A stretch of DNA of 64,000 bases from a bacterium (GTDB taxonomy: Bacteria; UBA8248), in assembly GCA_965207065.1 (NCBI GenBank), contig OZ242260.1, positions 1,344,001-1,408,000 of the forward strand. The letters run 5' to 3'. The notes beneath the pieces are model-generated. The model had not been told where the DNA came from, made no database searches, and saw only the letters and a list, made by a program, of their open reading frames with translations. The position numbers and the translations under genes are program-made. Positions 1-64,000 of this stretch are shown piece by piece. Numbering within the stretch: position 1 is the stretch's first letter; each line of letters opens with the position of its first letter.

Positions 1-1
1 G

Positions 2-2395
2 GCCTCGATCTGCGCAATCGTCCTTTGCGCCATGTTCGTCCTCACGAACTGCGGGGGCGGAGGAGGTGGGTCGAGAGTACAGCCGCAAGCCGCGGTGATG
101 CCCGAACCGCAGCCGCAGACCTGTCCGCCGGGGCAGGTCGGAACGCCTCCAAACTGCACCGCTCCGCCTCCCCCGCCGCCGCCAAAAAATTGCATTTCTC
201 TTCACGACGGGACTTGTTCACCATTCGGAAGTTTCAACACCCGAGCGCAGCAGCTTGCCGGGGAATACCGTCTCAAGGACGGCTTCAAGAACCAGTGGGG
301 TCTGGCGACCATCGGCGCAGATTCGGCCTACGCCCACGTTAATCTGCTCAAGGGTGAAAACACTGCGCCTGGCGCCGGCGTGACAATCGGCTTCATCGAC
401 TCGGGCATCGATACGTTACACTCAATGTTCGCGGGTAAGACTGTTACCGAAGTGTTCATGAGCGGCGCCAAGGACGAGACGGGTCTGCCGCGGTCTTCTC
501 ACGGCACGTCCGTCGCGAGCGTTGCCGCAGGCGTTTACTCATCCGTTAACTCATTCAGCCCGCAAGGCATCGCCCAGGGCGCCGACATCGCCATGTTCGC
601 GGTTCCCGTAGGAAGCGGAAGCGGCAATTACAACCCCATATCGCTCACGGGATTGGGGAATCGAGACGCCACGTGGGCGCAAGAGTTCAATCAGGTCTTT
701 GGGTGGCGAAACGGCCAAAAGCACGTTGACATACTGAACATGAGCATCGGCCACAAAGGTCTCATCAACTTCTACAGCGAAACCGATCTCCGCGCCAACT
801 TCGCCCAGGCGATCACCGCGTTGGCGCAGGCTGGAGCCACCGAGAAGGCGATTATCGTCTGGGCGGCCGGCAACGCTCATGGAAAACCGTGCGATCCTGC
901 CGTCGTGACAAGCCACTGCGTAGGTGGCTCGGTGGATCCACCTGCTCTCGGAACCGTCGACGCCGTATCGGTCGATGTTCTGCCGGGCCTCGCCGCGCGC
1001 ATCGCTGAGCTTAGAGGACATACCGTCGCCGTCGTGGCGCTCAGATCGAACGATGAGCGGATCACCGGCTTCTCCAACCGCTGCGGCATCGCGGCGGATT
1101 ACTGCATCGCGGCACCGGGACAAGAAATTCGCACCGCTTATTTCGGGCCCGATCGTAACGACGACACCAAGGTTGTCCGAGGCATCGCCCAGAACATCAA
1201 CGGAACGTCCGTCGCCGCGCCGTTCGTGACCGGCGGGCTCGCAATCATGAAACAACTCTTCCGGGATCAGCTCTCGAATACCGAACTGGTGACGCGCCTC
1301 TTTGAAACCGCTGACAACAGTGGCGTGTACGCGAACAGCGCCATCTACGGCCGGGGCAAGCTCGACCTCGCCGCCGCCACGCACCCTGTGGGCGTTCTGG
1401 AAGTTCCGGTCGCGAACGTGAACCGGGTCGGGAACAGCCTGCACGCCACGCGACTGGGTCTCGGGGCTCCGCTCGGCGACGGGCTCGCCCGCTCGTTCGC
1501 AAACCGCGAAATCATGGTCTTGGACGATTTGAGCGCGCCGTTCTGGTACAGGTTGGGTGATTTCGTGGCGACGGCGAAGGGCCCGCCGGTGGACGCGAGA
1601 GTCCGGGGTTTTCTAGCGGGTGCGGATGTGTTCGCAGAGGACGCTGCAAGATCGAATAGCGACGTATCGAGATGGTCTGGGGTGAGGGTTCAGAATTCTT
1701 CGACGAAAACTGGAGGCGGCCACCTCGCACTGGCCGAGGGGGGAATGATGGCGACCCTCAAAGGCCGGGCGGGTCTTTCCGCCTCGGTGTTCGGTACCAA
1801 CCACGAGCATGACGCGGTGGGCGGGACGCTGGGCTGGCGGCCGGGTGGCTCGCCGCTCGGCCTTAGCATCGGTTGGATAACCGAGGATGAGACCATTTTA
1901 GGAGGTGAGGGCCAGGGAGCCTTCGGTTCGCTGGCGGCGGATACCGCCTTCATCCGCATCGAGGGAGACGTTAGGCTCGGCGCGTGGCGTGTCGGAGCAG
2001 ACGCGGAATGGGGGAGTGTGCGCCCGCAGGCCCGAGGCGGGATCATCGAGGAGGTCTCGCCGATTTCGACCAGCGCGTTCGCACTCCACGCCCGCGCCGC
2101 CATTACGAATGAGGATACTCTGCATTTTTCCCTCTCACAGCCCTTGCGCGTCGAGGACGGCCGTGCGTCGCTTACGCTTCCGGTGGCGCGAACCAAGGAC
2201 GGGCGGGTGCTGCGTAGCTCCATCGCGTCGCCTCTCGCGCCCGATGAGCGTCAGGTCGACGTCGCCGCTAGTTGGGAGAGACCGCTCGCAGACGGACGGC
2301 TCCGCCTCGGCGTCATCTGGAGCCATAATCCCGGCCACAGCAACTCCGCCGAACCGCTGCTGACGTTTCTCGCCGGCTGGCGGCGGAGATTCTGA
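2..2395 (+). CDS. S8 (subtilase) serine peptidase, probable lipoprotein with beta-rich C-terminal domain; 5' end probably outside window
   Basis: Catalytic motifs FIDSGID, HGTSVASVAAG, GTSVAAPFV and AAGN. The frame is open from base 2 (ASICAIVLCAMFVLTNC-GGGGGG, a lipobox-like signal followed by a Gly/Pro-rich linker). Ends in an aromatic residue (WRRRF). Confidence 0.88.
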   Translation, partial: ASICAIVLCAMFVLTNCGGGGGGSRVQPQAAVMPEPQPQTCPPGQVGTPPNCTAPPPPPPPKNCISLHDGTCSPFGSFNTRAQQLAGEYRLKDGFKNQWGLATIGADSAYAHVNLLKGENTAPGAGVTIGFIDSGIDTLHSMFAGKTVTEVFMSGAKDETGLPRSSHGTSVASVAAGVYSSVNSFSPQGIAQGADIAMFAVPVGSGSGNYNPISLTGLGNRDATWAQEFNQVFGWRNGQKHVDILNMSIGHKGLINFYSETDLRANFAQAITALAQAGATEKAIIVWAAGNAHGKPCDPAVVTSHCVGGSVDPPALGTVDAVSVDVLPGLAARIAELRGHTVAVVALRSNDERITGFSNRCGIAADYCIAAPGQEIRTAYFGPDRNDDTKVVRGIAQNINGTSVAAPFVTGGLAIMKQLFRDQLSNTELVTRLFETADNSGVYANSAIYGRGKLDLAAATHPVGVLEVPVANVNRVGNSLHATRLGLGAPLGDGLARSFANREIMVLDDLSAPFWYRLGDFVATAKGPPVDARVRGFLAGADVFAEDAARSNSDVSRWSGVRVQNSSTKTGGGHLALAEGGMMATLKGRAGLSASVFGTNHEHDAVGGTLGWRPGGSPLGLSIGWITEDETILGGEGQGAFGSLAADTAFIRIEGDVRLGAWRVGADAEWGSVRPQARGGIIEEVSPISTSAFALHARAAITNEDTLHFSLSQPLRVEDGRASLTLPVARTKDGRVLRSSIASPLAPDERQVDVAASWERPLADGRLRLGVIWSHNPGHSNSAEPLLTFLAGWRRRF

Positions 2396-2582
2396 GCGGC
2401 GCCACCTGAAACTGAAAATCGTCGAAAAAAAGCAGGTGCAGGAGTCTTGAGGTTTCACCCCGTGTGTGTCCTCACACTGGCGCGGCGAATCTTCCTCGCT
2501 GAATCGCGGCAGCCGGGCGGTGTTTTCCCGCAATGAGTATAGCCACCGCCCCTCCTTGTGATATAGAATGGCGGCCCTTCGC

Positions 2583-2674
2583 GGAGAGATGGCCGAGTGG
2601 CTGAAGGCGCTCGCCTGCTAAGCGAGTAGGCTGGGAAACCGGCCTCGAGGGTTCGAATCCCTCTCTCTCCGCCA
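2583..2674 (+). tRNA. tRNA-Ser (anticodon GCT)
   Basis: GGAGAGATGGCCGAGTGGCTGAAGGCG..., anticodon loop CT-GCT-AA, long variable arm, GGTTCGAATCC T-loop and encoded CCA. Confidence 0.97.
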
Positions 2675-2792
2675 CTCGCAAGCCCGCCTGATGTTACCCT
2701 AGCTCCCGGCACATCACCGGCGCCGCCTTGTTCTTCCCGGTGCTTCGGAAGAAGACGATGTTCACCCCGGAACCGGCAATTGGGAGAATACG

Positions 2793-3263
2793 ATGCGGCG
2801 CAACTTCTTTCGCCTGAACGCAACCCAGCAATTTCCCATCGAACTGGACGCCGCCTGGGATTTTTTCTCCAATCCCCGGAATTTGAAGGAGATTACGCCT
2901 CCTGAACTTCATCTGGTCGTCGAAAACGAGTTGCCGTCAAAGATGCACACCGGCGCCCTCATCTGCTACCGGGTGCGGCCCCTTCTGGGGATTCCGGTTC
3001 ACTGGGTCACGGAGATCACGCACGTGGAAGAGGGCCGTCTCTTCGTGGACGAGCAGCGCTTCGGCCCCTATCGCTTCTGGCACCACCAGCACCATTTTCA
3101 ACCGATCAAAGGGGGTGTGGAGATGCGTGACATCATCCATTACAAGCTACCGCTGGGGCCCTTCTCGTTCCTCGCCGACAGCTTCGTAGTAAGCCGGCAA
3201 TTGCGCCGCATCTTCTCCTACCGGGAAGAGGTACTCGTGCAGCGCTTCGGCCAGCTGAATTGA
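2793..3263 (+). CDS. SRPBCC family protein
   Basis: AWDFFSNPRNLKEITP and FVDEQRFGPYRFWHHQHHF motifs. Confidence 0.88.
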   Translation: MRRNFFRLNATQQFPIELDAAWDFFSNPRNLKEITPPELHLVVENELPSKMHTGALICYRVRPLLGIPVHWVTEITHVEEGRLFVDEQRFGPYRFWHHQHHFQPIKGGVEMRDIIHYKLPLGPFSFLADSFVVSRQLRRIFSYREEVLVQRFGQLN

Positions 3264-3394
3264 ATCGCCCCATTCTATAGACTTGGAGCACGACACACTA
3301 TAGAACATGAACCACCCGACCGGACTCACCTCAACCGAGTTGCCCGGGAAGATGGGAAAACGCACCTTTTCACGCAACCACCCGGAGAAACACA

Positions 3395-4225
3395 ATGAAA
3401 ATCATACTCGCAATCGCCCTCTCGCTCTTCATGACTTCAGCCTCTTTCGCGCAGGAGATCGTAAAGGAAAAGCCCTCCAACCCGGTTCTTTTGATGAAGA
3501 CGAATTTCGGCGACCTCTACATCGAGATGTTCCCCGAGGAAGCGCCCAAGACGGTGGCCAACTTCATGGACCTCGCCACGGGCAAGCGCGCTTTCGTTGA
3601 CCACAAGACCAGCAAGAAAGTGAAACGCCCGTTCTATGACGGTCTGAAGTTTCACCGCGTCATCAAGGAGTTCATGATCCAGGGAGGCGACCCCAAGGGA
3701 AACGGCACCGGAGGTCCCGGCTACAACTTCGAGGATGAGATCAACGCCGAAGCCCTGGGTCTCCATAAACAAAAGGCTTTGAAGGACGGCCGCCCCCATG
3801 CTTATTTGCCCATCAGGAACCAGAGCGATTTTCAGCGCACCTTGGTGCAGCCCCTGTTACAGAAGATGGGCATCCGCTCCCAGGCCGATCTCGACAAGCG
3901 CAGGGAAGAAGTGAAGAAGCGCATCAACGAGCTCACGCTCAAGGATGCATATGAGAACATGGGCTATCGCTTCAACGAGAAATTCAAATCACGCCCGCCC
4001 CAAAAGGGCGTGCTCGCGATGGCGAACTCGGGCCCCAACACAAATGGATCGCAGTTTTTCATCAACCTGATCGACACGCCCTGGCTCACCGGCAAACACA
4101 CGGTATTCGGAAGAGTGGTGAAAGGGATGGATGTGGTGGAGAAAATCGGCGAAACACCCGTAGGGGCGGGAAGCATGCCCCAGGAAGAGGTGAAAATCAT
4201 CTCGATCCGGCTTCACACTCCCTGA
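3395..4225 (+). CDS. Cyclophilin-type peptidyl-prolyl cis-trans isomerase, exported, with an internal insertion
   Basis: FHRVIKEFMIQGGDP, AMANSGPNTNGSQFFI and HTVFGRV motifs; N-terminal signal peptide. Confidence 0.93.
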   Translation: MKIILAIALSLFMTSASFAQEIVKEKPSNPVLLMKTNFGDLYIEMFPEEAPKTVANFMDLATGKRAFVDHKTSKKVKRPFYDGLKFHRVIKEFMIQGGDPKGNGTGGPGYNFEDEINAEALGLHKQKALKDGRPHAYLPIRNQSDFQRTLVQPLLQKMGIRSQADLDKRREEVKKRINELTLKDAYENMGYRFNEKFKSRPPQKGVLAMANSGPNTNGSQFFINLIDTPWLTGKHTVFGRVVKGMDVVEKIGETPVGAGSMPQEEVKIISIRLHTP

Positions 4226-4281
4226 TTTCCAGGTGCAAGAGCAGGAGCGACGCGCTCACCAGGCAGCGCCCTCGCTTAAGG

Positions 4282-4890
4282 CTACATCTCGCGGCGGCCC
4301 TCTAGCGATCGGGTGAGCGTCATTTCGTCCGCGTATTCGAGATGACTGCCCATGGGCAAGCCGTGGGCCAGCTGGGTGACGCGCACACCGAGCGGCTTGA
4401 GCACCTGGGCGAGATAAAGAGCAGTCCCCTCGCCCGCCATGTTGGGATTCAGAGCAAGAATCACCTCTTTCACCTCGCCCGTCTTCACCCGCTCGATGAG
4501 TTTGGCGATGGTGAGGTCTTCGGGTTCCACCCCGTCCAGAGGAGAAATGACGCCCATCAGCACGTGGTAGCGGCCCTTCACGCCTCCCGCACGCTCCACG
4601 GCAAACACGTCGGCAGGTTCTTCCACTACGCAGATGACGCCGGGGTTGCGCGCGCCACAGACCGAGCAGTCAACGCCGCCTGCTTCACCCTCCACGAGCA
4701 TTGAACACGTGCCGCACAGGCCCACTTTTTCATGAAGCGCCTCGCACGAAGCGGCAATTTTTCCGGCGGCTTCTGGGTCCTTGCCCAGAAGGTGAAAGAC
4801 GAACCGCTGCGCGCTCTTCGGCCCCACCCCCGGAAGGCGGCGAAACGCATCGATGCACTCTTCAATGGCGGGAAACCGGCTCAACTGCAT
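4282..4890 (-). CDS. recR: Recombination mediator RecR
   Basis: LPGVGPKSAQR HhH motif, C4 zinc finger, Toprim segment ICVVEEPAD. Confidence 0.96.
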   Translation of the reverse strand: MQLSRFPAIEECIDAFRRLPGVGPKSAQRFVFHLLGKDPEAAGKIAASCEALHEKVGLCGTCSMLVEGEAGGVDCSVCGARNPGVICVVEEPADVFAVERAGGVKGRYHVLMGVISPLDGVEPEDLTIAKLIERVKTGEVKEVILALNPNMAGEGTALYLAQVLKPLGVRVTQLAHGLPMGSHLEYADEMTLTRSLEGRREM

Positions 4891-4970
4891 GGCGTTTTCT
4901 CACTCGCGTTTCAAGCAGCGGCCAGAAACGACGAAGAAAACGATGAGCGGCGCAAAGGCCGCGCATCGAC

Positions 4971-5288
4971 TCAGAACATACCGGGTATGGGCAGACCGCC
5001 TGTGAGTTTCTTCATCTCCTCGGACATCATGTCCTTACCTTTTCGGGAAGCCTCGTTGCATGCGGCGCGCACCAGATCCTCGAGCATCTCCACGTCGTCG
5101 GGGTCAACCACCTGCGGGTCTATCTTCACCGAAACTACGTCGCCCGCTCCGTTGGCGATCACGCTCACCATGCCGCCGCCGGCGGAAGCCTCCACGGTCT
5201 TCGTAGCCATCTCTTCCTGGAGCTTGGCCATTTTGTCTTGGATCTGACGCGCCTGTTTCATCAGATTACCGATGCCGCCTTTTAACAT
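4971..5288 (-). CDS. ybaB: YbaB/EbfC nucleoid-associated protein
   Basis: ASAGGGMVSV and DVEMLEDLV motifs; lies between dnaX and recR. Confidence 0.95.
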   Translation of the reverse strand: MLKGGIGNLMKQARQIQDKMAKLQEEMATKTVEASAGGGMVSVIANGAGDVVSVKIDPQVVDPDDVEMLEDLVRAACNEASRKGKDMMSEEMKKLTGGLPIPGMF

Positions 5289-5319
5289 GAGAATCTCCCC
5301 GAGGTGTTTCCCTCACCAC

Positions 5320-7050
5320 TCAAGCGAATGAATTTCCATCCGATTTTCGCATCCGCCCATGGCGAATGTCGACTATCTTTCCGTTGAACAAATCAACGAT
5401 TTCCTGAATCACCGCTTCTTCTTGCTCATCCAGTTTCTGGCCGCGCGCATTGCTCGTCTCCCCGGCCTCTTGTCCGGGTTGCGATTGCGCTCCATTTTCC
5501 ACGCCCGCAATCTCGACCTTGGCGCTCCAGGGGGAATGCGACCTGAAGAATTCCTCGATTTCGGGCAGGACTTCTTGCGCCATGTGCAGGCCCTGCGCGT
5601 TTCTGTTTTCCCGGGCGAGAACCACGTGGATGATCCCTTCTGTCTCCAGATCGAGTTCGACGCCATGGAAAAGCGGACGCCTCATCGGGCGCAAGGCCTC
5701 CACCGCTCCAGTCCACACCCGGCGCGCCTCTATGGAATCCCACTCCCTCTCTTCTGCCTGTGCGACGGGAGAACTCCCCGAAGCAGGTTCAGTCGCCGGC
5801 GGCGACGTGGCGGGGGCCGTGGTTTCCCGGGTAGCCGGAGGCGACGCGCCGCTGGGGGGTTCGGTCCGCGGCGAGGGGGCGCGGGGAGGATTCGGCGCCG
5901 CTCCCCCGCTTATAGACTCGAGCCTCTCCATTAAAGCGCCCAGTTCCGCTATTGGCTCGATCTGGCACATGCGAAGAATCGCGACCTCGAGCGTCATTCG
6001 GGGATGGTCCGATGTCCTGAGTTCGAACTCTGCACCCTGCAGAATGGAATACGCCTGATGCGCTTCGGCGAAACTCATTTTCGTGGCCACCTGCTTGCGA
6101 TCTTCGATTTCCGAAGCCGCCACCTCAAAGAGTGCTTCGTCGTCACCGGCGGACAGGAGCACCATACAATCGCGCAAATACTCGAGCAGGTTCGCGGAGA
6201 AGAGTTTGAGATCGTGGCCTGCGTCGAAGAGGCCTTTGAGTTCGGTGAGCGCCTTGTTGCCGTCGCGCGCGATCACCGCCTCGACCAATGCTTTGTGGAT
6301 GCTGCCCGAGGGCACCCCGAGCACTTTTTCCACTTCTACGCTCGATACCGGATCCTCGGCGGCAAAAGCCAGCACCTGATCAAGCAGAGACTGCGCATCG
6401 CGGATGCTCCCCTCTCCCATCCGTGCCAGCAACTTGACGGCCGCCTCGTCCATCTTCCTCCCCTGCGCATCGACGATTATAGAGAGATGCGCCGCGATGA
6501 CGGAGGTTGTGATCCTCCTGAACTCGAACACCTGGCAGCGGCTCAATATAGTGTCGGGTACGTTTTTGACTTCCGTGGTGGCCAGAATAAAGACGACGTG
6601 GGGTGGTGGTTCCTCGAGCGTTTTCAGCAGAGCGTTGAAGGAGCTTTTAGAGAGCATGTGCACTTCATCGAAAATCACCGTCTTGTAGCGCCCGCGCGCG
6701 GGCTGGTAGCGAAGGCCCTCGCGCAACTCACGCACGTTGTCCACTCCTGTATAGGTGGCGGCGTCGATTTCCAGTATATCGGGATGGCTACCTCTGGTGA
6801 TCTCCTCGCACGATGAACACTCATTGCACGGCTCGGGCAGAGGACCGTCTCCTGATTCGCAATTGAGCGCTTTTGCGAGAATGCGCGCGGTGGTCGTTTT
6901 GCCGACCCCGCGCGTTCCGCTGAACAGATAAGCGGAGGCGACGCGCCCCGATGCGAGCGCGTTTGAGAGCGTTCGCCGGATGTGCTCCTGGCCGATGAGT
7001 TCCTCGAAACGCTGCGGACGCCATTTCCTGGCGCTGCCAATGAAGGCCAT
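5320..7050 (-). CDS. dnaX: DNA polymerase III subunit gamma/tau
   Basis: ARKWRPQRF, GTRGVGKTT, DEVHMLS and ALLKTLEEPP motifs. Start placed at MAFIG (7050) because the longer ORF overlaps the SRP RNA. Confidence 0.95.
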   Translation of the reverse strand: MAFIGSARKWRPQRFEELIGQEHIRRTLSNALASGRVASAYLFSGTRGVGKTTTARILAKALNCESGDGPLPEPCNECSSCEEITRGSHPDILEIDAATYTGVDNVRELREGLRYQPARGRYKTVIFDEVHMLSKSSFNALLKTLEEPPPHVVFILATTEVKNVPDTILSRCQVFEFRRITTSVIAAHLSIIVDAQGRKMDEAAVKLLARMGEGSIRDAQSLLDQVLAFAAEDPVSSVEVEKVLGVPSGSIHKALVEAVIARDGNKALTELKGLFDAGHDLKLFSANLLEYLRDCMVLLSAGDDEALFEVAASEIEDRKQVATKMSFAEAHQAYSILQGAEFELRTSDHPRMTLEVAILRMCQIEPIAELGALMERLESISGGAAPNPPRAPSPRTEPPSGASPPATRETTAPATSPPATEPASGSSPVAQAEEREWDSIEARRVWTGAVEALRPMRRPLFHGVELDLETEGIIHVVLARENRNAQGLHMAQEVLPEIEEFFRSHSPWSAKVEIAGVENGAQSQPGQEAGETSNARGQKLDEQEEAVIQEIVDLFNGKIVDIRHGRMRKSDGNSFA

Positions 7051-7112
7051 CAAGAATCCATCCCAAGGATTTTCGTCATCAAAGGGCCCCATACCCCATG
7101 AGCAACGCGCAG

Positions 7113-7250
7113 ACCCTGCGATGAAGTCGACCGGCCAGGCGCCCTCGTGGCACCCGGGAGTATCCACTTACCGCTGCTTCCTTCCGGACCTGACGGGGTT
7201 CGCGGGCTCCCGCCGCACGAGACCCAACCGGCCGAATTCATCGCAGGCTC
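7113..7250 (-). ncRNA. ffs: Signal recognition particle RNA
   Basis: The minus strand contains the conserved TCAGGTCCGGAAGGAAGCAGC domain IV inside a long hairpin, and the gene sits upstream of dnaX as usual. Ends are approximate. Confidence 0.93.
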
Positions 7251-7538
7251 TTCAGAAATCCTACCCCGTCCCCCGGCCTTTGGAAAGCGGGGGAGTCGGC
7301 ATTTTGGTGAGGGTGGACTGCATGACGGATAACCTTCCATATAACATGGCGTTAGGGGGTGCCTCCTCCAGGAAGGTGCCGCCCACGGGAGGGAATCAAC
7401 CCTCAGAATAAATGCTGACTTGGATCGCCATTTAGCTCGGAATGGGGTTACAATACAATGTTCAAGCTTCTAACCACGTGATGCCCTCGCGGTACCGTAT
7501 TTTTTTTTCGGGCCGAACACGGAAAGGCCGCCGGACGC

Positions 7539-8402
7539 ATGCCTTACTCGAAAGTCGTCGAACTCACGGAAGGAAAGGTTTACGCCCTCCACAATACTTT
7601 TCCCCTGGACGGGCGGATCAGCGCATATCCCATCAGCGCACGCGGGCACAGCGTCTCGAACTGCTTTCTATTGAAAGATGACTCAGGTGCGCTCCTGCTC
7701 GATACGGGCTACGCCGCCCACGAGGCCGAAATTCTGGCGCAGCTGGAATCTCTCATCGACCCCGATTCGCCCCTGCATCTGCTTCCATTGCGAATCAACG
7801 AATTCATGTCTGTGGGCAACGCCATGGCGATCGCCAAGCGCTTCAACGTGGTGGAGTGCCTCGCCCCGGTGCCGGAAATCAACGAGTGGCTCGAGTTCGA
7901 AGCGCTCGAGCCCGGCGGCGGAAACAACGGCAATCCCATCCTTCCCACCACGATATTGAAACCGCTTCATCCCATCGAAATCGGCGATAGATACATCGAG
8001 GTGATGATCGCGCCGATTCGTCTCATCAGCACCCGCTGGATTTACGATGCGGCCACGCGCACGCTGTTCACCTCGGACATGTTCAGCCATCTTTGGACGG
8101 ATAGGGCGGAAGGTCCCTGGCTGCTGGATGAAGACGAGGTGACGACGACTTCTTTCGTTCGCTCGTTCCTGCTGAACACGCGCTACTGGTGGCTCGAGGG
8201 TGCGAGGACAAATTCCATCCGCAAAGGGGTCGCCGAAGTCTTCGAGCGCTACGATATCGAGACCATCGCTCCGGGCTACGGCGCCATCCTGCGCGGGCGT
8301 CATCTGGTAGAGCAGCAATTCGCCGTGCTGGATGAGGTTCTGGCGGGTTTCGACCGGAGCGTCGTCAAACCAGGGTACGTCGCATTGGGATTAGAGAGAT
8401 AG
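7539..8402 (+). CDS. Metallo-beta-lactamase-fold (FprA/ODP-like) protein with degenerate metal motif
   Basis: NCFLL..ALLLDTG, LFTSDMF and IAPGYG segments of the fold; the HxHxDH position is replaced by LRINEFMS. Confidence 0.7.
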   Translation: MPYSKVVELTEGKVYALHNTFPLDGRISAYPISARGHSVSNCFLLKDDSGALLLDTGYAAHEAEILAQLESLIDPDSPLHLLPLRINEFMSVGNAMAIAKRFNVVECLAPVPEINEWLEFEALEPGGGNNGNPILPTTILKPLHPIEIGDRYIEVMIAPIRLISTRWIYDAATRTLFTSDMFSHLWTDRAEGPWLLDEDEVTTTSFVRSFLLNTRYWWLEGARTNSIRKGVAEVFERYDIETIAPGYGAILRGRHLVEQQFAVLDEVLAGFDRSVVKPGYVALGLER

Positions 8403-8410
8403 GAGCGCTC

Positions 8411-9172
8411 ATGAGCTATCCTCTGCCCCGTGAAGTCTCGCCCGGCGTATTCTGGCTCGGCGACTGCCTCGTGCAGCACTCACAAGGCAAAATCTATCAC
8501 TCCTACAACGCGGCCTTCCTCGTCATCGGCTCAGAAGCCTCCATGCTCGTGGAGACGGGACATCCCAAGGATTTTCCCATTATCGAAGGGCAGATGAGAG
8601 ATATACTTGCCAAAGGCGGCGGGCCGCTCAAACACCTTTTCCTCACCCATCAGGAAACGCCCCACTCGGGCGGTCTGGGCCGCGTGCTCGACAGATACCC
8701 CGACCTCACCATCCACGGGGACATGTGCGACTACCATCTGGCGTTTCCCGAGCACGAGGGACGCTTCCAGGAGATGCGCGTGGGAGACGCCATCGACTTA
8801 GGAAATACGCAATTCATGGCCGTGGAGCCCGTGATCAGGGACTTGAGGAGTTCTCTCTGGGGATTCGAAACCAAAGGGCGCGTGCTGTTTCCCGGAGACG
8901 GCTTCGCCTACAGCCACTACCATACCGATGGTCACTGCGGAATGTTCGCCGAGGAGGCCACTTCTCTCGATCTGGTTGATGTGCTGGGCGTTTTCGCCGA
9001 ACGCGCCCTGTTCTGGACCACCTTCACCGACATGAACATCTACGCCGACAAACTCGAAGAACTGATGGCCGAGTTAAACGTCGAAATCGTAGCGCCGACG
9101 CACGGCCTCCCCATACGGGACATCGCGCGCACGATGCCGAAAGTCCGAGAAGGCCTAATCCAGGGCAATTAA
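8411..9172 (+). CDS. Metallo-beta-lactamase-fold (FprA/ODP-like) protein
   Basis: LVETG, THQETPHSGG, FPGDGF and APTHG motifs. Confidence 0.8.
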   Translation: MSYPLPREVSPGVFWLGDCLVQHSQGKIYHSYNAAFLVIGSEASMLVETGHPKDFPIIEGQMRDILAKGGGPLKHLFLTHQETPHSGGLGRVLDRYPDLTIHGDMCDYHLAFPEHEGRFQEMRVGDAIDLGNTQFMAVEPVIRDLRSSLWGFETKGRVLFPGDGFAYSHYHTDGHCGMFAEEATSLDLVDVLGVFAERALFWTTFTDMNIYADKLEELMAELNVEIVAPTHGLPIRDIARTMPKVREGLIQGN

Positions 9173-9209
9173 AACGGAAGATCTCACCTGGGTCCGCCAA
9201 AAATAAACC

Positions 9210-9608
9210 CTAGACGTCCTCCACCAGCTCCCACAGCGTGCCCATGGTGCTCTTGGGCTTGATGAAGGCGATGAGGTGCCCGCCGAAGCCGGGCCTGGAT
9301 TTCTCATCGATGAGTTCGAAGCCCTGCGCCTTCATGTCAGCCAGCACACCGTCGATGTTCTTCACGTCAAAGGCCACGTGGTGGAGGCCCTCGCCGCGCT
9401 CTTCGATGAACTTGGCGAGAGGGGTGTCCTGCCTGATGGGCGAGATGGGCTCGATGAGGTCGCCGCCCAGGTCCAGCATGGCCAGATCGGTCGCGCCGTC
9501 GGCAGAGGTCTCCCGCGCCAGCAGCTTCGCTCCCATGCCCTCGTATAGGGCGATGGCGGCGTCCATATCCTTCACCGCAACGCCGATGTGATGAAACTTG
9601 TTGAACAT
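9210..9608 (-). CDS. mce: VOC family protein, methylmalonyl-CoA epimerase-like
   Basis: HHIGVAV, GEGLHHVAF and IAFIKPKSTMGTLWELVE motifs. Confidence 0.78.
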   Translation of the reverse strand: MFNKFHHIGVAVKDMDAAIALYEGMGAKLLARETSADGATDLAMLDLGGDLIEPISPIRQDTPLAKFIEERGEGLHHVAFDVKNIDGVLADMKAQGFELIDEKSRPGFGGHLIAFIKPKSTMGTLWELVEDV

Positions 9609-9820
9609 ATCCGCATTCCTCCCGGCCTCGCGCGGCGGCGGAACGCGCTCCCCTCGCCGCGCCGGCCATTCATAGATTTGGTGACCCCCTGTTTAGCAGG
9701 CTTGGCGCGATTCCTCAATCAAACCCGCCTGGGAAACTATATTTCAGAGAGCGTTTGTCGTATCCTTCGTACATCAACACTATTAAACGAGCCGCATATT
9801 CATCCATGAGGAGAACATCC

Positions 9821-10384
9821 ATGCAAGAAGGCCCCATCGACGGACACAGCACCTCCACCGTGCTGGGCGAGCGCGTCATCGACAAGCCCGAACACCCGGC
9901 CGGAGGACTCTTTACCGACAACACCGTCCACACGGAGATGCACGAGGGCTCCCTGCAGCTCAAACGCGGCGCCGCCGGAAAATTCGAGATATTCTGCGAC
10001 GAGGGCGCGGGAATCGGCGGCACGGCCCAATACCCCACGCCCATGGCCTATCTCGCGATGGCGACGGGGTTCTGACTGCTCACCCAGGTGTCGCGGTACG
10101 CGCACATGATGAAAATGGAAATCAAAGGAGCGAGCGTCTCTGTCCGGTTCCGAAAACTTTTGGGCGGCTCGGTGCTCAAGGGCACCGTGTTCAACAAGTG
10201 GGAGAGCGTGGACACGCACCTGAAAGTCGAATCGGACGAGCCCGCGGACAGGCTCGCCCACCTCATCAAGAACGCCAAGAACGGCTGTTTCGCCGAGGCC
10301 CTCATTTCAGAGCCCGTGCCGCTCAACTCCACCATCGAGGTGAACGGCGAGCCCTTCAAGATAGAGGGCGTGACGGCGGATTAA
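9821..10384 (+). CDS. OsmC-related protein, probable selenoprotein (in-frame TGA 10073-10075, codon 85)
   Basis: RBS GAGGAGA precedes ATG 9821. The frame reads ...DEGAGIGGTAQYPTPMAYLAMATGF-TGA-LLTQVSRYA...KNGCFAE, so the TGA is at the first OsmC Cys and the frame stays open to TAA 10384. Confidence 0.88.
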
Positions 10385-10406
10385 CATCAATACATGGAGT
10401 TTATGG

Positions 10407-10859
10407 ATGGAATATTTCAACGCATCGGACGACATATCCTTCGGCTCGCAGCCCGAGCCCGCGGACCTCGAAGCCCTCGCCGCAAGAGGGGTCAAGACCA
10501 TCATCAACACGCGCTTTCCCGAGGAAGACCAGGGCGATTTGCCTCCCGAGCGCGCCAGGGCCGAGGCCGAGGCGCTGGGCATGCGCTACGTGAACATCCC
10601 CGTCTCGCCGGTCGAGTTCACTCCTGCCTCGCTGGCCGAGGTGAGCCGCGCGCTCGCTGAAGCCAAGGCCCGCGGCCCCGCCTTCGTCCACTGAAAGGCC
10701 ACGGGGCGGGCCGGGATTTGCTCGCTGAACCATCTGGCGGATGAGAACGACTGGACGGCGCGGGAGATGGAGGGGGCCGCCGACGCCACCGGCTTCGACT
10801 GGCGCGACGCGCCGCTCGCGCCCAAGTACCGCGAGTTCTTCTCCCGGAGGCCCGGCTAG
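10407..10859 (+). CDS. DUF442/beta-lactamase-hydrolase-like (PTP-fold sulfurtransferase/phosphatase) protein, probable selenoprotein (TGA 10692-10694, codon 96)
   Basis: SQPEPADLEALAARGVKTIINTR and GMRYVNIPV, then PAFVH-TGA-KATGRAG, matching the PVxVHCxxxxR loop. The frame continues about 54 codons to TAG 10859. Confidence 0.85.
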
Positions 10860-11392
10860 GCGCACGCCGGATGCGCATCGCGCGCAAATGCGGGCTGTAG
10901 CGGGCAGATGCGCGGGAATCGAAAATCTTTTTTTGTCGCTATATTTGAGTGAGCCACACTCAGATTTAATAAGTAATCTTTTTGATTACAACCGGTTACG
11001 AGGCAGGCGCTTTTCATCAATTTATCGAAAAACCCCGTGAATTTATCTGTATTTACAGAAAATATGATTATTTGTATTGTTGGCTGATCTTCGCTCGCCT
11101 CCCTCCAAAGGCCGTGTTCCCGCGCGATGTCCAGACGAGCACCCACGGGCGCGGGCGAGGGATGGGCGTTTGCGCTTCCCGGAGCAGTTGAGGATCGTCC
11201 CGCCTCCTGCCGATCCGCCTGATTCATTTTCCCCCTCCCCGTATCGATGCAGAGACTGCCTTTCGCGCGGGAAATTCTCGCCCACGCGCGCGAAAACCCG
11301 GCCACGGCAAATGCGGGCAAATGCGCGCGCGTTTTTTGTCGGTAGGTTTCGGGCCCGCGCCCGATTGAAAAGGAAGGGAAGCGGTTTTCGTT

Positions 11393-11420
11393 CGTCATTC
11401 CAGCGAAAGCCGGAATCCAT
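11393..11420. repeat. Short palindromic repeat (GTCATTCCAGCGAAAGCCGGAATCCA type, REP/RPE-like)
   Basis: Imperfect palindrome of the widespread GTCATTCCCGCGNANGCGGGAATCCA class, in an intergenic region. Confidence 0.6.
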
Positions 11421-11531
11421 TTGCTTTGCCTTTGTTTTTATTTTCTGACTGGTTCCCGAAATGACGGCTGTGGTTAATTCCGAGTGATGAGGAGTTTTTC
11501 ATCGGGCTTTCCTCTCGGGAAGCCCGACGCC

Positions 11532-12332
11532 TCAGGAGGCGCTCGTCCCGGACCCCCCGGGGCCGCGCTTTAAGACGCCGGCGGCGTCGAAGCCGCCGTC
11601 CACCGGCAGCGTCACGCCGTTGATGTAGCCCGATTCCGGCAGCGCCAGGTAGAGGGCCGCGGCCGCCACCTCCTCGGGCGCCCCGTAGCGGTTCACCGGA
11701 ACGCGATCGAGATAGGAGCGGCGGGTCTCCTCGTCGTGCATTCGCTTCACCAGCGCGGTTTCGACGGGTCCCGGGGCCAGGGTGTTGACCGTCACGCCGA
11801 ACGGCGCCCACTCGGCCGCCATCACCCGCGTCAACGCAGCGACGCCGCCCTTGGAAGCGCCGTAGGCAGCGCGCCCCGTCCCGCCCCGCAGCCCCGCCAC
11901 CGAGGACATCGAGATTATCCGCCCGTACCCCGCCTCGACCATCACGGCGCCGGCGGCCTGCATCATCAGGAAGCTCCCCGTGAGGTTTACGGCGATGATA
12001 CGGTTCCATTCCGCGAGCGTGGTCTCCAGCGCGAGTATCTCCTTCCCGACCCCTGCGAAATGCATCAGGATCTCAAGCGAGCCGAACCGCTCCGTAACCG
12101 CCGCAATCAGCGCTTCCACGTCTCTCGCCTCGGCCACGTCGGTCCTGACGAACTGCGCCTGGGCGCCTCGATCTTTCAACGCCTCCGCCACCCCCGCGCC
12201 CGCCTCCTCGTTCAGGTCGGCGATGACGACGGCCGCGCCCGCATCCGCCAGCGTATGCGCCGTGGCGAGTCCGATGCCGCTCGCGCCGCCCGTGACGACC
12301 GCCGCATGTCCTTCGAGCTTGAAGGCGCACAT
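11532..12332 (-). CDS. Short-chain dehydrogenase/reductase
   Basis: TGGASGIG and YGASK motifs; start overlaps the kbl stop (TAATG). Confidence 0.92.
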   Translation of the reverse strand: MCAFKLEGHAAVVTGGASGIGLATAHTLADAGAAVVIADLNEEAGAGVAEALKDRGAQAQFVRTDVAEARDVEALIAAVTERFGSLEILMHFAGVGKEILALETTLAEWNRIIAVNLTGSFLMMQAAGAVMVEAGYGRIISMSSVAGLRGGTGRAAYGASKGGVAALTRVMAAEWAPFGVTVNTLAPGPVETALVKRMHDEETRRSYLDRVPVNRYGAPEEVAAAALYLALPESGYINGVTLPVDGGFDAAGVLKRGPGGSGTSAS

Positions 12333-13522
12333 TACGCGATGACTCCGAGTCCCCGGCCCACCTCGGCGAAGGCGTCGATGGCGCGGTCGAGATCCGCTGG
12401 ATCGTGGGCCGCCGACATCTGCGTGCGGATCCGGTCCCCCCCGCGCGGGACGACGGGAAACGAAAACGCGGTGACGAGGACGCCCTTCTCGCGAAGTCCG
12501 GCGGCGAAGTTCTGGGCCAGCTTCGGGTCGCGCAGCATCAGGGGAATGATGGGGTGCTCCCCGGCCAGCAGTTCGAAGCCCAGGCCGGTCATTTCGGCGC
12601 GGAAGCGCTTCGTGTTGCGCCAGAGCCTGTCTCTCAGTTCCGTGGAGCCTGCGAGTAAATCCAGCGCCGCCAGGCCGGTCTGGGCGATGACGGGCGCCGG
12701 CGTGTTGGAGAAGATGTAGGGGCGCGCGCTCTGGCGCAGCCATTCCACGACCACGCGGCGGGCCGAGACGTAGCCCCCGGCCGCGCCCCCCAGCGCCTTG
12801 CCGAGCGTCCCCGTCAGGATGTCGACCCGGCCCGTGACGCCCAGGCGCTCGGGCGTGCCCCGCCCGGTGGCGCCGACGAAGCCGACGGCATGGCTGTCGT
12901 CGACCATCACCATGGCGTCGTGTCTTTCCGCCAGGTCGCAGATGGCGGGCAAGTCGGCCAGATAGCCGTCCATCGAAAATACCCCGTCCGTGGCGATCAG
13001 GCGGTAGCGCGCGCCGGCCGCTTCGGTCAGTCTGGCTTCCAGGTCCGCCATGTCGTTGTTGGCGTAACGAAACCGCTTCGCGCGGCAAAGGCGCACGCCG
13101 TCGATGATCGATGCGTGGTTCAGCGCATCGGATATGATCGCGTCCTCCTCGCCCAGAAGGCTCTCGAACAGCCCCGCGTTGGCGTCGAAACAACTGGGGA
13201 AGAGGATGGTGTCCTCGGTTTCCAGAAACGCGCTCAGGCGCTCCTCCAGCAGCTTGTGGGGAACCTGCGTGCCGCAGATGAACCGGACGGAAGACATCCC
13301 GAAACCGTAGCGGGTGAGAGCGTCCCTCGCCGCCTCGACGAGGCGGGGGTGATTGGAGAGGCCCAGGTAGTTGTTGGCGCACAGGTTGATGCAGTCAGCG
13401 CCCGTCTCGAGGGTGACCTCGCCCTGCTGCGGCGAAGCGATGACCTGCTCCTGCTTGAACAGGCCGTCGGCCTTGAGCGTTTCGATCCGGCCGGCTAAAT
13501 CGTCGAGGAACGCATCGGTCAT
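12332..13522 (-). CDS. kbl: Glycine C-acetyltransferase (2-amino-3-ketobutyrate CoA ligase)
   Basis: [43 protein letters not shown] and [10 protein letters not shown] motifs. Confidence 0.95.
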
Positions 13523-14021
13523 GGGGCGGCCCTCGAGGCCCGAAGGCCGGGCGGCGCGGGGAGCGGCGTGATATGGCCCATACCGGGGTTCACTCCGAAG
13601 ATCGCCGCGAACCGTATTGATTCGGCCCCCGGTTCGCGCGCGACGGATATCATCAGCGGGGCCGACGGCGGAACTTTGGTTCTTTCTCGAACAAGGTACC
13701 CTCATTATGCCGCATCAAGGCGGAGTACGCCAGATGGGGGATAATGGGGCGACGCCCCTCCCTTATCCCGAGTAGGCGCGTTCGCGCGCCGTATCGAGGG
13801 ACGAGGGAAAACAACCTTCCGACCCCTCTCTGCCGTGAACCCTCAACCCCCCGCTCGTGAAAATTTCTTGACATCGATCCGGCGATTTGTAGGATGGCAT
13901 ATACGGATTTCACGGGGCGGCGAGTAAGAGCGCACGGCTGCCGTGCGGTTTGGTTTGTTGTTGCCAGCATTCGCGCCCATGTCCAATACCGTCTGAGTCT
14001 CCAGATGAAGGATTTCCGGTG

Positions 14022-15158
14022 ATGATAGAATGGCTCGGCATCGCCCACCTTTTCGAACTTTCACGCTCTGAGGCGATTTGGGGGTTTTTCACCCCGTTGA
14101 TCGTATTCGCCGCCTTTTTCGTGACGCAGCTCATTCTGCCGGGAAGATGGGTTCCCGGCTACGTCGTCGACGTCGAGACGGGCGAGCCCCGCCGATACCG
14201 GTTGAACGGTCTCGTGGTGTTCATCGTCGCCGAGATCGTCTGGGCTTTCGAACTCACCGGAATGCCGCGCGACTGGTTCTACCGCTCCTCGATCTACGCT
14301 GTGGCCGGTGGAACGGTCTTCACCACCATTTTCGCCGTCATCGCCGTGTACAGCCAGCCTGTGGGGGAGGAGAAGAATCCGCTCCTGGCGCTGTGGGACG
14401 GGCGGGCGCAGGAGTTTTCGTTTTTCAACAATCGCTTCGACGTGAAGATGTATTTCTACGTCGTCGGCGGGACGATGCTCTCGCTGAACGCCCTCTCGGG
14501 CGCCGCGTACCACTACGAGCGCTTCGGCGCGGACTTCAACCCGGGCGTTTTCGTGTATGCGGCGTTCTTCACGTTCTACGTGCTGGACTACTTCATCTTC
14601 GAGCGCGTCCAGCTCTACACCTACGACCTGATCCACGAGAACGTCGGCTTCAAGCTGTTCTGGGGCGGCCTTGTGGTCTACGGGTGGATGTTCATCCTCC
14701 CGCTCTGGGGCATGGCCGCCTACCCGGACCCGGGATTCTCGCCGGGGTGGAAGAACTTCTGGCTCATCGGAACGCCCGCGCTGTTCCTGCTCGGGTGGGG
14801 TATCGGGCGTGGCGCCAACCTGCAGAAATACACTTTCAAAAGGTGGCCCGAGCGCAAGTTTCTGGGCATCGAGCCGGTATACATCCAGGCCGGCGACCGC
14901 AAGATCCTCTGCAGCGGTCTGTGGGGCGTCGCCCGCCACTTCAACTACATGGGCGAGGGGTTCCTCGCCCTCTCCATCGCCCTGGTGTTCGGTCATTTCA
15001 CGAATCCCTGGGCCTGGACCTACTTCGTCTTCATCGTCTCGTTCTTCACCTGCCGCCAGCGTTATGACGAAGCCTACTGCGCCGAGAAATACGGCCCCGA
15101 GAAGTGGGCGGAGTACCAGGCGCGGGTGAAATACCGGATCTGTCCCGGCATTTATTGA
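14022..15158 (+). CDS. Sterol reductase (ERG4/ERG24/DHCR7-like) membrane protein
   Basis: Multi-TM protein with YRLNGL, DLIHENVGFKLFWG, ANLQKYTFK, SGLWGVARHFNYMGE and CAEKYG..W.EY...VKYRICPGIY, all typical of sterol reductases. Confidence 0.85.
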   Translation: MIEWLGIAHLFELSRSEAIWGFFTPLIVFAAFFVTQLILPGRWVPGYVVDVETGEPRRYRLNGLVVFIVAEIVWAFELTGMPRDWFYRSSIYAVAGGTVFTTIFAVIAVYSQPVGEEKNPLLALWDGRAQEFSFFNNRFDVKMYFYVVGGTMLSLNALSGAAYHYERFGADFNPGVFVYAAFFTFYVLDYFIFERVQLYTYDLIHENVGFKLFWGGLVVYGWMFILPLWGMAAYPDPGFSPGWKNFWLIGTPALFLLGWGIGRGANLQKYTFKRWPERKFLGIEPVYIQAGDRKILCSGLWGVARHFNYMGEGFLALSIALVFGHFTNPWAWTYFVFIVSFFTCRQRYDEAYCAEKYGPEKWAEYQARVKYRICPGIY

Positions 15159-15343
15159 TAGCGTTCCGCGCGCATGTTGGTAATTTTTTGCTCCCTGAGT
15201 GCGCTGTCGACTACCGCGGTTTCTTCCCCATCAAGCCTGAGTAGTCGCGGTTCGTAATTCATTCCCCTCAAGGGGGGGGTGAATTCTGATTTAAGCAAGA
15301 GAAATTGTATCTTTGCGAATGAGGAAAAACATAGATTCACCCC

Positions 15344-16234
15344 TCACTCCCCGATCTTCCAGACGCCCTTCTCCCGAAATGCGGGGATGGTCTGGCGGCG
15401 GGCGGCGTTGGTGGTGGCGGGAGCCGAGAGGCCTCTCTTACGTATGTAGTCGGATAGCCGCACGACCGATTCTCCCCGCAGGTAGGTCACTCGCTTGTGG
15501 AGCGATTCCAGAAGCGCCAGCGACAGGATGTTCTCCATCGTCCTAGTCGTCCGGCGGTCACGATAGTCGTTGAACGCCTGGTAATAACGCTCCTTGTCCG
15601 AATTGCGGATGATGATGCGCGGCAGGCCGAATTGTAAAAGCTGAAAGTTGATGATGACCCGCCCGATGCGGCCGTTTCCGTCGCAGAAGGGATGAATCGT
15701 CTCGAAGTCCAGGTGGAAACGGGCTACCTTGTCGAGACAGTAGGAATCCAGATCGCTCGAATACTCGATGAGGATGTTCTCCATCATGCGCTCCACGTGC
15801 TCGGGCGCCGGCGCGATGTGCGTGCCCACGCGCACATACTCCCCCTGCCTACGGAACCGGCCCGCGATGGCGTCGTCGATGCCGCCGATGAGCATCCGGT
15901 GGAGCAGCAGTATCAACTCCTCATTCAGTTCGCTGTCCTCCGTCCGCGCGCGCATGTATTCGGTGACGCGGGCCAGATTCTTGGCTTCAAAGACCTCCCG
16001 CACGCTAACCTCGCGCGCGAGGGATTGCTCCAGCAGGATTCTTTCGGTCTCATCGAGGGTGAGTGTGGAATTCTCAATCGCGTTCGAGTTGTAGACGCTC
16101 TCGGGTGCTTCCACTTCGTCGATCATCGCCAGGAGCGATTCCTTGCCCCGGCGCAAGGCGTCGTACTCTCTCTTAAGAGTCCCTACGCGTTCTCTTGCCG
16201 GTCCTGTGGTAGCCATGCCTTCAATATATCTCAT
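15344..16234 (-). CDS. Fic domain protein (class II) with small C-terminal putative DNA-binding domain
   Basis: HPFCDGNGRIGR Fic motif and SNAIEN inhibitory helix. Confidence 0.93.
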   Translation of the reverse strand: MRYIEGMATTGPARERVGTLKREYDALRRGKESLLAMIDEVEAPESVYNSNAIENSTLTLDETERILLEQSLAREVSVREVFEAKNLARVTEYMRARTEDSELNEELILLLHRMLIGGIDDAIAGRFRRQGEYVRVGTHIAPAPEHVERMMENILIEYSSDLDSYCLDKVARFHLDFETIHPFCDGNGRIGRVIINFQLLQFGLPRIIIRNSDKERYYQAFNDYRDRRTTRTMENILSLALLESLHKRVTYLRGESVVRLSDYIRKRGLSAPATTNAARRQTIPAFREKGVWKIGE

Positions 16235-16315
16235 TCACGAAAAAATAACAATACTACGTGAATAGACCCCATATAATGCAATTTATTCACGATATATCAT
16301 CCAAATAACGTGAAT
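16233..16315. promoter_or_regulatory. Doubled operator-like inverted repeat ATTCACG-N17-CGTGAAT
   Basis: Exact copies at 16233-16263 and 16285-16315 in AT-rich DNA immediately upstream of the Fic gene. Confidence 0.65.
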
Positions 16316-16616
16316 ATATTTTCTTGTTGATACTCATTCCCGATCGAGGCCGGTGGGCTGAAGTTCTCTAAATCACTCCCACCCTGATGATGCGCATCCG
16401 CCCCAAGTGGAGAGTTCCGTCATGGATTCCCCCCTTCCAAAGAAGCATGATGTAAAATGATTCCTCATCCAGCATGTATGAAAGGCGTCAAACAGTCTTG
16501 ATTCGTCCGGATTGACGGATACGCTGGAAGGGGCTCTCGCCGTAGCCGCACGGATTCGGTGCCACGCTCTTGAGAGATTCCGCCGATCCGGATGCACGCA
16601 CAGGAGGGCATGAAAC

Positions 16617-17696
16617 ATGTTGAAAAAAGAAATCGGAGTCGCCGTAATCGGGTCGGGCCGCATCGGGACGCTTCGCGCCAATATGGCCTCGCGTCACCCG
16701 TCCGTCCGGTTCCTCGCCATTTCAGACAAGGAGCCCGAGCGTGCGGATATGCTGGCCGAAAGCGTCGCGGCGCATCTCTCCTCGGGAGACAACTACGAGA
16801 TCATCTCACACCCCGAAGTGGACACCGTCATCGTCTCGACACCCGAGCACGATCATGCCGAAGCCATCCTTCAGGCCCTGGAGTTGGGCAAGCCCGTATT
16901 TGTCGAAAAACCCCTGACCCTGACCCTCGAAGATGCGGACAAGGTCGTGGAGGCGGTGGAAAGAACGGGTGTCGAACTCCGGATCGGATACTCCCGTCGC
17001 CATGATCGCCGCTGGATGCTGGCCCGGGAGCAGGTGGCCCGGGGACGACTCGGTCAGATACTGGGAATCAATTCCCGCATATACTCCTCGAGAGCCCAGA
17101 TTGCCGAGCCCCTGAAGCGCTCACCGAACGCAACGCCGGTCCTCGACGTTCTCACTTACTATGTGGACATGGCCTGCTGGTTTCTGGAGGGTAACCGCCC
17201 GGTGGAAGTGTTCGCCAGGGGGAACGCGAAAATCTTCAAATCATGGGGCTACTCCGCCCACGACGTTACCTGGTCCATCATTACCTTCGAGGACGGCACG
17301 GTCGTAAACCTCGGTGTATGTTGCGCCCTTCCCGCAAAATATCCAACCTATGGACAGAGCGCCCGCTTCGAGGTGCTCGGGGAGGACGGAGCCATCCTCC
17401 TGGATGTCGACAACAAAGACAGTTTATTGTTCACCGACAAGGGCGTGCCCCACGCCTACGTTCCCGATCATCATGTGAATTTGCTCTTCATGCAGAGCAA
17501 CTCGTCCGGCGACTGGGCCATGGGCGACTATTGGGGGCCTATCGCGAACGAGACGCGCTCCTGGCTCGACCACCTCGCGACCGGCTCCCCTTGCGTTCAT
17601 ACGACCGCCATCGAGGGCCGGCAGACGCTGGCGCTCACATTGGCCATTGAAGAATCGGCAAGAACCGGCGAGATAATTTCCTTGCCTCCCCACTAA
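16617..17696 (+). CDS. Gfo/Idh/MocA family oxidoreductase
   Basis: VIGSGRIG and GKPVFVEKP motifs. Confidence 0.92.
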   Translation: MLKKEIGVAVIGSGRIGTLRANMASRHPSVRFLAISDKEPERADMLAESVAAHLSSGDNYEIISHPEVDTVIVSTPEHDHAEAILQALELGKPVFVEKPLTLTLEDADKVVEAVERTGVELRIGYSRRHDRRWMLAREQVARGRLGQILGINSRIYSSRAQIAEPLKRSPNATPVLDVLTYYVDMACWFLEGNRPVEVFARGNAKIFKSWGYSAHDVTWSIITFEDGTVVNLGVCCALPAKYPTYGQSARFEVLGEDGAILLDVDNKDSLLFTDKGVPHAYVPDHHVNLLFMQSNSSGDWAMGDYWGPIANETRSWLDHLATGSPCVHTTAIEGRQTLALTLAIEESARTGEIISLPPH

Positions 17697-17987
17697 CCCG
17701 AAACCGGGCTCTGCACTCTATCCATTGTGGAAATATCAAGGCGAACCGGAGTGCGCCACTTATTGCGGAGGGGTTCTCTCGAAGCCCCGATACGGCCACA
17801 GGGAAAGAGTGATTTCGACTGATGCAATACGGGTTTCCCGCCAATCAGAGAGGGACTGCGCTGTCTTCAATCCCACCTTCATCAGTCGGTATAGGCCATT
17901 CTTCTTGACACTCACCTTGCCCCTCGCTAGGTTGATTGAGGATTCAAGAAAGTCTCGCGCCAACGCCGCCGGTCCGGGAGAGGGACT

Positions 17988-19670
17988 ATGGCCATCGCAT
18001 CGGATGTTGATATCGCGCAGGGGGCGAAACTCAGGCCCATCGCCGAGGTTGCCGAAGAACTCGGTCTCGGGGCTGATGAGATAGAACCCTACGGCGCGCA
18101 CAAGGCCAAGGTCGGCCTGGACGCGCTGGAGCGCCGTAAAAACGACCCCGACGGCAAGCTCATCCTCGTCACCGCCATGACGCCCACCCCGCTGGGCGAG
18201 GGCAAGACGCTCACCACGGTGGGGCTCGGCCAGGCGCTCGCGCGGCTCGGCAAAAAGAGCGTCATCTGCGTGCGCGAGCCCTCACTCGGCCCGGTGTTCG
18301 GCATCAAGGGGGGCGCGGCAGGCGGCGGCATGTCCCAGGTGCTGCCGATGGAGGACATCAACTTACACTTCACGGGCGACATCCACGCGGTCACCTCCGC
18401 CCACAACCTGCTCTCCACCCTCATGGACGCGCACGTATTTCACGGCAACGAACTTGCGCTGGACGTGAACCGCGTCACCTGGAAGCGCGTGCTGGACATG
18501 AACGACCGCGCGCTGCGCCACGTGCTCGTTGGCCTCGGCGGCAGGACGCACGGCGTGCCGAGGGAAGAGGGCTTCATGATCACGGCGGCGTCCGAGGTCA
18601 TGGCCGTACTCTGCCTCGCGAGCGATCCCCAGGACATGAAGGAGCGCATCGCGCGCATCGTGGTCGGCTACACCAGAAAGGGCGCGCCTATCACCGCGGG
18701 CGATCTGAACGCTGCGGGCGCCATGGCCCTGCTCCTGAAAGACGCGATCAAGCCCAACCTGGTGCAGACGCTCGAGGGCTCGCCCGCCTTCGTCCACGGG
18801 GGGCCGTTCGGCAACATCGCGCACGGGACGAACTCGCTCATCGCGGACAAGCTCGCGCTCAAGCTGGGCGACGTGATGGTGGTGGAGGCGGGTTTCGGCT
18901 CCGATCTGGGCGCCGAGAAATTCTTCAACATCACCGCGCGCACGGGTGGCCTGAGCGTGGACGCGGTGGTGCTCGTCGCCACCGTCCGCGCGCTCAAGCT
19001 TCACGGGGGCGTTCCCTTCGACAAAGACGCCCTGGCGGAGGAGAACGTGGATGCCCTCACGGAGGGCTTCGCGAACCTTCGCACCCATATCGAGAATATC
19101 AAGAGTTTCGGCGCGCCCGTGGTGGTGGCCGTGAACCGTTTTGCTTCGGATACGGATGTGGAGATAGAGCGCGTGAAGGAGCTTTGCACCGAGGCGGGGG
19201 CGCCCTGCCAAGCGCACGAACTCCACGCAAGAGGCGGCGAGGGAGGAGCCGAACTCGCCGAGACGGCGTATGGCCTGGCCGCCGCGAACGATGTGCCCTA
19301 CTCGCCGCTATATCCGCTCGATATGCCGCTCAAGGAGAAAATCGAGACCATCGCGACGCGCATCTACCGCGCGGGGGCGGTGCGCTTCGAGCCGGCTGCG
19401 GCGCGCAGCCTGCGCTCCCTGACGAGGTTGGGCTACGGCGAGCTTCCGGTCTGCATCGCCAAGACGCAGGCCTCCCTGTCGGACGACCCCAAGAAGCCGG
19501 GCGCGCCCGAGGGCTTTATCCTGAACGTGCGCGAGGTGTACGTGTCGGCAGGGGCGGGGTTCGTCGTCGCCATCGCCGGAAACATCATGCAGATGCCCGG
19601 CCTCGCCAAGACCCCCGCCTCGGCGGGCATGGACGTCACCGCCGACGGGAAGATCACGGGGTTGTTTTAG
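17988..19670 (+). CDS. fhs: Formate--tetrahydrofolate ligase
   Basis: TPTPLGEGKT, GIKGGAAGGG, HGGPFGNIAHG and MPGL motifs. Confidence 0.97.
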   Translation: MAIASDVDIAQGAKLRPIAEVAEELGLGADEIEPYGAHKAKVGLDALERRKNDPDGKLILVTAMTPTPLGEGKTLTTVGLGQALARLGKKSVICVREPSLGPVFGIKGGAAGGGMSQVLPMEDINLHFTGDIHAVTSAHNLLSTLMDAHVFHGNELALDVNRVTWKRVLDMNDRALRHVLVGLGGRTHGVPREEGFMITAASEVMAVLCLASDPQDMKERIARIVVGYTRKGAPITAGDLNAAGAMALLLKDAIKPNLVQTLEGSPAFVHGGPFGNIAHGTNSLIADKLALKLGDVMVVEAGFGSDLGAEKFFNITARTGGLSVDAVVLVATVRALKLHGGVPFDKDALAEENVDALTEGFANLRTHIENIKSFGAPVVVAVNRFASDTDVEIERVKELCTEAGAPCQAHELHARGGEGGAELAETAYGLAAANDVPYSPLYPLDMPLKEKIETIATRIYRAGAVRFEPAAARSLRSLTRLGYGELPVCIAKTQASLSDDPKKPGAPEGFILNVREVYVSAGAGFVVAIAGNIMQMPGLAKTPASAGMDVTADGKITGLF

Positions 19671-19703
19671 GCAGCACGGCGCCCGGCTTCACTTTAGTCC
19701 AAA

Positions 19704-19904
19704 CTATGCCTGACTTTCACTCACGCGATTCCACAATCGATCTATGTGATCTTTCAATTCCTCCGTTTGGTCAGAAAGATTGTCCATCCTCTCCGTAATT
19801 CTTCTGACGTATACAAAGCCGGCAATAGCGATCAGGGAAGGCAAAGCCACGCCGATGACCGCCATGAGTATGGAAATAATCTGCAATTGAAGTTCAATAT
19901 TCAC
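19704..19904 (-). CDS. Small hypothetical membrane protein (start uncertain)
   Basis: Hydrophobic stretch IISILMAVIGVALPSLIAIAGFVYV followed by a coiled-coil-like tail. Confidence 0.4.
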   Translation of the reverse strand: MNIELQLQIISILMAVIGVALPSLIAIAGFVYVRRITERMDNLSDQTEELKDHIDRLWNRVSESQA

Positions 19905-20137
19905 TTGGCCGACCTCCCCATCAAGCTCATTCTTGTGGGGTTGCCCCATCGCGCCTGTTCGCTCTCCCATACGAGAGCTTCGTCCATCGTGGTCGCGCTG
20001 CCCACCTGCTTGATGTAGCCGTCTTCCCCGAACTCCTGTTTGAGTTCGCGCTCGCGCTTTTCGAGATCTTTGGTGATGCCGGAATACAAGGTCTTCTTGC
20101 CCATCTTGAAGTGATACTTGTAGGTCTTTCTCGCCAT
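19901..20137 (-). CDS. Minimal GIY-YIG-like nuclease domain protein
   Basis: TYKYHF..LYSGITKDLEKRERE...EALVWE follows the YxY / YxG / R / E pattern; GGAGG RBS upstream. Confidence 0.6.
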   Translation of the reverse strand: MARKTYKYHFKMGKKTLYSGITKDLEKRERELKQEFGEDGYIKQVGSATTMDEALVWESEQARWGNPTRMSLMGRSAK

Positions 20138-20212
20138 TTTTCAGGCCTCCATGATTATCTCGTGGAGTAGCACCTCATCGTATCGGTAAACCCTGCATCC
20201 GGCAACGGCCTG

Positions 20213-20623
20213 TTATTCCCCGCTTAGTTCATCCAGCTTTCTCTCGAGCCGGTCGACCACTTCGGCGGCGTCGTCCGCCGGGTTGTAGTCCTGCGCCAGG
20301 TCGCCGTCGCCGCAGGGGCTTTTCACGACGAAGAACACGGACTTCTCACCGATGGTGCGCCCGCCGTGGCGCGTGTTCCGGGGGATGTGGACGAGGTCGC
20401 CCGGCTCGACGATGCGCTCCTCATCGCCCACGATCACGTAGCGCCTGCCCTCCAAAACGAGGTAGAACTGCTCCTCGTTGGGGTGGTAGTGCGGCGTCGC
20501 GCCCTCGCCCTCGAGGTAAGTCACGACGCCCACCTTCATCAGTTCGCCGGGCACCGTCTTGGCGGTCGCGGGCGATATCGCGGCGCGAACCTCTTCCATC
20601 TCGGAAATCTTGTAAAACGGCAT
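20213..20623 (-). CDS. Cupin domain protein
   Basis: PHYHPNEEQF and PGDLVHIPRNTRH motifs. Confidence 0.9.
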   Translation of the reverse strand: MPFYKISEMEEVRAAISPATAKTVPGELMKVGVVTYLEGEGATPHYHPNEEQFYLVLEGRRYVIVGDEERIVEPGDLVHIPRNTRHGGRTIGEKSVFFVVKSPCGDGDLAQDYNPADDAAEVVDRLERKLDELSGE

Positions 20624-20711
20624 TCTCGCTTCCTCCCTCATATGTATTCGTGATTTTTCTCATTCAAGAGACCGCCGGCCGCTCGGGAAAATGAACGTCC
20701 GAACGGCCCCG

Positions 20712-21116
20712 TTACATGAATTCGCGCAGCTTTTCCTCCAGGCGGCGGACGATCGCTTCTGCGTCTTCCGCATCGTTGTGATCCTGATCGAGGCTGCCGT
20801 CGCCCGAGGGACTCTTGGCGGTGAACATGCGCACCTCGTCGATGATGACGCCGCCGTGCTTCGCTCCCCGGGGGATGTGGACGAGGTCGCCCGCGACGAC
20901 CAGGCCCTCCTCATCGCCTACGATCATCCACTGCCTGCCCTCCAGGATGAAGAGGAACTGCTCCTCGTTCGGGTGGTAGTGGGGCCGCGACATCTTGCCC
21001 TGGGGATAGGTGACGAAGCCCACCTTCATCAACTCCCCCGCCAGACCCTTGAAGCGGCCCATGGGCTGGGCGGCCACGTGCGATTCGGCCATCTCGGATA
21101 CTCTGTAAAACGGCAT
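20712..21116 (-). CDS. Cupin domain protein, tandem paralog of 20213..20623
   Basis: PHYHPNEEQF and GDLVHIPRGAKH motifs. Confidence 0.9.
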   Translation of the reverse strand: MPFYRVSEMAESHVAAQPMGRFKGLAGELMKVGFVTYPQGKMSRPHYHPNEEQFLFILEGRQWMIVGDEEGLVVAGDLVHIPRGAKHGGVIIDEVRMFTAKSPSGDGSLDQDHNDAEDAEAIVRRLEEKLREFM

Positions 21117-21374
21117 TTGATACTCCTCCTTCCGTATTTTCCCCCGACACAGCGTAGAGAATGCGCGGGGCGACCCTTCCAGTCAGGAACAGCCGGAATG
21201 TTCTGGAACCCTTGTCACAGGCAACGCCGGATTTCGCCCATTCTATAGAATCCGCCCGCTTTTCGCACGGGAAAGCCCGAGCGCGCTCTCGGGCGAATCG
21301 ACGGTTCAAGATTGTGGTATTATTCATTTCGTAAGATGCCGCTTGACTCAAGAGTTCCCGGAGGAATTTCCGCC

Positions 21375-21944
21375 ATGCCTCGCCGCACCGTCAGCGGGCT
21401 CAGACGCTTCATCTCACTCACGCTCGTTCTCATTCTATCCGGCTGCGCGGTCCAGACGTTCCCCACCCTGGGTGTTTTGAGGGAGGGATTGGCCTCCATG
21501 GTGGGCGCGCCCGTTGAGGCGCTCGTCGAGAAGATAGGCTACCCGGAGAGCGACGTCGCCCTCGGCGGCCGCAAGGTCTACACCTGGGACCACAGGAAAG
21601 CCTTCACCTACCTGGTGCCGGAGACCGTATGCCGGGATGAGATCGTGTTCCACCCCCGGGGCCGCCGCGAAGTGAGGAGAGTGTGCGAAACGCATCAGGT
21701 GGAGAGAACGGTGCTCCACCACTGCACGATCAAGGCGGAAGCCGACGAGGATGAGACGATCACCGGATACAGCTTCGACGGCAACGCGGACGGATGCGAG
21801 CGCTTCGCCGTGTTTTTCCGGAATCTCCCCTATGAGGCGTGCATCCAGAAACTCTCCGGCCTCAAGTTCGCGGTGAACATCGGGACGGAGCCGCAGGAGA
21901 AGCTGTCCGCGGCGATTGCGCGGTGCGAGCGATTGCACCGCTAG
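21375..21944 (+). CDS. Hypothetical lipoprotein
   Basis: GGAGG RBS; signal peptide with LSGC lipobox. Confidence 0.65.
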   Translation: MPRRTVSGLRRFISLTLVLILSGCAVQTFPTLGVLREGLASMVGAPVEALVEKIGYPESDVALGGRKVYTWDHRKAFTYLVPETVCRDEIVFHPRGRREVRRVCETHQVERTVLHHCTIKAEADEDETITGYSFDGNADGCERFAVFFRNLPYEACIQKLSGLKFAVNIGTEPQEKLSAAIARCERLHR

Positions 21945-21975
21945 GCCCCGAGTCGTTACGAAGACTCCGGGGTTC

Positions 21976-23370
21976 TCATGCCGTCCGGCCCACGGGCTGC
22001 TCCCGCGCGCCCGCCCCGCCCAGAAGCGCCATCAGGGAATCGATTTCGGGCTGCGTCTCGAAAGATTCCAGAAGCGCGAGCACTTCCTCGTATTCATCGG
22101 CCGCGAGAGTGGTTTTCGCGCAATCGCGGAACTTGGAGCGTATCTTCGCATCCTCCATCGGCCAGAGCGCGCAGCCGCGCGAGACGTCCGTTCTCTTTTT
22201 GAGGACGCGCCCGTCGTTCAGGCAAACGCGCACCTCGCTCGGGCGGCGCTCTCCGGGCCGCCACCCCATGTCGTCCGCCGTGACGTGGATTTTCTTCATC
22301 CAGTCCTGGAGCAGGGGTTCGCGCACCGCCTCGTCCGTGAAGGTCTCGAGGCGCAGGTCCCTATCCAGGAGCATGCGCGCCAGGCAGTATTCGATGGAGA
22401 ACTTCCCCTCCAGCCCCGTCTGCGGCGTGTGGTAGCGGAGCACCTGGGTCGAGATTTCGAGCAGGGAGACCTCGATGCGCGCGACGTCCGCCGCCGTGAC
22501 GCCCGCCTCCTCCACCAGGTCGTAGAGCGCGTCCACCGCCGGGTGGGTCGAGAGGCAGCACGGGTAGGGCTTCATGTTCATGCCGGGATCGGCGAGTGAA
22601 TAGGGTCTTCCCAGGCTTTGGGCGATCTCATCGGGGTTCGGCGCGCCGCCCCCGGCGTATACTTGCAGGAATCCGCGCGGGGCTTCCAGTATCGTCGTGT
22701 TCGCCGTGAGGCCTGCCGCCGCGAGTTCCGCCGCGCGAAGTCCCGCCTCGGGCGCGAGGCCCGCGTGCAAGGGCTTCGTCATCGTGCCGAAGTTGGCGTG
22801 AACGCCCGAAGCGTGCGACGCCGCGATGCCGAGCGCGTGGCGCGTTGTTTCCACGTCGAACCCCCGCAGGTGGGCCGCGGCCGCCGCAGCGCCCAGCGTG
22901 CCGAGCGTGCAGGTGGAATGCCAGCCCGCGCCGTAGTGTTCGGGATTCATCCCCAGCCCCAGCTTGGTCGATATCTCGTAGCCGATGACAAAGGCTTCCA
23001 GCACCTCGCGGCCCGACGCGCCCTGCTTCTCCCCTTGCGCCAGTACGGCGGGCAGGACGACCACGCTCGGGTGGCCGCTCAGCAGGTAGCTCGAATCGTC
23101 GAAGTCGAGCGCGTGGCCCATGGCCCCGTTGACGAGGGCGGCCAGAGGCGCCGCGGCGCGCTCGCCTGAGCCGATGATGCTCGCCTCGGGCGCGCCGCCC
23201 ATTTTGCGCGCGAAATCGGCCACGATTCGCCCCACGGGCTCGTTCACGCCCGCGAGCGTCACGCCCACGGTGTCGACCGCCGCCTTCTTCGCGCGCTCGA
23301 TCGCAAGCGCCGGAAAATCCGCCCACTTCGTCTCGACGATGAATTCCGCCATCCGTTCGGTAACACCCAT
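21976..23370 (-). CDS. MmgE/PrpD family protein
   Basis: NGAMGHALDFDD, GHPS, GWHST, TKPLHAG and KPYPCC motifs. Confidence 0.93.
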   Translation of the reverse strand: MGVTERMAEFIVETKWADFPALAIERAKKAAVDTVGVTLAGVNEPVGRIVADFARKMGGAPEASIIGSGERAAAPLAALVNGAMGHALDFDDSSYLLSGHPSVVVLPAVLAQGEKQGASGREVLEAFVIGYEISTKLGLGMNPEHYGAGWHSTCTLGTLGAAAAAAHLRGFDVETTRHALGIAASHASGVHANFGTMTKPLHAGLAPEAGLRAAELAAAGLTANTTILEAPRGFLQVYAGGGAPNPDEIAQSLGRPYSLADPGMNMKPYPCCLSTHPAVDALYDLVEEAGVTAADVARIEVSLLEISTQVLRYHTPQTGLEGKFSIEYCLARMLLDRDLRLETFTDEAVREPLLQDWMKKIHVTADDMGWRPGERRPSEVRVCLNDGRVLKKRTDVSRGCALWPMEDAKIRSKFRDCAKTTLAADEYEEVLALLESFETQPEIDSLMALLGGAGAREQPVGRTA

Positions 23371-23434
23371 GTCGCGTCTCCTCGTTCAGGAACTTCAGGC
23401 CCATTCAACTCTTAAGAAAGTTTTCCTGGCGCCT

Positions 23435-24532
23435 TTATGACAAAGAACTACCTTTAATCGCGTTGATCGAGGCGGGATCGATCGAAACGTAAACGCTCGC
23501 GCCTGATTCGAGCAGCGGCAGCCGGTGTCCGTGCACGCGGATTTTCTGGTCGGCGGCGTTCAGCCAAAGCTCCAGCACGCCGCCCATATACACTGCCTTC
23601 TCAACGCTGCACTCGATGACGTTCGGTGTCCCCTCGGGAGGCGCCTCCAGGCTCGCAACGCAATCCTCGGGCCGGATCGAGAGCAGCACCTTTGAGCCTT
23701 CCGATACGCCTGTGCTCTTGCAGAGCAGCGGCACCTCGCCGACCTTCACCGCCGTCTGGGCATTGCCCGCGCCTGCGGCGACGACCTCGCCTTCCAGGAA
23801 GTTCGAGATGCCGACGAAACCGGCGACGAACTGGTTGGCGGGGTGCTGGTAGATGTCGCTCGGCGAACCCATCTGTTCGATGCGCCCCTCGTTCATCACC
23901 ACGATGATGTCGCTCATCACCATCGCCTCTACCTGGTCGTGTGTGACGAATATGGTGGTGATGCCGGATTCGGTTTGCAGTTCCTTGAGCTCCAGGCGCA
24001 TTTCCTCGCGCAGCGCCGCATCGAGGTTCGAGAGGGGTTCGTCGAGGAGCAGCACGTCGGGCTCGTACACCAGCGCGCGGGCGAAGGCGACGCGCTGCTG
24101 CTGGCCGCCGGAGAGCTGCGAGGGGTAGCGCTCCCCCAGGCCGTCGAGCCGCACCAGGCCCAGGGCGCGCTCCACGGCGCCTGCGATTTCGTTTTTGGGC
24201 GTATTCCGCATCTGCAGGCCGAAGGCGACGTTGTCACGCACCCGCAGGTGCGGCCAAAGCCCGTAGGATTGAAATACCATGCCCAGGTTTCGCTTGTGGG
24301 CGGGCACCAGCACGCTTTCAGACGCGCTCGATATCAGCCGCTCGCCGACATGCACGTCGCCGTCGTCGGGGGTTTCGAAACCGGCGATGATGTTCAGGGT
24401 GGTCGTCTTGCCGCAGCCGCTCGGCCCCAGCAGGGTCAGCAGCTTGCCCTTGGGCACCTCGAAGGAAATCCCGGCGACGGCGACCACCTCGCCGAATCTC
24501 TTCACCAGTTTCTCGACCCGTACGTTCTGCAT
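23435..24532 (-). CDS. ABC transporter ATP-binding protein (FbpC/PotA-like)
   Basis: GPSGCGKT, LSGGQQQR and LLLDEP motifs. Confidence 0.93.
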   Translation of the reverse strand: MQNVRVEKLVKRFGEVVAVAGISFEVPKGKLLTLLGPSGCGKTTTLNIIAGFETPDDGDVHVGERLISSASESVLVPAHKRNLGMVFQSYGLWPHLRVRDNVAFGLQMRNTPKNEIAGAVERALGLVRLDGLGERYPSQLSGGQQQRVAFARALVYEPDVLLLDEPLSNLDAALREEMRLELKELQTESGITTIFVTHDQVEAMVMSDIIVVMNEGRIEQMGSPSDIYQHPANQFVAGFVGISNFLEGEVVAAGAGNAQTAVKVGEVPLLCKSTGVSEGSKVLLSIRPEDCVASLEAPPEGTPNVIECSVEKAVYMGGVLELWLNAADQKIRVHGHRLPLLESGASVYVSIDPASINAIKGSSLS

Positions 24533-26256
24533 CAGGTGAGGCCCTCCACGTCTTTTTGTTTCGTGAGCCAGCGCACCATCGCCACCGAACCCAGCGACAG
24601 GATAACAATGATGAGCGAGAGGATGCACACGTGCGAGAAGAGCCCCTCGTCGTAGAGCTGGATGAGGATCGTGCTGATCACCTCCTTGTTCGAGCTGAAC
24701 AGCATGATCGAGGCGGAGAGTTCGCGCATCATCGATACGAAAAGAATGATCCAGCCGGCGACGATGCCCGGCATGGCCAGGGGCACGAGGATCTTCCAGA
24801 AGACGACGCCCCAGTTCGCGCCGCTCACGGCGGCGGCCCGCTCCAGCTCCTCATGGATCTGCGTGATGGAATTCGAAACCGACCGCACGCCGAAGGGCAG
24901 GAAGCGCGTGATGTATGCGATCAGGATGATCCACAGCGTGTGGTACAGGTTGAACGGCTCGCGGATGTAGGCCCAGAGCATGGCGAGGGCGATGACCGCG
25001 CCCGGAATCGCCACCGGAATGAGCGCCAGAAAATCGAGCGTTCCCCGGCCCTTCCAGGTGCTGCGGACCACGAAATAGGCGACCACGGCGGAGAGCGCGA
25101 TGCCGATAGTCGCGCCCATGAAACTCAGGAACAGGCTGTTCTGGATGGAGCGCAGGATGACCGCGCCCCCGTCGCCGGTGATGATCTCATGGATGTGGCC
25201 CAGCGTGAGGTATTCAAAGGTCGGCGGGCGTCCGCGGTTGGAGATGAACGTGCCGTAGATCAGCGTCAGCACGGGCAGGATCGCCGAAACCAGAAGGTAG
25301 AAGGAGGCGAAGGCCAGCGCGACGTATTTCCACGGCCCCAGTTCCACGAGCCGCGGCCGGAAGCTCTTGCCCGCGACCGTGGTGTATCTGGCGCTTCGGC
25401 CCAGCGCCCTGGTCTGGCCCCAAAGCGCCAGCCCGCAAACCAGCAGGATGGGGATCGACATGGCTGCGGCGTGCGAGAAGTTCGGCGGGATGCCGAGCAT
25501 CATGCGCCATAGCTGGGTTGAGAACACGTATATGCCGCCCGAGACGCCGATGGTCGCCGGTATGGCGAAGACCTCCAGCGACTGGATGAACGTGAGCAGC
25601 GCGCCGGAGAGGATGGCCGGCGCCGCCATCGGCAGCGTGATCCGGAGCGTCGTCTTCCACTGGTTCGCGCCGCTCACGTGGGCGGCATTCTCAAGCGTCG
25701 GGTCCATGTTCTTGAACGCCGTGACCGTGAAGATGAACACGTAGGGCGCTAAGGAGAGCGCCATCACGAAGATGAGTCCGCCCATGGTGAATATGTCGAA
25801 CAGCGGCTCCTTCGTGCCGGCCAGCCACTTCCAGAACAGATTGACGAAGCCGACGCGCGGCGTGCCGAGATAGGCCCAGGCCACCGCCACAACGACGGGC
25901 GGCATGATGAAGGGCAGAATCGCTATCATGTTGATGTAGTTTCTGAGCGGCGTGTCGGTGCGCCCGACGATCCAGGCGAGCGGAACGCCGATGAGCACGG
26001 ACAGACTCGTCACCCCGGCCGACATGACGGCGGTGTTCCAAAGCACCTCGCCCATGTACTCCGCCTCGAAGATGGCGAAGTAGGCGTCGAGGGTGAAGTC
26101 CGAGCTTATCGGGTCGGGTCTGAAGCTGCCCAGCACCAGCCAGAACAGCGGGTACAGCACGACGAAGCCGATGACGAGAAGACATCCCCATTCGAGTACC
26201 CGAACGGTGCTCGGCAGCCTGAACATGGCAAACGAACGGGGACGCATCTCAGTCAT
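24532..26256 (-). CDS. ABC transporter permease (FbpB-like, duplicated domain)
   Basis: Two EAA-type loops (LENAAHVSGA, LERAAAVSGA); multiple TM segments. Confidence 0.92.
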   Translation of the reverse strand: MTEMRPRSFAMFRLPSTVRVLEWGCLLVIGFVVLYPLFWLVLGSFRPDPISSDFTLDAYFAIFEAEYMGEVLWNTAVMSAGVTSLSVLIGVPLAWIVGRTDTPLRNYINMIAILPFIMPPVVVAVAWAYLGTPRVGFVNLFWKWLAGTKEPLFDIFTMGGLIFVMALSLAPYVFIFTVTAFKNMDPTLENAAHVSGANQWKTTLRITLPMAAPAILSGALLTFIQSLEVFAIPATIGVSGGIYVFSTQLWRMMLGIPPNFSHAAAMSIPILLVCGLALWGQTRALGRSARYTTVAGKSFRPRLVELGPWKYVALAFASFYLLVSAILPVLTLIYGTFISNRGRPPTFEYLTLGHIHEIITGDGGAVILRSIQNSLFLSFMGATIGIALSAVVAYFVVRSTWKGRGTLDFLALIPVAIPGAVIALAMLWAYIREPFNLYHTLWIILIAYITRFLPFGVRSVSNSITQIHEELERAAAVSGANWGVVFWKILVPLAMPGIVAGWIILFVSMMRELSASIMLFSSNKEVISTILIQLYDEGLFSHVCILSLIIVILSLGSVAMVRWLTKQKDVEGLT

Positions 26257-26274
26257 CGACCGGTCAGAAACCGG

Positions 26275-27285
26275 TTATTTCTTTCTCTTCGCTTCACGAA
26301 TGTGCTTGGTCATGAAGGAGCGGTATTTCTTCTGGTCCTTGAACACCTTCTCCCAGTTCGCATACAGCGGCGTGAAGGGAAAGGGGATGCCCTTCACGTG
26401 CGGCACGTCCGAGCGCGCGGAGTTGATTTTCACGTTCTGGGTGATGACCGTCTGGCCTTCCTTGGAAAGGATCCAGCGGTACACCCGCTCCGCGTTCTTG
26501 GGGTTCGGGCCGTCTTTCACCATGCCGAATGAAGCCGGGATGACCGGCGTGCCTTCTTTCATCTTGGCGATCTTGATCTTGGCGCCCTTGTTGATGCGCC
26601 GGATGGCGATGTATTCGAACACCATCGTCACGTCGCGCTCGCCCGTGGCGACGCGCTCTGTCGAGGCGCCCATGCGCGACTGCACCAGCGCGCCGTTATA
26701 GAGCAGGCCCTTGATGTATTTCTCGCCGAAACCATCCGCGCCGTAGAAGAAATCCCACAGACCGGCGGACTGGAACGGGTCGACCAGCACGAGTCGGTTC
26801 TTCCATTTGGGCCCCGTCAGTTCGGCAAAGCTCGTCGGCGCCTCGCCGGGCTTCACGTTGTCGGTGTTGTAGATGACCTGCAGCGTCGGCGCGCGCAGCC
26901 CGACCCACTGGGCTTTTTCGTCCTTGCCCCAGGCCGGGAACTTCTTGGCCTCGGGGAACTGCGTGACGTTCTTCACGTAGCCTCTCTTGGCGAGGTCGTA
27001 CCAGCCCGGCGTGTAGCTGAAGTGCAGCAGATCGATCTTGCCCTTGCCGACTGAACGCTCCGCTACGAAGCGCTGGTAGAGGCTCACGCCGCCCGCGGTG
27101 ATGGACTGCACCTTGATGTCCGGGAATTTCTTTTCGATTCCCTTCACCAGCGTCGCCTGCGCAGCCGTGGTGAGCGAGGAGTAGAAGATGAGGTTGGCTT
27201 TTTGCGCCACGGCCGCCTGGGACGTGAACGCCACGAACCCGGCAATGAGCAAAATCACGAGAATCGACTTGCTGTATCGTTTCAT
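26275..27285 (-). CDS. ABC transporter substrate-binding protein (FbpA/AfuA-like)
   Basis: Signal peptide; IYNTDNV..APTSFAEL..PKWK motif; operon context. Confidence 0.88.
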   Translation of the reverse strand: MKRYSKSILVILLIAGFVAFTSQAAVAQKANLIFYSSLTTAAQATLVKGIEKKFPDIKVQSITAGGVSLYQRFVAERSVGKGKIDLLHFSYTPGWYDLAKRGYVKNVTQFPEAKKFPAWGKDEKAQWVGLRAPTLQVIYNTDNVKPGEAPTSFAELTGPKWKNRLVLVDPFQSAGLWDFFYGADGFGEKYIKGLLYNGALVQSRMGASTERVATGERDVTMVFEYIAIRRINKGAKIKIAKMKEGTPVIPASFGMVKDGPNPKNAERVYRWILSKEGQTVITQNVKINSARSDVPHVKGIPFPFTPLYANWEKVFKDQKKYRSFMTKHIREAKRKK

Positions 27286-27501
27286 GTTCGTCTCTCCTTG
27301 ATGGTGGAACGAATAGCCCTAAGAACAAGTCTGTTGAGAACTCGTTCTCTGCGAATCTTTCCGGCGCGGTTGCGCTGTGGCTACCCCGAATTTTGTATAT
27401 GTGTTCATTAGAGCAGGTTCGGGAGGTCGGGTCAAACGATCTCCGGGCGGGTCGAACGAGGTCGCACCGGGTTAAAGATTGCGTTGTAAATGTCCTTGTC
27501 G

Positions 27502-27600
27502 GGGGACATCGCCTCTAGCGGGAAGGCCGCTTCCGCACGAACCCCCGACTCTCTTCGTCAGAACCAACCCCCCTTATCAGGGGGCTTTTTCAACAACCCC
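27502..27600. repeat. Truncated copy of the 60123/62585 palindromic element family
   Basis: CCCCCCTTATCAGGGGGCTTTTTCAACAACCCC matches the core and terminus of the element at 60123-60390. Confidence 0.55.
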
Positions 27601-29018
27601 TACAACTCGGGTTTTCGCTCGCGCAATCCGGGCGTCGCTTCCTCGTATGCGTGGCCGACCCGGAACCCGCGCGCCTCGTCGCCGGGGCGGGTCGTGATCT
27701 GCATCGCCATCGGGAGTCCGTGGACGGAATCGAAGCCAGTCGGCACCATCAGGCCGGGGAAGCCCCAGAAATTCTGCACGCCCGTGAGGTTGCGCCCCAG
27801 GCCGATGAAGTCCATCTCCTTGCCGTTCACGAGCGCCGTGGTCGTCTCGACGGGCGCTGCGAGGCAGGGATAGCCGGGCGAGAGCATGGCGTCGTAAGGG
27901 GCCATAAGGTCGATCATCATGCGCGTCAGCGCCTTGCGGCGGTTGATGGCGTCGATATAGGTCGCCAGCGTGGTTTTCTCGGCGTTCGCGATTCGCTGTT
28001 GCAGACGAATCCCGTAGCCTTCCGGGTCCGCGTGATAACGCTCGCCGTGCACGCGGTAGAACTCCGCGTCCGCGATGGCGCGGCGGTGGGGGTTGATCTC
28101 CCCCGCGAAGGAGCAGGGGACTTCCTCGATTTCAGCGCCCAGCCTGCGCAGCGCGTCGATCGCCGCCTCGAACGCCTCCAGGATGGGCGCATCGATCTCG
28201 ACGTCGATCAAATCAGACGAAATCATGAAGCGCATGCCTTGGACGCCCTTTTCCAGGTTGGCGGAAAAATCGGGCGTTTCGATATCGGCGGAAAATGGAT
28301 CGTCCGGGTCGTAGCCCGCGAGCGCCTGAAACAGCAACGCGCAATCGCGCACCGTCCGCGTCAAGGGTCCCACATGGTCGAGACTCGTCGCATTGGGATA
28401 TACGCCGCGCAGGCTGATCCGCCCGTAGGTCGGCTTTAAGCCCACCACGCCGCAAATCGCTGCCGGTCCCCGAACGGACCCGCCGGTGTCGGTGCCGAGC
28501 GCGCCGGGCGCCATTCTTGCTGCGACCGCGGCGCCCGAGCCGCCGCTCGAGCCCGCGGGCACCCGGGTGAGGTCCCAGGGGTTGCGGCACGCCCCGTGGT
28601 GGGGGTTCTTGGTCGCCGATTCGGCGGCGAACTCCGCCGTGTTGCACTTGCCGAGCATCACGGCGCCCGCCTCGCGGAGCCGCCGGACGCACTCGGCGTC
28701 CTGGGCGGGCACGTTGTCGCGGTAAAAACTCGAACCCTGCGTGGTGCGCACGCCCGCCGTGTCGATGATGTCCTTGACGCCGATAGGAACCCCGTGCAGC
28801 GGCCCCCGGAGCCTGCCCGCCGCGATTTCCTCCTCGGCCGTCATCGCCTCGGCGCGTGCTCTTTCGTGCGCAATGGTCGTAAACGCGTTCACCGCCGGAT
28901 TGAGCGTGTCGATGCGCGAAAGGTGCGCATCGGTCACCTCAACGGGCGATAATTCACCAGCGGCGATTTTTCTCGACAAATCATCAATCGTGAGATCGCA
29001 GATTTCAGTTGCACTCAT
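27600..29018 (-). CDS. Amidase signature family enzyme
   Basis: GPLHGVPIGVKD, GSSGGSGAAVAA and GTDTGGSVR motifs. Confidence 0.94.
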   Translation of the reverse strand: MSATEICDLTIDDLSRKIAAGELSPVEVTDAHLSRIDTLNPAVNAFTTIAHERARAEAMTAEEEIAAGRLRGPLHGVPIGVKDIIDTAGVRTTQGSSFYRDNVPAQDAECVRRLREAGAVMLGKCNTAEFAAESATKNPHHGACRNPWDLTRVPAGSSGGSGAAVAARMAPGALGTDTGGSVRGPAAICGVVGLKPTYGRISLRGVYPNATSLDHVGPLTRTVRDCALLFQALAGYDPDDPFSADIETPDFSANLEKGVQGMRFMISSDLIDVEIDAPILEAFEAAIDALRRLGAEIEEVPCSFAGEINPHRRAIADAEFYRVHGERYHADPEGYGIRLQQRIANAEKTTLATYIDAINRRKALTRMMIDLMAPYDAMLSPGYPCLAAPVETTTALVNGKEMDFIGLGRNLTGVQNFWGFPGLMVPTGFDSVHGLPMAMQITTRPGDEARGFRVGHAYEEATPGLRERKPEL

Positions 29019-29309
29019 TCTCATATCCTCGATTGCGTGTGGATGACCAGATGAGAGGAAAAACCGGGCTTTCGGGCGATTCCATGCATCATGATACGGA
29101 TTGCGCATCCTAACAGGTTTCAGGGGCGGGGCTAAGGGGTGCAATATACCTTCAATGTTTCCTGCAGGCGTCATCTTGCGCAGGAGAGACCTCCCGCGGT
29201 TCGGCGCGCAGACCGAAAGTGCTAGGATGATTTCTCGTTTCCATCAATCTTATAGAGAGCGTCCCCGGCGAAAACCCGGGCGGCCTCGTCATCAGCAAAG
29301 GAGCGCGTC

Positions 29310-30485
29310 ATGCCGGAAGCACCCGCCAACACACGATGGTTCACCTATTTCCCCGAGGATTACCGATGGTCATCGGGCGTCGTGAACTGCCTCTCCGTGG
29401 CCCCCTGGGGCGGGGCCGACATCGGCGAGGTCGATCAGGTGGGCAGACGCCTCAGGAAAGACGTCGGCAACGACGCGCTCTGGTTCCGCGAGTGGGTGCG
29501 CATGGCGAACAAGGTGCGCGATTTGGGCCTGGCGGAGGAGGAGAACAACCACCGCCTGAGCGCCGCCTACCACCACAAGCGCGCGGCGATGTACTTTCAA
29601 ATTGCCGAGCGCTTCCGCACGCCCAAGGACAAGCGGGCGAAAGACGCCTACAAGCTCGCGCTGGACAGCTTCCTGCGCTTCACGAAACTTACCGACGCGC
29701 CCCGCATCGAGCGCGTCGAGGTGCCGTATGAGAACGGCGTGAACCTGCCGGGGTATTTCGTGCACGCCCAGAACACGAAAAAGGCCAGGCCGCCCGTCGT
29801 CGTCTATTTCGACGGCCTGGACATCACGAAGGAGATTCAGTACCTGCGCGGCGTTGAGGAATTCGTGCGGCGCGGGATGAGCTGTCTCGTCATGGACGGG
29901 CCGGGAACCGGGGAGGCCATTCGCTTCCGCGAGCAATACCTCCGCCCCGATTATGAAGTCGCAGGCACCGCCGCGCTCGATTATCTCGAAACGCGCGGGG
30001 ACGTGAACGCCCAAAAAGCCGCCGTCATCGGCATCAGCCTGGGCGGATACTACGCGCCCCGCATCGCCAGCATGGAGAGGCGCTACAAGGCGTGCGTCGC
30101 CTGGGGGGCGTGCTGGGATTACCACGCGACGTGGAAAAAGCGCGTCGCCGCCTCGATGCAGACGGAACTATCCGTTCCCGGCCACCACATCCTGTGGATC
30201 TTCAACACGACGAATTTCGAGGACACCTTCAAGAAGCTGGAGGGTTTCCGGCTCGACGGCGTTGTGCAGAAGATGCGCTGCCCCTTTCTGCTCACCCACG
30301 GAATCGACGACAAGCAGGTGCCCACGCGCGACGCGCGCAAGCTGTTCAACGCCGTGGGCTCCAAGGACAAGACGCTCAAGATATTCACGGTGAAGGAGGG
30401 CGGCTCCCAGCATTGCCAGCGCGACAACCTCTCGCTCGGCGTCACCTACATCGCCGACTGGCTGATGGAGAAGCTCAAGCCTTGA
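29310..30485 (+). CDS. Alpha/beta hydrolase (FrsA / 2,6-dihydroxypseudooxynicotine hydrolase-like)
   Basis: DGLDITKE, DGPGTGE, GISLGGYYA and GGSQHCQ motifs. Confidence 0.88.
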   Translation: MPEAPANTRWFTYFPEDYRWSSGVVNCLSVAPWGGADIGEVDQVGRRLRKDVGNDALWFREWVRMANKVRDLGLAEEENNHRLSAAYHHKRAAMYFQIAERFRTPKDKRAKDAYKLALDSFLRFTKLTDAPRIERVEVPYENGVNLPGYFVHAQNTKKARPPVVVYFDGLDITKEIQYLRGVEEFVRRGMSCLVMDGPGTGEAIRFREQYLRPDYEVAGTAALDYLETRGDVNAQKAAVIGISLGGYYAPRIASMERRYKACVAWGACWDYHATWKKRVAASMQTELSVPGHHILWIFNTTNFEDTFKKLEGFRLDGVVQKMRCPFLLTHGIDDKQVPTRDARKLFNAVGSKDKTLKIFTVKEGGSQHCQRDNLSLGVTYIADWLMEKLKP

Positions 30486-31035
30486 GGATTAATTCCGACC
30501 AATGCGGGAGGAATTAACCGACCGGGGAAGGAGGGTTTGCGGCAATCAGAGAGGGCGGTTTACGCCCCGGCAAGGCGCTCTGCCACCTTCAGGAACCGCG
30601 CGGCAGAAGACCCCGGCCTGCCGCTGAATACAAGAGGCGCTTCCCCGGAAGGCCGAAGCAGGCGGGAGCCCACCTCAGACCTGTTCCTCGTGGATTGTGT
30701 CGCAACCAGCCCGGAACTACGAATTGATCGTATTGCCGCATCCGGCGCTTTTCAAAAAGACTACGAAAGGCCTAATTACGGCCCATAAATACGCGAGGGA
30801 GATGCGAACGCGGCCGGTCACGCAATGCAGTCTCATGGAGGCCTCGAAGCTCTCCGCTCCACCATGCTTCTTCTATCGCAATTCACGTCCCGACATCTTG
30901 TAATCATGTATATTATATGGATAATATTATGAATTAGGTGTGAATAATTCTAGTATTCACATGACTGCAACGCGAATTCTGTGCTCTTTCCGGTAACCGA
31001 TCCGGCCTACCCCCCGCCGGAAGGAGGCAGATGCC

Positions 31036-33381
31036 ATGAGTAATCCTGACGACCGAAAAGTCGCCGAGCAGGGAGAAGAGGCGCGCGATCCAGGTCTGGC
31101 TGCGGCAATGTTGCGCATTGGTGCCAGCCTCGATCTGGATACCGTCCTCAATGAGGTGGTGAAAAGCGCCCGCGAACTGACCGGCGCGCGCTACGGCGCC
31201 ATCGCTACCATCGACGAAACAGGAGCGCCCCTGGATTTCGTCTCCTCAGGTTTTACCGAAGAGGAGCACCGCACCATAGCCGAATTGCCCGACGGCCCGA
31301 ACCTCTTCGAGGTCTTCCGTGACCTGCGGGGGCCGCTGCGCATCGCCGACGTGCAGGCCTACATCCGCTCGCTCGGCTTTTCGACCTTCTTCATGCCGGC
31401 GACGTCGAAGACCTTCCAGGGAACGCCGATGCGTCACCGGGGGGAGCACGTCGGCAATTTCTACCTCGTCGAGAAGGATGGCGGGGAACAGTTTACGGAT
31501 GCGGACGAGGAGGTTCTGCTGCTGTTCGCCGCTCAGGCGGCCGCCGCCATCGCCCATGCCCGCGCCTACCGCGACGAGCGGCGCGCCCGCGCCGACCTCG
31601 AAGCGCTCATCGAGACCTCGCCGGTCGGGGTCGCGGTGTTTGACGCGGCGAGCGGCAATCCGGTTTCGTTAAACCGCGAGGCCAAGCGGATCATGGAAAG
31701 CCTGCGCATACCGGGCCAACCGCCGGAGCAATTGCTTGAGTGCATGATTTGCAGGTTCGCTGACGGGCGCGAGATTGCGCTCGCCGAGTTGCCTTTTGCC
31801 GCGGTGCTGACCAACGCGGAGACGATGCGCGCCGAGGAGATCGAATTCTCTGTTCCCGATGGACGCAGCGTGACCACGCTGATCAACGCCACCCCGATCC
31901 GTGGTGAGGACGGTGCGTTCGTCTCCGTGGTGGTCACGATGCAGGACCTCGCGCCACTCGAGGAACTGGAGCGCATGCGGGCCGGGTTCCTGAGCATGGT
32001 GAGCCACGAGCTGCGCGCGCCGCTGGCCTCGATCAAGGGTTCGGCCGCCACGGTGCTCGGTCGCTCGCGGAACTTCGCACCGGCTGAAATCGAACAGTTC
32101 TTTCGCATCATCGAGGAGCAGGCCGACCGCATGGACAGCCTGATTGGCGACCTGCTCGACGCCGGGCGCATCGAGACGGGCACGCTCTCGGTCGAGCCCG
32201 TGCCCTCGGAGGTGGCGGACCTGCTCGACCGGGCGCGGACCACTTTCCTTTCCGGCGGCGGCCGTCACCGGGTGGTCATCGACCTGCCGCCGGACCTCCC
32301 CCCGGTCTTGGCCGACCGGGAGCGCATCGTGCAGGTGCTGAACAACCTGCTCGCCAACGCCGCCCGGTACTCGCCCGAGTCTTCCCCGATCCGGGTCGAG
32401 GCGGCCCGCGAGGATGTCCACGTAGCGATAGCGGTCTCCGACGAGGGTCACGGCCTTACACCGGACCGGCTGGCGAAGCTGTTCCGCAAATATGCCCGCG
32501 ACGGGGAGCGCTGGGCCGGGGGCGGGCTCGGCCTTGCTATTTGCAAGGGCCTGGTCGAGGCGCATGGTGGTCGCATCCGGGCAGAGAGCGGCGGGCCCGG
32601 CCAGGGAGCGTGCTTTACCTTTACCCTCCCGGCGGCTGTCGAGGCCGATCCCGCACCAACCGGCGAAGAGCGGAGCCTGACTGCGGCGCGCCACGAGGGC
32701 GGCGAACGAACGCGCATCCTCGTGGTTGACGACGATCCGGAGATATTGCGCTTTGTCCGCGACGCGCTTGGTGAGGCAGGCTATGCCCCGCTGGTGGTGG
32801 GCGGCCATGAAGAGCTCGATTACGTCCTCGAAACGGAGAAGCCCGCCCTGGTCCTGCTCGACCTGATGTTGCCGGGGACCGACGGCATCGAACTGATGGA
32901 ACAGGTTCCCGGGCTCTCGAACGTCCCGGTCGTTTTCATCTCCGGCTACTGCCGGGACGAGACGATCGCGCGGGCGCTCGAGGCCGGCGCCGAGGACTAC
33001 ATCGTCAAGCCTTTCTCGCCGACAGAGCTGGTGGCGCGGGTCCGGACGGCGCTCCGCCGTCAGGCCGATCCTGACCCCTTCGTGCTGGGTGACCTCGCCA
33101 TCGACTACGCTCGGCGCCGGGTGAGCGTCGGCGGGCGCTCGGTCGCGCTCACGGCAACGGAATACGATCTGCTCCGCGCCCTCTCGCTGGGTGCCGGGCG
33201 GGTGTTGACCTACGAGGCCCTGCTGAGACAGGTCTGGAGCGGGCGGAACAGCGACGCGAAGATCGTGCGGGCCTATGTCAAGCGGCTGCGCAGGAAGCTC
33301 GGCGACGATGCCAGACAGCCCGTCTATATCCTGACCGAGCTTCGAGTCGGCTACCGCATGCCCGGTCCGGATGACCCGTAG
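31036..33381 (+). CDS. Hybrid sensor kinase/response regulator: GAF-PAS-HisKA-HATPase-REC-OmpR winged helix
   Basis: SHELRAPL H-box, NLLANA N-box, GLGLAIC G-box, ILVVDDD/LLDLMLP receiver and ILTELRVGYR wHTH end. Confidence 0.92.
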   Translation: MSNPDDRKVAEQGEEARDPGLAAAMLRIGASLDLDTVLNEVVKSARELTGARYGAIATIDETGAPLDFVSSGFTEEEHRTIAELPDGPNLFEVFRDLRGPLRIADVQAYIRSLGFSTFFMPATSKTFQGTPMRHRGEHVGNFYLVEKDGGEQFTDADEEVLLLFAAQAAAAIAHARAYRDERRARADLEALIETSPVGVAVFDAASGNPVSLNREAKRIMESLRIPGQPPEQLLECMICRFADGREIALAELPFAAVLTNAETMRAEEIEFSVPDGRSVTTLINATPIRGEDGAFVSVVVTMQDLAPLEELERMRAGFLSMVSHELRAPLASIKGSAATVLGRSRNFAPAEIEQFFRIIEEQADRMDSLIGDLLDAGRIETGTLSVEPVPSEVADLLDRARTTFLSGGGRHRVVIDLPPDLPPVLADRERIVQVLNNLLANAARYSPESSPIRVEAAREDVHVAIAVSDEGHGLTPDRLAKLFRKYARDGERWAGGGLGLAICKGLVEAHGGRIRAESGGPGQGACFTFTLPAAVEADPAPTGEERSLTAARHEGGERTRILVVDDDPEILRFVRDALGEAGYAPLVVGGHEELDYVLETEKPALVLLDLMLPGTDGIELMEQVPGLSNVPVVFISGYCRDETIARALEAGAEDYIVKPFSPTELVARVRTALRRQADPDPFVLGDLAIDYARRRVSVGGRSVALTATEYDLLRALSLGAGRVLTYEALLRQVWSGRNSDAKIVRAYVKRLRRKLGDDARQPVYILTELRVGYRMPGPDDP

Positions 33382-33395
33382 CCGCTCGGACGCAG

Positions 33396-33467
33396 GCGCG
33401 TCGACACCTGAGTGAAGGCGGAACTCTTCGTGCCTTGCCACCACATCCTGTGGTTTTTCGACACGAC
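33396..33467 (+). repeat. Degenerate copy of an internal segment (30140-30211) of the alpha/beta hydrolase gene
   Basis: Ungapped alignment, 57/72 identical by manual count, including an exact GCCACCACATCCTGTGG core. Confidence 0.8.
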
Positions 33468-33492
33468 CAGGCGGTGAGGGTTTGTTGCTGAT

Positions 33493-33568
33493 GGCAGGGA
33501 CAGGCCCCCGTGCCTGTCCTCATGGAGGATAATCAAGGGAGGGGACAACTACAGGGGGTTGTCCCTAC
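33493..33568. repeat. Inverted pair of GTAG-type REP elements (REPIN/BIME-like)
   Basis: GCAGGGACAGGCCCCCGTGCCTGTCC, then GGGACAACTACAGGGGGTTGTCCCTAC (reverse complement begins GTAGGGACAACC). Confidence 0.65.
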
Positions 33569-34197
33569 AGGCTCACGCTCCCCCCTATCCACTCCTCCGC
33601 CTCCTTCCGAATAGCCGCTTCCTCCGCGCTGTGTTGAAGCACGATGCCTCTGGCGGGCGGGTGGCCGATTTTCGCATTCCGCCAGCAATGGTAGCGGATG
33701 GCCTGGGGATAGCCTGAAAGGTCGATAGAGGCGTAGAACGAGGCGGGAACCTCATCGGGCTTGTAGGGGTCCATCCTGTCTTTCTCGTAGATGTTGGTGC
33801 GCTTCCATATGCGCCACGCGCCGTCTCGTTTTTCGAGCAGGGCGAGTACGCGGCTCCAGGTGGTGAAATCAAGCTCCACGCCGTCGATGAGCCTCCTCTG
33901 GTAGAGGATCAGGTCGTGCTCACCCACTGCGCGCACGCCTGCCAGGCGCACCCAGGGGTTCGTGACGGTGTGCTTCTGGCTCTCGCCGGGGTGGCGGGCG
34001 ATCTTCATCTTTTTCGCGGCGTCGACGAATTCATCCCGCGATCCGCTGAACCACGAAGTTGTGAGCGAGGCGTCCGGGTGATAGCACTGGCGCCACTCCT
34101 CCCAGAGGCCTGCGTCGCGCGCGTAGTTTACGACTGAGAGAACGTCCTTTATCTCGCTCCTGTCGGCGTTCTCCTGAATTCTCCTCTCCGCGTCCAT
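33565..34197 (-). CDS. SnoaL/NTF2-like family protein
   Basis: DRSEIKDV...RDAGLWEEWRQCYHPDA and EKRDGAWRI pattern. Confidence 0.82.
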   Translation of the reverse strand: MDAERRIQENADRSEIKDVLSVVNYARDAGLWEEWRQCYHPDASLTTSWFSGSRDEFVDAAKKMKIARHPGESQKHTVTNPWVRLAGVRAVGEHDLILYQRRLIDGVELDFTTWSRVLALLEKRDGAWRIWKRTNIYEKDRMDPYKPDEVPASFYASIDLSGYPQAIRYHCWRNAKIGHPPARGIVLQHSAEEAAIRKEAEEWIGGSVSL

Positions 34198-34206
34198 GGC
34201 GCCTCC

Positions 34207-34623
34207 TCACACGAACTCGTGTACTTCGGCGAACATGCCTTTCACGATTCCCCCGCTCAGGTGGCCGACGAGAACCTCTCCCGGCTGGTAGGGGCCGCCG
34301 CTCAGCGCCAGGTGTAAGTGGATGTAGGGCCGGGGTTCCTCCCAGGTCTCATCCCCCCGGACGGCGGGCGGCTGTTCGGGCCAGGAGATGTTCCCCACGG
34401 CGATGAGTTCGCGCCAGTCGTGGAAATAGCGCAGCGCCGATGGGCCGATGATGTCTCTAAAACCCGTTCGGATGTCCGATTCCTTGAGCGCGCCGAACAC
34501 GATGAGCGAGGCGCTCCGTATGTTCTTCTCCATGACGAAACGCTCGAACTCCCCGAAAAAATCATCGTCCTCATCGAATTCCAGATGAAAGACGCGGCCT
34601 AGTTTTTTTTCTTCCGCTCGCAT
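34207..34623 (-). CDS. PPC (DUF296) domain protein
   Basis: ELIAVGNI, IHLHLAL and GHL motifs. Confidence 0.8.
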   Translation of the reverse strand: MRAEEKKLGRVFHLEFDEDDDFFGEFERFVMEKNIRSASLIVFGALKESDIRTGFRDIIGPSALRYFHDWRELIAVGNISWPEQPPAVRGDETWEEPRPYIHLHLALSGGPYQPGEVLVGHLSGGIVKGMFAEVHEFV

Positions 34624-34625
34624 CG

Positions 34626-35489
34626 CTATCCCTCCTTCACCTCCGCGTAGAGGTTCTCGAGTCCCCGGCGGAAAGTCCGCCTCCTGTGCGCGACCCACGA
34701 TTCGCCCCGCCCCGTATCGGACCAGAAGAACTTCTCGAACGAATCGTCGGTTGAGGCTTCATCCTGCGTCATGCCCTTTTCCACCAATCCCTCCATCATC
34801 CCCCACATCTCCTCGAATTCGTTCCGGAAACGCCGCACTTCCCCGATCCCGCATATCTCCCCGTGGCCGGGGACGACGTGCGCAGCGGGCAGGCTCTCCA
34901 TCCACGCGAGCGCCCCGATCCACTCTCTAAAACGCGCTTCGCGCATCCCGGGGCCCGGTTCGTTGATCATCACGTCGCCCGTGAAGATGACGCCTTCCTC
35001 GGGCACGTACACCGAACTGCAGGCGGGCGTATGGCCGCCCAGGCGGTAAATCTCGAACGTCAGGGGATGTAAGTGGAGCGTCATCCCTTGATCGAAGCAG
35101 ACTTGCGGCAGGGGGAGGACGGCTTCCGCGATTTCCTTCGCCTCATCATGCGCGCCGATGTCATCCAATGTGTTGATGAAGGTCTCGCGTCCGGCGAGGG
35201 GGTTATCCTTCGCGGCGAGCGCATCGAATACGCGCTGGGGCGCGATGGAGACCACCCCCGCATCCTCGATGAATGCGGAGCCGATGGTGTGATCGCCGTG
35301 ATAATCGGTCGAGATGCGGTAGCGGATGCCTTTGGGGCTGAGCGCCCTCAGTTCTTCCTGCCAGCTCCTCGAATCCGATGGCCGCACGGGGCAGTCGATG
35401 AGCACCACGCCGGCCTCGGTGACGCCCGCACCCACGTTCGCCCACAGATATCCCGTCTCCGCCACCAGGTGATCGCTCAGGCGCCGCAT
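34626..35489 (-). CDS. MBL-fold metallo-hydrolase (cyclase-like)
   Basis: TDYHGDH, GHT, FTGD and VPGHG motifs. Confidence 0.88.
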   Translation of the reverse strand: MRRLSDHLVAETGYLWANVGAGVTEAGVVLIDCPVRPSDSRSWQEELRALSPKGIRYRISTDYHGDHTIGSAFIEDAGVVSIAPQRVFDALAAKDNPLAGRETFINTLDDIGAHDEAKEIAEAVLPLPQVCFDQGMTLHLHPLTFEIYRLGGHTPACSSVYVPEEGVIFTGDVMINEPGPGMREARFREWIGALAWMESLPAAHVVPGHGEICGIGEVRRFRNEFEEMWGMMEGLVEKGMTQDEASTDDSFEKFFWSDTGRGESWVAHRRRTFRRGLENLYAEVKEG

Positions 35490-35578
35490 ATCCCGTTCCG
35501 CCTCTTTGTAAACGCCGGAGCGGGGGCGCGAAACGCACCCCCGCCCTCATGGTTGCTTCCCCGCGATCGTCCGGATCT

Positions 35579-36568
35579 TCAGTTTCTGATCTTCACTCCG
35601 GCGTTCTTGTAGATATCCTTGTTGCTCTCGTATTCCGCTCTCACCTCTTTCAGGAGCTTCTCGCCGACGACCGGTTCGGCCTTGACGCCCATCTTCCTGA
35701 GCAGGCGTTTGAAGGTCTTGTCCTTCGCCATCTTGAGCAGGGCCTTCGTCAGGATGTCGATGCGGTCCTTGGGCGTTCCCGCCGGCGCCATGATGATGCG
35801 CTTCGACGACAGCAGAAGGTCGACCCCCTGCTCTCTGAAGGTCGGCACGTCAGGGAAAAGCGGGAAGCGCTTGGCGGCGGCGACGCCCAGAAGGCGGATT
35901 TTGCCGGATTTGTAGTTCGAGAGAACGCCGCCCGTCGCCGGGTTGGCGCCTGCGGTTTGTACGTGTCCGCCCAGCATGGCCTTCATGGCCGGACCGCCGC
36001 CTCGGAAGGGAACATGGGGCAACTTCGTCTTCGTGGCGTATGCGATCTTGAGCATCATGGTGTGGCTCAGGCCATACGTCCCCGTGGAGCCGTGCTTGAT
36101 CTTGCCTTTGCTCTTTTTCGCCGCGGCGATGTATTCCTTGAAATTCTTCCAGGGCTGGCTCCCCAGCGTGGCGAGCAAGTAGGGGAGTTCGTTGATCTGG
36201 AACACGGGGATGAAATCCTTGAACGGGTCAAAACCCATGTCCTTCACGTGGGGCGACATGTAGAGATGGCTGTTCGCGCCCATCAAGAGGGTGTAGCCGT
36301 CCGGCTTGGCGCGCTTGAGCGCTCCCATCCCTATCTTTCCGCCGCCGCCCGGCATGAGCTGCACGTAGGCAGGCTGACCGATGTACTGGTGAAGCACGCT
36401 CGCCACGGCGCGCGAGTGCAGGTCGTGCGATCCCCCCGCGCCCAGGGGCACGATGATCTTGATGGGTTTCGAGGGGTACTTCTCCGCCGCGGCGGGCAGA
36501 GCGGTGAAGGTGAGGAGCCCGAGCGACAAGACTACCGCCAGGGCGATCTTCCATGATTTGCGCATCAT
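35579..36568 (-). CDS. tctC: Tripartite tricarboxylate transporter substrate-binding protein
   Basis: YPSKPIKIIVPLGAGGSHD, HVPFRGGG and PDVPTFREQG motifs. Confidence 0.93.
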   Translation of the reverse strand: MMRKSWKIALAVVLSLGLLTFTALPAAAEKYPSKPIKIIVPLGAGGSHDLHSRAVASVLHQYIGQPAYVQLMPGGGGKIGMGALKRAKPDGYTLLMGANSHLYMSPHVKDMGFDPFKDFIPVFQINELPYLLATLGSQPWKNFKEYIAAAKKSKGKIKHGSTGTYGLSHTMMLKIAYATKTKLPHVPFRGGGPAMKAMLGGHVQTAGANPATGGVLSNYKSGKIRLLGVAAAKRFPLFPDVPTFREQGVDLLLSSKRIIMAPAGTPKDRIDILTKALLKMAKDKTFKRLLRKMGVKAEPVVGEKLLKEVRAEYESNKDIYKNAGVKIRN

Positions 36569-38103
36569 TTTGGTTCCTCCTTTGAAATGTTCGAATCAGC
36601 TACCGGTTGCGGTCTTAAGGTCTCGGCCCATGGTCGCTTCCAAATGCTCGTCACCAGCATGAGTATGGTCAAGCCGATGAAAAACGCCGCGATGGGGCGG
36701 GTGATGAAAACGGAATAATCGCCGTCGGAAATGATGAGCGCCTGCTGTAAGGCTTCCTCCGCCCGGGGCGCCAGGATGAACGCGATGACGAGCGGGGCCA
36801 TCGGAAATTTGAGTTTTCTGAACCCGTATCCGAACAGGCCCGCGACGAGCGCCAGCACGAGGTCACCCAGGTTGCTGTGATAGACGTACGCGCCCACCAG
36901 ACAGGAAACGATGATGCCCGGCACCAGTAACGACTGGCGGATGGTGACGATCTTGGCGAACATGCCCGTCAAGAGCCAGCCCTGGACCAGCATGATGGGG
37001 TTCCCTATCAGCAGCAGTGTGAAGATGGCGTACATCATGGGGGCGTGTTCCTGGAACAGGCTCGGTCCCGGCCGCAGCCCCTGGGCGATGAACGCGCCCA
37101 TGAGTATCGCGGCGCTCGGATCTCCCGGGATGCCGAACGTGAGGGTGGGTATCAGGTCCGCGCCCGCCACCGCGCTGTTGGCGGCTTCTGAGGCCGCGAC
37201 GCCCTCATAGCTGCCGTGGCCGTATTCTTCTGGTTTCTTGGAAGCCCGTTTCGCCGCCGCGTAGCTCACGAAGGTGGCGATGGCCGCTCCCGTGCCCGGA
37301 ATCGCGCCGACGAAGGTGCCGATCATCGACGAGCGCAGGATGGTGCGCGCCGAATGCCATACCTCGACGATCTTGAGTGTCCTGCCGCCTTTCAAGTGCA
37401 GGGTATCGGGCGGGCTCGAGAGGACGGAAGCCTTTTTTTCCGCTTGTATGAAAACCTCGCTCACGGCGAACAGCCCGATGAGCAGGGGTACCACTCCAAT
37501 CCCTTCGGCCAGTCCATGAAGACCGAACGTAAAGCGCTCCCCGCCCGAGATGATGTCCGTGCCCACCATTCCGAGTTGGAGTCCGATGATGGCCGACAGA
37601 ACACCCTTCACCAGGGAGGCGCCCGTCACGCTGGAGATGATGGCCAGCCCCATGAGCAGGAGCCCGAAGAACTCGGTCGGCCCGAATAGGAGCGCCACCG
37701 CCGCCAGCGGAAGCGCCGCCAGTATGAGAACGAGATCGCTGAAGGTATCGCCTATGGTGGAGGAGTAGAGCGCCATCTGGATCGCGCTCCTCGCCTCGCC
37801 TTTTTGCGCGAGCGGAAACCCGTCCATACAGGTTGCCGCCGCAGGCGCGGTTCCCGGCGTGTTCACCAGAATCGCGGGGATGGAGCCTCCGAAGAGCGTC
37901 CCCTTGTGAATCCCCAGCAAGAAGGGAATGCCCAGCACGGGCGGCATGAAGAATGAAAAAGGTACCAGGATCGCGGTCGCCATCACGCTGGTGAGCCCTG
38001 GAATCGCGCCCACCGTGATGCCCACGAAGACCCCCAGCGCTATCATGGCGATGCCCTGCCACGTGAGCGCCATCGTAACTCCCTGGATTATCTGCTCGAA
38101 CAT
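36565..38103 (-). CDS. tctA: Tripartite tricarboxylate transporter large permease
   Basis: GAIPGL, NTPGT, EAANSA and TFGIPG motifs. Confidence 0.94.
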   Translation of the reverse strand: MFEQIIQGVTMALTWQGIAMIALGVFVGITVGAIPGLTSVMATAILVPFSFFMPPVLGIPFLLGIHKGTLFGGSIPAILVNTPGTAPAAATCMDGFPLAQKGEARSAIQMALYSSTIGDTFSDLVLILAALPLAAVALLFGPTEFFGLLLMGLAIISSVTGASLVKGVLSAIIGLQLGMVGTDIISGGERFTFGLHGLAEGIGVVPLLIGLFAVSEVFIQAEKKASVLSSPPDTLHLKGGRTLKIVEVWHSARTILRSSMIGTFVGAIPGTGAAIATFVSYAAAKRASKKPEEYGHGSYEGVAASEAANSAVAGADLIPTLTFGIPGDPSAAILMGAFIAQGLRPGPSLFQEHAPMMYAIFTLLLIGNPIMLVQGWLLTGMFAKIVTIRQSLLVPGIIVSCLVGAYVYHSNLGDLVLALVAGLFGYGFRKLKFPMAPLVIAFILAPRAEEALQQALIISDGDYSVFITRPIAAFFIGLTILMLVTSIWKRPWAETLRPQPVADSNISKEEPK

Positions 38104-38110
38104 ACGCGCC

Positions 38111-38593
38111 CTAACTGAAGAGGCTGCCCTCGGGCAGCGCCAGCTTGAAGGCGAACCAGAAGAAATAGTTCACCACGAGAGGAAACAGAATCGACATCGC
38201 CGCGACGTAGCGCCAGTCGCGCGTGCCCATGGACACAACAAGGATTGCGAGAAAAACGGGCGTACTCGCCAGAAAGCCGAAATACGCCATGGACTCGACG
38301 TAAACGTAGCAAAGAACGAATACGGCGCTGACTTGCAAGAGCGCCCTTTTGCCCGATATCACCTGCCCGCCAGATTCACTCCGCCTGAGAGCCCCGAACA
38401 GGAACATCGCGCTCACCAGCCCGAAGGTGACGACGGCGGAGGTGGGGAAGAAGGTAGGCAGGAAGACGGCGTTCGAGACTTCTTCGGGCGGAATGGAGTA
38501 TTGAATCTGAGTGGGAATGATATAGAAAAAGCCGATGACGCTATAGAGTATGAAAATGACGGCTGTGTAAATATCGGCTTTCCGCACGTCCAA
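38111..38593 (-). CDS. tctB: Tripartite tricarboxylate transporter small permease
   Basis: Four to five TM segments, ends FKLALPEG, adjacent to tctA. Confidence 0.85.
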   Translation of the reverse strand: MDVRKADIYTAVIFILYSVIGFFYIIPTQIQYSIPPEEVSNAVFLPTFFPTSAVVTFGLVSAMFLFGALRRSESGGQVISGKRALLQVSAVFVLCYVYVESMAYFGFLASTPVFLAILVVSMGTRDWRYVAAMSILFPLVVNYFFWFAFKLALPEGSLFS

Positions 38594-38867
38594 CCCTCTT
38601 CACGGATATGGAACTGGCGGCGTCCTCATTCATGCCGCCTTCGAGGAGGGGCTTTGACTCCAGGACGCTTCAATCTTTTTGCATCTTCTCTTTGTATGGG
38701 AAAAAGACTAACAAGAAACGGCGCGCGTGTCATCCTGAAGTGAGGTTCGAAATCGGGTTCTCACTTTGGGAAGCCTTCTGAGACGAAATCCTTAGAATGG
38801 CGTGAAAGATTACGCCCATTGTGGGAAGATGAACCCTTCACCGGAAAATTTCTGAAACACGCATTCG

Positions 38868-39536
38868 ATGAGGAGCCATCCCGTGTCCAGAGTTCCGTTG
38901 CTCGAAAGCGAAAGCGCCGAGGGCGAAGTCGCGCGCACTTTCGAAATCCTGGAAAACTTTCAGCGCAGGCAGGTCAATTCCACCCGGGCGACGGCGCACT
39001 CTCCGTTTTTGGCGCGCATCTTTTATCCGCTCGTCCAGACCCTGATGCGCGAGGGGCTGGGCACCGTGCTGTCTTCGAAGATCAAAGAGATCGCGGTCAT
39101 CAAGACCAGTCAGATGAACGGATGCGACTACTGACTCGCCCACAACACCGCTCTCGGCCGGGTGCTGGGAATCACGGATGAGCACGTCGCCGCCATAGGC
39201 TCGGACGACTACATGGATTCGCCGCTCCTGAGTCCTGAGGAGAAGGCGACCGTCCTGTGGGCCGAACACGTCACGCGCAACACCGCCAAATCAAGAGACG
39301 ACATAGCCGAGGACGTGCAAGAGCATTTCACGGACGCCGAGTTCGTGGAGCTCACCTTCGTTATCAGCTACTTCAACATGAGAAACCGCTATCATGACTC
39401 TCTCAAACTGCCGAACGATGAGATTGAAGTCATTGAGGACGTGGGCCGTCTCCGGCCCGACCCGGCGAAGCTCAAGGCGTTCTTGCAGGAAGTTCTCGAC
39501 AACTGGCCGGACGCCTTCCCCGAACCCAACGAGTAG
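38868..39536 (+). CDS. AhpD/carboxymuconolactone decarboxylase family protein, probable selenoprotein (CxxU, TGA 39132-39134)
   Basis: KEIAVIKTSQMNGCDY-TGA-LAHNTALGRVLGITDEH matches the AhpD NxCxxCxxxH motif; frame open to TAG 39536. The start could be GTG 38883. Confidence 0.9.
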
Positions 39537-39574
39537 GAACATCCATGAACCACGTCAAAGAGGAGAACCGATAA

Positions 39575-40300
39575 ATGGACCGAGGAATCTGGGCGGTATG
39601 GTACGACCTTCCCGAAGAGGGAGCGGATGAATACATCTCATGGCTTCATGAGGTCCACATCCCCGAAGCGCTCGGGCGTCCGGGCTACCTGTGGGCGGCG
39701 CACGTGAAGAACATCGTCACGCCCGAGCGTGAGGAGCGAATCCGGGGAGTCGTCCACCACACGGACGACGCGAGCGTTCCCACCGGCGTTCAGTACCTGA
39801 TGCTCTATGGCGCATTGGGCCCCACCGTTTTTTTGGACCCCAGTCCCGAGCAGATGGCGGAGAAGATGACGGCGGATGACCGGGAAATGCTCAACCGGCG
39901 ATTGAACGCGCGATCCTGCGTCTTCATGGAACACAACCGCATCAATGGGCCAGAGTTCAAATCCCGCGCGCCGGGCATCACACCCGGTCCCGGCATCCAG
40001 TTCGGGACCTTCAACATCAACGCCGTCGAGAACGAAGACGAGCTCGGCTGCTGGTACGCCCAGGTGCGGATGCCGCGCTTGACGAGCATGGAAGGCTGCG
40101 TCGGCGCGCGGAATCTCGTATCGGTCTCGGGTTGGGCCAAGCACGGGATTCTCTATGAGTGGGTATCCCTGGAATCGCTCCAGAAGAATTTCACGACGGA
40201 GAAGATACCCCGCTCGCGCCAGGCGGTGAACACCCTCGTCCACGCGCCCAGTTCCCCCAGCGTGGGTGAGCGCATCTGGCCGCCGGCTGGGGATGCGTGA
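39575..40300 (+). CDS. Hypothetical protein, duplicated dimeric alpha-beta barrel (EthD/DUF4286-like)
   Basis: Two repeats: EYISWLHEVHIPEAL..PG and ELGCWYAQVRMPRL..EG. GAGGAG RBS. Confidence 0.6.
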   Translation: MDRGIWAVWYDLPEEGADEYISWLHEVHIPEALGRPGYLWAAHVKNIVTPEREERIRGVVHHTDDASVPTGVQYLMLYGALGPTVFLDPSPEQMAEKMTADDREMLNRRLNARSCVFMEHNRINGPEFKSRAPGITPGPGIQFGTFNINAVENEDELGCWYAQVRMPRLTSMEGCVGARNLVSVSGWAKHGILYEWVSLESLQKNFTTEKIPRSRQAVNTLVHAPSSPSVGERIWPPAGDA

Positions 40301-40471
40301 ACGGAAACACCCGGGACTAACTATAGGAGACAACGAGCCTCACAGGGCTTCGGATTTAGTTGATCGAAAACGTGAAAATCGACCCTGTAATCCTCTAACC
40401 TATTGATTATTTTGTTAATATTTAGTTGATAGGTAGTTGATGGAAAATAGCTTTGGCGCAAAGGCCAAGTA

Positions 40472-41410
40472 TCAGCATCCGGGCGCCACGACGGTGTTTT
40501 GCAGCCTGCCGAGCCCTTCCACCTCGATTTCCACGACGTCGCCGGGCTTCAGGAACTCGGGGTTCTCCCGCGCGTAGGCCACTCCGCTCGGCGTGCCCGT
40601 CATGAGCAGATCGCCTACCTCCAGCGTCGTGCCCAGCGAGAGGACGTGCACCAGGGTCGGAATGTCGTGGATCATGTTCGAGGTGCTGGATTCCTGGCGA
40701 AGCTCCCCGTTCACCCAGGTGCGTAGCATGACGTTCATCGGGTCGCCGAAGTATTCCTTCGGCACGATGTAGGGGCCCATCGGACAGTGTGTGTCCATGG
40801 ATTTTCCCTTCGCCCCCTTGTGCATGCGCTGGCGATCGCGCGCGGGCGTGTCGTTGCCGTTGGTGTAGCCGAAAACGTGGTCGTAGACGTCTTCCTTCTC
40901 GATGTTGATCCCCCCGCGCCCGATGACCACGGTGAGTTCTCCCTCATAATCCAGGGCCTCGGTGGCGCGGTGGTGGACGATGCCGCCCCGGTGGGGAAGC
41001 AGCGTCGTGTGGGGTTTCGAGAACAGGACGGGATGATCCACATAAACCGAATCGCGCGCCAGTGTCTTCGCGCCTATGCCCTCCTGTCCGTGCTCGTGGT
41101 AGTTCACCCCCTGGCAATTCACGTTTTTTGGCGGGTAAGGGATGGGCGGCAGATACCTCACCTCCCCCTCGGGCAGAAAAGACCCCGCACCCTCTTGCGC
41201 TTCCTTGAGCTTCGGGGCTTCGGCGAGCATCTCCTCCAGGACGGGGCGCAGCCTCGGCCACTGGACGATTAAGCCAATCATCGTCGAGGGGAACGGCTCT
41301 CCCGGACGGAAACGGGCCGACAGAAGAGGCAGATCTGCCACCGTATCTTCTCCTGCCAGCGCACCGATGCTCCCGCCTCCCCAGGCGGTGCTATACGATA
41401 ACAACTTCAT
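40472..41410 (-). CDS. Fumarylacetoacetate hydrolase family protein
   Basis: DYEGEL, GYTNGND, GKSMDT and TGTPSGV motifs. Confidence 0.93.
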   Translation of the reverse strand: MKLLSYSTAWGGGSIGALAGEDTVADLPLLSARFRPGEPFPSTMIGLIVQWPRLRPVLEEMLAEAPKLKEAQEGAGSFLPEGEVRYLPPIPYPPKNVNCQGVNYHEHGQEGIGAKTLARDSVYVDHPVLFSKPHTTLLPHRGGIVHHRATEALDYEGELTVVIGRGGINIEKEDVYDHVFGYTNGNDTPARDRQRMHKGAKGKSMDTHCPMGPYIVPKEYFGDPMNVMLRTWVNGELRQESSTSNMIHDIPTLVHVLSLGTTLEVGDLLMTGTPSGVAYARENPEFLKPGDVVEIEVEGLGRLQNTVVAPGC

Positions 41411-41440
41411 TCACTATCTCCCGGGAATCCCCCAAAATCG

Positions 41441-42133
41441 TCATTCATCCAGCACGGCGACCGCCCGTATCGGCCCTCCCGAGCCGTTCCTGATTTTCAG
41501 GGGAAAACCGATGAAGCGGAAAAGACCCTTGCCGATCAACTCCTCCAGATTGCACAAGCTCTCCATGTGGGTGATGCCGAGCTCGGCGCAAGCCCTGTGC
41601 ACGTCGCTGTTTACGCTGCCCTCGGGACCCGGACGCATGGAATCAATCCCGAAAGTGACGGCCCCGGCGCGGGCGAGCCACTCCGTGGCGGCGCGGTTCA
41701 CGCCGGGGTTGTCGGTGTAGTAGGCGGGACCCGGATAGGTACGGGCGTGATGCCCGGTGCACAAGAGCACGGTGCCCCCACGAGGAACTGAAACGCCCGC
41801 TTCCTGTACCGCGGCCTCCATCTCAGAAACGCCGATCTCGGCCCTCGGGGAGATGTGCCTGAAATCGAGGCATATCCCCATGACATAACACTTCTCGAGC
41901 GGGAATTCGTCGATGCCGAGCGCGCCGGGCGACTCGTCGAAATGCCGTGGCGCGTCCAGATGCGTCGTTCCGTGATCGGACATCGAAAAATACATGGAGG
42001 TGCTTCCACTCGCCCCGCCCGACATCTCGCGCCGCTCCTCGTGCGTGACCCACGTTCCCACGACCGTCGGCGGGTGGGAGGGATAGGAGGGGGAGCGGTG
42101 GAATATCTCGCGGCTCAGATCGATGAGTCTCAT
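41441..42133 (-). CDS. Cyclase (kynurenine formamidase-like) family protein
   Basis: HGTTHLDAPRH and GSGGPIRAVA motifs. Confidence 0.92.
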   Translation of the reverse strand: MRLIDLSREIFHRSPSYPSHPPTVVGTWVTHEERREMSGGASGSTSMYFSMSDHGTTHLDAPRHFDESPGALGIDEFPLEKCYVMGICLDFRHISPRAEIGVSEMEAAVQEAGVSVPRGGTVLLCTGHHARTYPGPAYYTDNPGVNRAATEWLARAGAVTFGIDSMRPGPEGSVNSDVHRACAELGITHMESLCNLEELIGKGLFRFIGFPLKIRNGSGGPIRAVAVLDE

Positions 42134-42298
42134 CTTTCTCCTCTCACCTTAATTCATTCAACAAACGCAAGACGCTCGAAGAGTTCACCCGTGAATACTC
42201 TCATCCCTTCAGAAGCGGGAAGAGAGACATCACGGCATTCTCGCATGACGACTCGCCTGGCGGAAAGAATCTCCGGAACCCGGATGACTCGGACCGAG

Positions 42299-43684
42299 TC
42301 AATACGTGAGTTTCGAGAACCCCTCGAACAGATGCGCGAGGAATTTCTCGGACTGGAGAACGCCCGATACCTGTGCGTATTCGTTTGCCGCGTGTTTTCG
42401 CATGGCGTTGCACGGTAGCCCGCCGATCCAGGGCACGCCCAGCTTCTCCGTCCACAAGGCCACGGGCATCCCCGCGGGGTGCACGGGCCAGACTTCCGGG
42501 TCCGCGCCCATGTCCGCATGGGCCTTCAGGAAACTCTGGATCAGCGGATGCTCCAGCGGCGTTCCGCCGCCGGCGTAGTGGTTGTTCACGACGAACTCGA
42601 CGTCGCCGTAGCCGCCCTCAGCCAGGATGTTGCGGACGTTCTCGATGCGCTCGTCGGGGTCTTCTCCCGGCTGAAAGCGCATGTTCACCACGGCCTGGGC
42701 TTCTGAGGGAATGCTGACCTTCACGGATTTCCCCTCGCCCACGAATCCCGCATGAAGGCCCGTTAGGGTGAATTCCGCCTTGAACAGATGCGAGCGGACG
42801 GCAGCGTGGAAATCATCCTGCCGGAAGCGCTTGACGCCCAGGCTCTGCTTCATCCTTTCCGGGTCCATGCGCGCGGCGAGCTTTCGGCACAGTTCTTCTT
42901 CGGCCTCGCTCGGCGTCCAGCCCTCGCCATTTTGATAAATCTCCTCGAGCCTTGCCTGCAGGTAGGCGATCGCCTCCACGATGTGCTCAGCCGGATTGGC
43001 TATCCAGTTGCAGTTGAGCGCATGTATCTCGTTGCCCACCGGCCCGCCCCACTCCCCGGGACGGCAGAACAGCCTGCCCATCAGGTTGCCCTTGAGACCC
43101 AGCGGGACGATGGGCGTACCGTCGGTCTGCCCCATCGGGCAGAGCCAGTAGGCCGCGTTCGCCTTCTGCATCTTCTTCTTGTAGCGCGGGAAGAAATCCT
43201 TGATGCCGCCGCTGCCGAGTTCGGACGCCTCGTGAACGAACATCAGGTTGAGCGGGAGCTTCTCCCCTGCGGCGCGCGCCGCGTATACCGTGTTCATCAC
43301 GCAGGCGATGCCGGTCTTCATATCTTCCGCTCCCCGGCCCACGATGCAGGGCCCGAGACCTCCCAGTTCCTGAATCTGGGGGTCGAAGGGAGGGTTGATC
43401 CAGTTGGGTTCTTCCGCCGGCGTCACGTCATAGAGGCCGTGGCATAAGAGCGTTCGCTCGGCGCCCTCGTCTATCAGGCCGTAGACGACGGGAAATTCCG
43501 CCGTTTCCACCACCTCCGCCTCTCCGCCGACATCGATGATCTCATCGGCCAGCATCCGCGCCATCTCATCGTTTCCGAGGTTAAGCGCGGAGACGCTCGG
43601 CTGGCGTATGTATTTCAGGAGACGCTCGATGTGGGCGGATTCGAAATCCGCCTCGATTTGCGCGATAACCCGTTCGACATCCAT
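42299..43684 (-). CDS. M20/M25/M40 family metallopeptidase
   Basis: HGLYDVTP, GRGAEDMK and HAANE motifs. Confidence 0.88.
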   Translation of the reverse strand: MDVERVIAQIEADFESAHIERLLKYIRQPSVSALNLGNDEMARMLADEIIDVGGEAEVVETAEFPVVYGLIDEGAERTLLCHGLYDVTPAEEPNWINPPFDPQIQELGGLGPCIVGRGAEDMKTGIACVMNTVYAARAAGEKLPLNLMFVHEASELGSGGIKDFFPRYKKKMQKANAAYWLCPMGQTDGTPIVPLGLKGNLMGRLFCRPGEWGGPVGNEIHALNCNWIANPAEHIVEAIAYLQARLEEIYQNGEGWTPSEAEEELCRKLAARMDPERMKQSLGVKRFRQDDFHAAVRSHLFKAEFTLTGLHAGFVGEGKSVKVSIPSEAQAVVNMRFQPGEDPDERIENVRNILAEGGYGDVEFVVNNHYAGGGTPLEHPLIQSFLKAHADMGADPEVWPVHPAGMPVALWTEKLGVPWIGGLPCNAMRKHAANEYAQVSGVLQSEKFLAHLFEGFSKLTY

Positions 43685-43724
43685 CGGAAAACCTCCTCAC
43701 CCCCTGTGGAGGATATACGGGATT

Positions 43725-44036
43725 TCAGGGAATCATGAGACCGAGCAGCGGGCCGTGCTGCTGCGCTCCGTACACGTCGCGATCACCCGGTGCGCCCGAA
43801 GTCGGCCCCTTCCTCGGTATGGTGATCTTGATGGCGTTGGCCGCGTCGAAATGGACGATCTTCACGTCTTCGGGCGCCATCTCGTAGAGTTCTGAAACCA
43901 CGCCCGGCGTGAGCGCCTCGCTGTCGGCCACCCGCCGGTAGGTCGGCTCATCGGTGAACAGCAGATCGAGCGTGATGTGCAAAGGGCCTGCGTTCTTGCT
44001 TCGCAATACCTCGGCGAGGTCGTAGAGCCGCTCCAC
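43725..44036 (-). CDS. DUF4387 domain protein
   Basis: LRSKNAGP..ITLD and GDRDVYGAQQH motifs. Confidence 0.85.
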   Translation of the reverse strand: MERLYDLAEVLRSKNAGPLHITLDLLFTDEPTYRRVADSEALTPGVVSELYEMAPEDVKIVHFDAANAIKITIPRKGPTSGAPGDRDVYGAQQHGPLLGLMIP

Positions 44037-44038
44037 GC

Positions 44039-45403
44039 TCAGCCCACCTGCGCGAATTCGACCTCGAAGGGTGCTGCGGCGTCTTCGAGCTCCACGAGGT
44101 GATAGATGTGGAACTCATACACCGGCCCTCCCTCGAAGTCGGACGGCGAGAACGGGAAGGCGAGGTTCCCGGCGGTGGCCTTTCGGCCTTGGAAGCCCGA
44201 GTGCAAAAACGTGCTCCGTGTGAGGGAGAGCACCGCGTTCGCCGTCGTCTGATCTTTCGCGATGGCCTCCATCACAACGCCGACCTCCTGGGGGTCGCCC
44301 GGCCCATCCGCTGAGGGTCGGCCCATCACGCCGTCGCGCCCGTAGAAGATGAAGCGCAGTTCATAATCCTCGGGCGACAGCGTGCCCCGCACCATGTCCG
44401 CCACGGTGTTCTTCACGTTCGCCTCCACCTCGTCGAGACTCGCTATCAGCCGCGGGTCCGTCATCCCGGCGACGGCGATGGTGCGGTATCCCCTGAGACG
44501 CACGCCTTCAATCTTGATGGTGGGGGTCTCCGCTTGCACGAAGCGGCTGCCGCTCACCCGCACGCGGCGCTCGCTCAGTTGTTCGAACTCGGAGTCTTTG
44601 AGGTCGATCATCCCTTCGGGTTCATAGAACAGATAGGGGTCGGGCTGTTCGTACATCATGTGAGCCGCCACGGAATTGGGCGTCACCCGCATCCCCTCGT
44701 TCATCGGTTCGAGCACGAAGTGATCCTCGCGCAGCGTGCCCAGAATGCAGTCGTTCGCCCCGATGGGCATGGCGCACTGCGCGCCGCATTCGATGATTTT
44801 CGCCATGTGGAAGGCTAATCCTAAGTCGTAACCGCGCATCGCGGCGTAGGAAGTATAGATGGCCGTGTCGCAGGAGCGTCCGGCGAGAACGACATCCGCA
44901 CCGCCCTCCAGAGCCGTCATGAAAGGCGCAAGCCCCATCTGGCCCACGATGCGCACGCTCTCGTCCACCATCTCCTCGGTGAGCTCGGGGAGCTTGCCCA
45001 GGGTGCGCGTTCTGTTCTCCCGGACGGCGCGCTTCACGAACTCCTTGTCCATTTCGGAGCGGATCACCGCGAGCTTGAAGCGGTGCCCGTCGCGCTTCGC
45101 CAGCTCGTGCATCGTGTCGAGCACGCTGTCCACGTGGGGATTTCCGCCCGCCGTCCCGGCGGAGCCGATGATGTAGGGGATCTTCTTCTTTCTGGCGGCG
45201 GCCAGTGAAAAGCCCAGGTCGCGGCGTATCTGCTCGCGCTTGGTGAGCTGATCGCCGCTGCCGAGGTAGTAGGGTCCCGCGTCGGTTGAGCCGTTGTCCG
45301 CACCCATGATGTGCGGGTCTCGGGCGAGGCCGTTATCGAGAGAGGCTTTGGGGAACCCGTAGCCGAGATTGCCGCAAACGGACAATACCCTGAGTTCATC
45401 CAT
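44039..45403 (-). CDS. Acyclic terpene utilization AtuA-like (DUF1446) protein
   Basis: LGYGF, GSTDAGPYYLG, VLAGRSCD, AKIIECG and AGNLAFPFSP motifs; paired with DUF4387. Confidence 0.85.
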   Translation of the reverse strand: MDELRVLSVCGNLGYGFPKASLDNGLARDPHIMGADNGSTDAGPYYLGSGDQLTKREQIRRDLGFSLAAARKKKIPYIIGSAGTAGGNPHVDSVLDTMHELAKRDGHRFKLAVIRSEMDKEFVKRAVRENRTRTLGKLPELTEEMVDESVRIVGQMGLAPFMTALEGGADVVLAGRSCDTAIYTSYAAMRGYDLGLAFHMAKIIECGAQCAMPIGANDCILGTLREDHFVLEPMNEGMRVTPNSVAAHMMYEQPDPYLFYEPEGMIDLKDSEFEQLSERRVRVSGSRFVQAETPTIKIEGVRLRGYRTIAVAGMTDPRLIASLDEVEANVKNTVADMVRGTLSPEDYELRFIFYGRDGVMGRPSADGPGDPQEVGVVMEAIAKDQTTANAVLSLTRSTFLHSGFQGRKATAGNLAFPFSPSDFEGGPVYEFHIYHLVELEDAAAPFEVEFAQVG

Positions 45404-45497
45404 GCGAGGCTCCTGAGGTATTTTGACCGGAATATACTCGAAACCTACACGATCGCACCTGCCCGGTAAACGCTGTGAAATACAAGTTCAGCGGCGT

Positions 45498-45935
45498 TTA
45501 CGGCTGGACCCGCAGCCGCTCGGGCTCGATGATTGCCTCCACCGTTATCTCAATCATTGCGTCTGGAGGACCGAGGCGGGATATCTCGATCAGCGTGCTG
45601 GCCGGACGAACGTCCTTGAAGTATTTGAAGCGCTCATCCGAATGCTTGTAGTACTCCATGATGTCGGTCACGTAAGTCGTGGAGCTGACGATATCGTTGA
45701 ACGTCGCGCCCGCGTGGGCCAGGCCCTTGCCGATGTTCTCGCAGGTCACCCGTATCTGGGTGCGCATGTCGCCGACGCCTTGGACTTCGCCGCTCGGCTT
45801 TCGGGGCACCTGGCCGGAGAGATAGACGTGGGCGTGATCCGATCCATGAATCGTCACTACGGGCACGTAGAGCAACACTCCGTTTTCCACGCGGGACCAC
45901 ATATCGTCGGGCTGCATGAACTGTCTCTGGATCAT
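45498..45935 (-). CDS. RidA/YjgF family protein
   Basis: VYLSGQV and RPASTLIEISRL motifs. Confidence 0.9.
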   Translation of the reverse strand: MIQRQFMQPDDMWSRVENGVLLYVPVVTIHGSDHAHVYLSGQVPRKPSGEVQGVGDMRTQIRVTCENIGKGLAHAGATFNDIVSSTTYVTDIMEYYKHSDERFKYFKDVRPASTLIEISRLGPPDAMIEITVEAIIEPERLRVQP

Positions 45936-45960
45936 CTTGTCGTTCCTCTCTGGTTTTCGT

Positions 45961-46776
<816 letters not shown>

Positions 46777-46796
46777 GACACTCTCCTATCTGCGCG

Positions 46797-47657
46797 TTAT
46801 TCGCGCAGCGTTCCCCAACGCTGAACCGTGGTTAACTCGATGCTCCGCAAGAAAACACGCTCTACGATCACGCCCAGGATGCCGACGACCACAACGCCCC
46901 CGTACATCATATCCGCCGCCAGGAAATCCCGGGCCGAGAAAATCCGGAAACCAAGTCCCGCCTCGAGGGCGACTATCATCTCGCCGGTCACGACGATGCG
47001 CCACGCGCGGCTGAACGCAATCCGGTAGCCCGCGATGAGGCTCGGCATCGCGCCCGGAACCATCACCTGAAAGAAAAGCGTCATGCCCTTTGCGCCCATG
47101 GCCCTGCCCGCGCGGATGAGGGACGCATCCACGGTTTTCACTCCCGTCCAGGCGCTCACCATGACGGTGATCATGCCCTCGAACCAGAGCACGGAGATGA
47201 GGGTGAAATCACTCAGCCCGAACCACAGGATGACGATGGGAAAAAGCGCGAGACCCGGCACGGCCAGAAAAAAGTACATCGGCGGCGCGAGAGCCCGCTC
47301 CACCGTCTTGTTCATTCCCATCACCAGCCCGACCAGGGTTCCCGAAACGATGGCGAGGGCCGCCCCGACCAGGAGCCGGTAGAGTGAAACGTAGATGTCG
47401 AGCCAGAGGATGCCGGACTTCGCCTGCTTCACCATCGTGAACCAGATGACTTCCAGAGGCGGAAAAAGGACGGGATGAAGCGTTCCCGAATGCGCGAGCA
47501 ACTCCCAGAAGATGAGCAATCCGATGAGAGGCGCCGTCATCTGAAAGAACGCTTTGCCGGAGTTTCGGAAAACCACGTTCCAGTTCGGAGGCCCGAGTTT
47601 TCTCTCTGTCTCCGGCGCTGCTCCGGGCTGAGTTTGCGCTTTGTCGGCTGACGCCAC
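46797..47657 (-). CDS. ABC transporter permease (TauC/SsuC-like)
   Basis: IRAGRAMGA loop and AWRIVVTGEM motif. Confidence 0.9.
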   Translation of the reverse strand: MASADKAQTQPGAAPETERKLGPPNWNVVFRNSGKAFFQMTAPLIGLLIFWELLAHSGTLHPVLFPPLEVIWFTMVKQAKSGILWLDIYVSLYRLLVGAALAIVSGTLVGLVMGMNKTVERALAPPMYFFLAVPGLALFPIVILWFGLSDFTLISVLWFEGMITVMVSAWTGVKTVDASLIRAGRAMGAKGMTLFFQVMVPGAMPSLIAGYRIAFSRAWRIVVTGEMIVALEAGLGFRIFSARDFLAADMMYGGVVVVGILGVIVERVFLRSIELTTVQRWGTLRE

Positions 47658-47671
47658 AGAAAATTCCTTTC

Positions 47672-49021
47672 TCAGCTTCCGAGAGCCGTTATTCGTCCGC
47701 TTCCGAGAGCTTCTATTTGTCCGGGCTCGGGCAGGTTCGCATAGGGGTCCGGCGCGATGGCGGAGGCGTCACGCTCCCGCATGCACAGATCCAGCGCTGC
47801 GAGGGCGAACATTTTTGTCGTGTCCACCAGCGCGTCGACGTGGATGTGCTCGCCGATATCGGCATTCCAGCCGTAATCGGCATCAAACGTTCGGCCCGCC
47901 AATCCGTATGTGATGGTCTGGATGCCGTAGCGGTTCATGTGGGCGGCGTCCAGATAGGAAGTCTTTACGATGATGTTGGGCTTCTCTCCCACGATCTGCT
48001 CGTGCGCCTGGATCATCGCTTTGGAAGGAAGCGAATCCACGGGAATGCCCGAGGGCGGATGCGAGGAGAATACCTCGACCCTGGCGCCGACGTCGGGCTG
48101 CTCCTGGTTGACCCGTTCGATGACTCCCTTGAATTCCGCCTGCACGTCCTGAATCGTCTGCCCCGGAACCAGACGGACGTCCACGTAGAGACGGCACTCG
48201 ATGGGCGAGCGCGCACAGCGGTAGGGCCACCCGCCCTCGATGGCGGCCATGTTCACGTGGGGGCGCTCCCCCAGGAATTCATTGCGGCCCCGGTACTCGG
48301 GAATCCACTTCCTGATGGCCGCCTGCACCCGCTCCATCCGCTCGATGGCGCTGGCCGTGTAGTCGCCGTAGCATGTATGGCCCATCGACCCCCGCGTGAT
48401 GACCTTGAACCAGATCGTACCTCCGTGCCAGGGCGCGACCTGCATGCCGGTCGGCTCGCCTAGAATACAGAAATCCGTCAGGTAACCGTGCGAAATAAGA
48501 TGCCGTGTGCCGACGCCGTAACCGTCGTAGAGCACGTCCTGGTACTGGTCGATCCGGTTTTTCTCGATCTCTCCCGCCACGGAGGCGAGGACGATGTCGC
48601 CCTTGAGTTTCACGCCCGCGTCAGTGAGGGCCTTCGCCGCGCCGAGGTAGGAGACGTCGGCGCTTTTCATGTTCGCCGCGCCGTTTCCGATGATCCAGTC
48701 CCCCTCGCGAATCGCCTTGTTCTTGTAGCCCGGCTGGGTGAGTTCAGGCTCCTCGCCGGAATAGGAGGTATCCAGATGGCCGTTGAACATCAGCGAATAG
48801 CCGCCGCCTGTGCCCGGCGAGATGCCGACCGCGTTGTAGCGGCCCTCGGCCACCTTTTGCAGATGCGACTCGTAGCCGGCCTCCTCGTACTTCGCGTGCA
48901 TATAGCGGGCCGCTTCCTCCTCGTAGCCGGTGGGACTGGGTATGTCCACGAGTTCCATGGTGGTTTTTATCAGAAATTCCTCATCCACCGCGTCGACGAC
49001 TTTCTTTTGAAGCTCATCCAT
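47672..49021 (-). CDS. M20 family (ArgE/DapE-like) deacylase
   Basis: LMFNGHLDT, GNGAANMKS and ILGEPT motifs. Confidence 0.88.
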   Translation of the reverse strand: MDELQKKVVDAVDEEFLIKTTMELVDIPSPTGYEEEAARYMHAKYEEAGYESHLQKVAEGRYNAVGISPGTGGGYSLMFNGHLDTSYSGEEPELTQPGYKNKAIREGDWIIGNGAANMKSADVSYLGAAKALTDAGVKLKGDIVLASVAGEIEKNRIDQYQDVLYDGYGVGTRHLISHGYLTDFCILGEPTGMQVAPWHGGTIWFKVITRGSMGHTCYGDYTASAIERMERVQAAIRKWIPEYRGRNEFLGERPHVNMAAIEGGWPYRCARSPIECRLYVDVRLVPGQTIQDVQAEFKGVIERVNQEQPDVGARVEVFSSHPPSGIPVDSLPSKAMIQAHEQIVGEKPNIIVKTSYLDAAHMNRYGIQTITYGLAGRTFDADYGWNADIGEHIHVDALVDTTKMFALAALDLCMRERDASAIAPDPYANLPEPGQIEALGSGRITALGS

Positions 49022-49070
49022 GATTCGCGATTCTCCTCGACTCGTTTGATACGCGCGCAAATCCCCTCAC

Positions 49071-49107
49071 GCCCATCCGGGAGGATGAACAATCCTTCCG
49101 GATGGGC
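49071..49107 (-). terminator. Stem-loop downstream of the substrate-binding protein gene
   Basis: GCCCATCCGGGAGGAT...ATCCTTCCGGATGGGC inverted repeat. Confidence 0.55.
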
Positions 49108-49138
49108 AGGGGAAAAGTGTTCCGGTATACCTCTCGCC

Positions 49139-50134
49139 TTACTTCATCAAATTAAAGTAGGCGTTCTCCACCAACTGGGTGTCGATGTGAGCGGTGACGT
49201 CGATGCGCTTGGGCAGCTTGCCCTTCTTCACGCTGACTTCCACGCCGTCCTGCACTTCCTTGATGTCCCTGTGCGTGATCATCGCGCGATCCCAACGCAT
49301 GAACCTGTAGAGATTGCTCTTCACCTTCTTGAGGTCGAAGTCGAAGCCCTGGCTCTTCCAGAACTCCTGCACTATCTTCGTGGACTCATCCCTGTTGCGG
49401 TTCAGGAAACGCATCGCGCGAACGTGGGCGTTCATGAAACGCTGCGCGCCGTCGGGGTTTTTCTTCTTGATGTAGGACCACGAACTCGTCAGGAAGACGG
49501 GGGAAGTGTAGCCCAGCAGTTCATCGTATTCCTTCGGTCCCATGACCATCCGGCCCAGGCCCTTGTCGACGATGATCGAACCCCAGGGCTCCCAGGTCAG
49601 CCCCGCATCCAGCGCGCCGGTCTCGAAGGCGGCGGGCAGCGAACCGGTTTTCGTGTTGCGGATCTTGAAGTCCTTGTCCGACAAGCCGATGCGAGAGAGA
49701 TACGTCATCCAGGTGGCCCAGGTTCCCGTACCCATCTGCGCGCCCACGGTCTTGCCCTTGAGGTCCATGACCGACTTGGTGGTCTTGTCCTTCACGGGCA
49801 CGAGCACCATGTTCTGGTTCCCGTAGCGGTTGAGCGCGATGCCCACGACGTCCAGTCCGCGCGCCGCGATTTGACCCACGCGGGAGCCGCGCGTGCTGAT
49901 GATGTCGGCCGTGCCGCCGATGAGAGCGTCAATCAGCGCGCGGGGGCTCGTGACCCGGCGCTTCACGTTGACTCCCTCGGCTTTGTAATAGCCCTTCTTT
50001 TCAGCGATGTATGGGATAGCCGCGTGCGAGGTGTTGTCGTGAATCAGGTTGATGACCCCTTTCGCCGCCAGCGCACTCGAGGCCATACCCAATACGACGA
50101 ACGTTGCGATCAAAACCAAACCGAACCTTTTCAT
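49139..50134 (-). CDS. ABC transporter substrate-binding protein (TauA/SsuA/NMT1-like)
   Basis: Signal peptide; DLKGKTVG and LDAGLTWEPW motifs. Confidence 0.9.
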   Translation of the reverse strand: MKRFGLVLIATFVVLGMASSALAAKGVINLIHDNTSHAAIPYIAEKKGYYKAEGVNVKRRVTSPRALIDALIGGTADIISTRGSRVGQIAARGLDVVGIALNRYGNQNMVLVPVKDKTTKSVMDLKGKTVGAQMGTGTWATWMTYLSRIGLSDKDFKIRNTKTGSLPAAFETGALDAGLTWEPWGSIIVDKGLGRMVMGPKEYDELLGYTSPVFLTSSWSYIKKKNPDGAQRFMNAHVRAMRFLNRNRDESTKIVQEFWKSQGFDFDLKKVKSNLYRFMRWDRAMITHRDIKEVQDGVEVSVKKGKLPKRIDVTAHIDTQLVENAYFNLMK

Positions 50135-50227
50135 TTTTTCTCCTCCAAGATTGAGAATTCACTGCTGCTACGTCAACCAGAGATGGAACCGAAGACCAAA
50201 CGACCAAAACCGGCGAAGAGCTATTCC

Positions 50228-50590
50228 TCACTCTCTCGCCGGGTGAAATATGGCCAGCAGCTTTACGTCCTTTTCCCCTCCCGTCATGCTGCGGTGCATC
50301 GTCTTTCGGGGGAGGAAGATGCAGTCTCCGCCCCGAAACTCGATGCTCCCATCCTCCAGTTCGTACCGACCCTCACCTTCGATGATGTAGATGAGTTCGT
50401 CCTCTTCGTGATCGTGCCAGTCATGCGTCTCGCCGGGGCGGAACACCGTGAGCCAGGCGTCGACGTTCCAGCCGTGATCCTCCCGCGAAGTCATCCGCCA
50501 GGCTTGCGCACCACCGTCGAGCACCTTGTGCTTCCGGGTTTCGGGCCGTATCAGGCAGGCTTCGCGATCACTCAATTCCCGTCTCTCCAA
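50228..50590 (-). CDS. Cupin domain protein
   Basis: HDWHDHEEDELIYIIEGEG...MH motif. Confidence 0.88.
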   Translation of the reverse strand: MERRELSDREACLIRPETRKHKVLDGGAQAWRMTSREDHGWNVDAWLTVFRPGETHDWHDHEEDELIYIIEGEGRYELEDGSIEFRGGDCIFLPRKTMHRSMTGGEKDVKLLAIFHPARE

Positions 50591-50751
50591 ACACTTGCCC
50601 TGCGCGCGAGATGGAAATGCCGTGTATGAAATTTGTATGATATACGAAGATGCTATGCGCTTATGCAGCTAATGTCAATCGCGCGAGGGGTGGTTGGCTA
50701 TCACGGAGCCATGTAAGGACGTAGCCCGAAACGTAGAGGGAACTCCTATCC

Positions 50752-52236
50752 TCAGGTCTTTTTCCCCTTGCGTCCTCTGCGGAAGATGCCGTCATAGAAG
50801 GTGAACACGGAGACGATCATCAACAGGGTGCCGATGGGGCTCGTGAGGAAATACCAGAACGGCTTGTTCTCGAAGGTGATCAGCGCGCGGCGCAGATTCT
50901 CGTCCGCCAGTGATCCCAGGATGACGGCCAGAACCATGGGCGCCAGCGGAAGGCCGAGGCTCCTGAGCGCGTAGCCGACGAAGCCTGAGGCCAGCATCAC
51001 GTAGACGTCGAACATGCTCAGGCGCACCGCGTACGCCCCCAGGATGCAGATGGGGATGATGATGGGCATCAACAGGGTGCGCGGCAGGCTGTAGAGCTTG
51101 ACCGCCGGCTTCACCAGCAGGAGGCCAAACACGTACATCAGGAAGTTCGCCACGATGAGCGCCCCGTAGATGAAATAGACGAGGCCCGGGTTTTCGATGT
51201 TGATGGTCGGGCCCATTATCACGTGCTTGAGTTCCAGGGCCGCCATAAAGGCGGCGGCGGGCGGGCTGCCCGGAATCCCCAGCGTGAGCGTGGGGAGGAT
51301 GGTGCCGCCGATGCACGCGTTGTTCGCCACCTCCCCGCAAACGATGCCCTCGTAGCTCCCCTTGCCGAATTTTTCCCTCTCCTCCGGGCTGGCGCGGCGC
51401 TTGCCCACGTCGTAGGCGACGAAGGCGGCGATGTTCCCGCCCGCGCCGGGAATGGCGCCTATCACCGTGCCGATGATGCCCGAGCGCACCGAGGAGCGCG
51501 CGTAGCGCCACAGCATGGAGAAGGGGGGAATCACCCGGCCGACCTTCTCGGGGATCGCGGATGGTTCTTTCTGGGGCAGCACCCAGAGCACCTCGGTCAG
51601 GCCGAAAAAGCCGATGATGACCGGAATGTAGCTGATTCCGTCTTCGAGGAGCACGCTCCCGAACGTGAAGCGCGGAACGCCATATATGTTGTCGAGTCCG
51701 ACGAAAGCGATGAGAAGCCCCAGCCAGCCGGATATCCAACCCTTGATGGGCGCCTCGCCCGAGGTGAGCGTCCCGCAGATGGCGATCCCCCAAAGCGCCA
51801 GGAGGAACATCTCCCACGAGCGGAACTGCAGGGCGATGAGCAGGATGAGGGGGATGAACACCACCAGAATCAGGATGCCCACCCAGTTGCCGAGAAAAGA
51901 GGCCACCAGCGCGGTGCCGAGCGCCAGCCCGCCCTCGCCTCTTTGGGCGAGCGGGTGGCCCTCGATCATGGTGGGAACGGCCGCGGGCGTGCCGGGAATG
52001 TTGATGAGCACGGCGGTGATCGAACCGCCGAAGACGCTCGCCGTATAAACGCCCAGCAGGAACATGATGGCCACGTCCTGGCTCATCTGGGTGGAGAGGC
52101 CGATGAGCAGCACCATGGACATGGTCGTCGAGATGCCCGGCATCGACCCCCAGAGCAGTCCCAGTACGGTGCCCAGGATGCAGAAGAACACCAGATACGG
52201 GTTTAAGGCGTGGATGAGTTGATCGATGAAAAACAC
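50752..52236 (-). CDS. tctA: Tripartite tricarboxylate transporter large permease
   Basis: GSMPGI, NIPGTP, EVANNA and TLGIPGS motifs. Confidence 0.93.
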   Translation of the reverse strand: MFFIDQLIHALNPYLVFFCILGTVLGLLWGSMPGISTTMSMVLLIGLSTQMSQDVAIMFLLGVYTASVFGGSITAVLINIPGTPAAVPTMIEGHPLAQRGEGGLALGTALVASFLGNWVGILILVVFIPLILLIALQFRSWEMFLLALWGIAICGTLTSGEAPIKGWISGWLGLLIAFVGLDNIYGVPRFTFGSVLLEDGISYIPVIIGFFGLTEVLWVLPQKEPSAIPEKVGRVIPPFSMLWRYARSSVRSGIIGTVIGAIPGAGGNIAAFVAYDVGKRRASPEEREKFGKGSYEGIVCGEVANNACIGGTILPTLTLGIPGSPPAAAFMAALELKHVIMGPTINIENPGLVYFIYGALIVANFLMYVFGLLLVKPAVKLYSLPRTLLMPIIIPICILGAYAVRLSMFDVYVMLASGFVGYALRSLGLPLAPMVLAVILGSLADENLRRALITFENKPFWYFLTSPIGTLLMIVSVFTFYDGIFRRGRKGKKT

Positions 52237-52239
52237 GGC

Positions 52240-52872
52240 CTACCCCGAACCCGGCAGCGGAATGCGGAAGCCGTAGCGGAACGCGGCGGCCAGAACGAGC
52301 GTCGAAATCGCGGATACGATAAGGCACTGCGTAAAGGACTTCGGCCAGAAGATGCGCAGCACGATCGCCAGCATTGGAATGGTCACGGCCTCGAAGCTGC
52401 TGAATCCGAGCCGAAAACCTCCAATCATCAACGGGATCGTAACGATGAACGTCACCCAGTCGAGGAGCACCACGTATACGACCACCAGGCCCATCAGGAT
52501 GAGCGCCCACTGGTTCTCGTAGTCGGCGAAATACCTCCCCAGCAATTCTGCCGGGGAGAGGTTCAGCTCCGACCCGCCGCCGCGCTTGAACGCGCCGAAT
52601 CCCAAACCGATGGACATGGCCAGCAGGCTCAAGCCCGTGAGGATGGGCATGAAGCCGGGAGCGGTGAAGATGTTGTTCTCGGGATTGGGCATGAACAGCC
52701 CGAGGATAATAGCGAGAATCGCGACAACGGCCACAAGGGTCGCCATCGCCAGGTCCCTGCCTGGAGTGACGACGTCTCCCCCTTCCTCGGAAAGTAGATT
52801 CGAGGCGGCGGTGTCTTCGGGTTCATCCGCGGGCGGATGCGTCTTGCGATCATCGTCGTTCGAGGAAACCAT
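52240..52872 (-). CDS. tctB: Tripartite tricarboxylate transporter small permease (TctB-like)
   Basis: Multiple TM segments with APGFMP and FRIPLP; lies between tctC and tctA. Confidence 0.75.
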   Translation of the reverse strand: MVSSNDDDRKTHPPADEPEDTAASNLLSEEGGDVVTPGRDLAMATLVAVVAILAIILGLFMPNPENNIFTAPGFMPILTGLSLLAMSIGLGFGAFKRGGGSELNLSPAELLGRYFADYENQWALILMGLVVVYVVLLDWVTFIVTIPLMIGGFRLGFSSFEAVTIPMLAIVLRIFWPKSFTQCLIVSAISTLVLAAAFRYGFRIPLPGSG

Positions 52873-52910
52873 GCAACTCTCTCGGCATAGAACAAAATCA
52901 ATGAATACGG

Positions 52911-52959
52911 CCTCCCCGAGCGGGCCGCCTCATCTCCAAGGCGGCCCGCTCGGGGCAGG
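52911..52959 (-). terminator. Strong stem-loop after tctC
   Basis: CCCCGAGCGGGCCGCCT...AGGCGGCCCGCTCGGGG perfect 17-bp stem. Confidence 0.65.
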
Positions 52960-52982
52960 CATTGCGCGATGAGCCGTCTAGC

Positions 52983-54128
52983 TCATATGCGAGGCTTGTA
53001 GCCCTTCGGCGGCCACCAGGCGTCGAAATCCTTCGGTTCGGGAAGCCCGAGTTCCTTGGGTCCGCGCACCTTTTTGCCGATGTGCTTCTGCAGCTTGAGC
53101 AGCGTCGCAGCGCTCAGGCACTCGAGCTGCGCGGCCCGGCGATCGGCTGCCTCCCCCACGCGGACGTCGATCTGGAAGTACTTGCGCGTGGCGATTTTTC
53201 CGAAGGCCTCGGACTTCGCAGCCGCGGTCCAGACCGGCTTGATCTTGTTGAGCACGTCGACGGGCGTCTCCCGCCTCAGGGCGATGCTGTACATCCCGCC
53301 CATCGGTAACAGGGCCTTGAGCGCGGGTATGAAGTTGGCGATGTTGTAAGCCTTGCCGTAACCCGGGATCTCCAGATCCTTCGGACCCGTGTGCATGAGG
53401 TTTCTCAGTTTGCCTGCCCGCAGGAACTCGACGTGCTCGTGCACGCCGCCGCCTGCGATGTCCACCTCGCCCTGAAGACCCGCGACGGTCGCCGGTTTTC
53501 CGCCCTTGTAGGGCACGAAGCGCAATTCGATGCCCGCTGCGTCCGCGACGGTGGCGCCCACCTCGTGCCAGATGCTGCCCACGCCCGAAGTCGAGATAGT
53601 GAGCTTGCCGGATTTCTTTTTGGCAGCGGCGACCACGTCATTGAAGGTCTTGAAGGGAGAGTCGGGCCGCACCGACCAGCTCGCGAGCGAAGCCGCCGCC
53701 GCGAAGTGCTGCCAGTCCACCCACGCCGCCGAATCCGTGTATCCCATCGGCCTGACGAACTTGTTGTAGTTCCCGGCGCCCAGCCAGGTGTAGCCGTCAG
53801 CCGCCTTGTTGAGCACGTAGCGCGTGGCCACGCCTCCCACGGACCCCGGGCGGTTGATGACATTGACGGGCCAGCCGGTGGTGCGGGCCATCTCGCCGCA
53901 CAGGGTGCGGATGACGGTGTCCGTACCGCCGCCGGCGGCGTACATCACCACCCCCGTGATGGGGCGCGCGGGCCATTTCGCGGCGTCCGCCTTTCTGGAC
54001 GTGAACACCATGGGCGCCACGGCTGCGGCGCCGGCGACCCCAAGGGTCCGGATGAAGCTCCTGCGCGTAAGATCGGATGATTCGGGAATGATGATTTGGG
54101 GATGCTCATGAGACTCCTGCTTGGACAT
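52983..54128 (-). CDS. tctC: Tripartite tricarboxylate transporter substrate-binding protein with Tat signal
   Basis: TRRSFI twin-arginine motif; WPARPI..AAGGGTD and VPYKGG motifs. Confidence 0.9.
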   Translation of the reverse strand: MSKQESHEHPQIIIPESSDLTRRSFIRTLGVAGAAAVAPMVFTSRKADAAKWPARPITGVVMYAAGGGTDTVIRTLCGEMARTTGWPVNVINRPGSVGGVATRYVLNKAADGYTWLGAGNYNKFVRPMGYTDSAAWVDWQHFAAAASLASWSVRPDSPFKTFNDVVAAAKKKSGKLTISTSGVGSIWHEVGATVADAAGIELRFVPYKGGKPATVAGLQGEVDIAGGGVHEHVEFLRAGKLRNLMHTGPKDLEIPGYGKAYNIANFIPALKALLPMGGMYSIALRRETPVDVLNKIKPVWTAAAKSEAFGKIATRKYFQIDVRVGEAADRRAAQLECLSAATLLKLQKHIGKKVRGPKELGLPEPKDFDAWWPPKGYKPRI

Positions 54129-54472
54129 GATGCTCTCCTCTTGTAGAAAAAAAACGACCGCTCCAGAGTAAACGGCGGCCAACCACAAACCCGTCTGGCG
54201 TTCGTTCCATCCAGAATCTCTTCATACATTTTTTCGACTGAATACGATCCTAGCACGAAATACGGATGACGCCAAATTTTCATTGGAGACTCCCCCAAAG
54301 CCCGCCTTTCGCACGCGGAGGTTTCGTGTAGAATCGCGTCATTCGGAGAAACAGTACAGGGCCGCTCATCCAATCGTAACGCGCACAACACCTAATCGTA
54401 ATCCGGGTGTGATAAAATGCCGGGAATGCGAAAATCAGATGAATTCCATCTCACCAGAAGGAAGCGTAAACC

Positions 54473-55501
54473 ATGAGACTAGGCGTATTGACGGGGGGCG
54501 GGGACTGCCCCGGCCTGAACGCGGTCATCCGCGCGGTGACTGCTTCGAATTTTCATCGCGGGAGCCATACGCTGGGTATCCGCCGGGGCTGGCGCGGCCT
54601 GGTGGAAGGAGATTTTGTCGAAATCACGGGCCCGATGATCTCCGGCATCCTCGACAAGGGGGGGACCATTCTGGGTTCCTCGAGGACGAACCCCACCAAA
54701 GACCCGGCCATGCTCGAGAAGCTCCAGGAAAACTGGCGCGCCTCGCGCATCGACGGTCTCATCGCCATCGGGGGGGATGACACGCTGAGCGTCGCCGCCT
54801 ATCTGAGTAAAGAAGGCATGAACGTCATCAGTGTGCCCAAGACCATCGACAACGACATCGGCTTCACGGACTACTCGTTCGGCTTCCACACAGCCGTCGG
54901 CGTCATCACCGACGCCATCGACCGCCTGCGCACCACGGCGGAGGCGCACGACCGCGTCATCATCCTCGAAGTCATGGGACGCCACTCGGGATGGCTCGCC
55001 ACCTATGCGGGCATCGCCGGCGGTGCGGACCTCATCCTCGTGCCCGAGCGGCCCTTCAACATCGAAGAGGTCGTCGAGGTGCTCAAGGCGCGCTTCGCGC
55101 GCGGGCGCAACTTCGCCAACGTGGTCGTTGCCGAGGGCGCAAAGCCCGAGGGAATCGAGAACTACATCACGCGCAGCCAGGAGGTGGATGAGTTCGGGCA
55201 CGTGCAACTCGGCGGCGTCGGCGAATACCTCGCACAGGAAATCGGGGACCGCATGAACGTGGATACGCGCGCCGTCATCCTCGGGCACATCCAGCGCGGG
55301 GGTTCTCCCGTACCCTACGACAGGGTGCTGGCGACGCGCCTGGGCGTACGGGCGAGCGAACTCGCGCACGAGGGAACCTGGGGCGTGATGGCGGCGCTGC
55401 AGGGGCGCGACATCAATCCGGTGCCTTTAGAAGACGTCCTCGGCAAGGTGAACACCCTCCGGGAGGACTTCTTCGACGCCGCGGAGCTGTTCTTCGGCTA
55501 G
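54473..55501 (+). CDS. pfkA: 6-phosphofructokinase
   Basis: GGDCPGLN, GGTILGSSR, GGDDT, PKTIDND, EVMGR and LGHIQRGG motifs. Confidence 0.96.
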   Translation: MRLGVLTGGGDCPGLNAVIRAVTASNFHRGSHTLGIRRGWRGLVEGDFVEITGPMISGILDKGGTILGSSRTNPTKDPAMLEKLQENWRASRIDGLIAIGGDDTLSVAAYLSKEGMNVISVPKTIDNDIGFTDYSFGFHTAVGVITDAIDRLRTTAEAHDRVIILEVMGRHSGWLATYAGIAGGADLILVPERPFNIEEVVEVLKARFARGRNFANVVVAEGAKPEGIENYITRSQEVDEFGHVQLGGVGEYLAQEIGDRMNVDTRAVILGHIQRGGSPVPYDRVLATRLGVRASELAHEGTWGVMAALQGRDINPVPLEDVLGKVNTLREDFFDAAELFFG

Positions 55502-55662
55502 CCGACCGGGCATCTTCGCGCAGTTGCCGTCGTGGCGTTTCGCCCGGACCCCGCATGCTCGGCAACCCATTCATTCGGAATCCGGAACAGACGCATTTCT
55601 CATCCGCCCCGATTCCGGCAACCGAATGAGTGACCGCAAACGGAGCGAAACGCCCATCCCCG

Positions 55663-55737
55663 CTTCAATCCTCCACGCGCGCCCCGGTGTCCCCGTCGAA
55701 CAGATGCGCGTTGTCCATGTCGAAAAACACCCGGATG
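55663..55737 (-). repeat. Direct-repeat copy of the 3' end of the ABC ATPase gene (59006-59080)
   Basis: 69/75 identical by manual count; encodes IRVFFDMDNAHLFDGDTGARVED-stop. Confidence 0.9.
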
Positions 55738-56305
55738 CGCTGCTCGGCGTATTCGAGGTAGCGAACAATGGCGGTTTGTTCCGGGAGGGGGGCAATATTA
55801 TGCACTTAAGTTGGGTTCCGTAAATGCGCATGACCGTGATGCCTCACCCCATAGTTGCTTTTTGGGCCGCGACCGGACGACAATCCGTTGCATAACCCAA
55901 ATATCGCGCATTGTGCTGATATTTCGGTCGAAGCAAGATAATATCGTCTCCACAGCAAGCGTCGGTTTGCATCAGATTGACCGCAGATTTTCCTATTTCA
56001 TCAATCGTCTCGCCCGATGCAGCAAAAAGAACACCACCAAACTTGATGGGTGTGTAGCCATCGGCTTTCGCTTTTGAGACGAACGATCAACTCTTGAAAA
56101 TGAAGTATGTGCGCATCGTATAGAGGTCTCCATAACGGACGCAAGGAGCCCCCAACGGCACTTCATCTTCCTTATTACCGCCGTTGGTTTTTGAAAGTCT
56201 TCCGATTTGGCATAGTCGACGAACCGCCCAATGCGCCGGCACATCCCCCAACCACGATACCCCGGAGGGTTTGTACATAGAATAGGACTTAAAGTTGGTA
56301 TTTAT
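55735..56305 (-). pseudogene. hsdS: Type I restriction specificity subunit (hsdS) 5' half, disrupted
   Basis: YKPSGVSWLGDVPAHWAVRRL N-terminus and PEQTAIVRYLEYAEQRIR helix. The start after GGAGG is ATA, there are stops at 56087 and 55844, and a frameshift near 55790. Confidence 0.88.
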
Positions 56306-56375
56306 GACTTTCCTCCCACTGCTGATACTCCTTATGGGTAATCCCTTTTTCCATATGCATCCTCACCAATTTGTG

Positions 56376-57383
56376 TTATGGCTGGCCATCGCGGATGCTA
56401 TGAAACAATCGCTTAAGACGCACTCCAAGCTGTTTGGGTTGAATTAAGTCGTACTGCGGCTCGTCGAACCACGGGAACCCAACAGAGAGGAACAAAGCTG
56501 TCTTGACTGTCTCTGGGAGTTTCAGTTCGCCGAGAAATTCATCCAATTTTTTGGACATCTCGTCAATGACACCCCGTACGAACTCTTCAAAAGCCCTGGC
56601 TCGGGCAGCCATACCCTCTCGATTGTGCAGTTCTCCATTGATAGTTGCCTCATAAGCGAAAGGATCGCTACCATAACCCCCGTAGAGAGAGGTATGCCGG
56701 GACTCGGCAATCATCTCTAAGAATTCGTCCACTTTCTCTCGTAGAGAGAAAGGCTCTCCAATGGGAAGGGGATTCGCGGAATCCAATTCCTCCAGATACA
56801 AATTAAGCGGGGTTCGTGACTTGTAACGACCACGAAAAAAATGCTGGAATAGGTCCTGAAAACATTGAAGCAGATGAGGGTCGGCATCAAGCAATATCGG
56901 ACGCAACTCTTTCCATCGACTCAGATGCGTGCGCTTTCTCTTTTCGAATATCCAGCTATTGTGGCGTGTCAAACAGCCTATGATAGTGAGCGGTACAGCT
57001 GCGCTCGAGGAGTCCTCGTGAGCCTGCTGGTTGACCCAAACTCGACCAGACAACGCCAACAGGCTTTCAACAACATGATAAGCGGCCGTGTAGAGACTAA
57101 CGACCGTTGGGCCATACAGGTCATCACTAAGCGTTCGCTGTCCGGCAACAAGGAAGTTCGTACTTAACTCCAACCCGCGCAGCGCAGAGCGTAAAGCATA
57201 GAAACCGAAATAATCTGCTTGAGCACACACAATTTGCCCATCGATTTTATCGAAAGAAGGCAAGAAATTGAGTTCACCGGAATTTAACGAGAAACTCAGC
57301 CCCCGCTGACTGATGATGTTCAGCGATTTTCTGATATTCGAAATGATTAGGTCGTTCAACATGACCAAGTCCACCTTGATCAA
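56376..57383 (-). CDS. Hypothetical protein, possible HEPN-like domain
   Basis: Intact 335-aa ORF of visibly lower GC. SLYTAAYHVVESLLALSG and ESRHTSLY resemble the HEPN N-terminal helix and Rx4(H/Y) motif. Confidence 0.6.
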   Translation of the reverse strand: MIKVDLVMLNDLIISNIRKSLNIISQRGLSFSLNSGELNFLPSFDKIDGQIVCAQADYFGFYALRSALRGLELSTNFLVAGQRTLSDDLYGPTVVSLYTAAYHVVESLLALSGRVWVNQQAHEDSSSAAVPLTIIGCLTRHNSWIFEKRKRTHLSRWKELRPILLDADPHLLQCFQDLFQHFFRGRYKSRTPLNLYLEELDSANPLPIGEPFSLREKVDEFLEMIAESRHTSLYGGYGSDPFAYEATINGELHNREGMAARARAFEEFVRGVIDEMSKKLDEFLGELKLPETVKTALFLSVGFPWFDEPQYDLIQPKQLGVRLKRLFHSIRDGQP

Positions 57384-57404
57384 AACGGGATGTTCTAAGG
57401 TGTG

Positions 57405-57530
57405 TCACCTTGAGGATTCCAAGTGAGCATCAGTTTTCCCAATACCAATAATGCTGGAGATTAATCCCTCTGTCTCATGCTCCACCGCCAGAATGCCCTC
57501 CCGAATCTCCTCCGGCGTTCACATCGGCTT
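57405..57530 (-). pseudogene. hsdM: Remnant of type I methyltransferase (hsdM) 3' end, copy 2
   Basis: Translates KPM*TPEEIREGILAVEHETEGLISSIIG, like the HsdM C-terminal (P)RxLEEIRADIxALExETEGLL helix. Confidence 0.7.
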
Positions 57531-57565
57531 GATTTTCCACTCTTCGCAAGATTCGAAGCAGGCGA

Positions 57566-58747
57566 TCATATGACAGGCTCCGACTCGTTATCGTGGAACA
57601 GATCGATGTAGTTCTGATACCGGAACCTCCGGTGGCGTGTCCGGCCTGTGAATTCATGCAGGATGCCGCAAGCGGCCATCCGGGCGACCAGATTGTTCGC
57701 CGCCGTGTAAGTGGTTCCGGTCAGTTCTTGCACGTCGCTAACCGATACGATCGGGTATTCATAGATATGATCCAGCACCCGGTGGCCGTTGGCGGCGGCG
57801 CGGCCGAAGCCCTCGGTGATAATGTGGCGGTGTTCTTCGCGAAGAGATAGTATCCGCCTCGCCGTATCGGTCGCCTGTCCGCTCACCTCCACGACTCCGC
57901 GCAGGAAAAAGGCGAGCCACCGCTCCCACGTCCCGCTGTCGCGCACCGATTGCAGTTCGTCGTAATACTGCTGCCGGTGCTGATTGAAGAACCAGGACAG
58001 GTAGAGAACCGGTTTCTGCAACACCCCCTGCTCGCATAGCAGAAAGGTGATGAGCAGCCGCCCCACGCGGCCATTGCCATCCAGGAAAGGGTGAATCGTC
58101 TCGAACTGGGCATGGGCGAGTCCGATTTTGACCAGTAAAGGCAACTCCGTATCGGCGTGGATGAATCGCTCCAATCGCGACATGTCCTCCGCGACTTGCT
58201 GGGGTGGAGGCGGAACGAAGAGGGCCTCATGAAGCGTGCAGCCGGCGGGCCCGATCCAGTTCTGGCTGCTCCGCAACTCCCCGGGCATGAGATGAGAACC
58301 CCGCCTGCCTTGGAGAAGTTCGGCGTGAATTTCGCGGATCAGCTGGATCGAAACCGGTATTTCAGGGAGTCTTTTCAGGCCGTGGTTCATGGCCGCGACA
58401 TAGTTCAACACTTCACCTACGTCGCTCGCTCGATTCGGAGCGAATATCTTCGCTTCGGCAGCCAGCAGGTCCTGCAGCGAACTCTGCGTCCCCTCAATCT
58501 GGCTCGACAGCACGGCCTCCTTACGGACGTACATGAGAACGAACAAGTCCGGATGGGGCAGGGTCTGTATCGACCCGTCGAGACGGCCCAGGGCGCGGTC
58601 GGCCTGGGAGAGCAGCACCTGCAACTCTCCGGTAATCTCGACGGGCGGATCGGGCGGTAAGGGCGCCGGAATGAAGGCCCGGTACCCGCCCAACTGTCGA
58701 ATGTACGACCCTGCGCGGGCGGTATGCTCGTTTAAGCGCTCGGTCAT
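57566..58747 (-). CDS. Fic family protein (class II) with C-terminal winged helix
   Basis: AFIPAPLPP, SSQIEGT and HPFLDGNGRVGR motifs. Confidence 0.95.
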   Translation of the reverse strand: MTERLNEHTARAGSYIRQLGGYRAFIPAPLPPDPPVEITGELQVLLSQADRALGRLDGSIQTLPHPDLFVLMYVRKEAVLSSQIEGTQSSLQDLLAAEAKIFAPNRASDVGEVLNYVAAMNHGLKRLPEIPVSIQLIREIHAELLQGRRGSHLMPGELRSSQNWIGPAGCTLHEALFVPPPPQQVAEDMSRLERFIHADTELPLLVKIGLAHAQFETIHPFLDGNGRVGRLLITFLLCEQGVLQKPVLYLSWFFNQHRQQYYDELQSVRDSGTWERWLAFFLRGVVEVSGQATDTARRILSLREEHRHIITEGFGRAAANGHRVLDHIYEYPIVSVSDVQELTGTTYTAANNLVARMAACGILHEFTGRTRHRRFRYQNYIDLFHDNESEPVI

Positions 58748-58941
58748 ATTCCTCTTTCGTTAAATATAGAAGCAAAACAAGTCCATATTGCACGTAGGCT
58801 TCAATATATGGACGCTTAACTGCCTTATGCAAGCCTGATTATAATATAAATGTCTTGAGGGTTTATATTGAAAGCTGCGTTTAATATGGAGCCGGAGCCC
58901 GCTCTTATTGATGGCTGCCTTGAATAACGGGGTTCCCACCG

Positions 58942-59004
58942 CTACCCGCCGACGATCTCCCCCAGCAGCCCTTCCGTCTCTTCCTGCAGCGCCAGGATGT
59001 CGCC
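58942..59004 (-). pseudogene. hsdM: Remnant of type I methyltransferase (hsdM) 3' end, copy 1
   Basis: Translates GDILALQEETEGLLGEIVGG-stop, directly after the ABC ATPase stop codon. Confidence 0.72.
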
Positions 59005-59007
59005 CCT

Positions 59008-60084
59008 TCAACCCTCCACGCGCGCGCCGGTGTCGCCGTCGAACAGATGCGCGTTCTCCAAGTCGAAGAACACCCGGATGTGTTCTCCCACCCGGGCGCG
59101 GAAATGGCCTTCTTCCTTGACGGTGAGGACCTCTCCGCCCAGGTCCAGGGCGACGAAGGTGTCCGACCCCAAAGGCTCGACGAGCTCCACCCGGCCCTCG
59201 GCGGAGACGAGGCGCGCCCCGCCCTCGCGAAAGCCCATATGCTCGGGGCGGAAACCGAGGGTGTAGGCGTCTCCTTCCCGGCAGCCCTCCGGCAGGGGGA
59301 AGCGCAGGGCGCCCGCATCGAGTTCAAGACGGCCCTCCGATTGGTGTGCGCGGCCCTCGATGAAGTTCATGGCCGGGCTCCCCAGAAACCCCGCCACGAA
59401 GCGGTTGACGGGGCGGTCGTAGAGTTCGATGGGCGGCCCCACCTGCAGGATTTTCCCCAGGTCCATGACGACGATGCGGTCGCCCATCGTCATCGCCTCG
59501 GTCTGGTCGTGGGTGACGTAGATGGAGGTCGTGCCCAGGCGGCGCTGGAGCTTGCGTATCTCGGCCCGGGCGGTGACGCGGAGCTTGGCGTCGAGGTTGC
59601 TGAGCGGCTCGTCGAAGAGAAAGGCGACCGGGTCGCGCACGATGGCCCGGCAGACCGCCACGCGCTGCCGCTGGCCGCCCGAGAGCTGGCGGGGCTTGCG
59701 GTGGAGGAGGTCTTCCAGCCCCATGAGGGCGGCGGCCTCCTTGACGCGGCGGTCGATGTCGCCCGCGGAAATCCGCCGGACGCGCAGGCCGAATGCCATG
59801 TTCTCGTAGACCGTCATGTGGGGGTAGAGGGCGTAGTTCTGGAACACCATGGCCATGTTGCGGTCCTTGGCGGGAATCTCGTTCACGCGCTCGCCCGAGA
59901 CGCGTATTTCGCCGTCGGTCGGAAACTCCAGCCCGGCCACCATGCGCAGCGTCGTCGTCTTCCCGCAGCCCGAAGGCCCCACCAGGACGAGGAACTCCCC
60001 CTCGGCGACTTCCAGGTCGATGCCGTCCACGGCGCGCACGCTGCCGAAGTGCTTGCTCAGGTTCTCGATACTGACGGTGCCCAA
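59008..60084 (-). CDS. Sugar ABC transporter ATP-binding protein (MalK/UgpC-like)
   Basis: GPSGCGKT, VFQNYALYPHMTV and LSGGQRQR motifs; TTG start after GGAGGA. Confidence 0.93.
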   Translation of the reverse strand: MGTVSIENLSKHFGSVRAVDGIDLEVAEGEFLVLVGPSGCGKTTTLRMVAGLEFPTDGEIRVSGERVNEIPAKDRNMAMVFQNYALYPHMTVYENMAFGLRVRRISAGDIDRRVKEAAALMGLEDLLHRKPRQLSGGQRQRVAVCRAIVRDPVAFLFDEPLSNLDAKLRVTARAEIRKLQRRLGTTSIYVTHDQTEAMTMGDRIVVMDLGKILQVGPPIELYDRPVNRFVAGFLGSPAMNFIEGRAHQSEGRLELDAGALRFPLPEGCREGDAYTLGFRPEHMGFREGGARLVSAEGRVELVEPLGSDTFVALDLGGEVLTVKEEGHFRARVGEHIRVFFDLENAHLFDGDTGARVEG

Positions 60085-60122
60085 GCCGGTTCCTCCATAG
60101 TCACGCGCCGCGCCCCGGACGC

Positions 60123-60390
60123 GGCCGTTGAAAAGCCCCTTGCGGGGGACATGGCTTTTACCCCCCTTGTCAGGGGATAAAGGCAACCCCCCCTACCCCC
60201 CCTTGTCAGGGGGGCAAGAAACAGCAAAACCCCCTCTGCCCGGGGGGCAAGAAAAAACAAAAGTCCCTCAACCGTCGACGGGCGCATCGCCTTTTTATAC
60301 CCCCCTGACAAGGGGGGGTAGGGGGGGTTGCTTTTCCGGTCGAGAGGGGCGTCCCCTCTAACCCCTGAAAAAGGGGCTTTCACAACCCCC
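60123..60390. repeat. MITE/REP-like palindromic element
   Basis: Imperfect terminal inverted repeats GGCCGTTGAAAAGCCCC / GGGGCTTTCACAACCCC. Internal arms GCAACCCCCCCTACCCCCCCTTGTCAGGGGGG and its reverse complement. Confidence 0.75.
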
Positions 60391-60400
60391 GACACACCCA

Positions 60401-61249
60401 CTATTTCACCGCTCCGGCCGTTAGGGCGCGGATGAGGTAGCGCTGCATGAAAAAGCCCACGAGCAGGGCGGGCAGCATGATGAGCGTCGCCAGGGTGGAC
60501 ATGTCCTGCCAGAAGACCTGCATCTCGCCCATGGTCTCCGCCAGCCGGACGGGGATGGTGCGTGCGTGCACGTTCGTCAGCATGAACGCGAACATGAACT
60601 CGTTCCAGGCCAGCAGGAAGACGAAGATGGAGGTCGCGGCGATGCCTGAGGACGCGAGGGGGAAGGTCACTTTCGCCAGGGTGCGCAGCGCGCCGCAGCC
60701 GTCGAGCGCTGCGGCCTCTTCGAGTTCCTTGGGGATGCCGTCGAAAAACGCCTTCATCAGCCAGGTGCCGAAGGGGATGTTGAGGGCGGTGTAGATGAGG
60801 ATCAGGATGAGCCGCGTGTCGAGAATCTGGAGGTAGCGGAACAGCAGGTAGAGCGGCACCACCGCTGTGACGGGCGGCAGGAGGCGCGTGGCCAGCATGA
60901 AGAAGAGAAGATAGTTCGACGCCCGGAAGCGGTAGCGGGAGAACGCGTAGGCCGCAAGCGAGGAGACCAGCAGGGTGAGAAAGGTCGTCACCACCGCGAT
61001 CAGGGTGCTGTTCCAGATGAAGCGCAGCGCCGATTCGTTTCCGAAGCCCAGGAACTTCCAGTACGAGGAGAAATCCGGGCTCACGAAGAGCGTGGGCGGA
61101 ATGCTGAAGATGGCGGTCTCGTTCTTCACCGAGGTGAGCATGATCCAGACGATCGGGAACAGGCTGAACGCGAGCAGCACCAGCATCGCCCCGCGCGCCG
61201 CCGGGAAAGAGGGAATACCCGGCCCGATCTGTTCTTCGCCCCGCGCCAT
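60401..61249 (-). CDS. Carbohydrate ABC transporter permease (MalG-like)
   Basis: ELEEAAALDGC and LAWNEFMFA motifs. Confidence 0.93.
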   Translation of the reverse strand: MARGEEQIGPGIPSFPAARGAMLVLLAFSLFPIVWIMLTSVKNETAIFSIPPTLFVSPDFSSYWKFLGFGNESALRFIWNSTLIAVVTTFLTLLVSSLAAYAFSRYRFRASNYLLFFMLATRLLPPVTAVVPLYLLFRYLQILDTRLILILIYTALNIPFGTWLMKAFFDGIPKELEEAAALDGCGALRTLAKVTFPLASSGIAATSIFVFLLAWNEFMFAFMLTNVHARTIPVRLAETMGEMQVFWQDMSTLATLIMLPALLVGFFMQRYLIRALTAGAVK

Positions 61250-61252
61250 CGC

Positions 61253-62212
61253 CTAGCCGTCCCTGTCCTGGATGAGCCGCAGGTAGGCGAACGCAATCCC
61301 CGCGCCCAGCACGAGGAGGACGACCGAGGTGGCCGCCGCGTTGCCCACGTCGAAATAGCGGAAATAAATTCGCTGAATATACAGGCCGTACGGCATGGTG
61401 GACGTGCCGGGCCCTCCCTCGGTGAGTATGTAGGGAATGTCGAACACCCGCAGTTTGAAGATGGTCTGGAAAAGCAGCGCCACCACCAGCGGGGGAAGGA
61501 TGAGCGGGAAGGTGATCCGCCGGAACACCTGCACCCGGTTCGCGCCGTCCACGTGGGCGGCCTCGAACACCTCGTTGGGCAGGGCTGTGATGCCGGCCAG
61601 GAGGATCATGGTGACGAAGGGCGTCGAGCGCCAGACCTCGCAGATCACGATGGCCCAGAAGGCGGGGCCGGTCTCGGCGAGCCAGTTCACCTTCGCGATT
61701 CCCACGAGGGTGATGAGGAAGTTCACGATGCCGATGTCGCGGTCCCACATGAGCCGCCAGCCGAGGCCCACCGCGATGGGGGCGACCATGTAGGGGGTGA
61801 GGAGAAAGGACGTCATGAGCCGCCTGCCGCGCACCAGGCCGTAGAGCAGCAGCGCGCTCGCCACCCCGATGATGAACTCGAGGGCGATGGTGGCCACGGT
61901 GAAGCCCAGGCTGAAGCGGGTCACCTGCCAGAAGTCGGGGTCGAACGTGAGCAGGTGGACGTAGTTCGCGAAGCCGACGAAGGTGGAGAGGTGCGGCGTG
62001 GTGAGGCGCCATTTCCACATGGAGAGATAGATGTTGTAAAGCGAGGGATAGACCAGTATCCCGCCCAGGATGGCGAAGGCGGGCGCCATGAGCAGGTAGG
62101 GCGCCATCGTCTGCTTGCGCGCGGGGGTGAGCCACGACCTGCCGCCCCGCCGCGCTGTTTTCTGAACGGCTCCGGTATTCACGACCCTCTCCGTGCTTGC
62201 GCCTGCGGTCAC
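61253..62212 (-). CDS. Carbohydrate ABC transporter permease (MalF-like)
   Basis: EVFEAAHVDGA and LTEGGPG motifs. Confidence 0.93.
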   Translation of the reverse strand: MTAGASTERVVNTGAVQKTARRGGRSWLTPARKQTMAPYLLMAPAFAILGGILVYPSLYNIYLSMWKWRLTTPHLSTFVGFANYVHLLTFDPDFWQVTRFSLGFTVATIALEFIIGVASALLLYGLVRGRRLMTSFLLTPYMVAPIAVGLGWRLMWDRDIGIVNFLITLVGIAKVNWLAETGPAFWAIVICEVWRSTPFVTMILLAGITALPNEVFEAAHVDGANRVQVFRRITFPLILPPLVVALLFQTIFKLRVFDIPYILTEGGPGTSTMPYGLYIQRIYFRYFDVGNAAATSVVLLVLGAGIAFAYLRLIQDRDG

Positions 62213-62397
62213 GTCCTGTTTTCGGCCTTGGGTGCTCTTATTTTTGGGAATTATATATTTGTGTTGACGACATTTTCTTGCCGGTCAATTCATAAAGAAT
62301 CAACCGGTTAAATTCATAATTCCCTCTCCAAAACATTCTCTCATTCTTGAGTTTTTCTCACTTTCCCCTTGAATTTTGTCACTCCAAGGAGAATTTC

Positions 62398-62570
62398 AGA
62401 ATCACTCCCCCCTTGAGGGGGAGTCGCAGAAGCCGAGCGTTTTTTGCGAAGGCTGATGCGGTGGGGGGTAAAATGCGTTTTATCGCCATTCCTAATTATA
62501 CCCCCCACCGATTCGCTTGCGGGCTTACGCCCTTAGCTCATCGACTCCCCCTCAAGGGGGGAGTGATTCT
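62398..62570. repeat. Long palindromic repeat element
   Basis: Arms AGAATCACTCCCCCCTTGAGGGGGAGTCG / CGACTCCCCCTCAAGGGGGGAGTGATTCT, with inner arms CGGTGGGGGGTA / TACCCCCCACCG. A half copy lies at about 15258-15288. Confidence 0.8.
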
Positions 62571-62584
62571 GGTGTGTTCCTCAC

Positions 62585-62726
62585 GGGGCAGAACCCCCCC
62601 CTACGCCCCCTTGTCAGGGGGGCAAGAATAAAACAAAAGCCCTTCGCCGGGGGGCATCGCCTTTACCCCCCCTGTCAAGGGGGGGTAGGGGGGGTTGCTC
62701 TAGCCCGGGGCTTTTCCACACCCCCC
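62585..62726. repeat. Second copy of the 60123-60390 element family
   Basis: CCCCCCTACGCCCCCTTGTCAGGGGGGCAAGAA ... CCCCCCTGTCAAGGGGGGGTAGGGGGGGTTGC ... GGGGCTTTTCCACACCCC. Confidence 0.75.
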
Positions 62727-62734
62727 GGACGGCC

Positions 62735-64000
62735 CTACTTGATGACCGCGTTGATCCGCTTGCAGGCGTCCCCCATGGCCTGCTTCGCGCTCTTTTTCTT
62801 CTGCAGGTAGTTGATGACTTCCTTCGAAGTGGCGTCGCTTATCTCGGACGCGCGCGGATGCTGCGCCGCGCCGCTGCCTCGGCTGATGGCGGTCAGCCAC
62901 GCCTTCGCCACCGGGAACTTCTTCAAGTAGTCCGCGTTGTTGTAGACCGAACTGCGCACGGGGCCGTTCGCCCACTGCAGGGCGCCCCGGAGCTGGTTCT
63001 TCTTGTTGGAGAGCGCCATCATGAGCTCCCAGGCCGCCGCCTTGTTCTTGCTCTTCTTGTCCATGACGAGGTGCCAGCCGCCGTTCAGCGTGGCGCCCCG
63101 GTTCTTGCCGTCCAACGAGGGGACGAGGAAATAGCCCAGCTTGTCCGCCGTCTTGGACTTCTTGGGGTTGGTCATCAGGCCCCAGTAGGGGGAGAAGTAG
63201 ACCCCCATGGCGGCGCGGCCCTGCATCATGGCGGTGCGGTACTCGTCCCGGCCCCAGGCCAGCATGTCGGGCGGGGACCAGCCGCTGCGGAACGGCTTGC
63301 CGAATACCTCGAGCAGCCTGATCGAATCGGCGCGATCCAGCAGGCAGGTCTTGTTGTCGGCGGAGAGCACGCCGTGGCCCGAACTGTGGAGATAGCGCAG
63401 GAAGTCCTGCTCCACGTGGACGCCCGGTTTTCCGCGCTGGACGACGCCGTAGACCTTGCCGGGCTGGTTCAGCTTCTCGGCCGCGGCGAGAAACTCGTCC
63501 CAGGTCTTGGGAATCGAGACTTTGGCCGCCGCGAAGAGGTCCTTTCGGTAGTAGACGATTCCGGTCCCCGTCCGGTAGGGAACGCCGTAGGCGGGCCCTT
63601 TAGGCTTGGGGAAGCGGGTGGTGCCCGAGAGGGCGGGGATGAGGTCCCCGTAGTCGTAGCCTTTGGGCGCGCTCTTGATGTAGCTGTCCAGCGGCTCCAA
63701 AAAACCTATCGTCTCGGGGTTGACCCAGGCGTCCACCCAGGACACCACGTCGAACTGCCCGCCTCCGGCCGCGAAGGAGAGCACCGCCTTGTCCTTGATT
63801 TTCCCGTAGGGTGTGGTGACCACGGTCACCTTGATGCCCTTTTCCTTCTCTAAGTCGGCCACGACGCCCTTGGGACCCCCCGCCGCCTTGAACAGGGTCG
63901 GGTGGATGAGGAGCGTGACATTCTTGGCCGCCGCGGCGGGCAATGCGAGCCCCGCCACAAAAGCGGCCACGGCGATAATACATAGCCAGCGTCTGGAACG
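62735..64000 (-). CDS. Carbohydrate ABC transporter substrate-binding protein (start outside window)
   Basis: Signal-peptide remainder; YYRKDLF..IPKTWDEF and GGWHL motifs; operon context. Confidence 0.9.
   Translation of the reverse strand, partial: RSRRWLCIIAVAAFVAGLALPAAAAKNVTLLIHPTLFKAAGGPKGVVADLEKEKGIKVTVVTTPYGKIKDKAVLSFAAGGGQFDVVSWVDAWVNPETIGFLEPLDSYIKSAPKGYDYGDLIPALSGTTRFPKPKGPAYGVPYRTGTGIVYYRKDLFAAAKVSIPKTWDEFLAAAEKLNQPGKVYGVVQRGKPGVHVEQDFLRYLHSSGHGVLSADNKTCLLDRADSIRLLEVFGKPFRSGWSPPDMLAWGRDEYRTAMMQGRAAMGVYFSPYWGLMTNPKKSKTADKLGYFLVPSLDGKNRGATLNGGWHLVMDKKSKNKAAAWELMMALSNKKNQLRGALQWANGPVRSSVYNNADYLKKFPVAKAWLTAISRGSGAAQHPRASEISDATSKEVINYLQKKKSAKQAMGDACKRINAVIK

What the first reader, a model, noticed from the sequence alone, without database searches (positions are those of the whole stretch)
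9210..10859. Two-gene tandem selenoprotein operon (OsmC-U plus DUF442-U): candidate Se/S redox-relay module
Seen: the two UGA-containing genes are co-oriented and only 22 nt apart, and are divergent from a VOC/epimerase gene. Inference: an OsmC-type thiol peroxidase paired with a sulfurtransferase-fold protein, both using Sec, could be an undescribed persulfide/selenide transfer or detoxification module. Standard gene calling would break it into several short hypothetical fragments. Two neighbouring independent nonsense mutations, each at the catalytic Cys, are implausible.
Basis: inference. Interest (0 to 1): 0.8.

Follow-up and report, generated by a model that had tools for sequence, protein, structure and literature searches.

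The report
Two adjacent selenoprotein genes, one uncatalogued
Two neighbouring genes in a marine Nitrospinota-type bacterium each use a UGA codon for selenocysteine at the active site: one belongs to a known OsmC-like family, the other is a sulfur-transferase-fold protein missing from current selenoprotein catalogues, and whether the two work together is unproven.

Summary
Window 9821-10384 (+) and 10407-10859 (+) are two genes 22 nt apart, each with one in-frame TGA (10073, 10692).

Evidence that both TGAs encode selenocysteine:
- The TGA is kept in 21 of 21 (OsmC) and 24 of 24 (DUF442-like) orthologues.
- The reading frame stays conserved after it.
- Cysteine homologues align at the same position.
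- A hairpin fitting the bacterial SECIS model follows it, with frozen synonymous sites.

Gene 1 is already known. It scores above cut-off for NCBIfam NF041052, "OsmC-related (seleno)protein", and carries the UxxT motif described in 2005.

Gene 2 is a DUF442-type protein: tyrosine-phosphatase fold with a short C-X4-R loop. That domain has shown sulfur-transferase activity in experiments, and here Sec replaces the nucleophilic Cys. I found it in no selenoprotein catalogue or NCBIfam selenoprotein model, and databases hold it as 95-aa stubs.

The "redox-relay module" is not shown:
- The pair occurs in 20 of 23 related species, all one lineage with wider shared gene order.
- The three exceptions form one branch, so this is about one evolutionary event.
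- No fusions were found.
- Such genomes reportedly carry about 50 selenoprotein genes, so chance adjacency is plausible.
- The window holds a third candidate (AhpD-like, TGA 39132).

The parts
9210..9608 (-). Divergent VOC/glyoxalase-fold gene (methylmalonyl-CoA-epimerase-like), 132 aa
   Evidence: Pfam Glyoxalase_4 at 81.7 bits. TIGR03081 at 113.4 bits against a cut-off of 114.95. Present next to OsmC in all 20 loci that have OsmC.
9609..9820 (.). Divergent intergenic region with conserved blocks (e.g. CCTGTTTAGCAGG, GAAACTATACTTG, GTTTGTCGTATCC) and an invariant GGAG before the ATG of gene 1. It presumably holds the promoter or operator, but this is not demonstrated.
   Evidence: Alignment of 12 orthologous spacers. 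The sigma-70 consensus scan found no site here.
9821..10384 (+). OsmC-related selenoprotein gene, 187 aa. Has U85 in GFULLTQ (UxxT), a second conserved Cys at C156 (NGCFAE), and a nearly invariant C59.
   Evidence: NCBIfam NF041052 OsmC_like_Se at 164.3 bits, cut-off 95. Pfam OsmC at 47.9 bits. Cys forms P0068-P0071 read GFCLLTQ. Closest solved structure is 3cje. Invariant residues from alignment A6.
10073..10075 (+). Sec codon (TGA) of gene 1
   Evidence: TGA in 21 of 21 orthologues. Cys stands at this column in homologues.
10088..10105 (+). SECIS-type hairpin of gene 1: GUG-U(bulge)-CGCG, loop GUA, CGCG-CAC. The loop starts 20 nt after the UGA.
   Evidence: Fold at -8.1 kcal/mol, with 19 of 200 shuffles folding as well. 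The sequence is invariant in 21 of 21 orthologues, including third codon positions. The lowest synonymous-entropy window of the gene lies here, rank 1 of 148.
10385..10406 (+). 22-nt spacer with ribosome-binding site GGAG (10396-10399), 7 nt before the ATG of gene 2
   Evidence: Read from the sequence. The spacer is 21-25 nt in 16 of 20 loci. No terminator-like site was found in 9550-11550.
10407..10859 (+). DUF442-type (tyrosine-phosphatase fold, C-X4-R loop) selenoprotein gene, 150 aa. Has U96 in FVHUKATGRAG, R101, and an extra clade-specific C105.
   Evidence: Pfam PF04273 at 45.5 bits, cut-off 26.1. Full-length Cys form P0037 reads HCKAIGRAGVC. In a 48-sequence alignment H95 is invariant and C96 and R101 are kept in at least 90%. 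AlphaFold2 model has pLDDT 95.3. Best fold matches are the DUF442 structures 2f46 and 3gxg.
10692..10694 (+). Sec codon (TGA) of gene 2
   Evidence: TGA in 24 of 24 orthologues. 54 of 65 database hits end exactly here at 95 aa.
10705..10726 (+). SECIS-type hairpin of gene 2: 7-bp stem GGCGGGC/GCUCGCU with loop CGGGAUUU. The loop starts 17 nt after the UGA. A possible lower stem extends it to 10698-10738.
   Evidence: Fold at -10.5 kcal/mol, with 10 of 200 shuffles folding as well; -17.2 kcal/mol for the 49-nt form. All 7 pairs are kept in 15 of 15 sequences; one pair switches G-U to A-U in 4 of them. The lowest synonymous-entropy window of the gene lies here, rank 1 of 100.

Best explanation
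These are two genuine selenoprotein genes. They lie head to tail, 22 nt apart, in the core chromosome of a bacterium labelled Nitrospinota. They are probably transcribed together from the conserved region upstream of gene 1.

Gene 1 is a member of the known OsmC-related selenoprotein family.
- By analogy with OsmC/Ohr thiol peroxidases, Sec85 (UxxT) would attack a hydroperoxide.
- The resulting selenenic acid would be resolved by Cys156 into a selenenyl-sulfide.
- An external thiol donor would then reduce that bond.

Gene 2 is a free-standing DUF442 domain. It has the protein-tyrosine-phosphatase fold with the short C-X4-R anion-binding loop.
- This domain acts as a rhodanese-type sulfur transferase in Blh and in the Cupriavidus SQR fusion.
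- Here Sec96 replaces the nucleophilic Cys.
- Sec96 would carry sulfane sulfur (or selenium) as a Se-S(H) adduct between small-molecule or protein persulfides and acceptors.
- Arg101 and the loop amides would hold the anion.

What is shown and what is inferred:
- Shown: gene structure, Sec coding signals, family and fold assignments, and conservation.
- Inferred: both chemistries, co-transcription, and any hand-over between the two proteins.

I rate a direct functional partnership at roughly one in four. The simpler reading is two redox or sulfur-stress selenoproteins that share an inherited neighbourhood.
For: Sec coding:
- TGA is conserved in 21 of 21 and 24 of 24 orthologues.
- The downstream frame shows coding-type variation and no stops.
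- Cys stands at the same column in homologues.
- Both hairpins meet the four published bSECIS constraints quoted: loop of 3-9 nt, G in the first two loop positions, spacing of 16-37 nt, and MFE at or below -7.5 kcal/mol.
- Synonymous-site entropy drops after the TGA. For DUF442 it is 0.113 against 0.74 upstream and 0.67 downstream. For OsmC it is 0.073 against 0.59 and 0.60. Each is the gene-wide minimum.
- TGA is an ordinary stop in 10 of 26 family-assigned genes of the window, so there is no global reassignment.

Families:
- Gene 1 scores above cut-off for NF041052 and has the OsmC fold.
- Gene 2 scores above the Pfam cut-off for PF04273 and has the DUF442 fold.
- DUF442 sulfur-transferase activity and its essential Cys94/Arg99 are described in passages of PMC5823870, PMC6441731 and PMC9163753.
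- Cys relatives of gene 2 are fused to sulfur modules: MBL plus two rhodanese domains (P0084), rhodanese (P0085), and a YeeE/YedE sulfur transporter (P0231).

Co-transcription:
- The spacer is 22 nt with an RBS, and no terminator-like site was found.
- The spacer is 21-25 nt in 16 of 20 loci.
Against: - No selA, selB, selD or tRNA-Sec lies in the window, so the Sec machinery of this organism was not seen.
- Hairpin stabilities are only modestly better than shuffles, with z-scores of -1.4 and -1.8.
- No pair shows a compensatory double change: 0 of 12 pairs. The RNA evidence therefore rests on invariance.
- Gene 2 scores below the NCBIfam cut-offs for TIGR01244 (46.9 vs 85.85) and Blh (55.3 vs 625).
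- Its nearest hits with names in the sequence search are called tyrosine phosphatases, so sulfur transfer is an extrapolation.
- No biochemical data exist for either protein.
- No sigma-70-like promoter was found upstream of gene 1 by the simple scan.
Confidence: 0.8

Rival explanations
1. This is the first reader's model: the two proteins form a dedicated two-component Se/S relay. For example, DUF442-U could deliver or remove sulfane sulfur or selenium at the Sec85/Cys156 site of OsmC-U, or it could recycle oxidised OsmC-U. In this model selection keeps the two genes together.
For: - The genes are co-oriented with a 21-25 nt spacer in 16 of 20 loci, and adjacent in 20 of 23.
- Both carry Sec plus extra clade-specific Cys residues: C59 and C156 in OsmC-U, and C105 in DUF442-U.
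- One representative (P0102) fuses a thiol-peroxidase-type AhpC/TSA domain to a DUF442 domain. That gives a precedent for a peroxidase-like and DUF442 pairing.
Against: - All 20 paired loci are one lineage that also shares the flanking MBL-MBL-VOC genes.
- The spacer is 71, 73, 205 and 697 nt in four loci.
- The three loci lacking OsmC form one branch, so the pattern needs only one change.
- In those three loci the Sec gene sits by ilvD or by ABC/PCC genes.
- None of the 56 distant DUF442-like loci has an OsmC relative nearby by tblastn at E below 1e-5.
- No OsmC domain was found among the 17 multi-domain relatives scanned or the 2 longer hits (itself weak evidence).
- Nitrospinota-labelled genomes are reported with 48-54 selenoprotein genes (BSepDB passage). 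With k = 50 such genes among about 3,800, roughly k(k-1)/N = 0.6 adjacent pairs are expected by chance (my estimate).
- The window itself holds a third candidate selenoprotein gene.
Confidence: 0.25
2. Gene 2 is not a sulfur transferase. It would instead be a Sec-dependent phosphatase or an arsenate/oxyanion reductase of the tyrosine-phosphatase superfamily.
For: - The fold search returns many true phosphatases just behind the DUF442 structures: Tk-PTP, TpbA, PFA-DSP1 and PTPMT1.
- Pfam also matches PTP-NADK and PTP-SAK.
- The distant named relatives are annotated as tyrosine phosphatases.
- An arsenate-reductase selenoprotein family exists (review Table 1).
Against: - The loop is C-X4-R, as in the DUF442 structures and the assayed DUF442 domains. 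It is not the C-X5-R loop of phosphatases (the C-X5-R signature is recalled knowledge).
- The two best sequence and fold matches are DUF442 entries.
- The closest multi-domain Cys relatives are fused to rhodanese, a persulfide-dioxygenase-like MBL domain, and YeeE/YedE sulfur-transport domains.
Confidence: 0.15
3. The TGAs are real stops, giving decaying or split genes. Alternatively, TGA is read as another residue through a changed genetic code.
For: - Public gene calls end at the TGA.
- No Sec machinery was seen in the window.
Against: - The TGA and the downstream frame are conserved across 20-23 species, with third-position-biased change and no further stops.
- Cys, not Trp or Gly, stands at the site in homologues.
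- TGA terminates 10 of 26 ordinary genes in the window.
Confidence: 0.03

Closest known systems
OsmC-like selenoprotein family (NCBIfam NF041052 'OsmC-related (seleno)protein'; 'OsmC-like protein, UxxT' of Zhang, Fomenko & Gladyshev 2005 and the 2022 and 2026 catalogues)
   Same: - Gene 1 scores 164.3 bits against a cut-off of 95 over the whole model.
- It carries the UxxT motif listed for the family.
- It has a SECIS hairpin right after the UGA.
- It has the OsmC fold, with 3cje as best match.
   Different: Nothing that separates it from the family was found. It carries about 35 poorly modelled N-terminal residues before the NF041052 region.
DUF442 / PF04273 sulfur-transferase domain (Blh of Xylella and Agrobacterium; N-terminal domain of Cupriavidus pinatubonensis SQR; structures 2f46 and 3gxg)
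   Same: - Same fold: TM-score 0.74/0.78 to 2f46.
- Same H-C-x4-R loop spacing.
- Stand-alone size of about 150 aa.
- Relatives are fused to sulfur-oxidation domains.
   Different: - Sec stands in place of the catalytic Cys.
- Identity to solved DUF442 proteins is only about 19%.
- It scores below the TIGR01244 and Blh cut-offs.
- It has an extra conserved Cys nine residues after Sec.
- No sqr, pdo or bigR genes were found in the neighbourhood.
Rhodanese-like selenoproteins (forms 1-5 in the 2026 catalogue, PF00581)
   Same: They are a functional analogue: a sulfur-transferase active-site loop with Sec as the nucleophile (review Table 1).
   Different: The fold is unrelated. Those are rhodanese (PF00581), whereas gene 2 is the tyrosine-phosphatase fold. 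Gene 2 gave no PF00581 hit.
Known selenoprotein operons (grdA-grdB, prdB-prdC, frhA-frhD-hdrA, Prx with SelW-like, Prx-like with AhpD-like, SAO, Tso)
   Same: They too are neighbouring selenoprotein genes on one strand, taken in the literature as a hint of a shared redox process (review section 9).
   Different: An OsmC-like plus DUF442 pair is not among the examples in that section. Here the linkage is confined to one lineage.

Membership tests
Bacterial selenoprotein gene (both genes) | In-frame UGA conserved among orthologues, with the coding frame continuing downstream | tested here: met
   - TGA is present in 21 of 21 (OsmC) and 24 of 24 (DUF442) orthologues.
- No downstream stops occur, variation is biased to third positions, and amino-acid identity is 84% and 92%.
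Bacterial selenoprotein gene (both genes) | Cys-containing homologues aligning with the UGA position | tested here: met
   - P0068-P0071 read GFCLLTQ, and 3cje has Cys at the same column.
- P0037 reads HCKAIGRAG.
- Cys is kept in at least 90% of the 48 aligned sequences.
Bacterial selenoprotein gene (both genes) | bSECIS model: apical loop of 3-9 nt, upper stem of 4-16 bp, G in the first two loop positions, 16-37 nt between UGA and loop, and MFE at or below -7.5 kcal/mol (as quoted in PMC13188914 section 5) | tested here: met
   - OsmC: loop GUA, 7 bp plus a bulged U, 20 nt spacing, -8.1 kcal/mol.
- DUF442: loop CGGGAUUU, 7 bp, 17 nt spacing, -10.5 kcal/mol.
- Caveat: in 61% GC DNA such hairpins are common, with 19 and 10 of 200 shuffles folding as well.
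- Independent support comes from frozen synonymous sites.
- No compensatory changes were seen.
Bacterial selenoprotein gene (both genes) | The organism carries selA, selB, selD and tRNA-Sec | not testable with these tools
   - None was found in the 64-kb window.
- The rest of the genome was not available.
- Indirect support: a third Sec candidate lies in the window, and BSepDB reports 48-54 selenoprotein genes in Nitrospinota-labelled genomes.
OsmC-related (seleno)protein, NF041052 | Score above the curated cut-off over the full model | tested here: met
   164.3 bits against a cut-off of 95. Protein residues 35-176 cover model positions 3-144 of 144.
OsmC/Ohr thiol peroxidases | Two conserved redox residues (peroxidatic and resolving Cys) on the OsmC fold | tested here: met
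   - U85 and C156 are invariant in 16 of 16 aligned sequences.
- Both align with Cys residues of 3cje.
- All best fold matches are OsmC/Ohr entries; the model has moderate confidence at pLDDT 75.
- The assignment of peroxidatic versus resolving roles is by analogy, from recalled knowledge.
OsmC/Ohr thiol peroxidases | Thiol-dependent hydroperoxide reduction | not testable with these tools
   Needs an enzyme assay.
DUF442 / PF04273 (BLH_phosphatase) | Pfam score above the gathering cut-off, and the DUF442 fold | tested here: met
   - 45.5 bits against 26.1.
- A profile of alignment A5 hits 2f46 at E = 2.3e-18 and 3gxg at E = 1.7e-16.
- The model (pLDDT 95.3) best matches 2f46 and 3gxg.
DUF442 / PF04273 (BLH_phosphatase) | Catalytic Cys followed by Arg at +5 (C-X4-R), as for Cys94/Arg99 of the assayed Cupriavidus domain | tested here: met
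   - The window reads U96-K-A-T-G-R101.
- C96 and R101 are kept in at least 90% of 48 sequences.
- 2f46 aligns as C-R-T-G-T-R.
- Cys94 and R99 are named in passages of PMC6441731.
TIGR01244 family sulfur transferase / Blh (NF040641) | Score above the NCBIfam cut-off; for Blh, also a fused dioxygenase domain | tested here: not met
   - TIGR01244: 46.9 bits against 85.85.
- NF040641: 55.3 bits against 625, matching only positions 3-130 of 423.
- Gene 2 is a divergent relative, not a member of these curated subfamilies.
Classical protein tyrosine / dual-specificity phosphatases | H-C-X5-R(S/T) signature loop (recalled definition) | tested here: not met
   Only four residues lie between U96 and R101.
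Conserved two-gene functional module (operon) | Adjacency kept across independent lineages, or a gene fusion | tested here: inconclusive
   - Adjacent in 20 of 23 loci, but these are one lineage with wider shared gene order.
- One change on the tree explains the pattern.
- No OsmC neighbour was found in the 56 distant loci.
- No OsmC fusion was found.
- Metagenome contigs were closed, so a wider survey was not possible.
Conserved two-gene functional module (operon) | Co-transcription | not testable with these tools
   Only indirect evidence exists: a 22-nt spacer with an RBS, and no terminator-like site.

The most novel reading that the evidence does not exclude
Gene 2 founds a selenoprotein family that is not in the current catalogues, and it is the first with Sec as the nucleophile of a tyrosine-phosphatase-fold (DUF442) anion-binding loop. 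In this lineage it would work with the OsmC-type selenoprotein as a Sec-to-Sec relay. The relay would couple sulfane-sulfur (or selenium) handling to hydroperoxide or persulfide detoxification in a selenoprotein-rich marine bacterium.

The first half, an uncatalogued family, I rate at about 0.7. The whole statement, relay included, I rate much lower.
Probability: 0.2. Interest if true: 0.7.

Novelty: new variant of a known kind. Interest (0 to 1): 0.45.

Why it matters
- Gene 1 adds nothing new beyond another member of a known family.
- Gene 2 matters to selenium biology. It would extend Sec use to the tyrosine-phosphatase superfamily.
- It also shows a gene that annotation pipelines systematically truncate. 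The named database entry is a 95-aa "sulfur transferase domain-containing protein".
- A Sec nucleophile in a DUF442 loop offers a natural test of how Se-S versus S-S persulfide chemistry changes sulfur-transfer rates.
- If the partnership with OsmC-U were real, it would link sulfane-sulfur trafficking to peroxide defence. The present evidence does not establish that link.

Tried and rejected
- **Cluster membership.** The listing of cluster members, meant to give taxa of the divergent 95-aa forms and the Cys fusions, was switched off. The taxonomic breadth of the Sec form outside the Nitrospinota-labelled loci is therefore unknown. More divergent 94-95-aa stubs do exist: P0086 at 51%, P0087 at 45%, and P0150.
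- **Rfam.** The gathering-threshold scan found only SRP RNA and a tRNA, and no SECIS family.
- **Whole-region folds.** Folds of 60-81 nt after each UGA were no better than shuffles. Only the short hairpins stand out weakly.
- **RNAalifold.** It gave no compensatory pairs.
- **Promoter and terminator scan.** It was uninformative.
- **Search for longer fused forms.** It returned only 2 proteins among 7,999 scored candidates. The tool itself calls that weak evidence.
- **GC3-based scan for further TGA-interrupted genes.** It gave mostly false positives in this GC-rich DNA. Of six candidates read through and sent to NCBIfam, one was convincing (AhpD-like).
- **Literature gaps.**
  - Haft & Tolstoy 2025 on selenoprotein neighbourhoods is not held. 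I saw its families only as listed in the 2026 review.
  - The held BSepDB supplement returned no hit even for "OsmC", so it could not be used to check family lists.
- **Rejected readings.** Pseudogenes and a reassigned TGA were considered and rejected (see rivals).
Full report
**What is there**

The stretch 9210-10859 holds three genes.
- A VOC/glyoxalase-fold gene lies on the minus strand at 9210-9608.
- After a 212-nt divergent spacer come two plus-strand genes.
- Gene 1 runs from ATG 9821 to TAA 10384. It encodes 187 aa if the TGA at 10073-10075 is read through (U85, GFULLTQ).
- Gene 2 runs from ATG 10407 to TAG 10859. It encodes 150 aa with the TGA at 10692-10694 read through (U96, FVHUKATGRAGICS).
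- The spacer between genes 1 and 2 is 22 nt and carries GGAG 7 nt before the ATG.
- The start of gene 1 at 9821 is supported by an invariant GGAG-N-ATG in 12 aligned orthologous spacers.

The window is ordinary chromosome at 61% GC.
- It carries dnaX, recR, ybaB, SRP RNA, formate-tetrahydrofolate ligase, kbl and pfk.
- Database names and locus titles place it among bacteria labelled Nitrospinota.

**Are the TGAs selenocysteine codons?**

A scan of one genome per species matched 191 stretches. Of these, 158 encoded a relative, and the best 80 were kept as 79 loci.
- Twenty-three loci (L001-L023) are close relatives at 66-93% identity, all Nitrospinota-labelled or unlabelled MAGs.
- Fifty-six loci (L024-L079) are distant Cys proteins of Acidobacteriota at 32-43% identity.

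The conservation evidence is consistent.
- All 24 DUF442-like genes (window plus 23) have TGA at codon 96, followed by about 53 conserved residues in the same frame.
- All 21 OsmC genes (window plus 20) have TGA at the homologous codon, followed by about 100 conserved residues.
- Variable columns after the TGA are biased to third codon positions: 19/17/42 of 52 each, and 28/18/74 of 101 each.
- Amino-acid identity after the TGA is not lower than before it, and no locus has another in-frame stop.
- Cysteine homologues exist for both genes. Four full-length OsmC relatives read GFCLLTQ. One full-length relative of gene 2 (P0037, 50% identical) reads HCKAIGRAGVC.
- In a 48-sequence alignment the Sec column is Cys in at least 90% of sequences.
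- TGA ends 10 of 26 family-assigned genes in the window, so the code is standard.

Two nonsense mutations, or a reassigned codon, can be set aside.

**SECIS elements**

Directly after each TGA lies a short hairpin.
- Gene 1: 10088-10105, a 7-bp stem with a bulged U, loop GUA, -8.1 kcal/mol.
- Gene 2: 10705-10726, a 7-bp stem, loop CGGGAUUU, -10.5 kcal/mol.

Both satisfy the four constraints of the published bacterial SECIS model, which I read in section 5 of the 2026 review.

Taken alone this is weak evidence.
- 19 and 10 of 200 shuffles fold as well.
- Longer folds are no better than shuffles.
- No base pair shows a double compensatory change (0 of 12). One pair switches G-U to A-U in 4 of 15 sequences.

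The stronger evidence is that the hairpin nucleotides are invariant across species, including synonymous positions.
- For gene 2, mean synonymous-codon entropy is 0.113 in the hairpin codons, against 0.74 upstream and 0.67 downstream.
- For gene 1, it is 0.073 against 0.59 and 0.60.
- In both genes the lowest 8-codon window of the whole gene is the one after the TGA: rank 1 of 100 and 1 of 148.

What could not be shown: the window has no selA, selB, selD or tRNA-Sec, and the rest of the genome was not available.

**Gene 1 is a known selenoprotein**

- It scores 164.3 bits (cut-off 95) for NCBIfam NF041052, "OsmC-related (seleno)protein".
- It carries the UxxT motif listed for the OsmC-like family in the Sargasso Sea study and in the 2022 and 2026 catalogues. 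I saw only passages and tables of these papers.
- Its nearest solved relative is the OsmC-like protein 3cje, which has Cys at both the U85 and C156 columns.
- A moderate-confidence model (pLDDT 75) matches only OsmC/Ohr structures at the top of the list.
- The likely chemistry is by analogy with the family and is not tested. Sec85 would act as the peroxidatic residue, resolved by Cys156.

**Gene 2 is a Sec form of DUF442**

- Pfam PF04273 is matched above its cut-off (45.5 vs 26.1).
- The curated NCBIfam subfamilies TIGR01244 and Blh are matched only below cut-off.
- An alignment profile hits the two DUF442 crystal structures 2f46 and 3gxg first.
- A high-confidence model (pLDDT 95.3) also matches them best. 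True dual-specificity phosphatases follow closely behind.
- The loop is U-x4-R, the same spacing as in 2f46 and the aligned Cys relatives. It is not the C-x5-R loop of phosphatases; that signature is recalled knowledge.

Published experiments, of which I read passages, support sulfur transfer for this domain.
- The DUF442 domains of Xylella Blh and of the Cupriavidus SQR fusion are rhodanese-type sulfur transferases.
- They have an essential Cys94 in a basic pocket that includes Arg99.

Cys relatives of gene 2 are fused to sulfur-related domains.
- P0084: an MBL domain plus two rhodanese domains.
- P0085: rhodanese domains.
- P0231: a YeeE/YedE sulfur-transport domain.

I therefore favour sulfane-sulfur (or selenium) transfer through a Se-S adduct on Sec96. 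A phosphatase or reductase activity remains possible.

**Is gene 2 new?**

- A full-text search for "selenoprotein" with "DUF442" found 0 papers.
- The 2026 review describes its table as the most comprehensive inventory, with 119 families and subfamilies.
- That review contains none of "phosphatase", "PF04273", "TIGR01244", "BLH" or "sulfur transferase".
- I read its Table 1 in full, and it lists no such family.
- No selenoprotein-specific NCBIfam model matched gene 2.
- Public gene calls are truncated. Of 65 hits, 54 are exactly 95 aa, and one is named "sulfur transferase domain-containing protein".

Caveats apply.
- Haft & Tolstoy 2025 was not available.
- The BSepDB supplement could not be used.
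- Subscription literature is not searched.

I call it apparently uncatalogued, not certainly new.

**Is the pair a module?**

An OsmC-U gene lies directly upstream of the DUF442-U gene in 20 of 23 close loci.
- The spacer is 21-25 nt in 16 of these. For three loci whose OsmC gene ends in TGA, I worked the spacer out by hand from the coordinates.
- The spacer is 71, 73, 205 and 697 nt in the other four.

Several points weigh against reading this as selection for the pair.
- 18 of the 20 loci share at least part of the larger MBL-MBL-VOC-OsmC-DUF442 gene order.
- L019, L021 and L022 have no OsmC relative within the fetched DNA. There the Sec gene lies next to ilvD or next to ABC-transporter and PCC genes. 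L019 is only a 4.7-kb contig.
- On a protein tree these three form one group, with the wide-spacer loci as their nearest relatives. One change explains everything, and the root is unresolved.
- None of the 56 distant loci has an OsmC relative nearby.
- No OsmC-DUF442 fusion was seen. One AhpC/TSA-DUF442 fusion (P0102) is a faint hint of a link to peroxidase-type proteins.

Chance adjacency also has to be considered.
- BSepDB lists Nitrospinota-labelled genomes among the richest known, with 48-54 selenoprotein genes (passage).
- With about 50 such genes among some 3,800, about 0.6 adjacent pairs per genome are expected by chance. This is my estimate, and I could not confirm that this window belongs to that same group.
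- The window itself contains a third candidate: an AhpD-like gene with GCDYU at TGA 39132.

I put a direct partnership at about 0.25.

**Verdict**

- Gene 1 is already known.
- Gene 2 is a new Sec variant of a known sulfur-transferase fold and is the most interesting item.
- The relay module is an open hypothesis with little support beyond inherited adjacency.

Noticed in passing
window 38856-39536 (+), TGA at 39132-39134: A third candidate selenoprotein gene. It is an AhpD-like / peroxidase-related protein with the CxxU motif GCDYULAH. The read-through product matches NF053654 'YciW-related (seleno)protein', TIGR01926 and the AhpD core domain; only the AhpD core domain (29.3 bits vs 27.8) reaches its cut-off.
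   Followed up: partly
window 7539-8402 and 8411-9172 (+): Two tandem metallo-beta-lactamase-fold genes resembling the ODP / flavodiiron N-terminal domain lie just upstream of the VOC gene. Both are conserved in the same order in 16 of the 20 paired loci, and partly in two more. This may be a redox-stress neighbourhood.
   Followed up: partly
window 10860-11530: About 670 nt after gene 2 have no convincing gene; the 180-aa minus-strand ORF there has no Pfam hit. The stretch contains two copies, roughly 400 nt apart, of a unit holding GCGGGCAAATGCGCGC-like repeats followed by TTTTTTGTCG (families D1 and D2). Its function is unknown.
   Followed up: no
window 9609-9820: Blocks conserved across species lie in the divergent VOC/OsmC spacer. 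One is the imperfect palindrome CCTG-N5-CAGG (CCTGTTTAGCAGG), which could be a regulator site.
   Followed up: no
L018:1066-4245 (-) and L018:5304-6000: In one relative a type ISP restriction-modification gene lies between the MBL genes and the VOC gene. In the same locus, 697 nt with an unassigned minus-strand ORF separate OsmC-U from DUF442-U.
   Followed up: partly
proteins P0084, P0085, P0102, P0231, P0186: Cys-type relatives of gene 2 occur in several fused forms. The partners are MBL plus two rhodanese domains, rhodanese domains, an AhpC/TSA domain, a YeeE/YedE sulfur-transport domain, and YHS domains.
   Followed up: partly
window 45961-47657 (-): ABC transporter ATPase and permease genes whose best NCBIfam matches are SaoA and SaoP of the selenoprotein-rich SAO system. 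Both are below cut-off (275.6 vs 360, and 126.8 vs 295), so they are probably ordinary taurine/nitrate-type transporters.
   Followed up: no
window 7130-7229 (-) and 2583-2674 (+): Bacterial small SRP RNA (74.3 bits) and a tRNA-Ser (GCT).
   Followed up: no
window 15344-16234 (-) and 57566-58747 (-): Two Fic-domain-type genes, with sub-threshold matches to the protein adenylyltransferase Fic and 'mobile mystery protein B' models.
   Followed up: no

Follow-up and report, generated by a model that had tools for sequence, protein, structure and literature searches.

We analyzed a window of 64,000 nucleotides in which a DUF442/BLH (PF04273) gene lies on the forward strand at positions 10407 to 10859. 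Its frame runs for 150 codons from an ATG (10407-10409) to a TAG (10857-10859, included in these coordinates) and gives 150 residues when an internal TGA is translated as selenocysteine (Sec, U). A GGAG resembling a ribosome-binding site, read from the sequence, stands 7 nt 5' of the ATG on the same strand (10396-10399), and the M-E/D-x-F start was retained at 20 of 20 ortholog loci. The TGA, a putative Sec codon (U96), lies in frame at 10692-10694 on the forward strand and aligned to the Cys of the family. The initial annotation of this locus had pointed out that the TGA directly follows PAFVH, that the same frame stays open past it to the TAG for a total of 150 aa, and that U-K-A-T-G-R reproduces the spacing of the family's active-site loop. 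These observations were all reproduced: the sequence reads ...GPAFVH before the TGA, U is residue 96, and the forward-strand codons at 10689-10709 spell the loop H95-U96-K97-A98-T99-G100-R101 (H-U-x4-R). The forward-strand TGC codon of Cys105 follows at 10719-10721 and is also within the 3' arm of a putative bacterial SECIS (bSECIS) hairpin (10705-10726, forward strand).

The upstream neighbor, also on the forward strand, is an OsmC-related selenoprotein gene (9806-10384) with its own in-frame TGA (10073-10075), and the DUF442 gene begins 23 nt after it. The start of the OsmC gene is uncertain (ATG at 9806 or 9821, with the frame open from a TTG at 9755); its product scored 163.8 bits against NCBIfam NF041052, "OsmC-related (seleno)protein," for which the cut-off is 95. 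An antisense open reading frame at 10401-10865 (154 aa) was considered as the true gene and rejected, because the forward frame is the one that agrees with the Pfam match, with the homologs, and with the codon-position pattern.

The read-through protein matched PF04273 (BLH_phosphatase/DUF442) in Pfam with 45.5 bits against a cut-off of 26.1 over residues 7 to 102, and H95-U96-KATG-R101-A-G matched the H-C-x4-R-A/S-G loop of that family with U at the Cys position. H95, C96, and R101 were near-invariant in 63 aligned family members. The best NCBIfam matches were NF040641, in its Blh sulfur-transferase part (E value = 5e-15, residues 6 to 135), and TIGR01244; neither score confers membership, at 55.3 bits against 625 for NF040641 (covering only profile positions 3 to 130 of 423) and 46.9 bits against the curated 85.85 for the TIGR01244 subfamily. 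An AF2 model of the 150-residue protein (pLDDT 95.3, pTM 0.90) found its top PDB matches in the DUF442 structures 2f46 (TMq 0.77) and 3gxh (TMq 0.72), with probability 1.00; Tk-PTP, TpbA, PFA-DSP, and PTPMT1 ranked after them. A sequence search of the PDB returned only marginal TpbA-type matches (E value 0.15 to 0.5), which needed a gap at the loop. The protein does not carry the C-x5-R(S/T) signature of classical PTP/DSP phosphatases, its loop being shorter by one residue. Profiles and the predicted structure place the read-through product in PF04273, as a PTP-fold domain whose H-C-x4-R loop is short.

The initial annotation had read the TGA as Sec and had made that reading depend on Cys/TGA pairing among homologs, on conservation of the frame on both sides of the TGA, on selA, selB, selC, and selD in the genome, and on the TGA not being an error for TGC or TGT. 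Among 148 cluster representatives of the homologs, the TGA column held 135 Cys and 4 Ser, with 9 not covering the position, so that Cys was present in 135 of the 139 that covered it; 3 of the 9 stopped exactly at residue 95. A close full-length Cys form (P0037, 50% identity) reads ..FVHCKAIGRAGVCS.. at this site. Every one of the 46 strong matches covering the site, drawn from 24 related genomes and the window's own genome (25 in total), had an in-frame TGA (one TGA in 45, two in 1). The arrangement H-TGA-x3-GRAG was kept at 20 of 20 ortholog loci and in 21 of 21 further relatives (41/41 extracted), and it was common to paralogs only ~44% identical and to loci labeled Nitrospinota and Tectomicrobia. 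A species-wide collection of 79 loci, scanned with an 8-sequence alignment, comprised 50 with TGA, 28 with Cys, and 1 with Asp. Furthermore, a Planctomycetota-labeled locus (L125) had a TGA at the same position and a different hairpin, fell outside the Sec clade on the tree, and came from a genome with SelA; on this sequence evidence it is an independent case of TGA at this position. Since dozens of independent assemblies carry the TGA, a sequencing error is ruled out.

Were the TGA a true stop, the gene would yield a protein truncated at 95 residues or would be a pseudogene, with the frame beyond the TGA open by chance or separately translated. Public gene calls fit that reading: 95-aa proteins ending at the TGA made up 54 of 65 matches, and one 53-aa call (P0077) covers residues 98 to 148 alone; TGA is also the commonest stop in the window's own genome. 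However, a product of 95 residues would stop one short of the catalytic Cys, leaving out both the P-loop arginine and three of the fold's helices. Purifying selection was equal on either side of the TGA (pN/pS = 0.217 for codons 1 to 95 and 0.225 for codons 97 to 148), as the initial annotation had expected of a conserved frame, and the variable downstream columns fell on the three codon positions as 13, 10, and 35 (of 52 each), which is a coding pattern. No indel or second stop was found after the TGA in 20 of 20 orthologs, and the arrangement has persisted in the diverged paralogs and the Nitrospinota- and Tectomicrobia-labeled loci. Nor does separate translation fit well, because the first in-frame ATG, GTG, or TTG after the TGA is in a CTG/ATG region far downstream, and the open reading frame at 10741-11040 is in a different frame. 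We therefore consider termination at this TGA very improbable.

The putative bSECIS hairpin has a 7-bp stem, GGCGGGC (5' arm, 10705-10711) with GCUCGCU (3' arm, 10720-10726), closing an 8-nt loop, CGGGAUUU (10712-10719). It is placed 17 nt after the UGA, has G at loop position 2, and has a folding energy of -9.7 kcal/mol. It falls within the bSECIS limits set out in the legend of Fig. 2 of PMC13188914 (loop of 3 to 9 nt, stem of 4 to 16 bp, minimum free energy of -7.5 kcal/mol or lower, G in the first two loop positions, and 16 to 37 nt from UGA to loop). All seven stem pairs were standard in 37 of 37 distinct sequences, and the variable stem sites still paired (one pair changed from G.U to A-U, and a single sequence had G.U in place of G-C), whereas the flanks varied freely (the 37 included 22 different spacers and 25 different 3' flanks). 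We also evaluated degenerate columns with an invariant amino acid in 41 sequences: a single codon was used in 41/41 at 6 of 7 columns within G100-S106 and at 1 of 21 outside (Fisher's test, P value = 1.2 × 10−4, which overstates the significance because the sequences are kin). The synonymous sites of the hairpin were frozen even across the paralogs of only ~44% identity.

Folding energy carried no information in sequence this rich in G+C: the 60-nt segment following the UGA folded at -17.2 kcal/mol (z = -0.26), and 70 of 200 shuffles folded at least as well. We therefore relied on synonymous-site conservation. No compensatory two-sided change was found at any stem pair in the 37 distinct sequences, so it is invariant synonymous sites and one-sided changes, not covariation, that support the hairpin, and an Rfam scan of 9500-11500 at E ≤ 1 gave no match. 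The initial annotation was right that a hairpin follows the TGA, although it is better drawn as the 7-bp stem given above; its description of that hairpin as weak holds for the energy, which is no better than that of shuffled sequence, and not for the structural constraints or the frozen synonymous sites.

An in-frame UGA does not by itself tell which residue is inserted, and read-through could place Trp, Cys, or Gly here, whether through near-cognate or suppressor decoding or because the code is reassigned. In the window's own genome, however, TGA terminates 806 of 1,694 long open frames, which rules out reassignment across the genome, and homologs have Cys at this site (135/139), not Trp or Gly. 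The genome has the full Sec machinery named by the initial annotation: SelA (517 bits), SelD (334.5 bits, its gene carrying a TGA too), SelB (wing domain at 77.9 bits, within a frame of 652 aa), and tRNA-Sec(UCA) (75.9 bits, anticodon TCA). Together with the SECIS-like hairpin frozen at the expected distance and the neighboring gene's place in a curated (seleno)protein family, these findings make insertion of another residue scarcely credible.

These results make it very probable that 10407-10859 is a genuine Sec-encoding gene of the DUF442/BLH family, and the initial annotation's reading of the TGA as Sec gains from each of the Cys pairing, the conservation, the hairpin, and the machinery. 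A 2026 inventory that covers 119 prokaryotic selenoprotein families does not include DUF442/PF04273, so the Sec form most probably represents a selenoprotein family that has yet to be described. The initial annotation had suggested as much, and the literature covered by the analysis agrees.

Genomes carry two DUF442 copies each, the older of which follow a Transglut_core2 gene. In the ortholog lineage to which the window's copy belongs, 20 of 21 loci had the OsmC gene adjacent, an arrangement confined to that lineage; the remaining 28 of 49 Sec-clade loci adjoin a Transglut_core2 gene, which precedes the DUF442 gene, and ilvD instead. Two nearby genes of the MBL fold resemble ODP or flavodiiron-type proteins. 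The context of the window's DUF442 gene contained no SQR, persulfide-dioxygenase, or bigR gene, and the selenoprotein-type SQR (NF049943) reached only 28.8 bits in the window's own genome against a cut-off of 525, which gives no support to a Sec-based sulfide-oxidation pathway. A promoter and terminator scan of 9500-11100 found no terminator-like site; its sole promoter-like site (11052-11080) is downstream of the gene and not relevant to it. Short pieces of the locus were present at a depth of 2 to 4 in four RNA-library runs. A 259-nt contig from X15 (10604-10862) spans the TGA with no change there, and contigs from X15 (10308-10472) and X18 (10355-10563) bridge the OsmC stop and the DUF442 ATG. 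Because the libraries may contain DNA, we take these contigs as no more than a weak hint of transcription and read nothing into uncovered stretches.

In the mechanism we propose, SelB with Sec-tRNA-Sec would recognize the mRNA hairpin and insert Sec at UGA-96, and the resulting H-U-K-A-T-G-R loop would sit at the N terminus of helix 100-114. If the Cys forms are a guide, the nucleophile would be the U96 selenolate, which would take up sulfane sulfur (or selenium) as an Se-S(H) adduct and hand it on. PMC5823870 ascribes thiosulfate:cyanide and thiosulfate:GSH sulfurtransferase activity to the DUF442 domain of Xylella Blh, and PMC9163753 ascribes to the DUF442 domain of Cupriavidus SQR a rhodanese activity abolished by C94S. 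In both proteins the DUF442 Cys serves to move sulfane sulfur between thiosulfate, GSSH, polysulfide, GSH, sulfite, and cyanide. Table 1 of PMC13188914 counts Sec variants of the rhodanese fold, an unrelated one, among the selenoproteins. By this analogy, the protein probably functions in sulfane-sulfur transfer or in a redox reaction, and we give transfer of sulfane sulfur (or selenium) by U96 roughly an even chance.

A selenoprotein with other chemistry is unlikely, yet credible: U96 could act on esters of phosphate or arsenate, as phosphatases or arsenate reductases do, or the protein could be a thiol/selenol oxidoreductase that defends against oxidative stress together with the OsmC selenoprotein, with Cys105 resolving a selenenyl-sulfide. 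The protein has the fold and loop of PTP-type phosphatases, with Tk-PTP, TpbA, PFA-DSP, and PTPMT1 as structural neighbors, but the C-x4-R loop is one residue below the phosphatase C-x5-R, the TpbA alignment is gapped, and sulfur transfer is the only biochemistry known for DUF442 domains. An oxidoreductase role would suit the OsmC-type selenoprotein gene immediately upstream, its adjacency throughout most of the lineage, and the two diiron MBL-fold genes nearby; against this, the other 28 Sec-clade loci adjoin Transglut_core2 and ilvD, not OsmC. Cys105, which sits nine residues after U96, is clade specific: among the 63 aligned members, Cys occupied this position only in the three Sec-clade rows, with F, L, or M elsewhere. 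It might resolve a selenenyl-sulfide of U96. Its conservation is confounded with RNA constraint. I-C-S-L is conserved after the loop, but its codons make up the hairpin's 3' arm, so that this conservation is not assignable to the protein.

More speculatively, and in our estimate improbably, the U-x4-R protein could, instead of being a plain sulfurtransferase, form the catalytic half of an unrecognized two-gene module with Transglut_core2. It would be a PTP-fold selenoenzyme that passes through a U96-C105 selenenyl-sulfide in each cycle, and the window's copy would be a duplicate that was recruited to an OsmC selenoprotein cluster for peroxide defense. Such an enzyme might deliver selenium or sulfane sulfur to a target protein, or its task might be the repair of protein thiols that have been persulfidated or oxidized; either way, the PTP fold would have gained a new kind of catalysis. 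If the Sec reading is true, the PTP-fold/DUF442 family joins the list of bacterial selenoprotein families, with the first selenoprotein to have Sec in a C-x4-R phosphatase-type loop. It would also correct a systematic annotation error, in which most public calls of this clade (54 of 65) end at residue 95. The Sec form and the Cys forms, P0037 and many other homologs among them, make a natural pair for the role of selenium in P-loop nucleophile chemistry. UBA8248 genomes labeled Nitrospinota are among the most selenoprotein-rich organisms (2026 database paper), and the two copies per genome and the Nitrospinota- and Tectomicrobia-labeled relatives suggest a retained selenium-dependent sulfur or redox function.

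Compared with known systems, the window protein has the overall fold of TpbA, Tk-PTP, and PFA-DSP, with H-C...R at the strand-to-helix turn, but their loop is C-x5-R where U-x4-R is found here, and the sequence match is marginal (E value 0.15 to 0.5). The "putative phosphatases" NMA1982 (2f46) and a Shewanella DUF442 protein (3gxh) match the model best in structure; they have Cys, not Sec, are 18 to 20% identical to the window protein, and have no function established in their entry titles. With the DUF442 domains of Blh (Xylella/Agrobacterium) and Cupriavidus pinatubonensis SQR, the window protein shares the Pfam family, the P-V-x-V-H-C-x4-R-A-G loop with its nucleophile at about residue 94 to 96, a length of ~140 to 150 residues, and a fold matching the DUF442 crystal structures. 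Unlike them, the window protein has Sec for the catalytic Cys and the clade-specific Cys105, stands alone with no dioxygenase or SQR fusion and no sqr/pdo/bigR context, and scores under the TIGR01244 and NF040641 curated cut-offs. The rhodanese-like selenoproteins (forms 1 to 5, PMC13188914, Table 1) have the PF00581 fold, which is unrelated to the PF04273 PTP fold of the window protein, but they are likewise of the sulfurtransferase type with Sec in place of the catalytic Cys and were likewise predicted from Cys/Sec pairing and a bacterial SECIS (PMC13188914).

The gene occupies 10407-10859 on the forward strand, and its structure is as the initial annotation described. Its ATG at 10407 is preceded by GGAG at 10396-10399, an in-frame TGA (10692-10694) directly follows ...A-R-G-P-A-F-V-H, and the frame then continues without another stop to a TAG at 10857-10859. 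With the TGA read as selenocysteine (Sec, U), the translation has 150 residues, U at position 96, and the motif H-U-K-A-T-G-R. The Table 11 ORF listing contains only the 95-codon ORF 10407-10694 in this frame; it also contains an antisense ORF of 154 codons, and long antisense ORFs are common in G+C-rich DNA. The read-through protein matched Pfam PF04273 (BLH_phosphatase, formerly DUF442) with 45.5 bits (cut-off, 26.1) over residues 7-102, and the match therefore spans the TGA. The nearest NCBIfam models, NF040641 (the Blh sulfur-transferase part; E value = 5e-15, residues 6-135 against profile positions 3-130 of 423) and TIGR01244, both scored under their curated cut-offs. We consider it very likely that the gene is a real Sec-encoding member of the DUF442 family: reading the TGA as Sec is supported by Cys/Sec pairing, coding constraint, a frozen hairpin, and the Sec machinery of the genome.

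We searched 1.84 billion cluster representatives exhaustively with phmmer and obtained 1698 matches at an E value of <=0.001. Of the best 150 of these, 148 were scored for position 96; P0052 and P0059, which are frame-shifted or fused fragments, were omitted. The position was Cys in 135 and Ser in 4, and 9 homologs did not cover it, 3 of which stop exactly at residue 95. These counts agree with the proposal that the TGA replaces the catalytic Cys. The Cys forms carry the motif P-V-F-V-H-C-x4-R-A-G; P0037, a full-length Cys form of 162 aa with 50% identity over 99% of the query, has the loop ..L-V-F-V-H-C-K-A-I-G-R-A-G-V-C-S... In a word-indexed search, 54 of 65 matches were 95 residues long and spanned 63% of the query, indicating that public gene calls for this clade are systematically cut at the TGA. 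The sole source-named match among the 95-residue calls, P0019, is a "sulfur transferase domain-containing protein." Another prediction, P0077, is a 53-aa protein made up of the C-terminal piece alone.

We searched 41 genomes in six frames, the window's own and those of 40 relatives. The gene was present in the window's own genome and in 24 of 24 others of the same family; outside the family, 1 of 16 genomes matched, weakly and without a stop. All 46 matches covering the site had an in-frame TGA (one TGA in 45, two in one). Most genomes held two copies, an ortholog (66-93% identity) and a paralog (36-52%), and all 41 extracted sequences (20 ortholog loci and 21 further ones) read H-TGA-x3-G-R-A-G-I/V-C-S. 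The paralog in relative G010 (locus L107) is possibly a decaying copy, because two TGAs interrupt its frame and a loop Gly has become Arg (..K-G-V-R-R-A-G..). A GTDB scan using one genome per species yielded 79 loci, with TGA at the site in 50, Cys in 28, and Asp in 1. In L114, a Cys-clade relative, Asp takes the place of the catalytic residue (..L-I-H-D-S-N-A-N-R..). Records of the TGA loci are labelled Nitrospinota, Nitrospinaceae, Candidatus Tectomicrobia, or plain "bacterium," and L125 alone is labelled Planctomycetota. Among public runs, six of DNA type labelled sponge metagenome, from six studies, each contain 73% of the words sampled from 9700-10900, and two further runs contain every such word and may come from the source sample. 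These matches suggest that the organism is sponge-associated.

The frame is conserved on both sides of the TGA. Among the 20 orthologs, there were no indels up to codon 148. At the first, second, and third codon positions, 26, 27, and 76 of the 95 columns upstream of the TGA were variable, versus 13, 10, and 35 of the 52 downstream; pN/pS was 0.217 before it (codons 1-95) and 0.225 after it (codons 97-148). The near-equal pN/pS and the codon-position pattern indicate that the same protein-level selection acts downstream of the TGA as upstream.

A putative bSECIS hairpin lies at 10705-10726 (arms 10705-10711 and 10720-10726, loop 10712-10719), and the synonymous rate is lowered over codons 97-112 (pS of 0.18 versus 0.36 upstream). 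In a 41-sequence codon alignment, we evaluated the columns with an invariant amino acid and a degenerate codon. A single codon was used in 6 of 7 such columns inside G100-R-A-G-I-C-S106 (GGG, GCC, GGG, ATT, TGC, and TCG; the seventh showed CGG/CGA variation only) and in 1 of 21 outside residues 100-106 (Fisher test, P value = 1.2e-4; its significance is overstated because the sequences are kin). When folded, the frozen stretch forms the stem GGCGRGC / GCUCGCU closed by the loop CGGGAUUU, with U opposite the R site (a G.U or A-U pair). We compared 37 distinct 48-mers out of 91 locus entries (some genomes were entered twice): all 7 stem pairs were standard in 37 of 37, with 3 variants of the loop, 22 of the 10-nt spacer before the stem, and 25 of the 13 nt after it, and no double compensatory change occurred in the stem among them. 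Counted from the UGA, the stem starts after 10 nt and the loop after 17 nt; the hairpin alone folds at -9.7 kcal/mol. These values lie within the bSECIS consensus given in the legend to Fig. 2 of PMC13188914: 3-9 nt in the loop, 4-16 bp in the stem, G among the first two loop nucleotides, a spacing of 16-37 nt, and an MFE of <=-7.5. The 60-nt stretch did not fold more stably than its shuffles (z = -0.26), and an Rfam search of 9500-11500 gave no match.

All four Sec components, which the initial annotation had named as a check, are present in the genome (one contig, 4.48 Mb): SelA (517 bits), SelB (a winged-helix domain in a 652-codon frame), SelD (G000:C1:543537-544499 in the window's own genome, minus strand, 334.5 bits), and tRNA-Sec (Rfam, 75.9 bits; ARAGORN tRNA-SeC, anticodon TCA). 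SelD is probably itself a selenoprotein, since its match contains one in-frame TGA. Of the 1694 open frames with 400 codons or more, 806 end in TGA, which is thus the usual stop codon, with no genome-wide reassignment.

A quick maximum-likelihood tree was built from 102 sequences (midpoint rooted for display only), and in it 40 Sec forms and the Cys form P0037 made up one clade (SH-aLRT, 99). The simplest reading, tentative as to order, is one old Cys-to-Sec change and then duplication, with P0037 as one reversion to Cys. The Planctomycetota-labelled L125 fell outside this clade, among the Cys forms and on a long branch, and its Sec form may therefore reflect a second, independent Cys-to-Sec change. 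Its DUF442 homolog (~1607-2240 of the locus, forward strand) has a lipoprotein-type N-terminus, a TGA at 2063 in the catalytic position (..V-L-M-H-U-G-G-G-S-R-I-G..), and its own hairpin, GAUCGGCG-GUG-CGCUGAUC, with an 8-bp stem and GUG loop, 17 nt after the UGA. SelA is present in the genomes of L125, L080, L086, and L092.

The gene context of the Sec clade is split in two. At 28 of 49 loci (L077, L080-L083, and L085-L107; labels Nitrospinota, Tectomicrobia, and "bacterium"), a Transglut_core2 (PF13369, SirB1-like) gene lies immediately before the DUF442 gene, which adjoins ilvD, in the order Transglut_core2, DUF442(Sec), ilvD. Among these loci are the own-genome paralog, those labelled Tectomicrobia, and the basal members of the lineage to which the window's copy belongs; a Transglut_core2 neighbour was found at 0 of 30 loci outside the Sec clade. 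The own-genome paralog (G000:C1:4140380-4140842 = L058:4977-5441, minus strand; six-frame match at 4140402-4140842; 44% identity, 154 residues) has the same H-U-x4-R loop and hairpin nucleotides as the window's gene, lies 23 nt downstream of the Transglut_core2/SirB1-like gene, and adjoins ilvD and an acetolactate-synthase-like gene. The remaining 21 loci include the window's copy, and in 20 of them an OsmC-type gene precedes the DUF442 gene. In the window, this is an OsmC-related selenoprotein gene (9806-10384, forward strand; NF041052 "OsmC-related (seleno)protein," 163.8 bits versus a cut-off of 95) with its own in-frame TGA at 10073-10075 (..A-T-G-F-U-L-L-T..). It ends 23 nt before the DUF442 ATG, placing two Sec genes next to each other. 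Contigs assembled from RNA libraries, among four RNA runs covered, weakly bridge this junction. Two tandem MBL-fold genes of the ODP/flavodiiron type (7539-8402 and 8411-9172, forward strand; weakly assigned by Pfam PF19583 and NCBIfam flavorubredoxin, E value = 1e-10) are kept upstream of the OsmC gene in 18 related loci. We rejected persulfide dioxygenase as their identity; the weak resemblance is to ODP/flavodiiron-type diiron domains. A methylmalonyl-CoA-epimerase-like gene lies on the opposite strand.

In open-access full text, no paper combined "selenoprotein" with "DUF442" or "selenocysteine" with TIGR01244, PF04273, BLH_phosphatase, or DUF442. Table 1 of a 2026 review covering 119 prokaryotic selenoprotein families/subfamilies (PMC13188914) lists no PF04273, TIGR01244, or phosphatase-fold protein, and its text contains no "phosphatase," "PTP," "Blh," "PF04273," or "TIGR01244"; passages of the deep-Sep paper, the GOS survey, and a 2022 review likewise contain none of these. 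BSepDB (PMC13326102), which rests on homology to 111 known families, ranks UBA8248 genomes labelled Nitrospinota among the ten most selenoprotein-rich organisms. Within the open-access text searched, the DUF442 Sec form is thus most likely an undescribed selenoprotein family, as had been guessed. New bacterial selenoprotein families are still regularly reported, so the find is incremental and not surprising in kind; it is relevant to selenoprotein and sulfur-trafficking specialists.

In an AlphaFold2 model (63-sequence alignment; mean pLDDT, 95.3; pTM, 0.90), residue 96 lies at the end of strand 92-95, just ahead of helix 100-114. SelB-dependent Sec insertion at UGA-96 would provide a selenolate nucleophile in the H-U-x4-R loop. 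The experimental anchors for its chemistry are Cys forms only: the Xylella Blh DUF442 domain shows thiosulfate:cyanide and thiosulfate:GSH sulfurtransferase activity (PMC5823870), and that of Cupriavidus SQR has rhodanese activity that runs through Cys94 and is abolished by C94S (PMC9163753). By analogy, the chances appear evenly balanced that U96 carries the transferred atom as a Se-S adduct. U96 might instead have a phosphatase, arsenate-reductase, or redox role, the last perhaps in connection with the neighbouring OsmC protein and with Cys105, a second Cys nine residues past U96. Cys105 is clade specific (F, L, or M in other family members), and its conservation is not assignable to the protein alone because its codon (10719-10721) sits in the hairpin 3' arm. 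Foldseek against the PDB ranked PTP and dual-specificity phosphatases below two DUF442 structures, 3gxh and 2f46/NMA1982 (2f46 TMq, 0.77), in line with the family first proposed. The PDB sequence search gave marginal TpbA-type matches only, and in the TpbA-type alignment, the loop of the window's protein is one residue shorter than the C-x5-R of the phosphatases.
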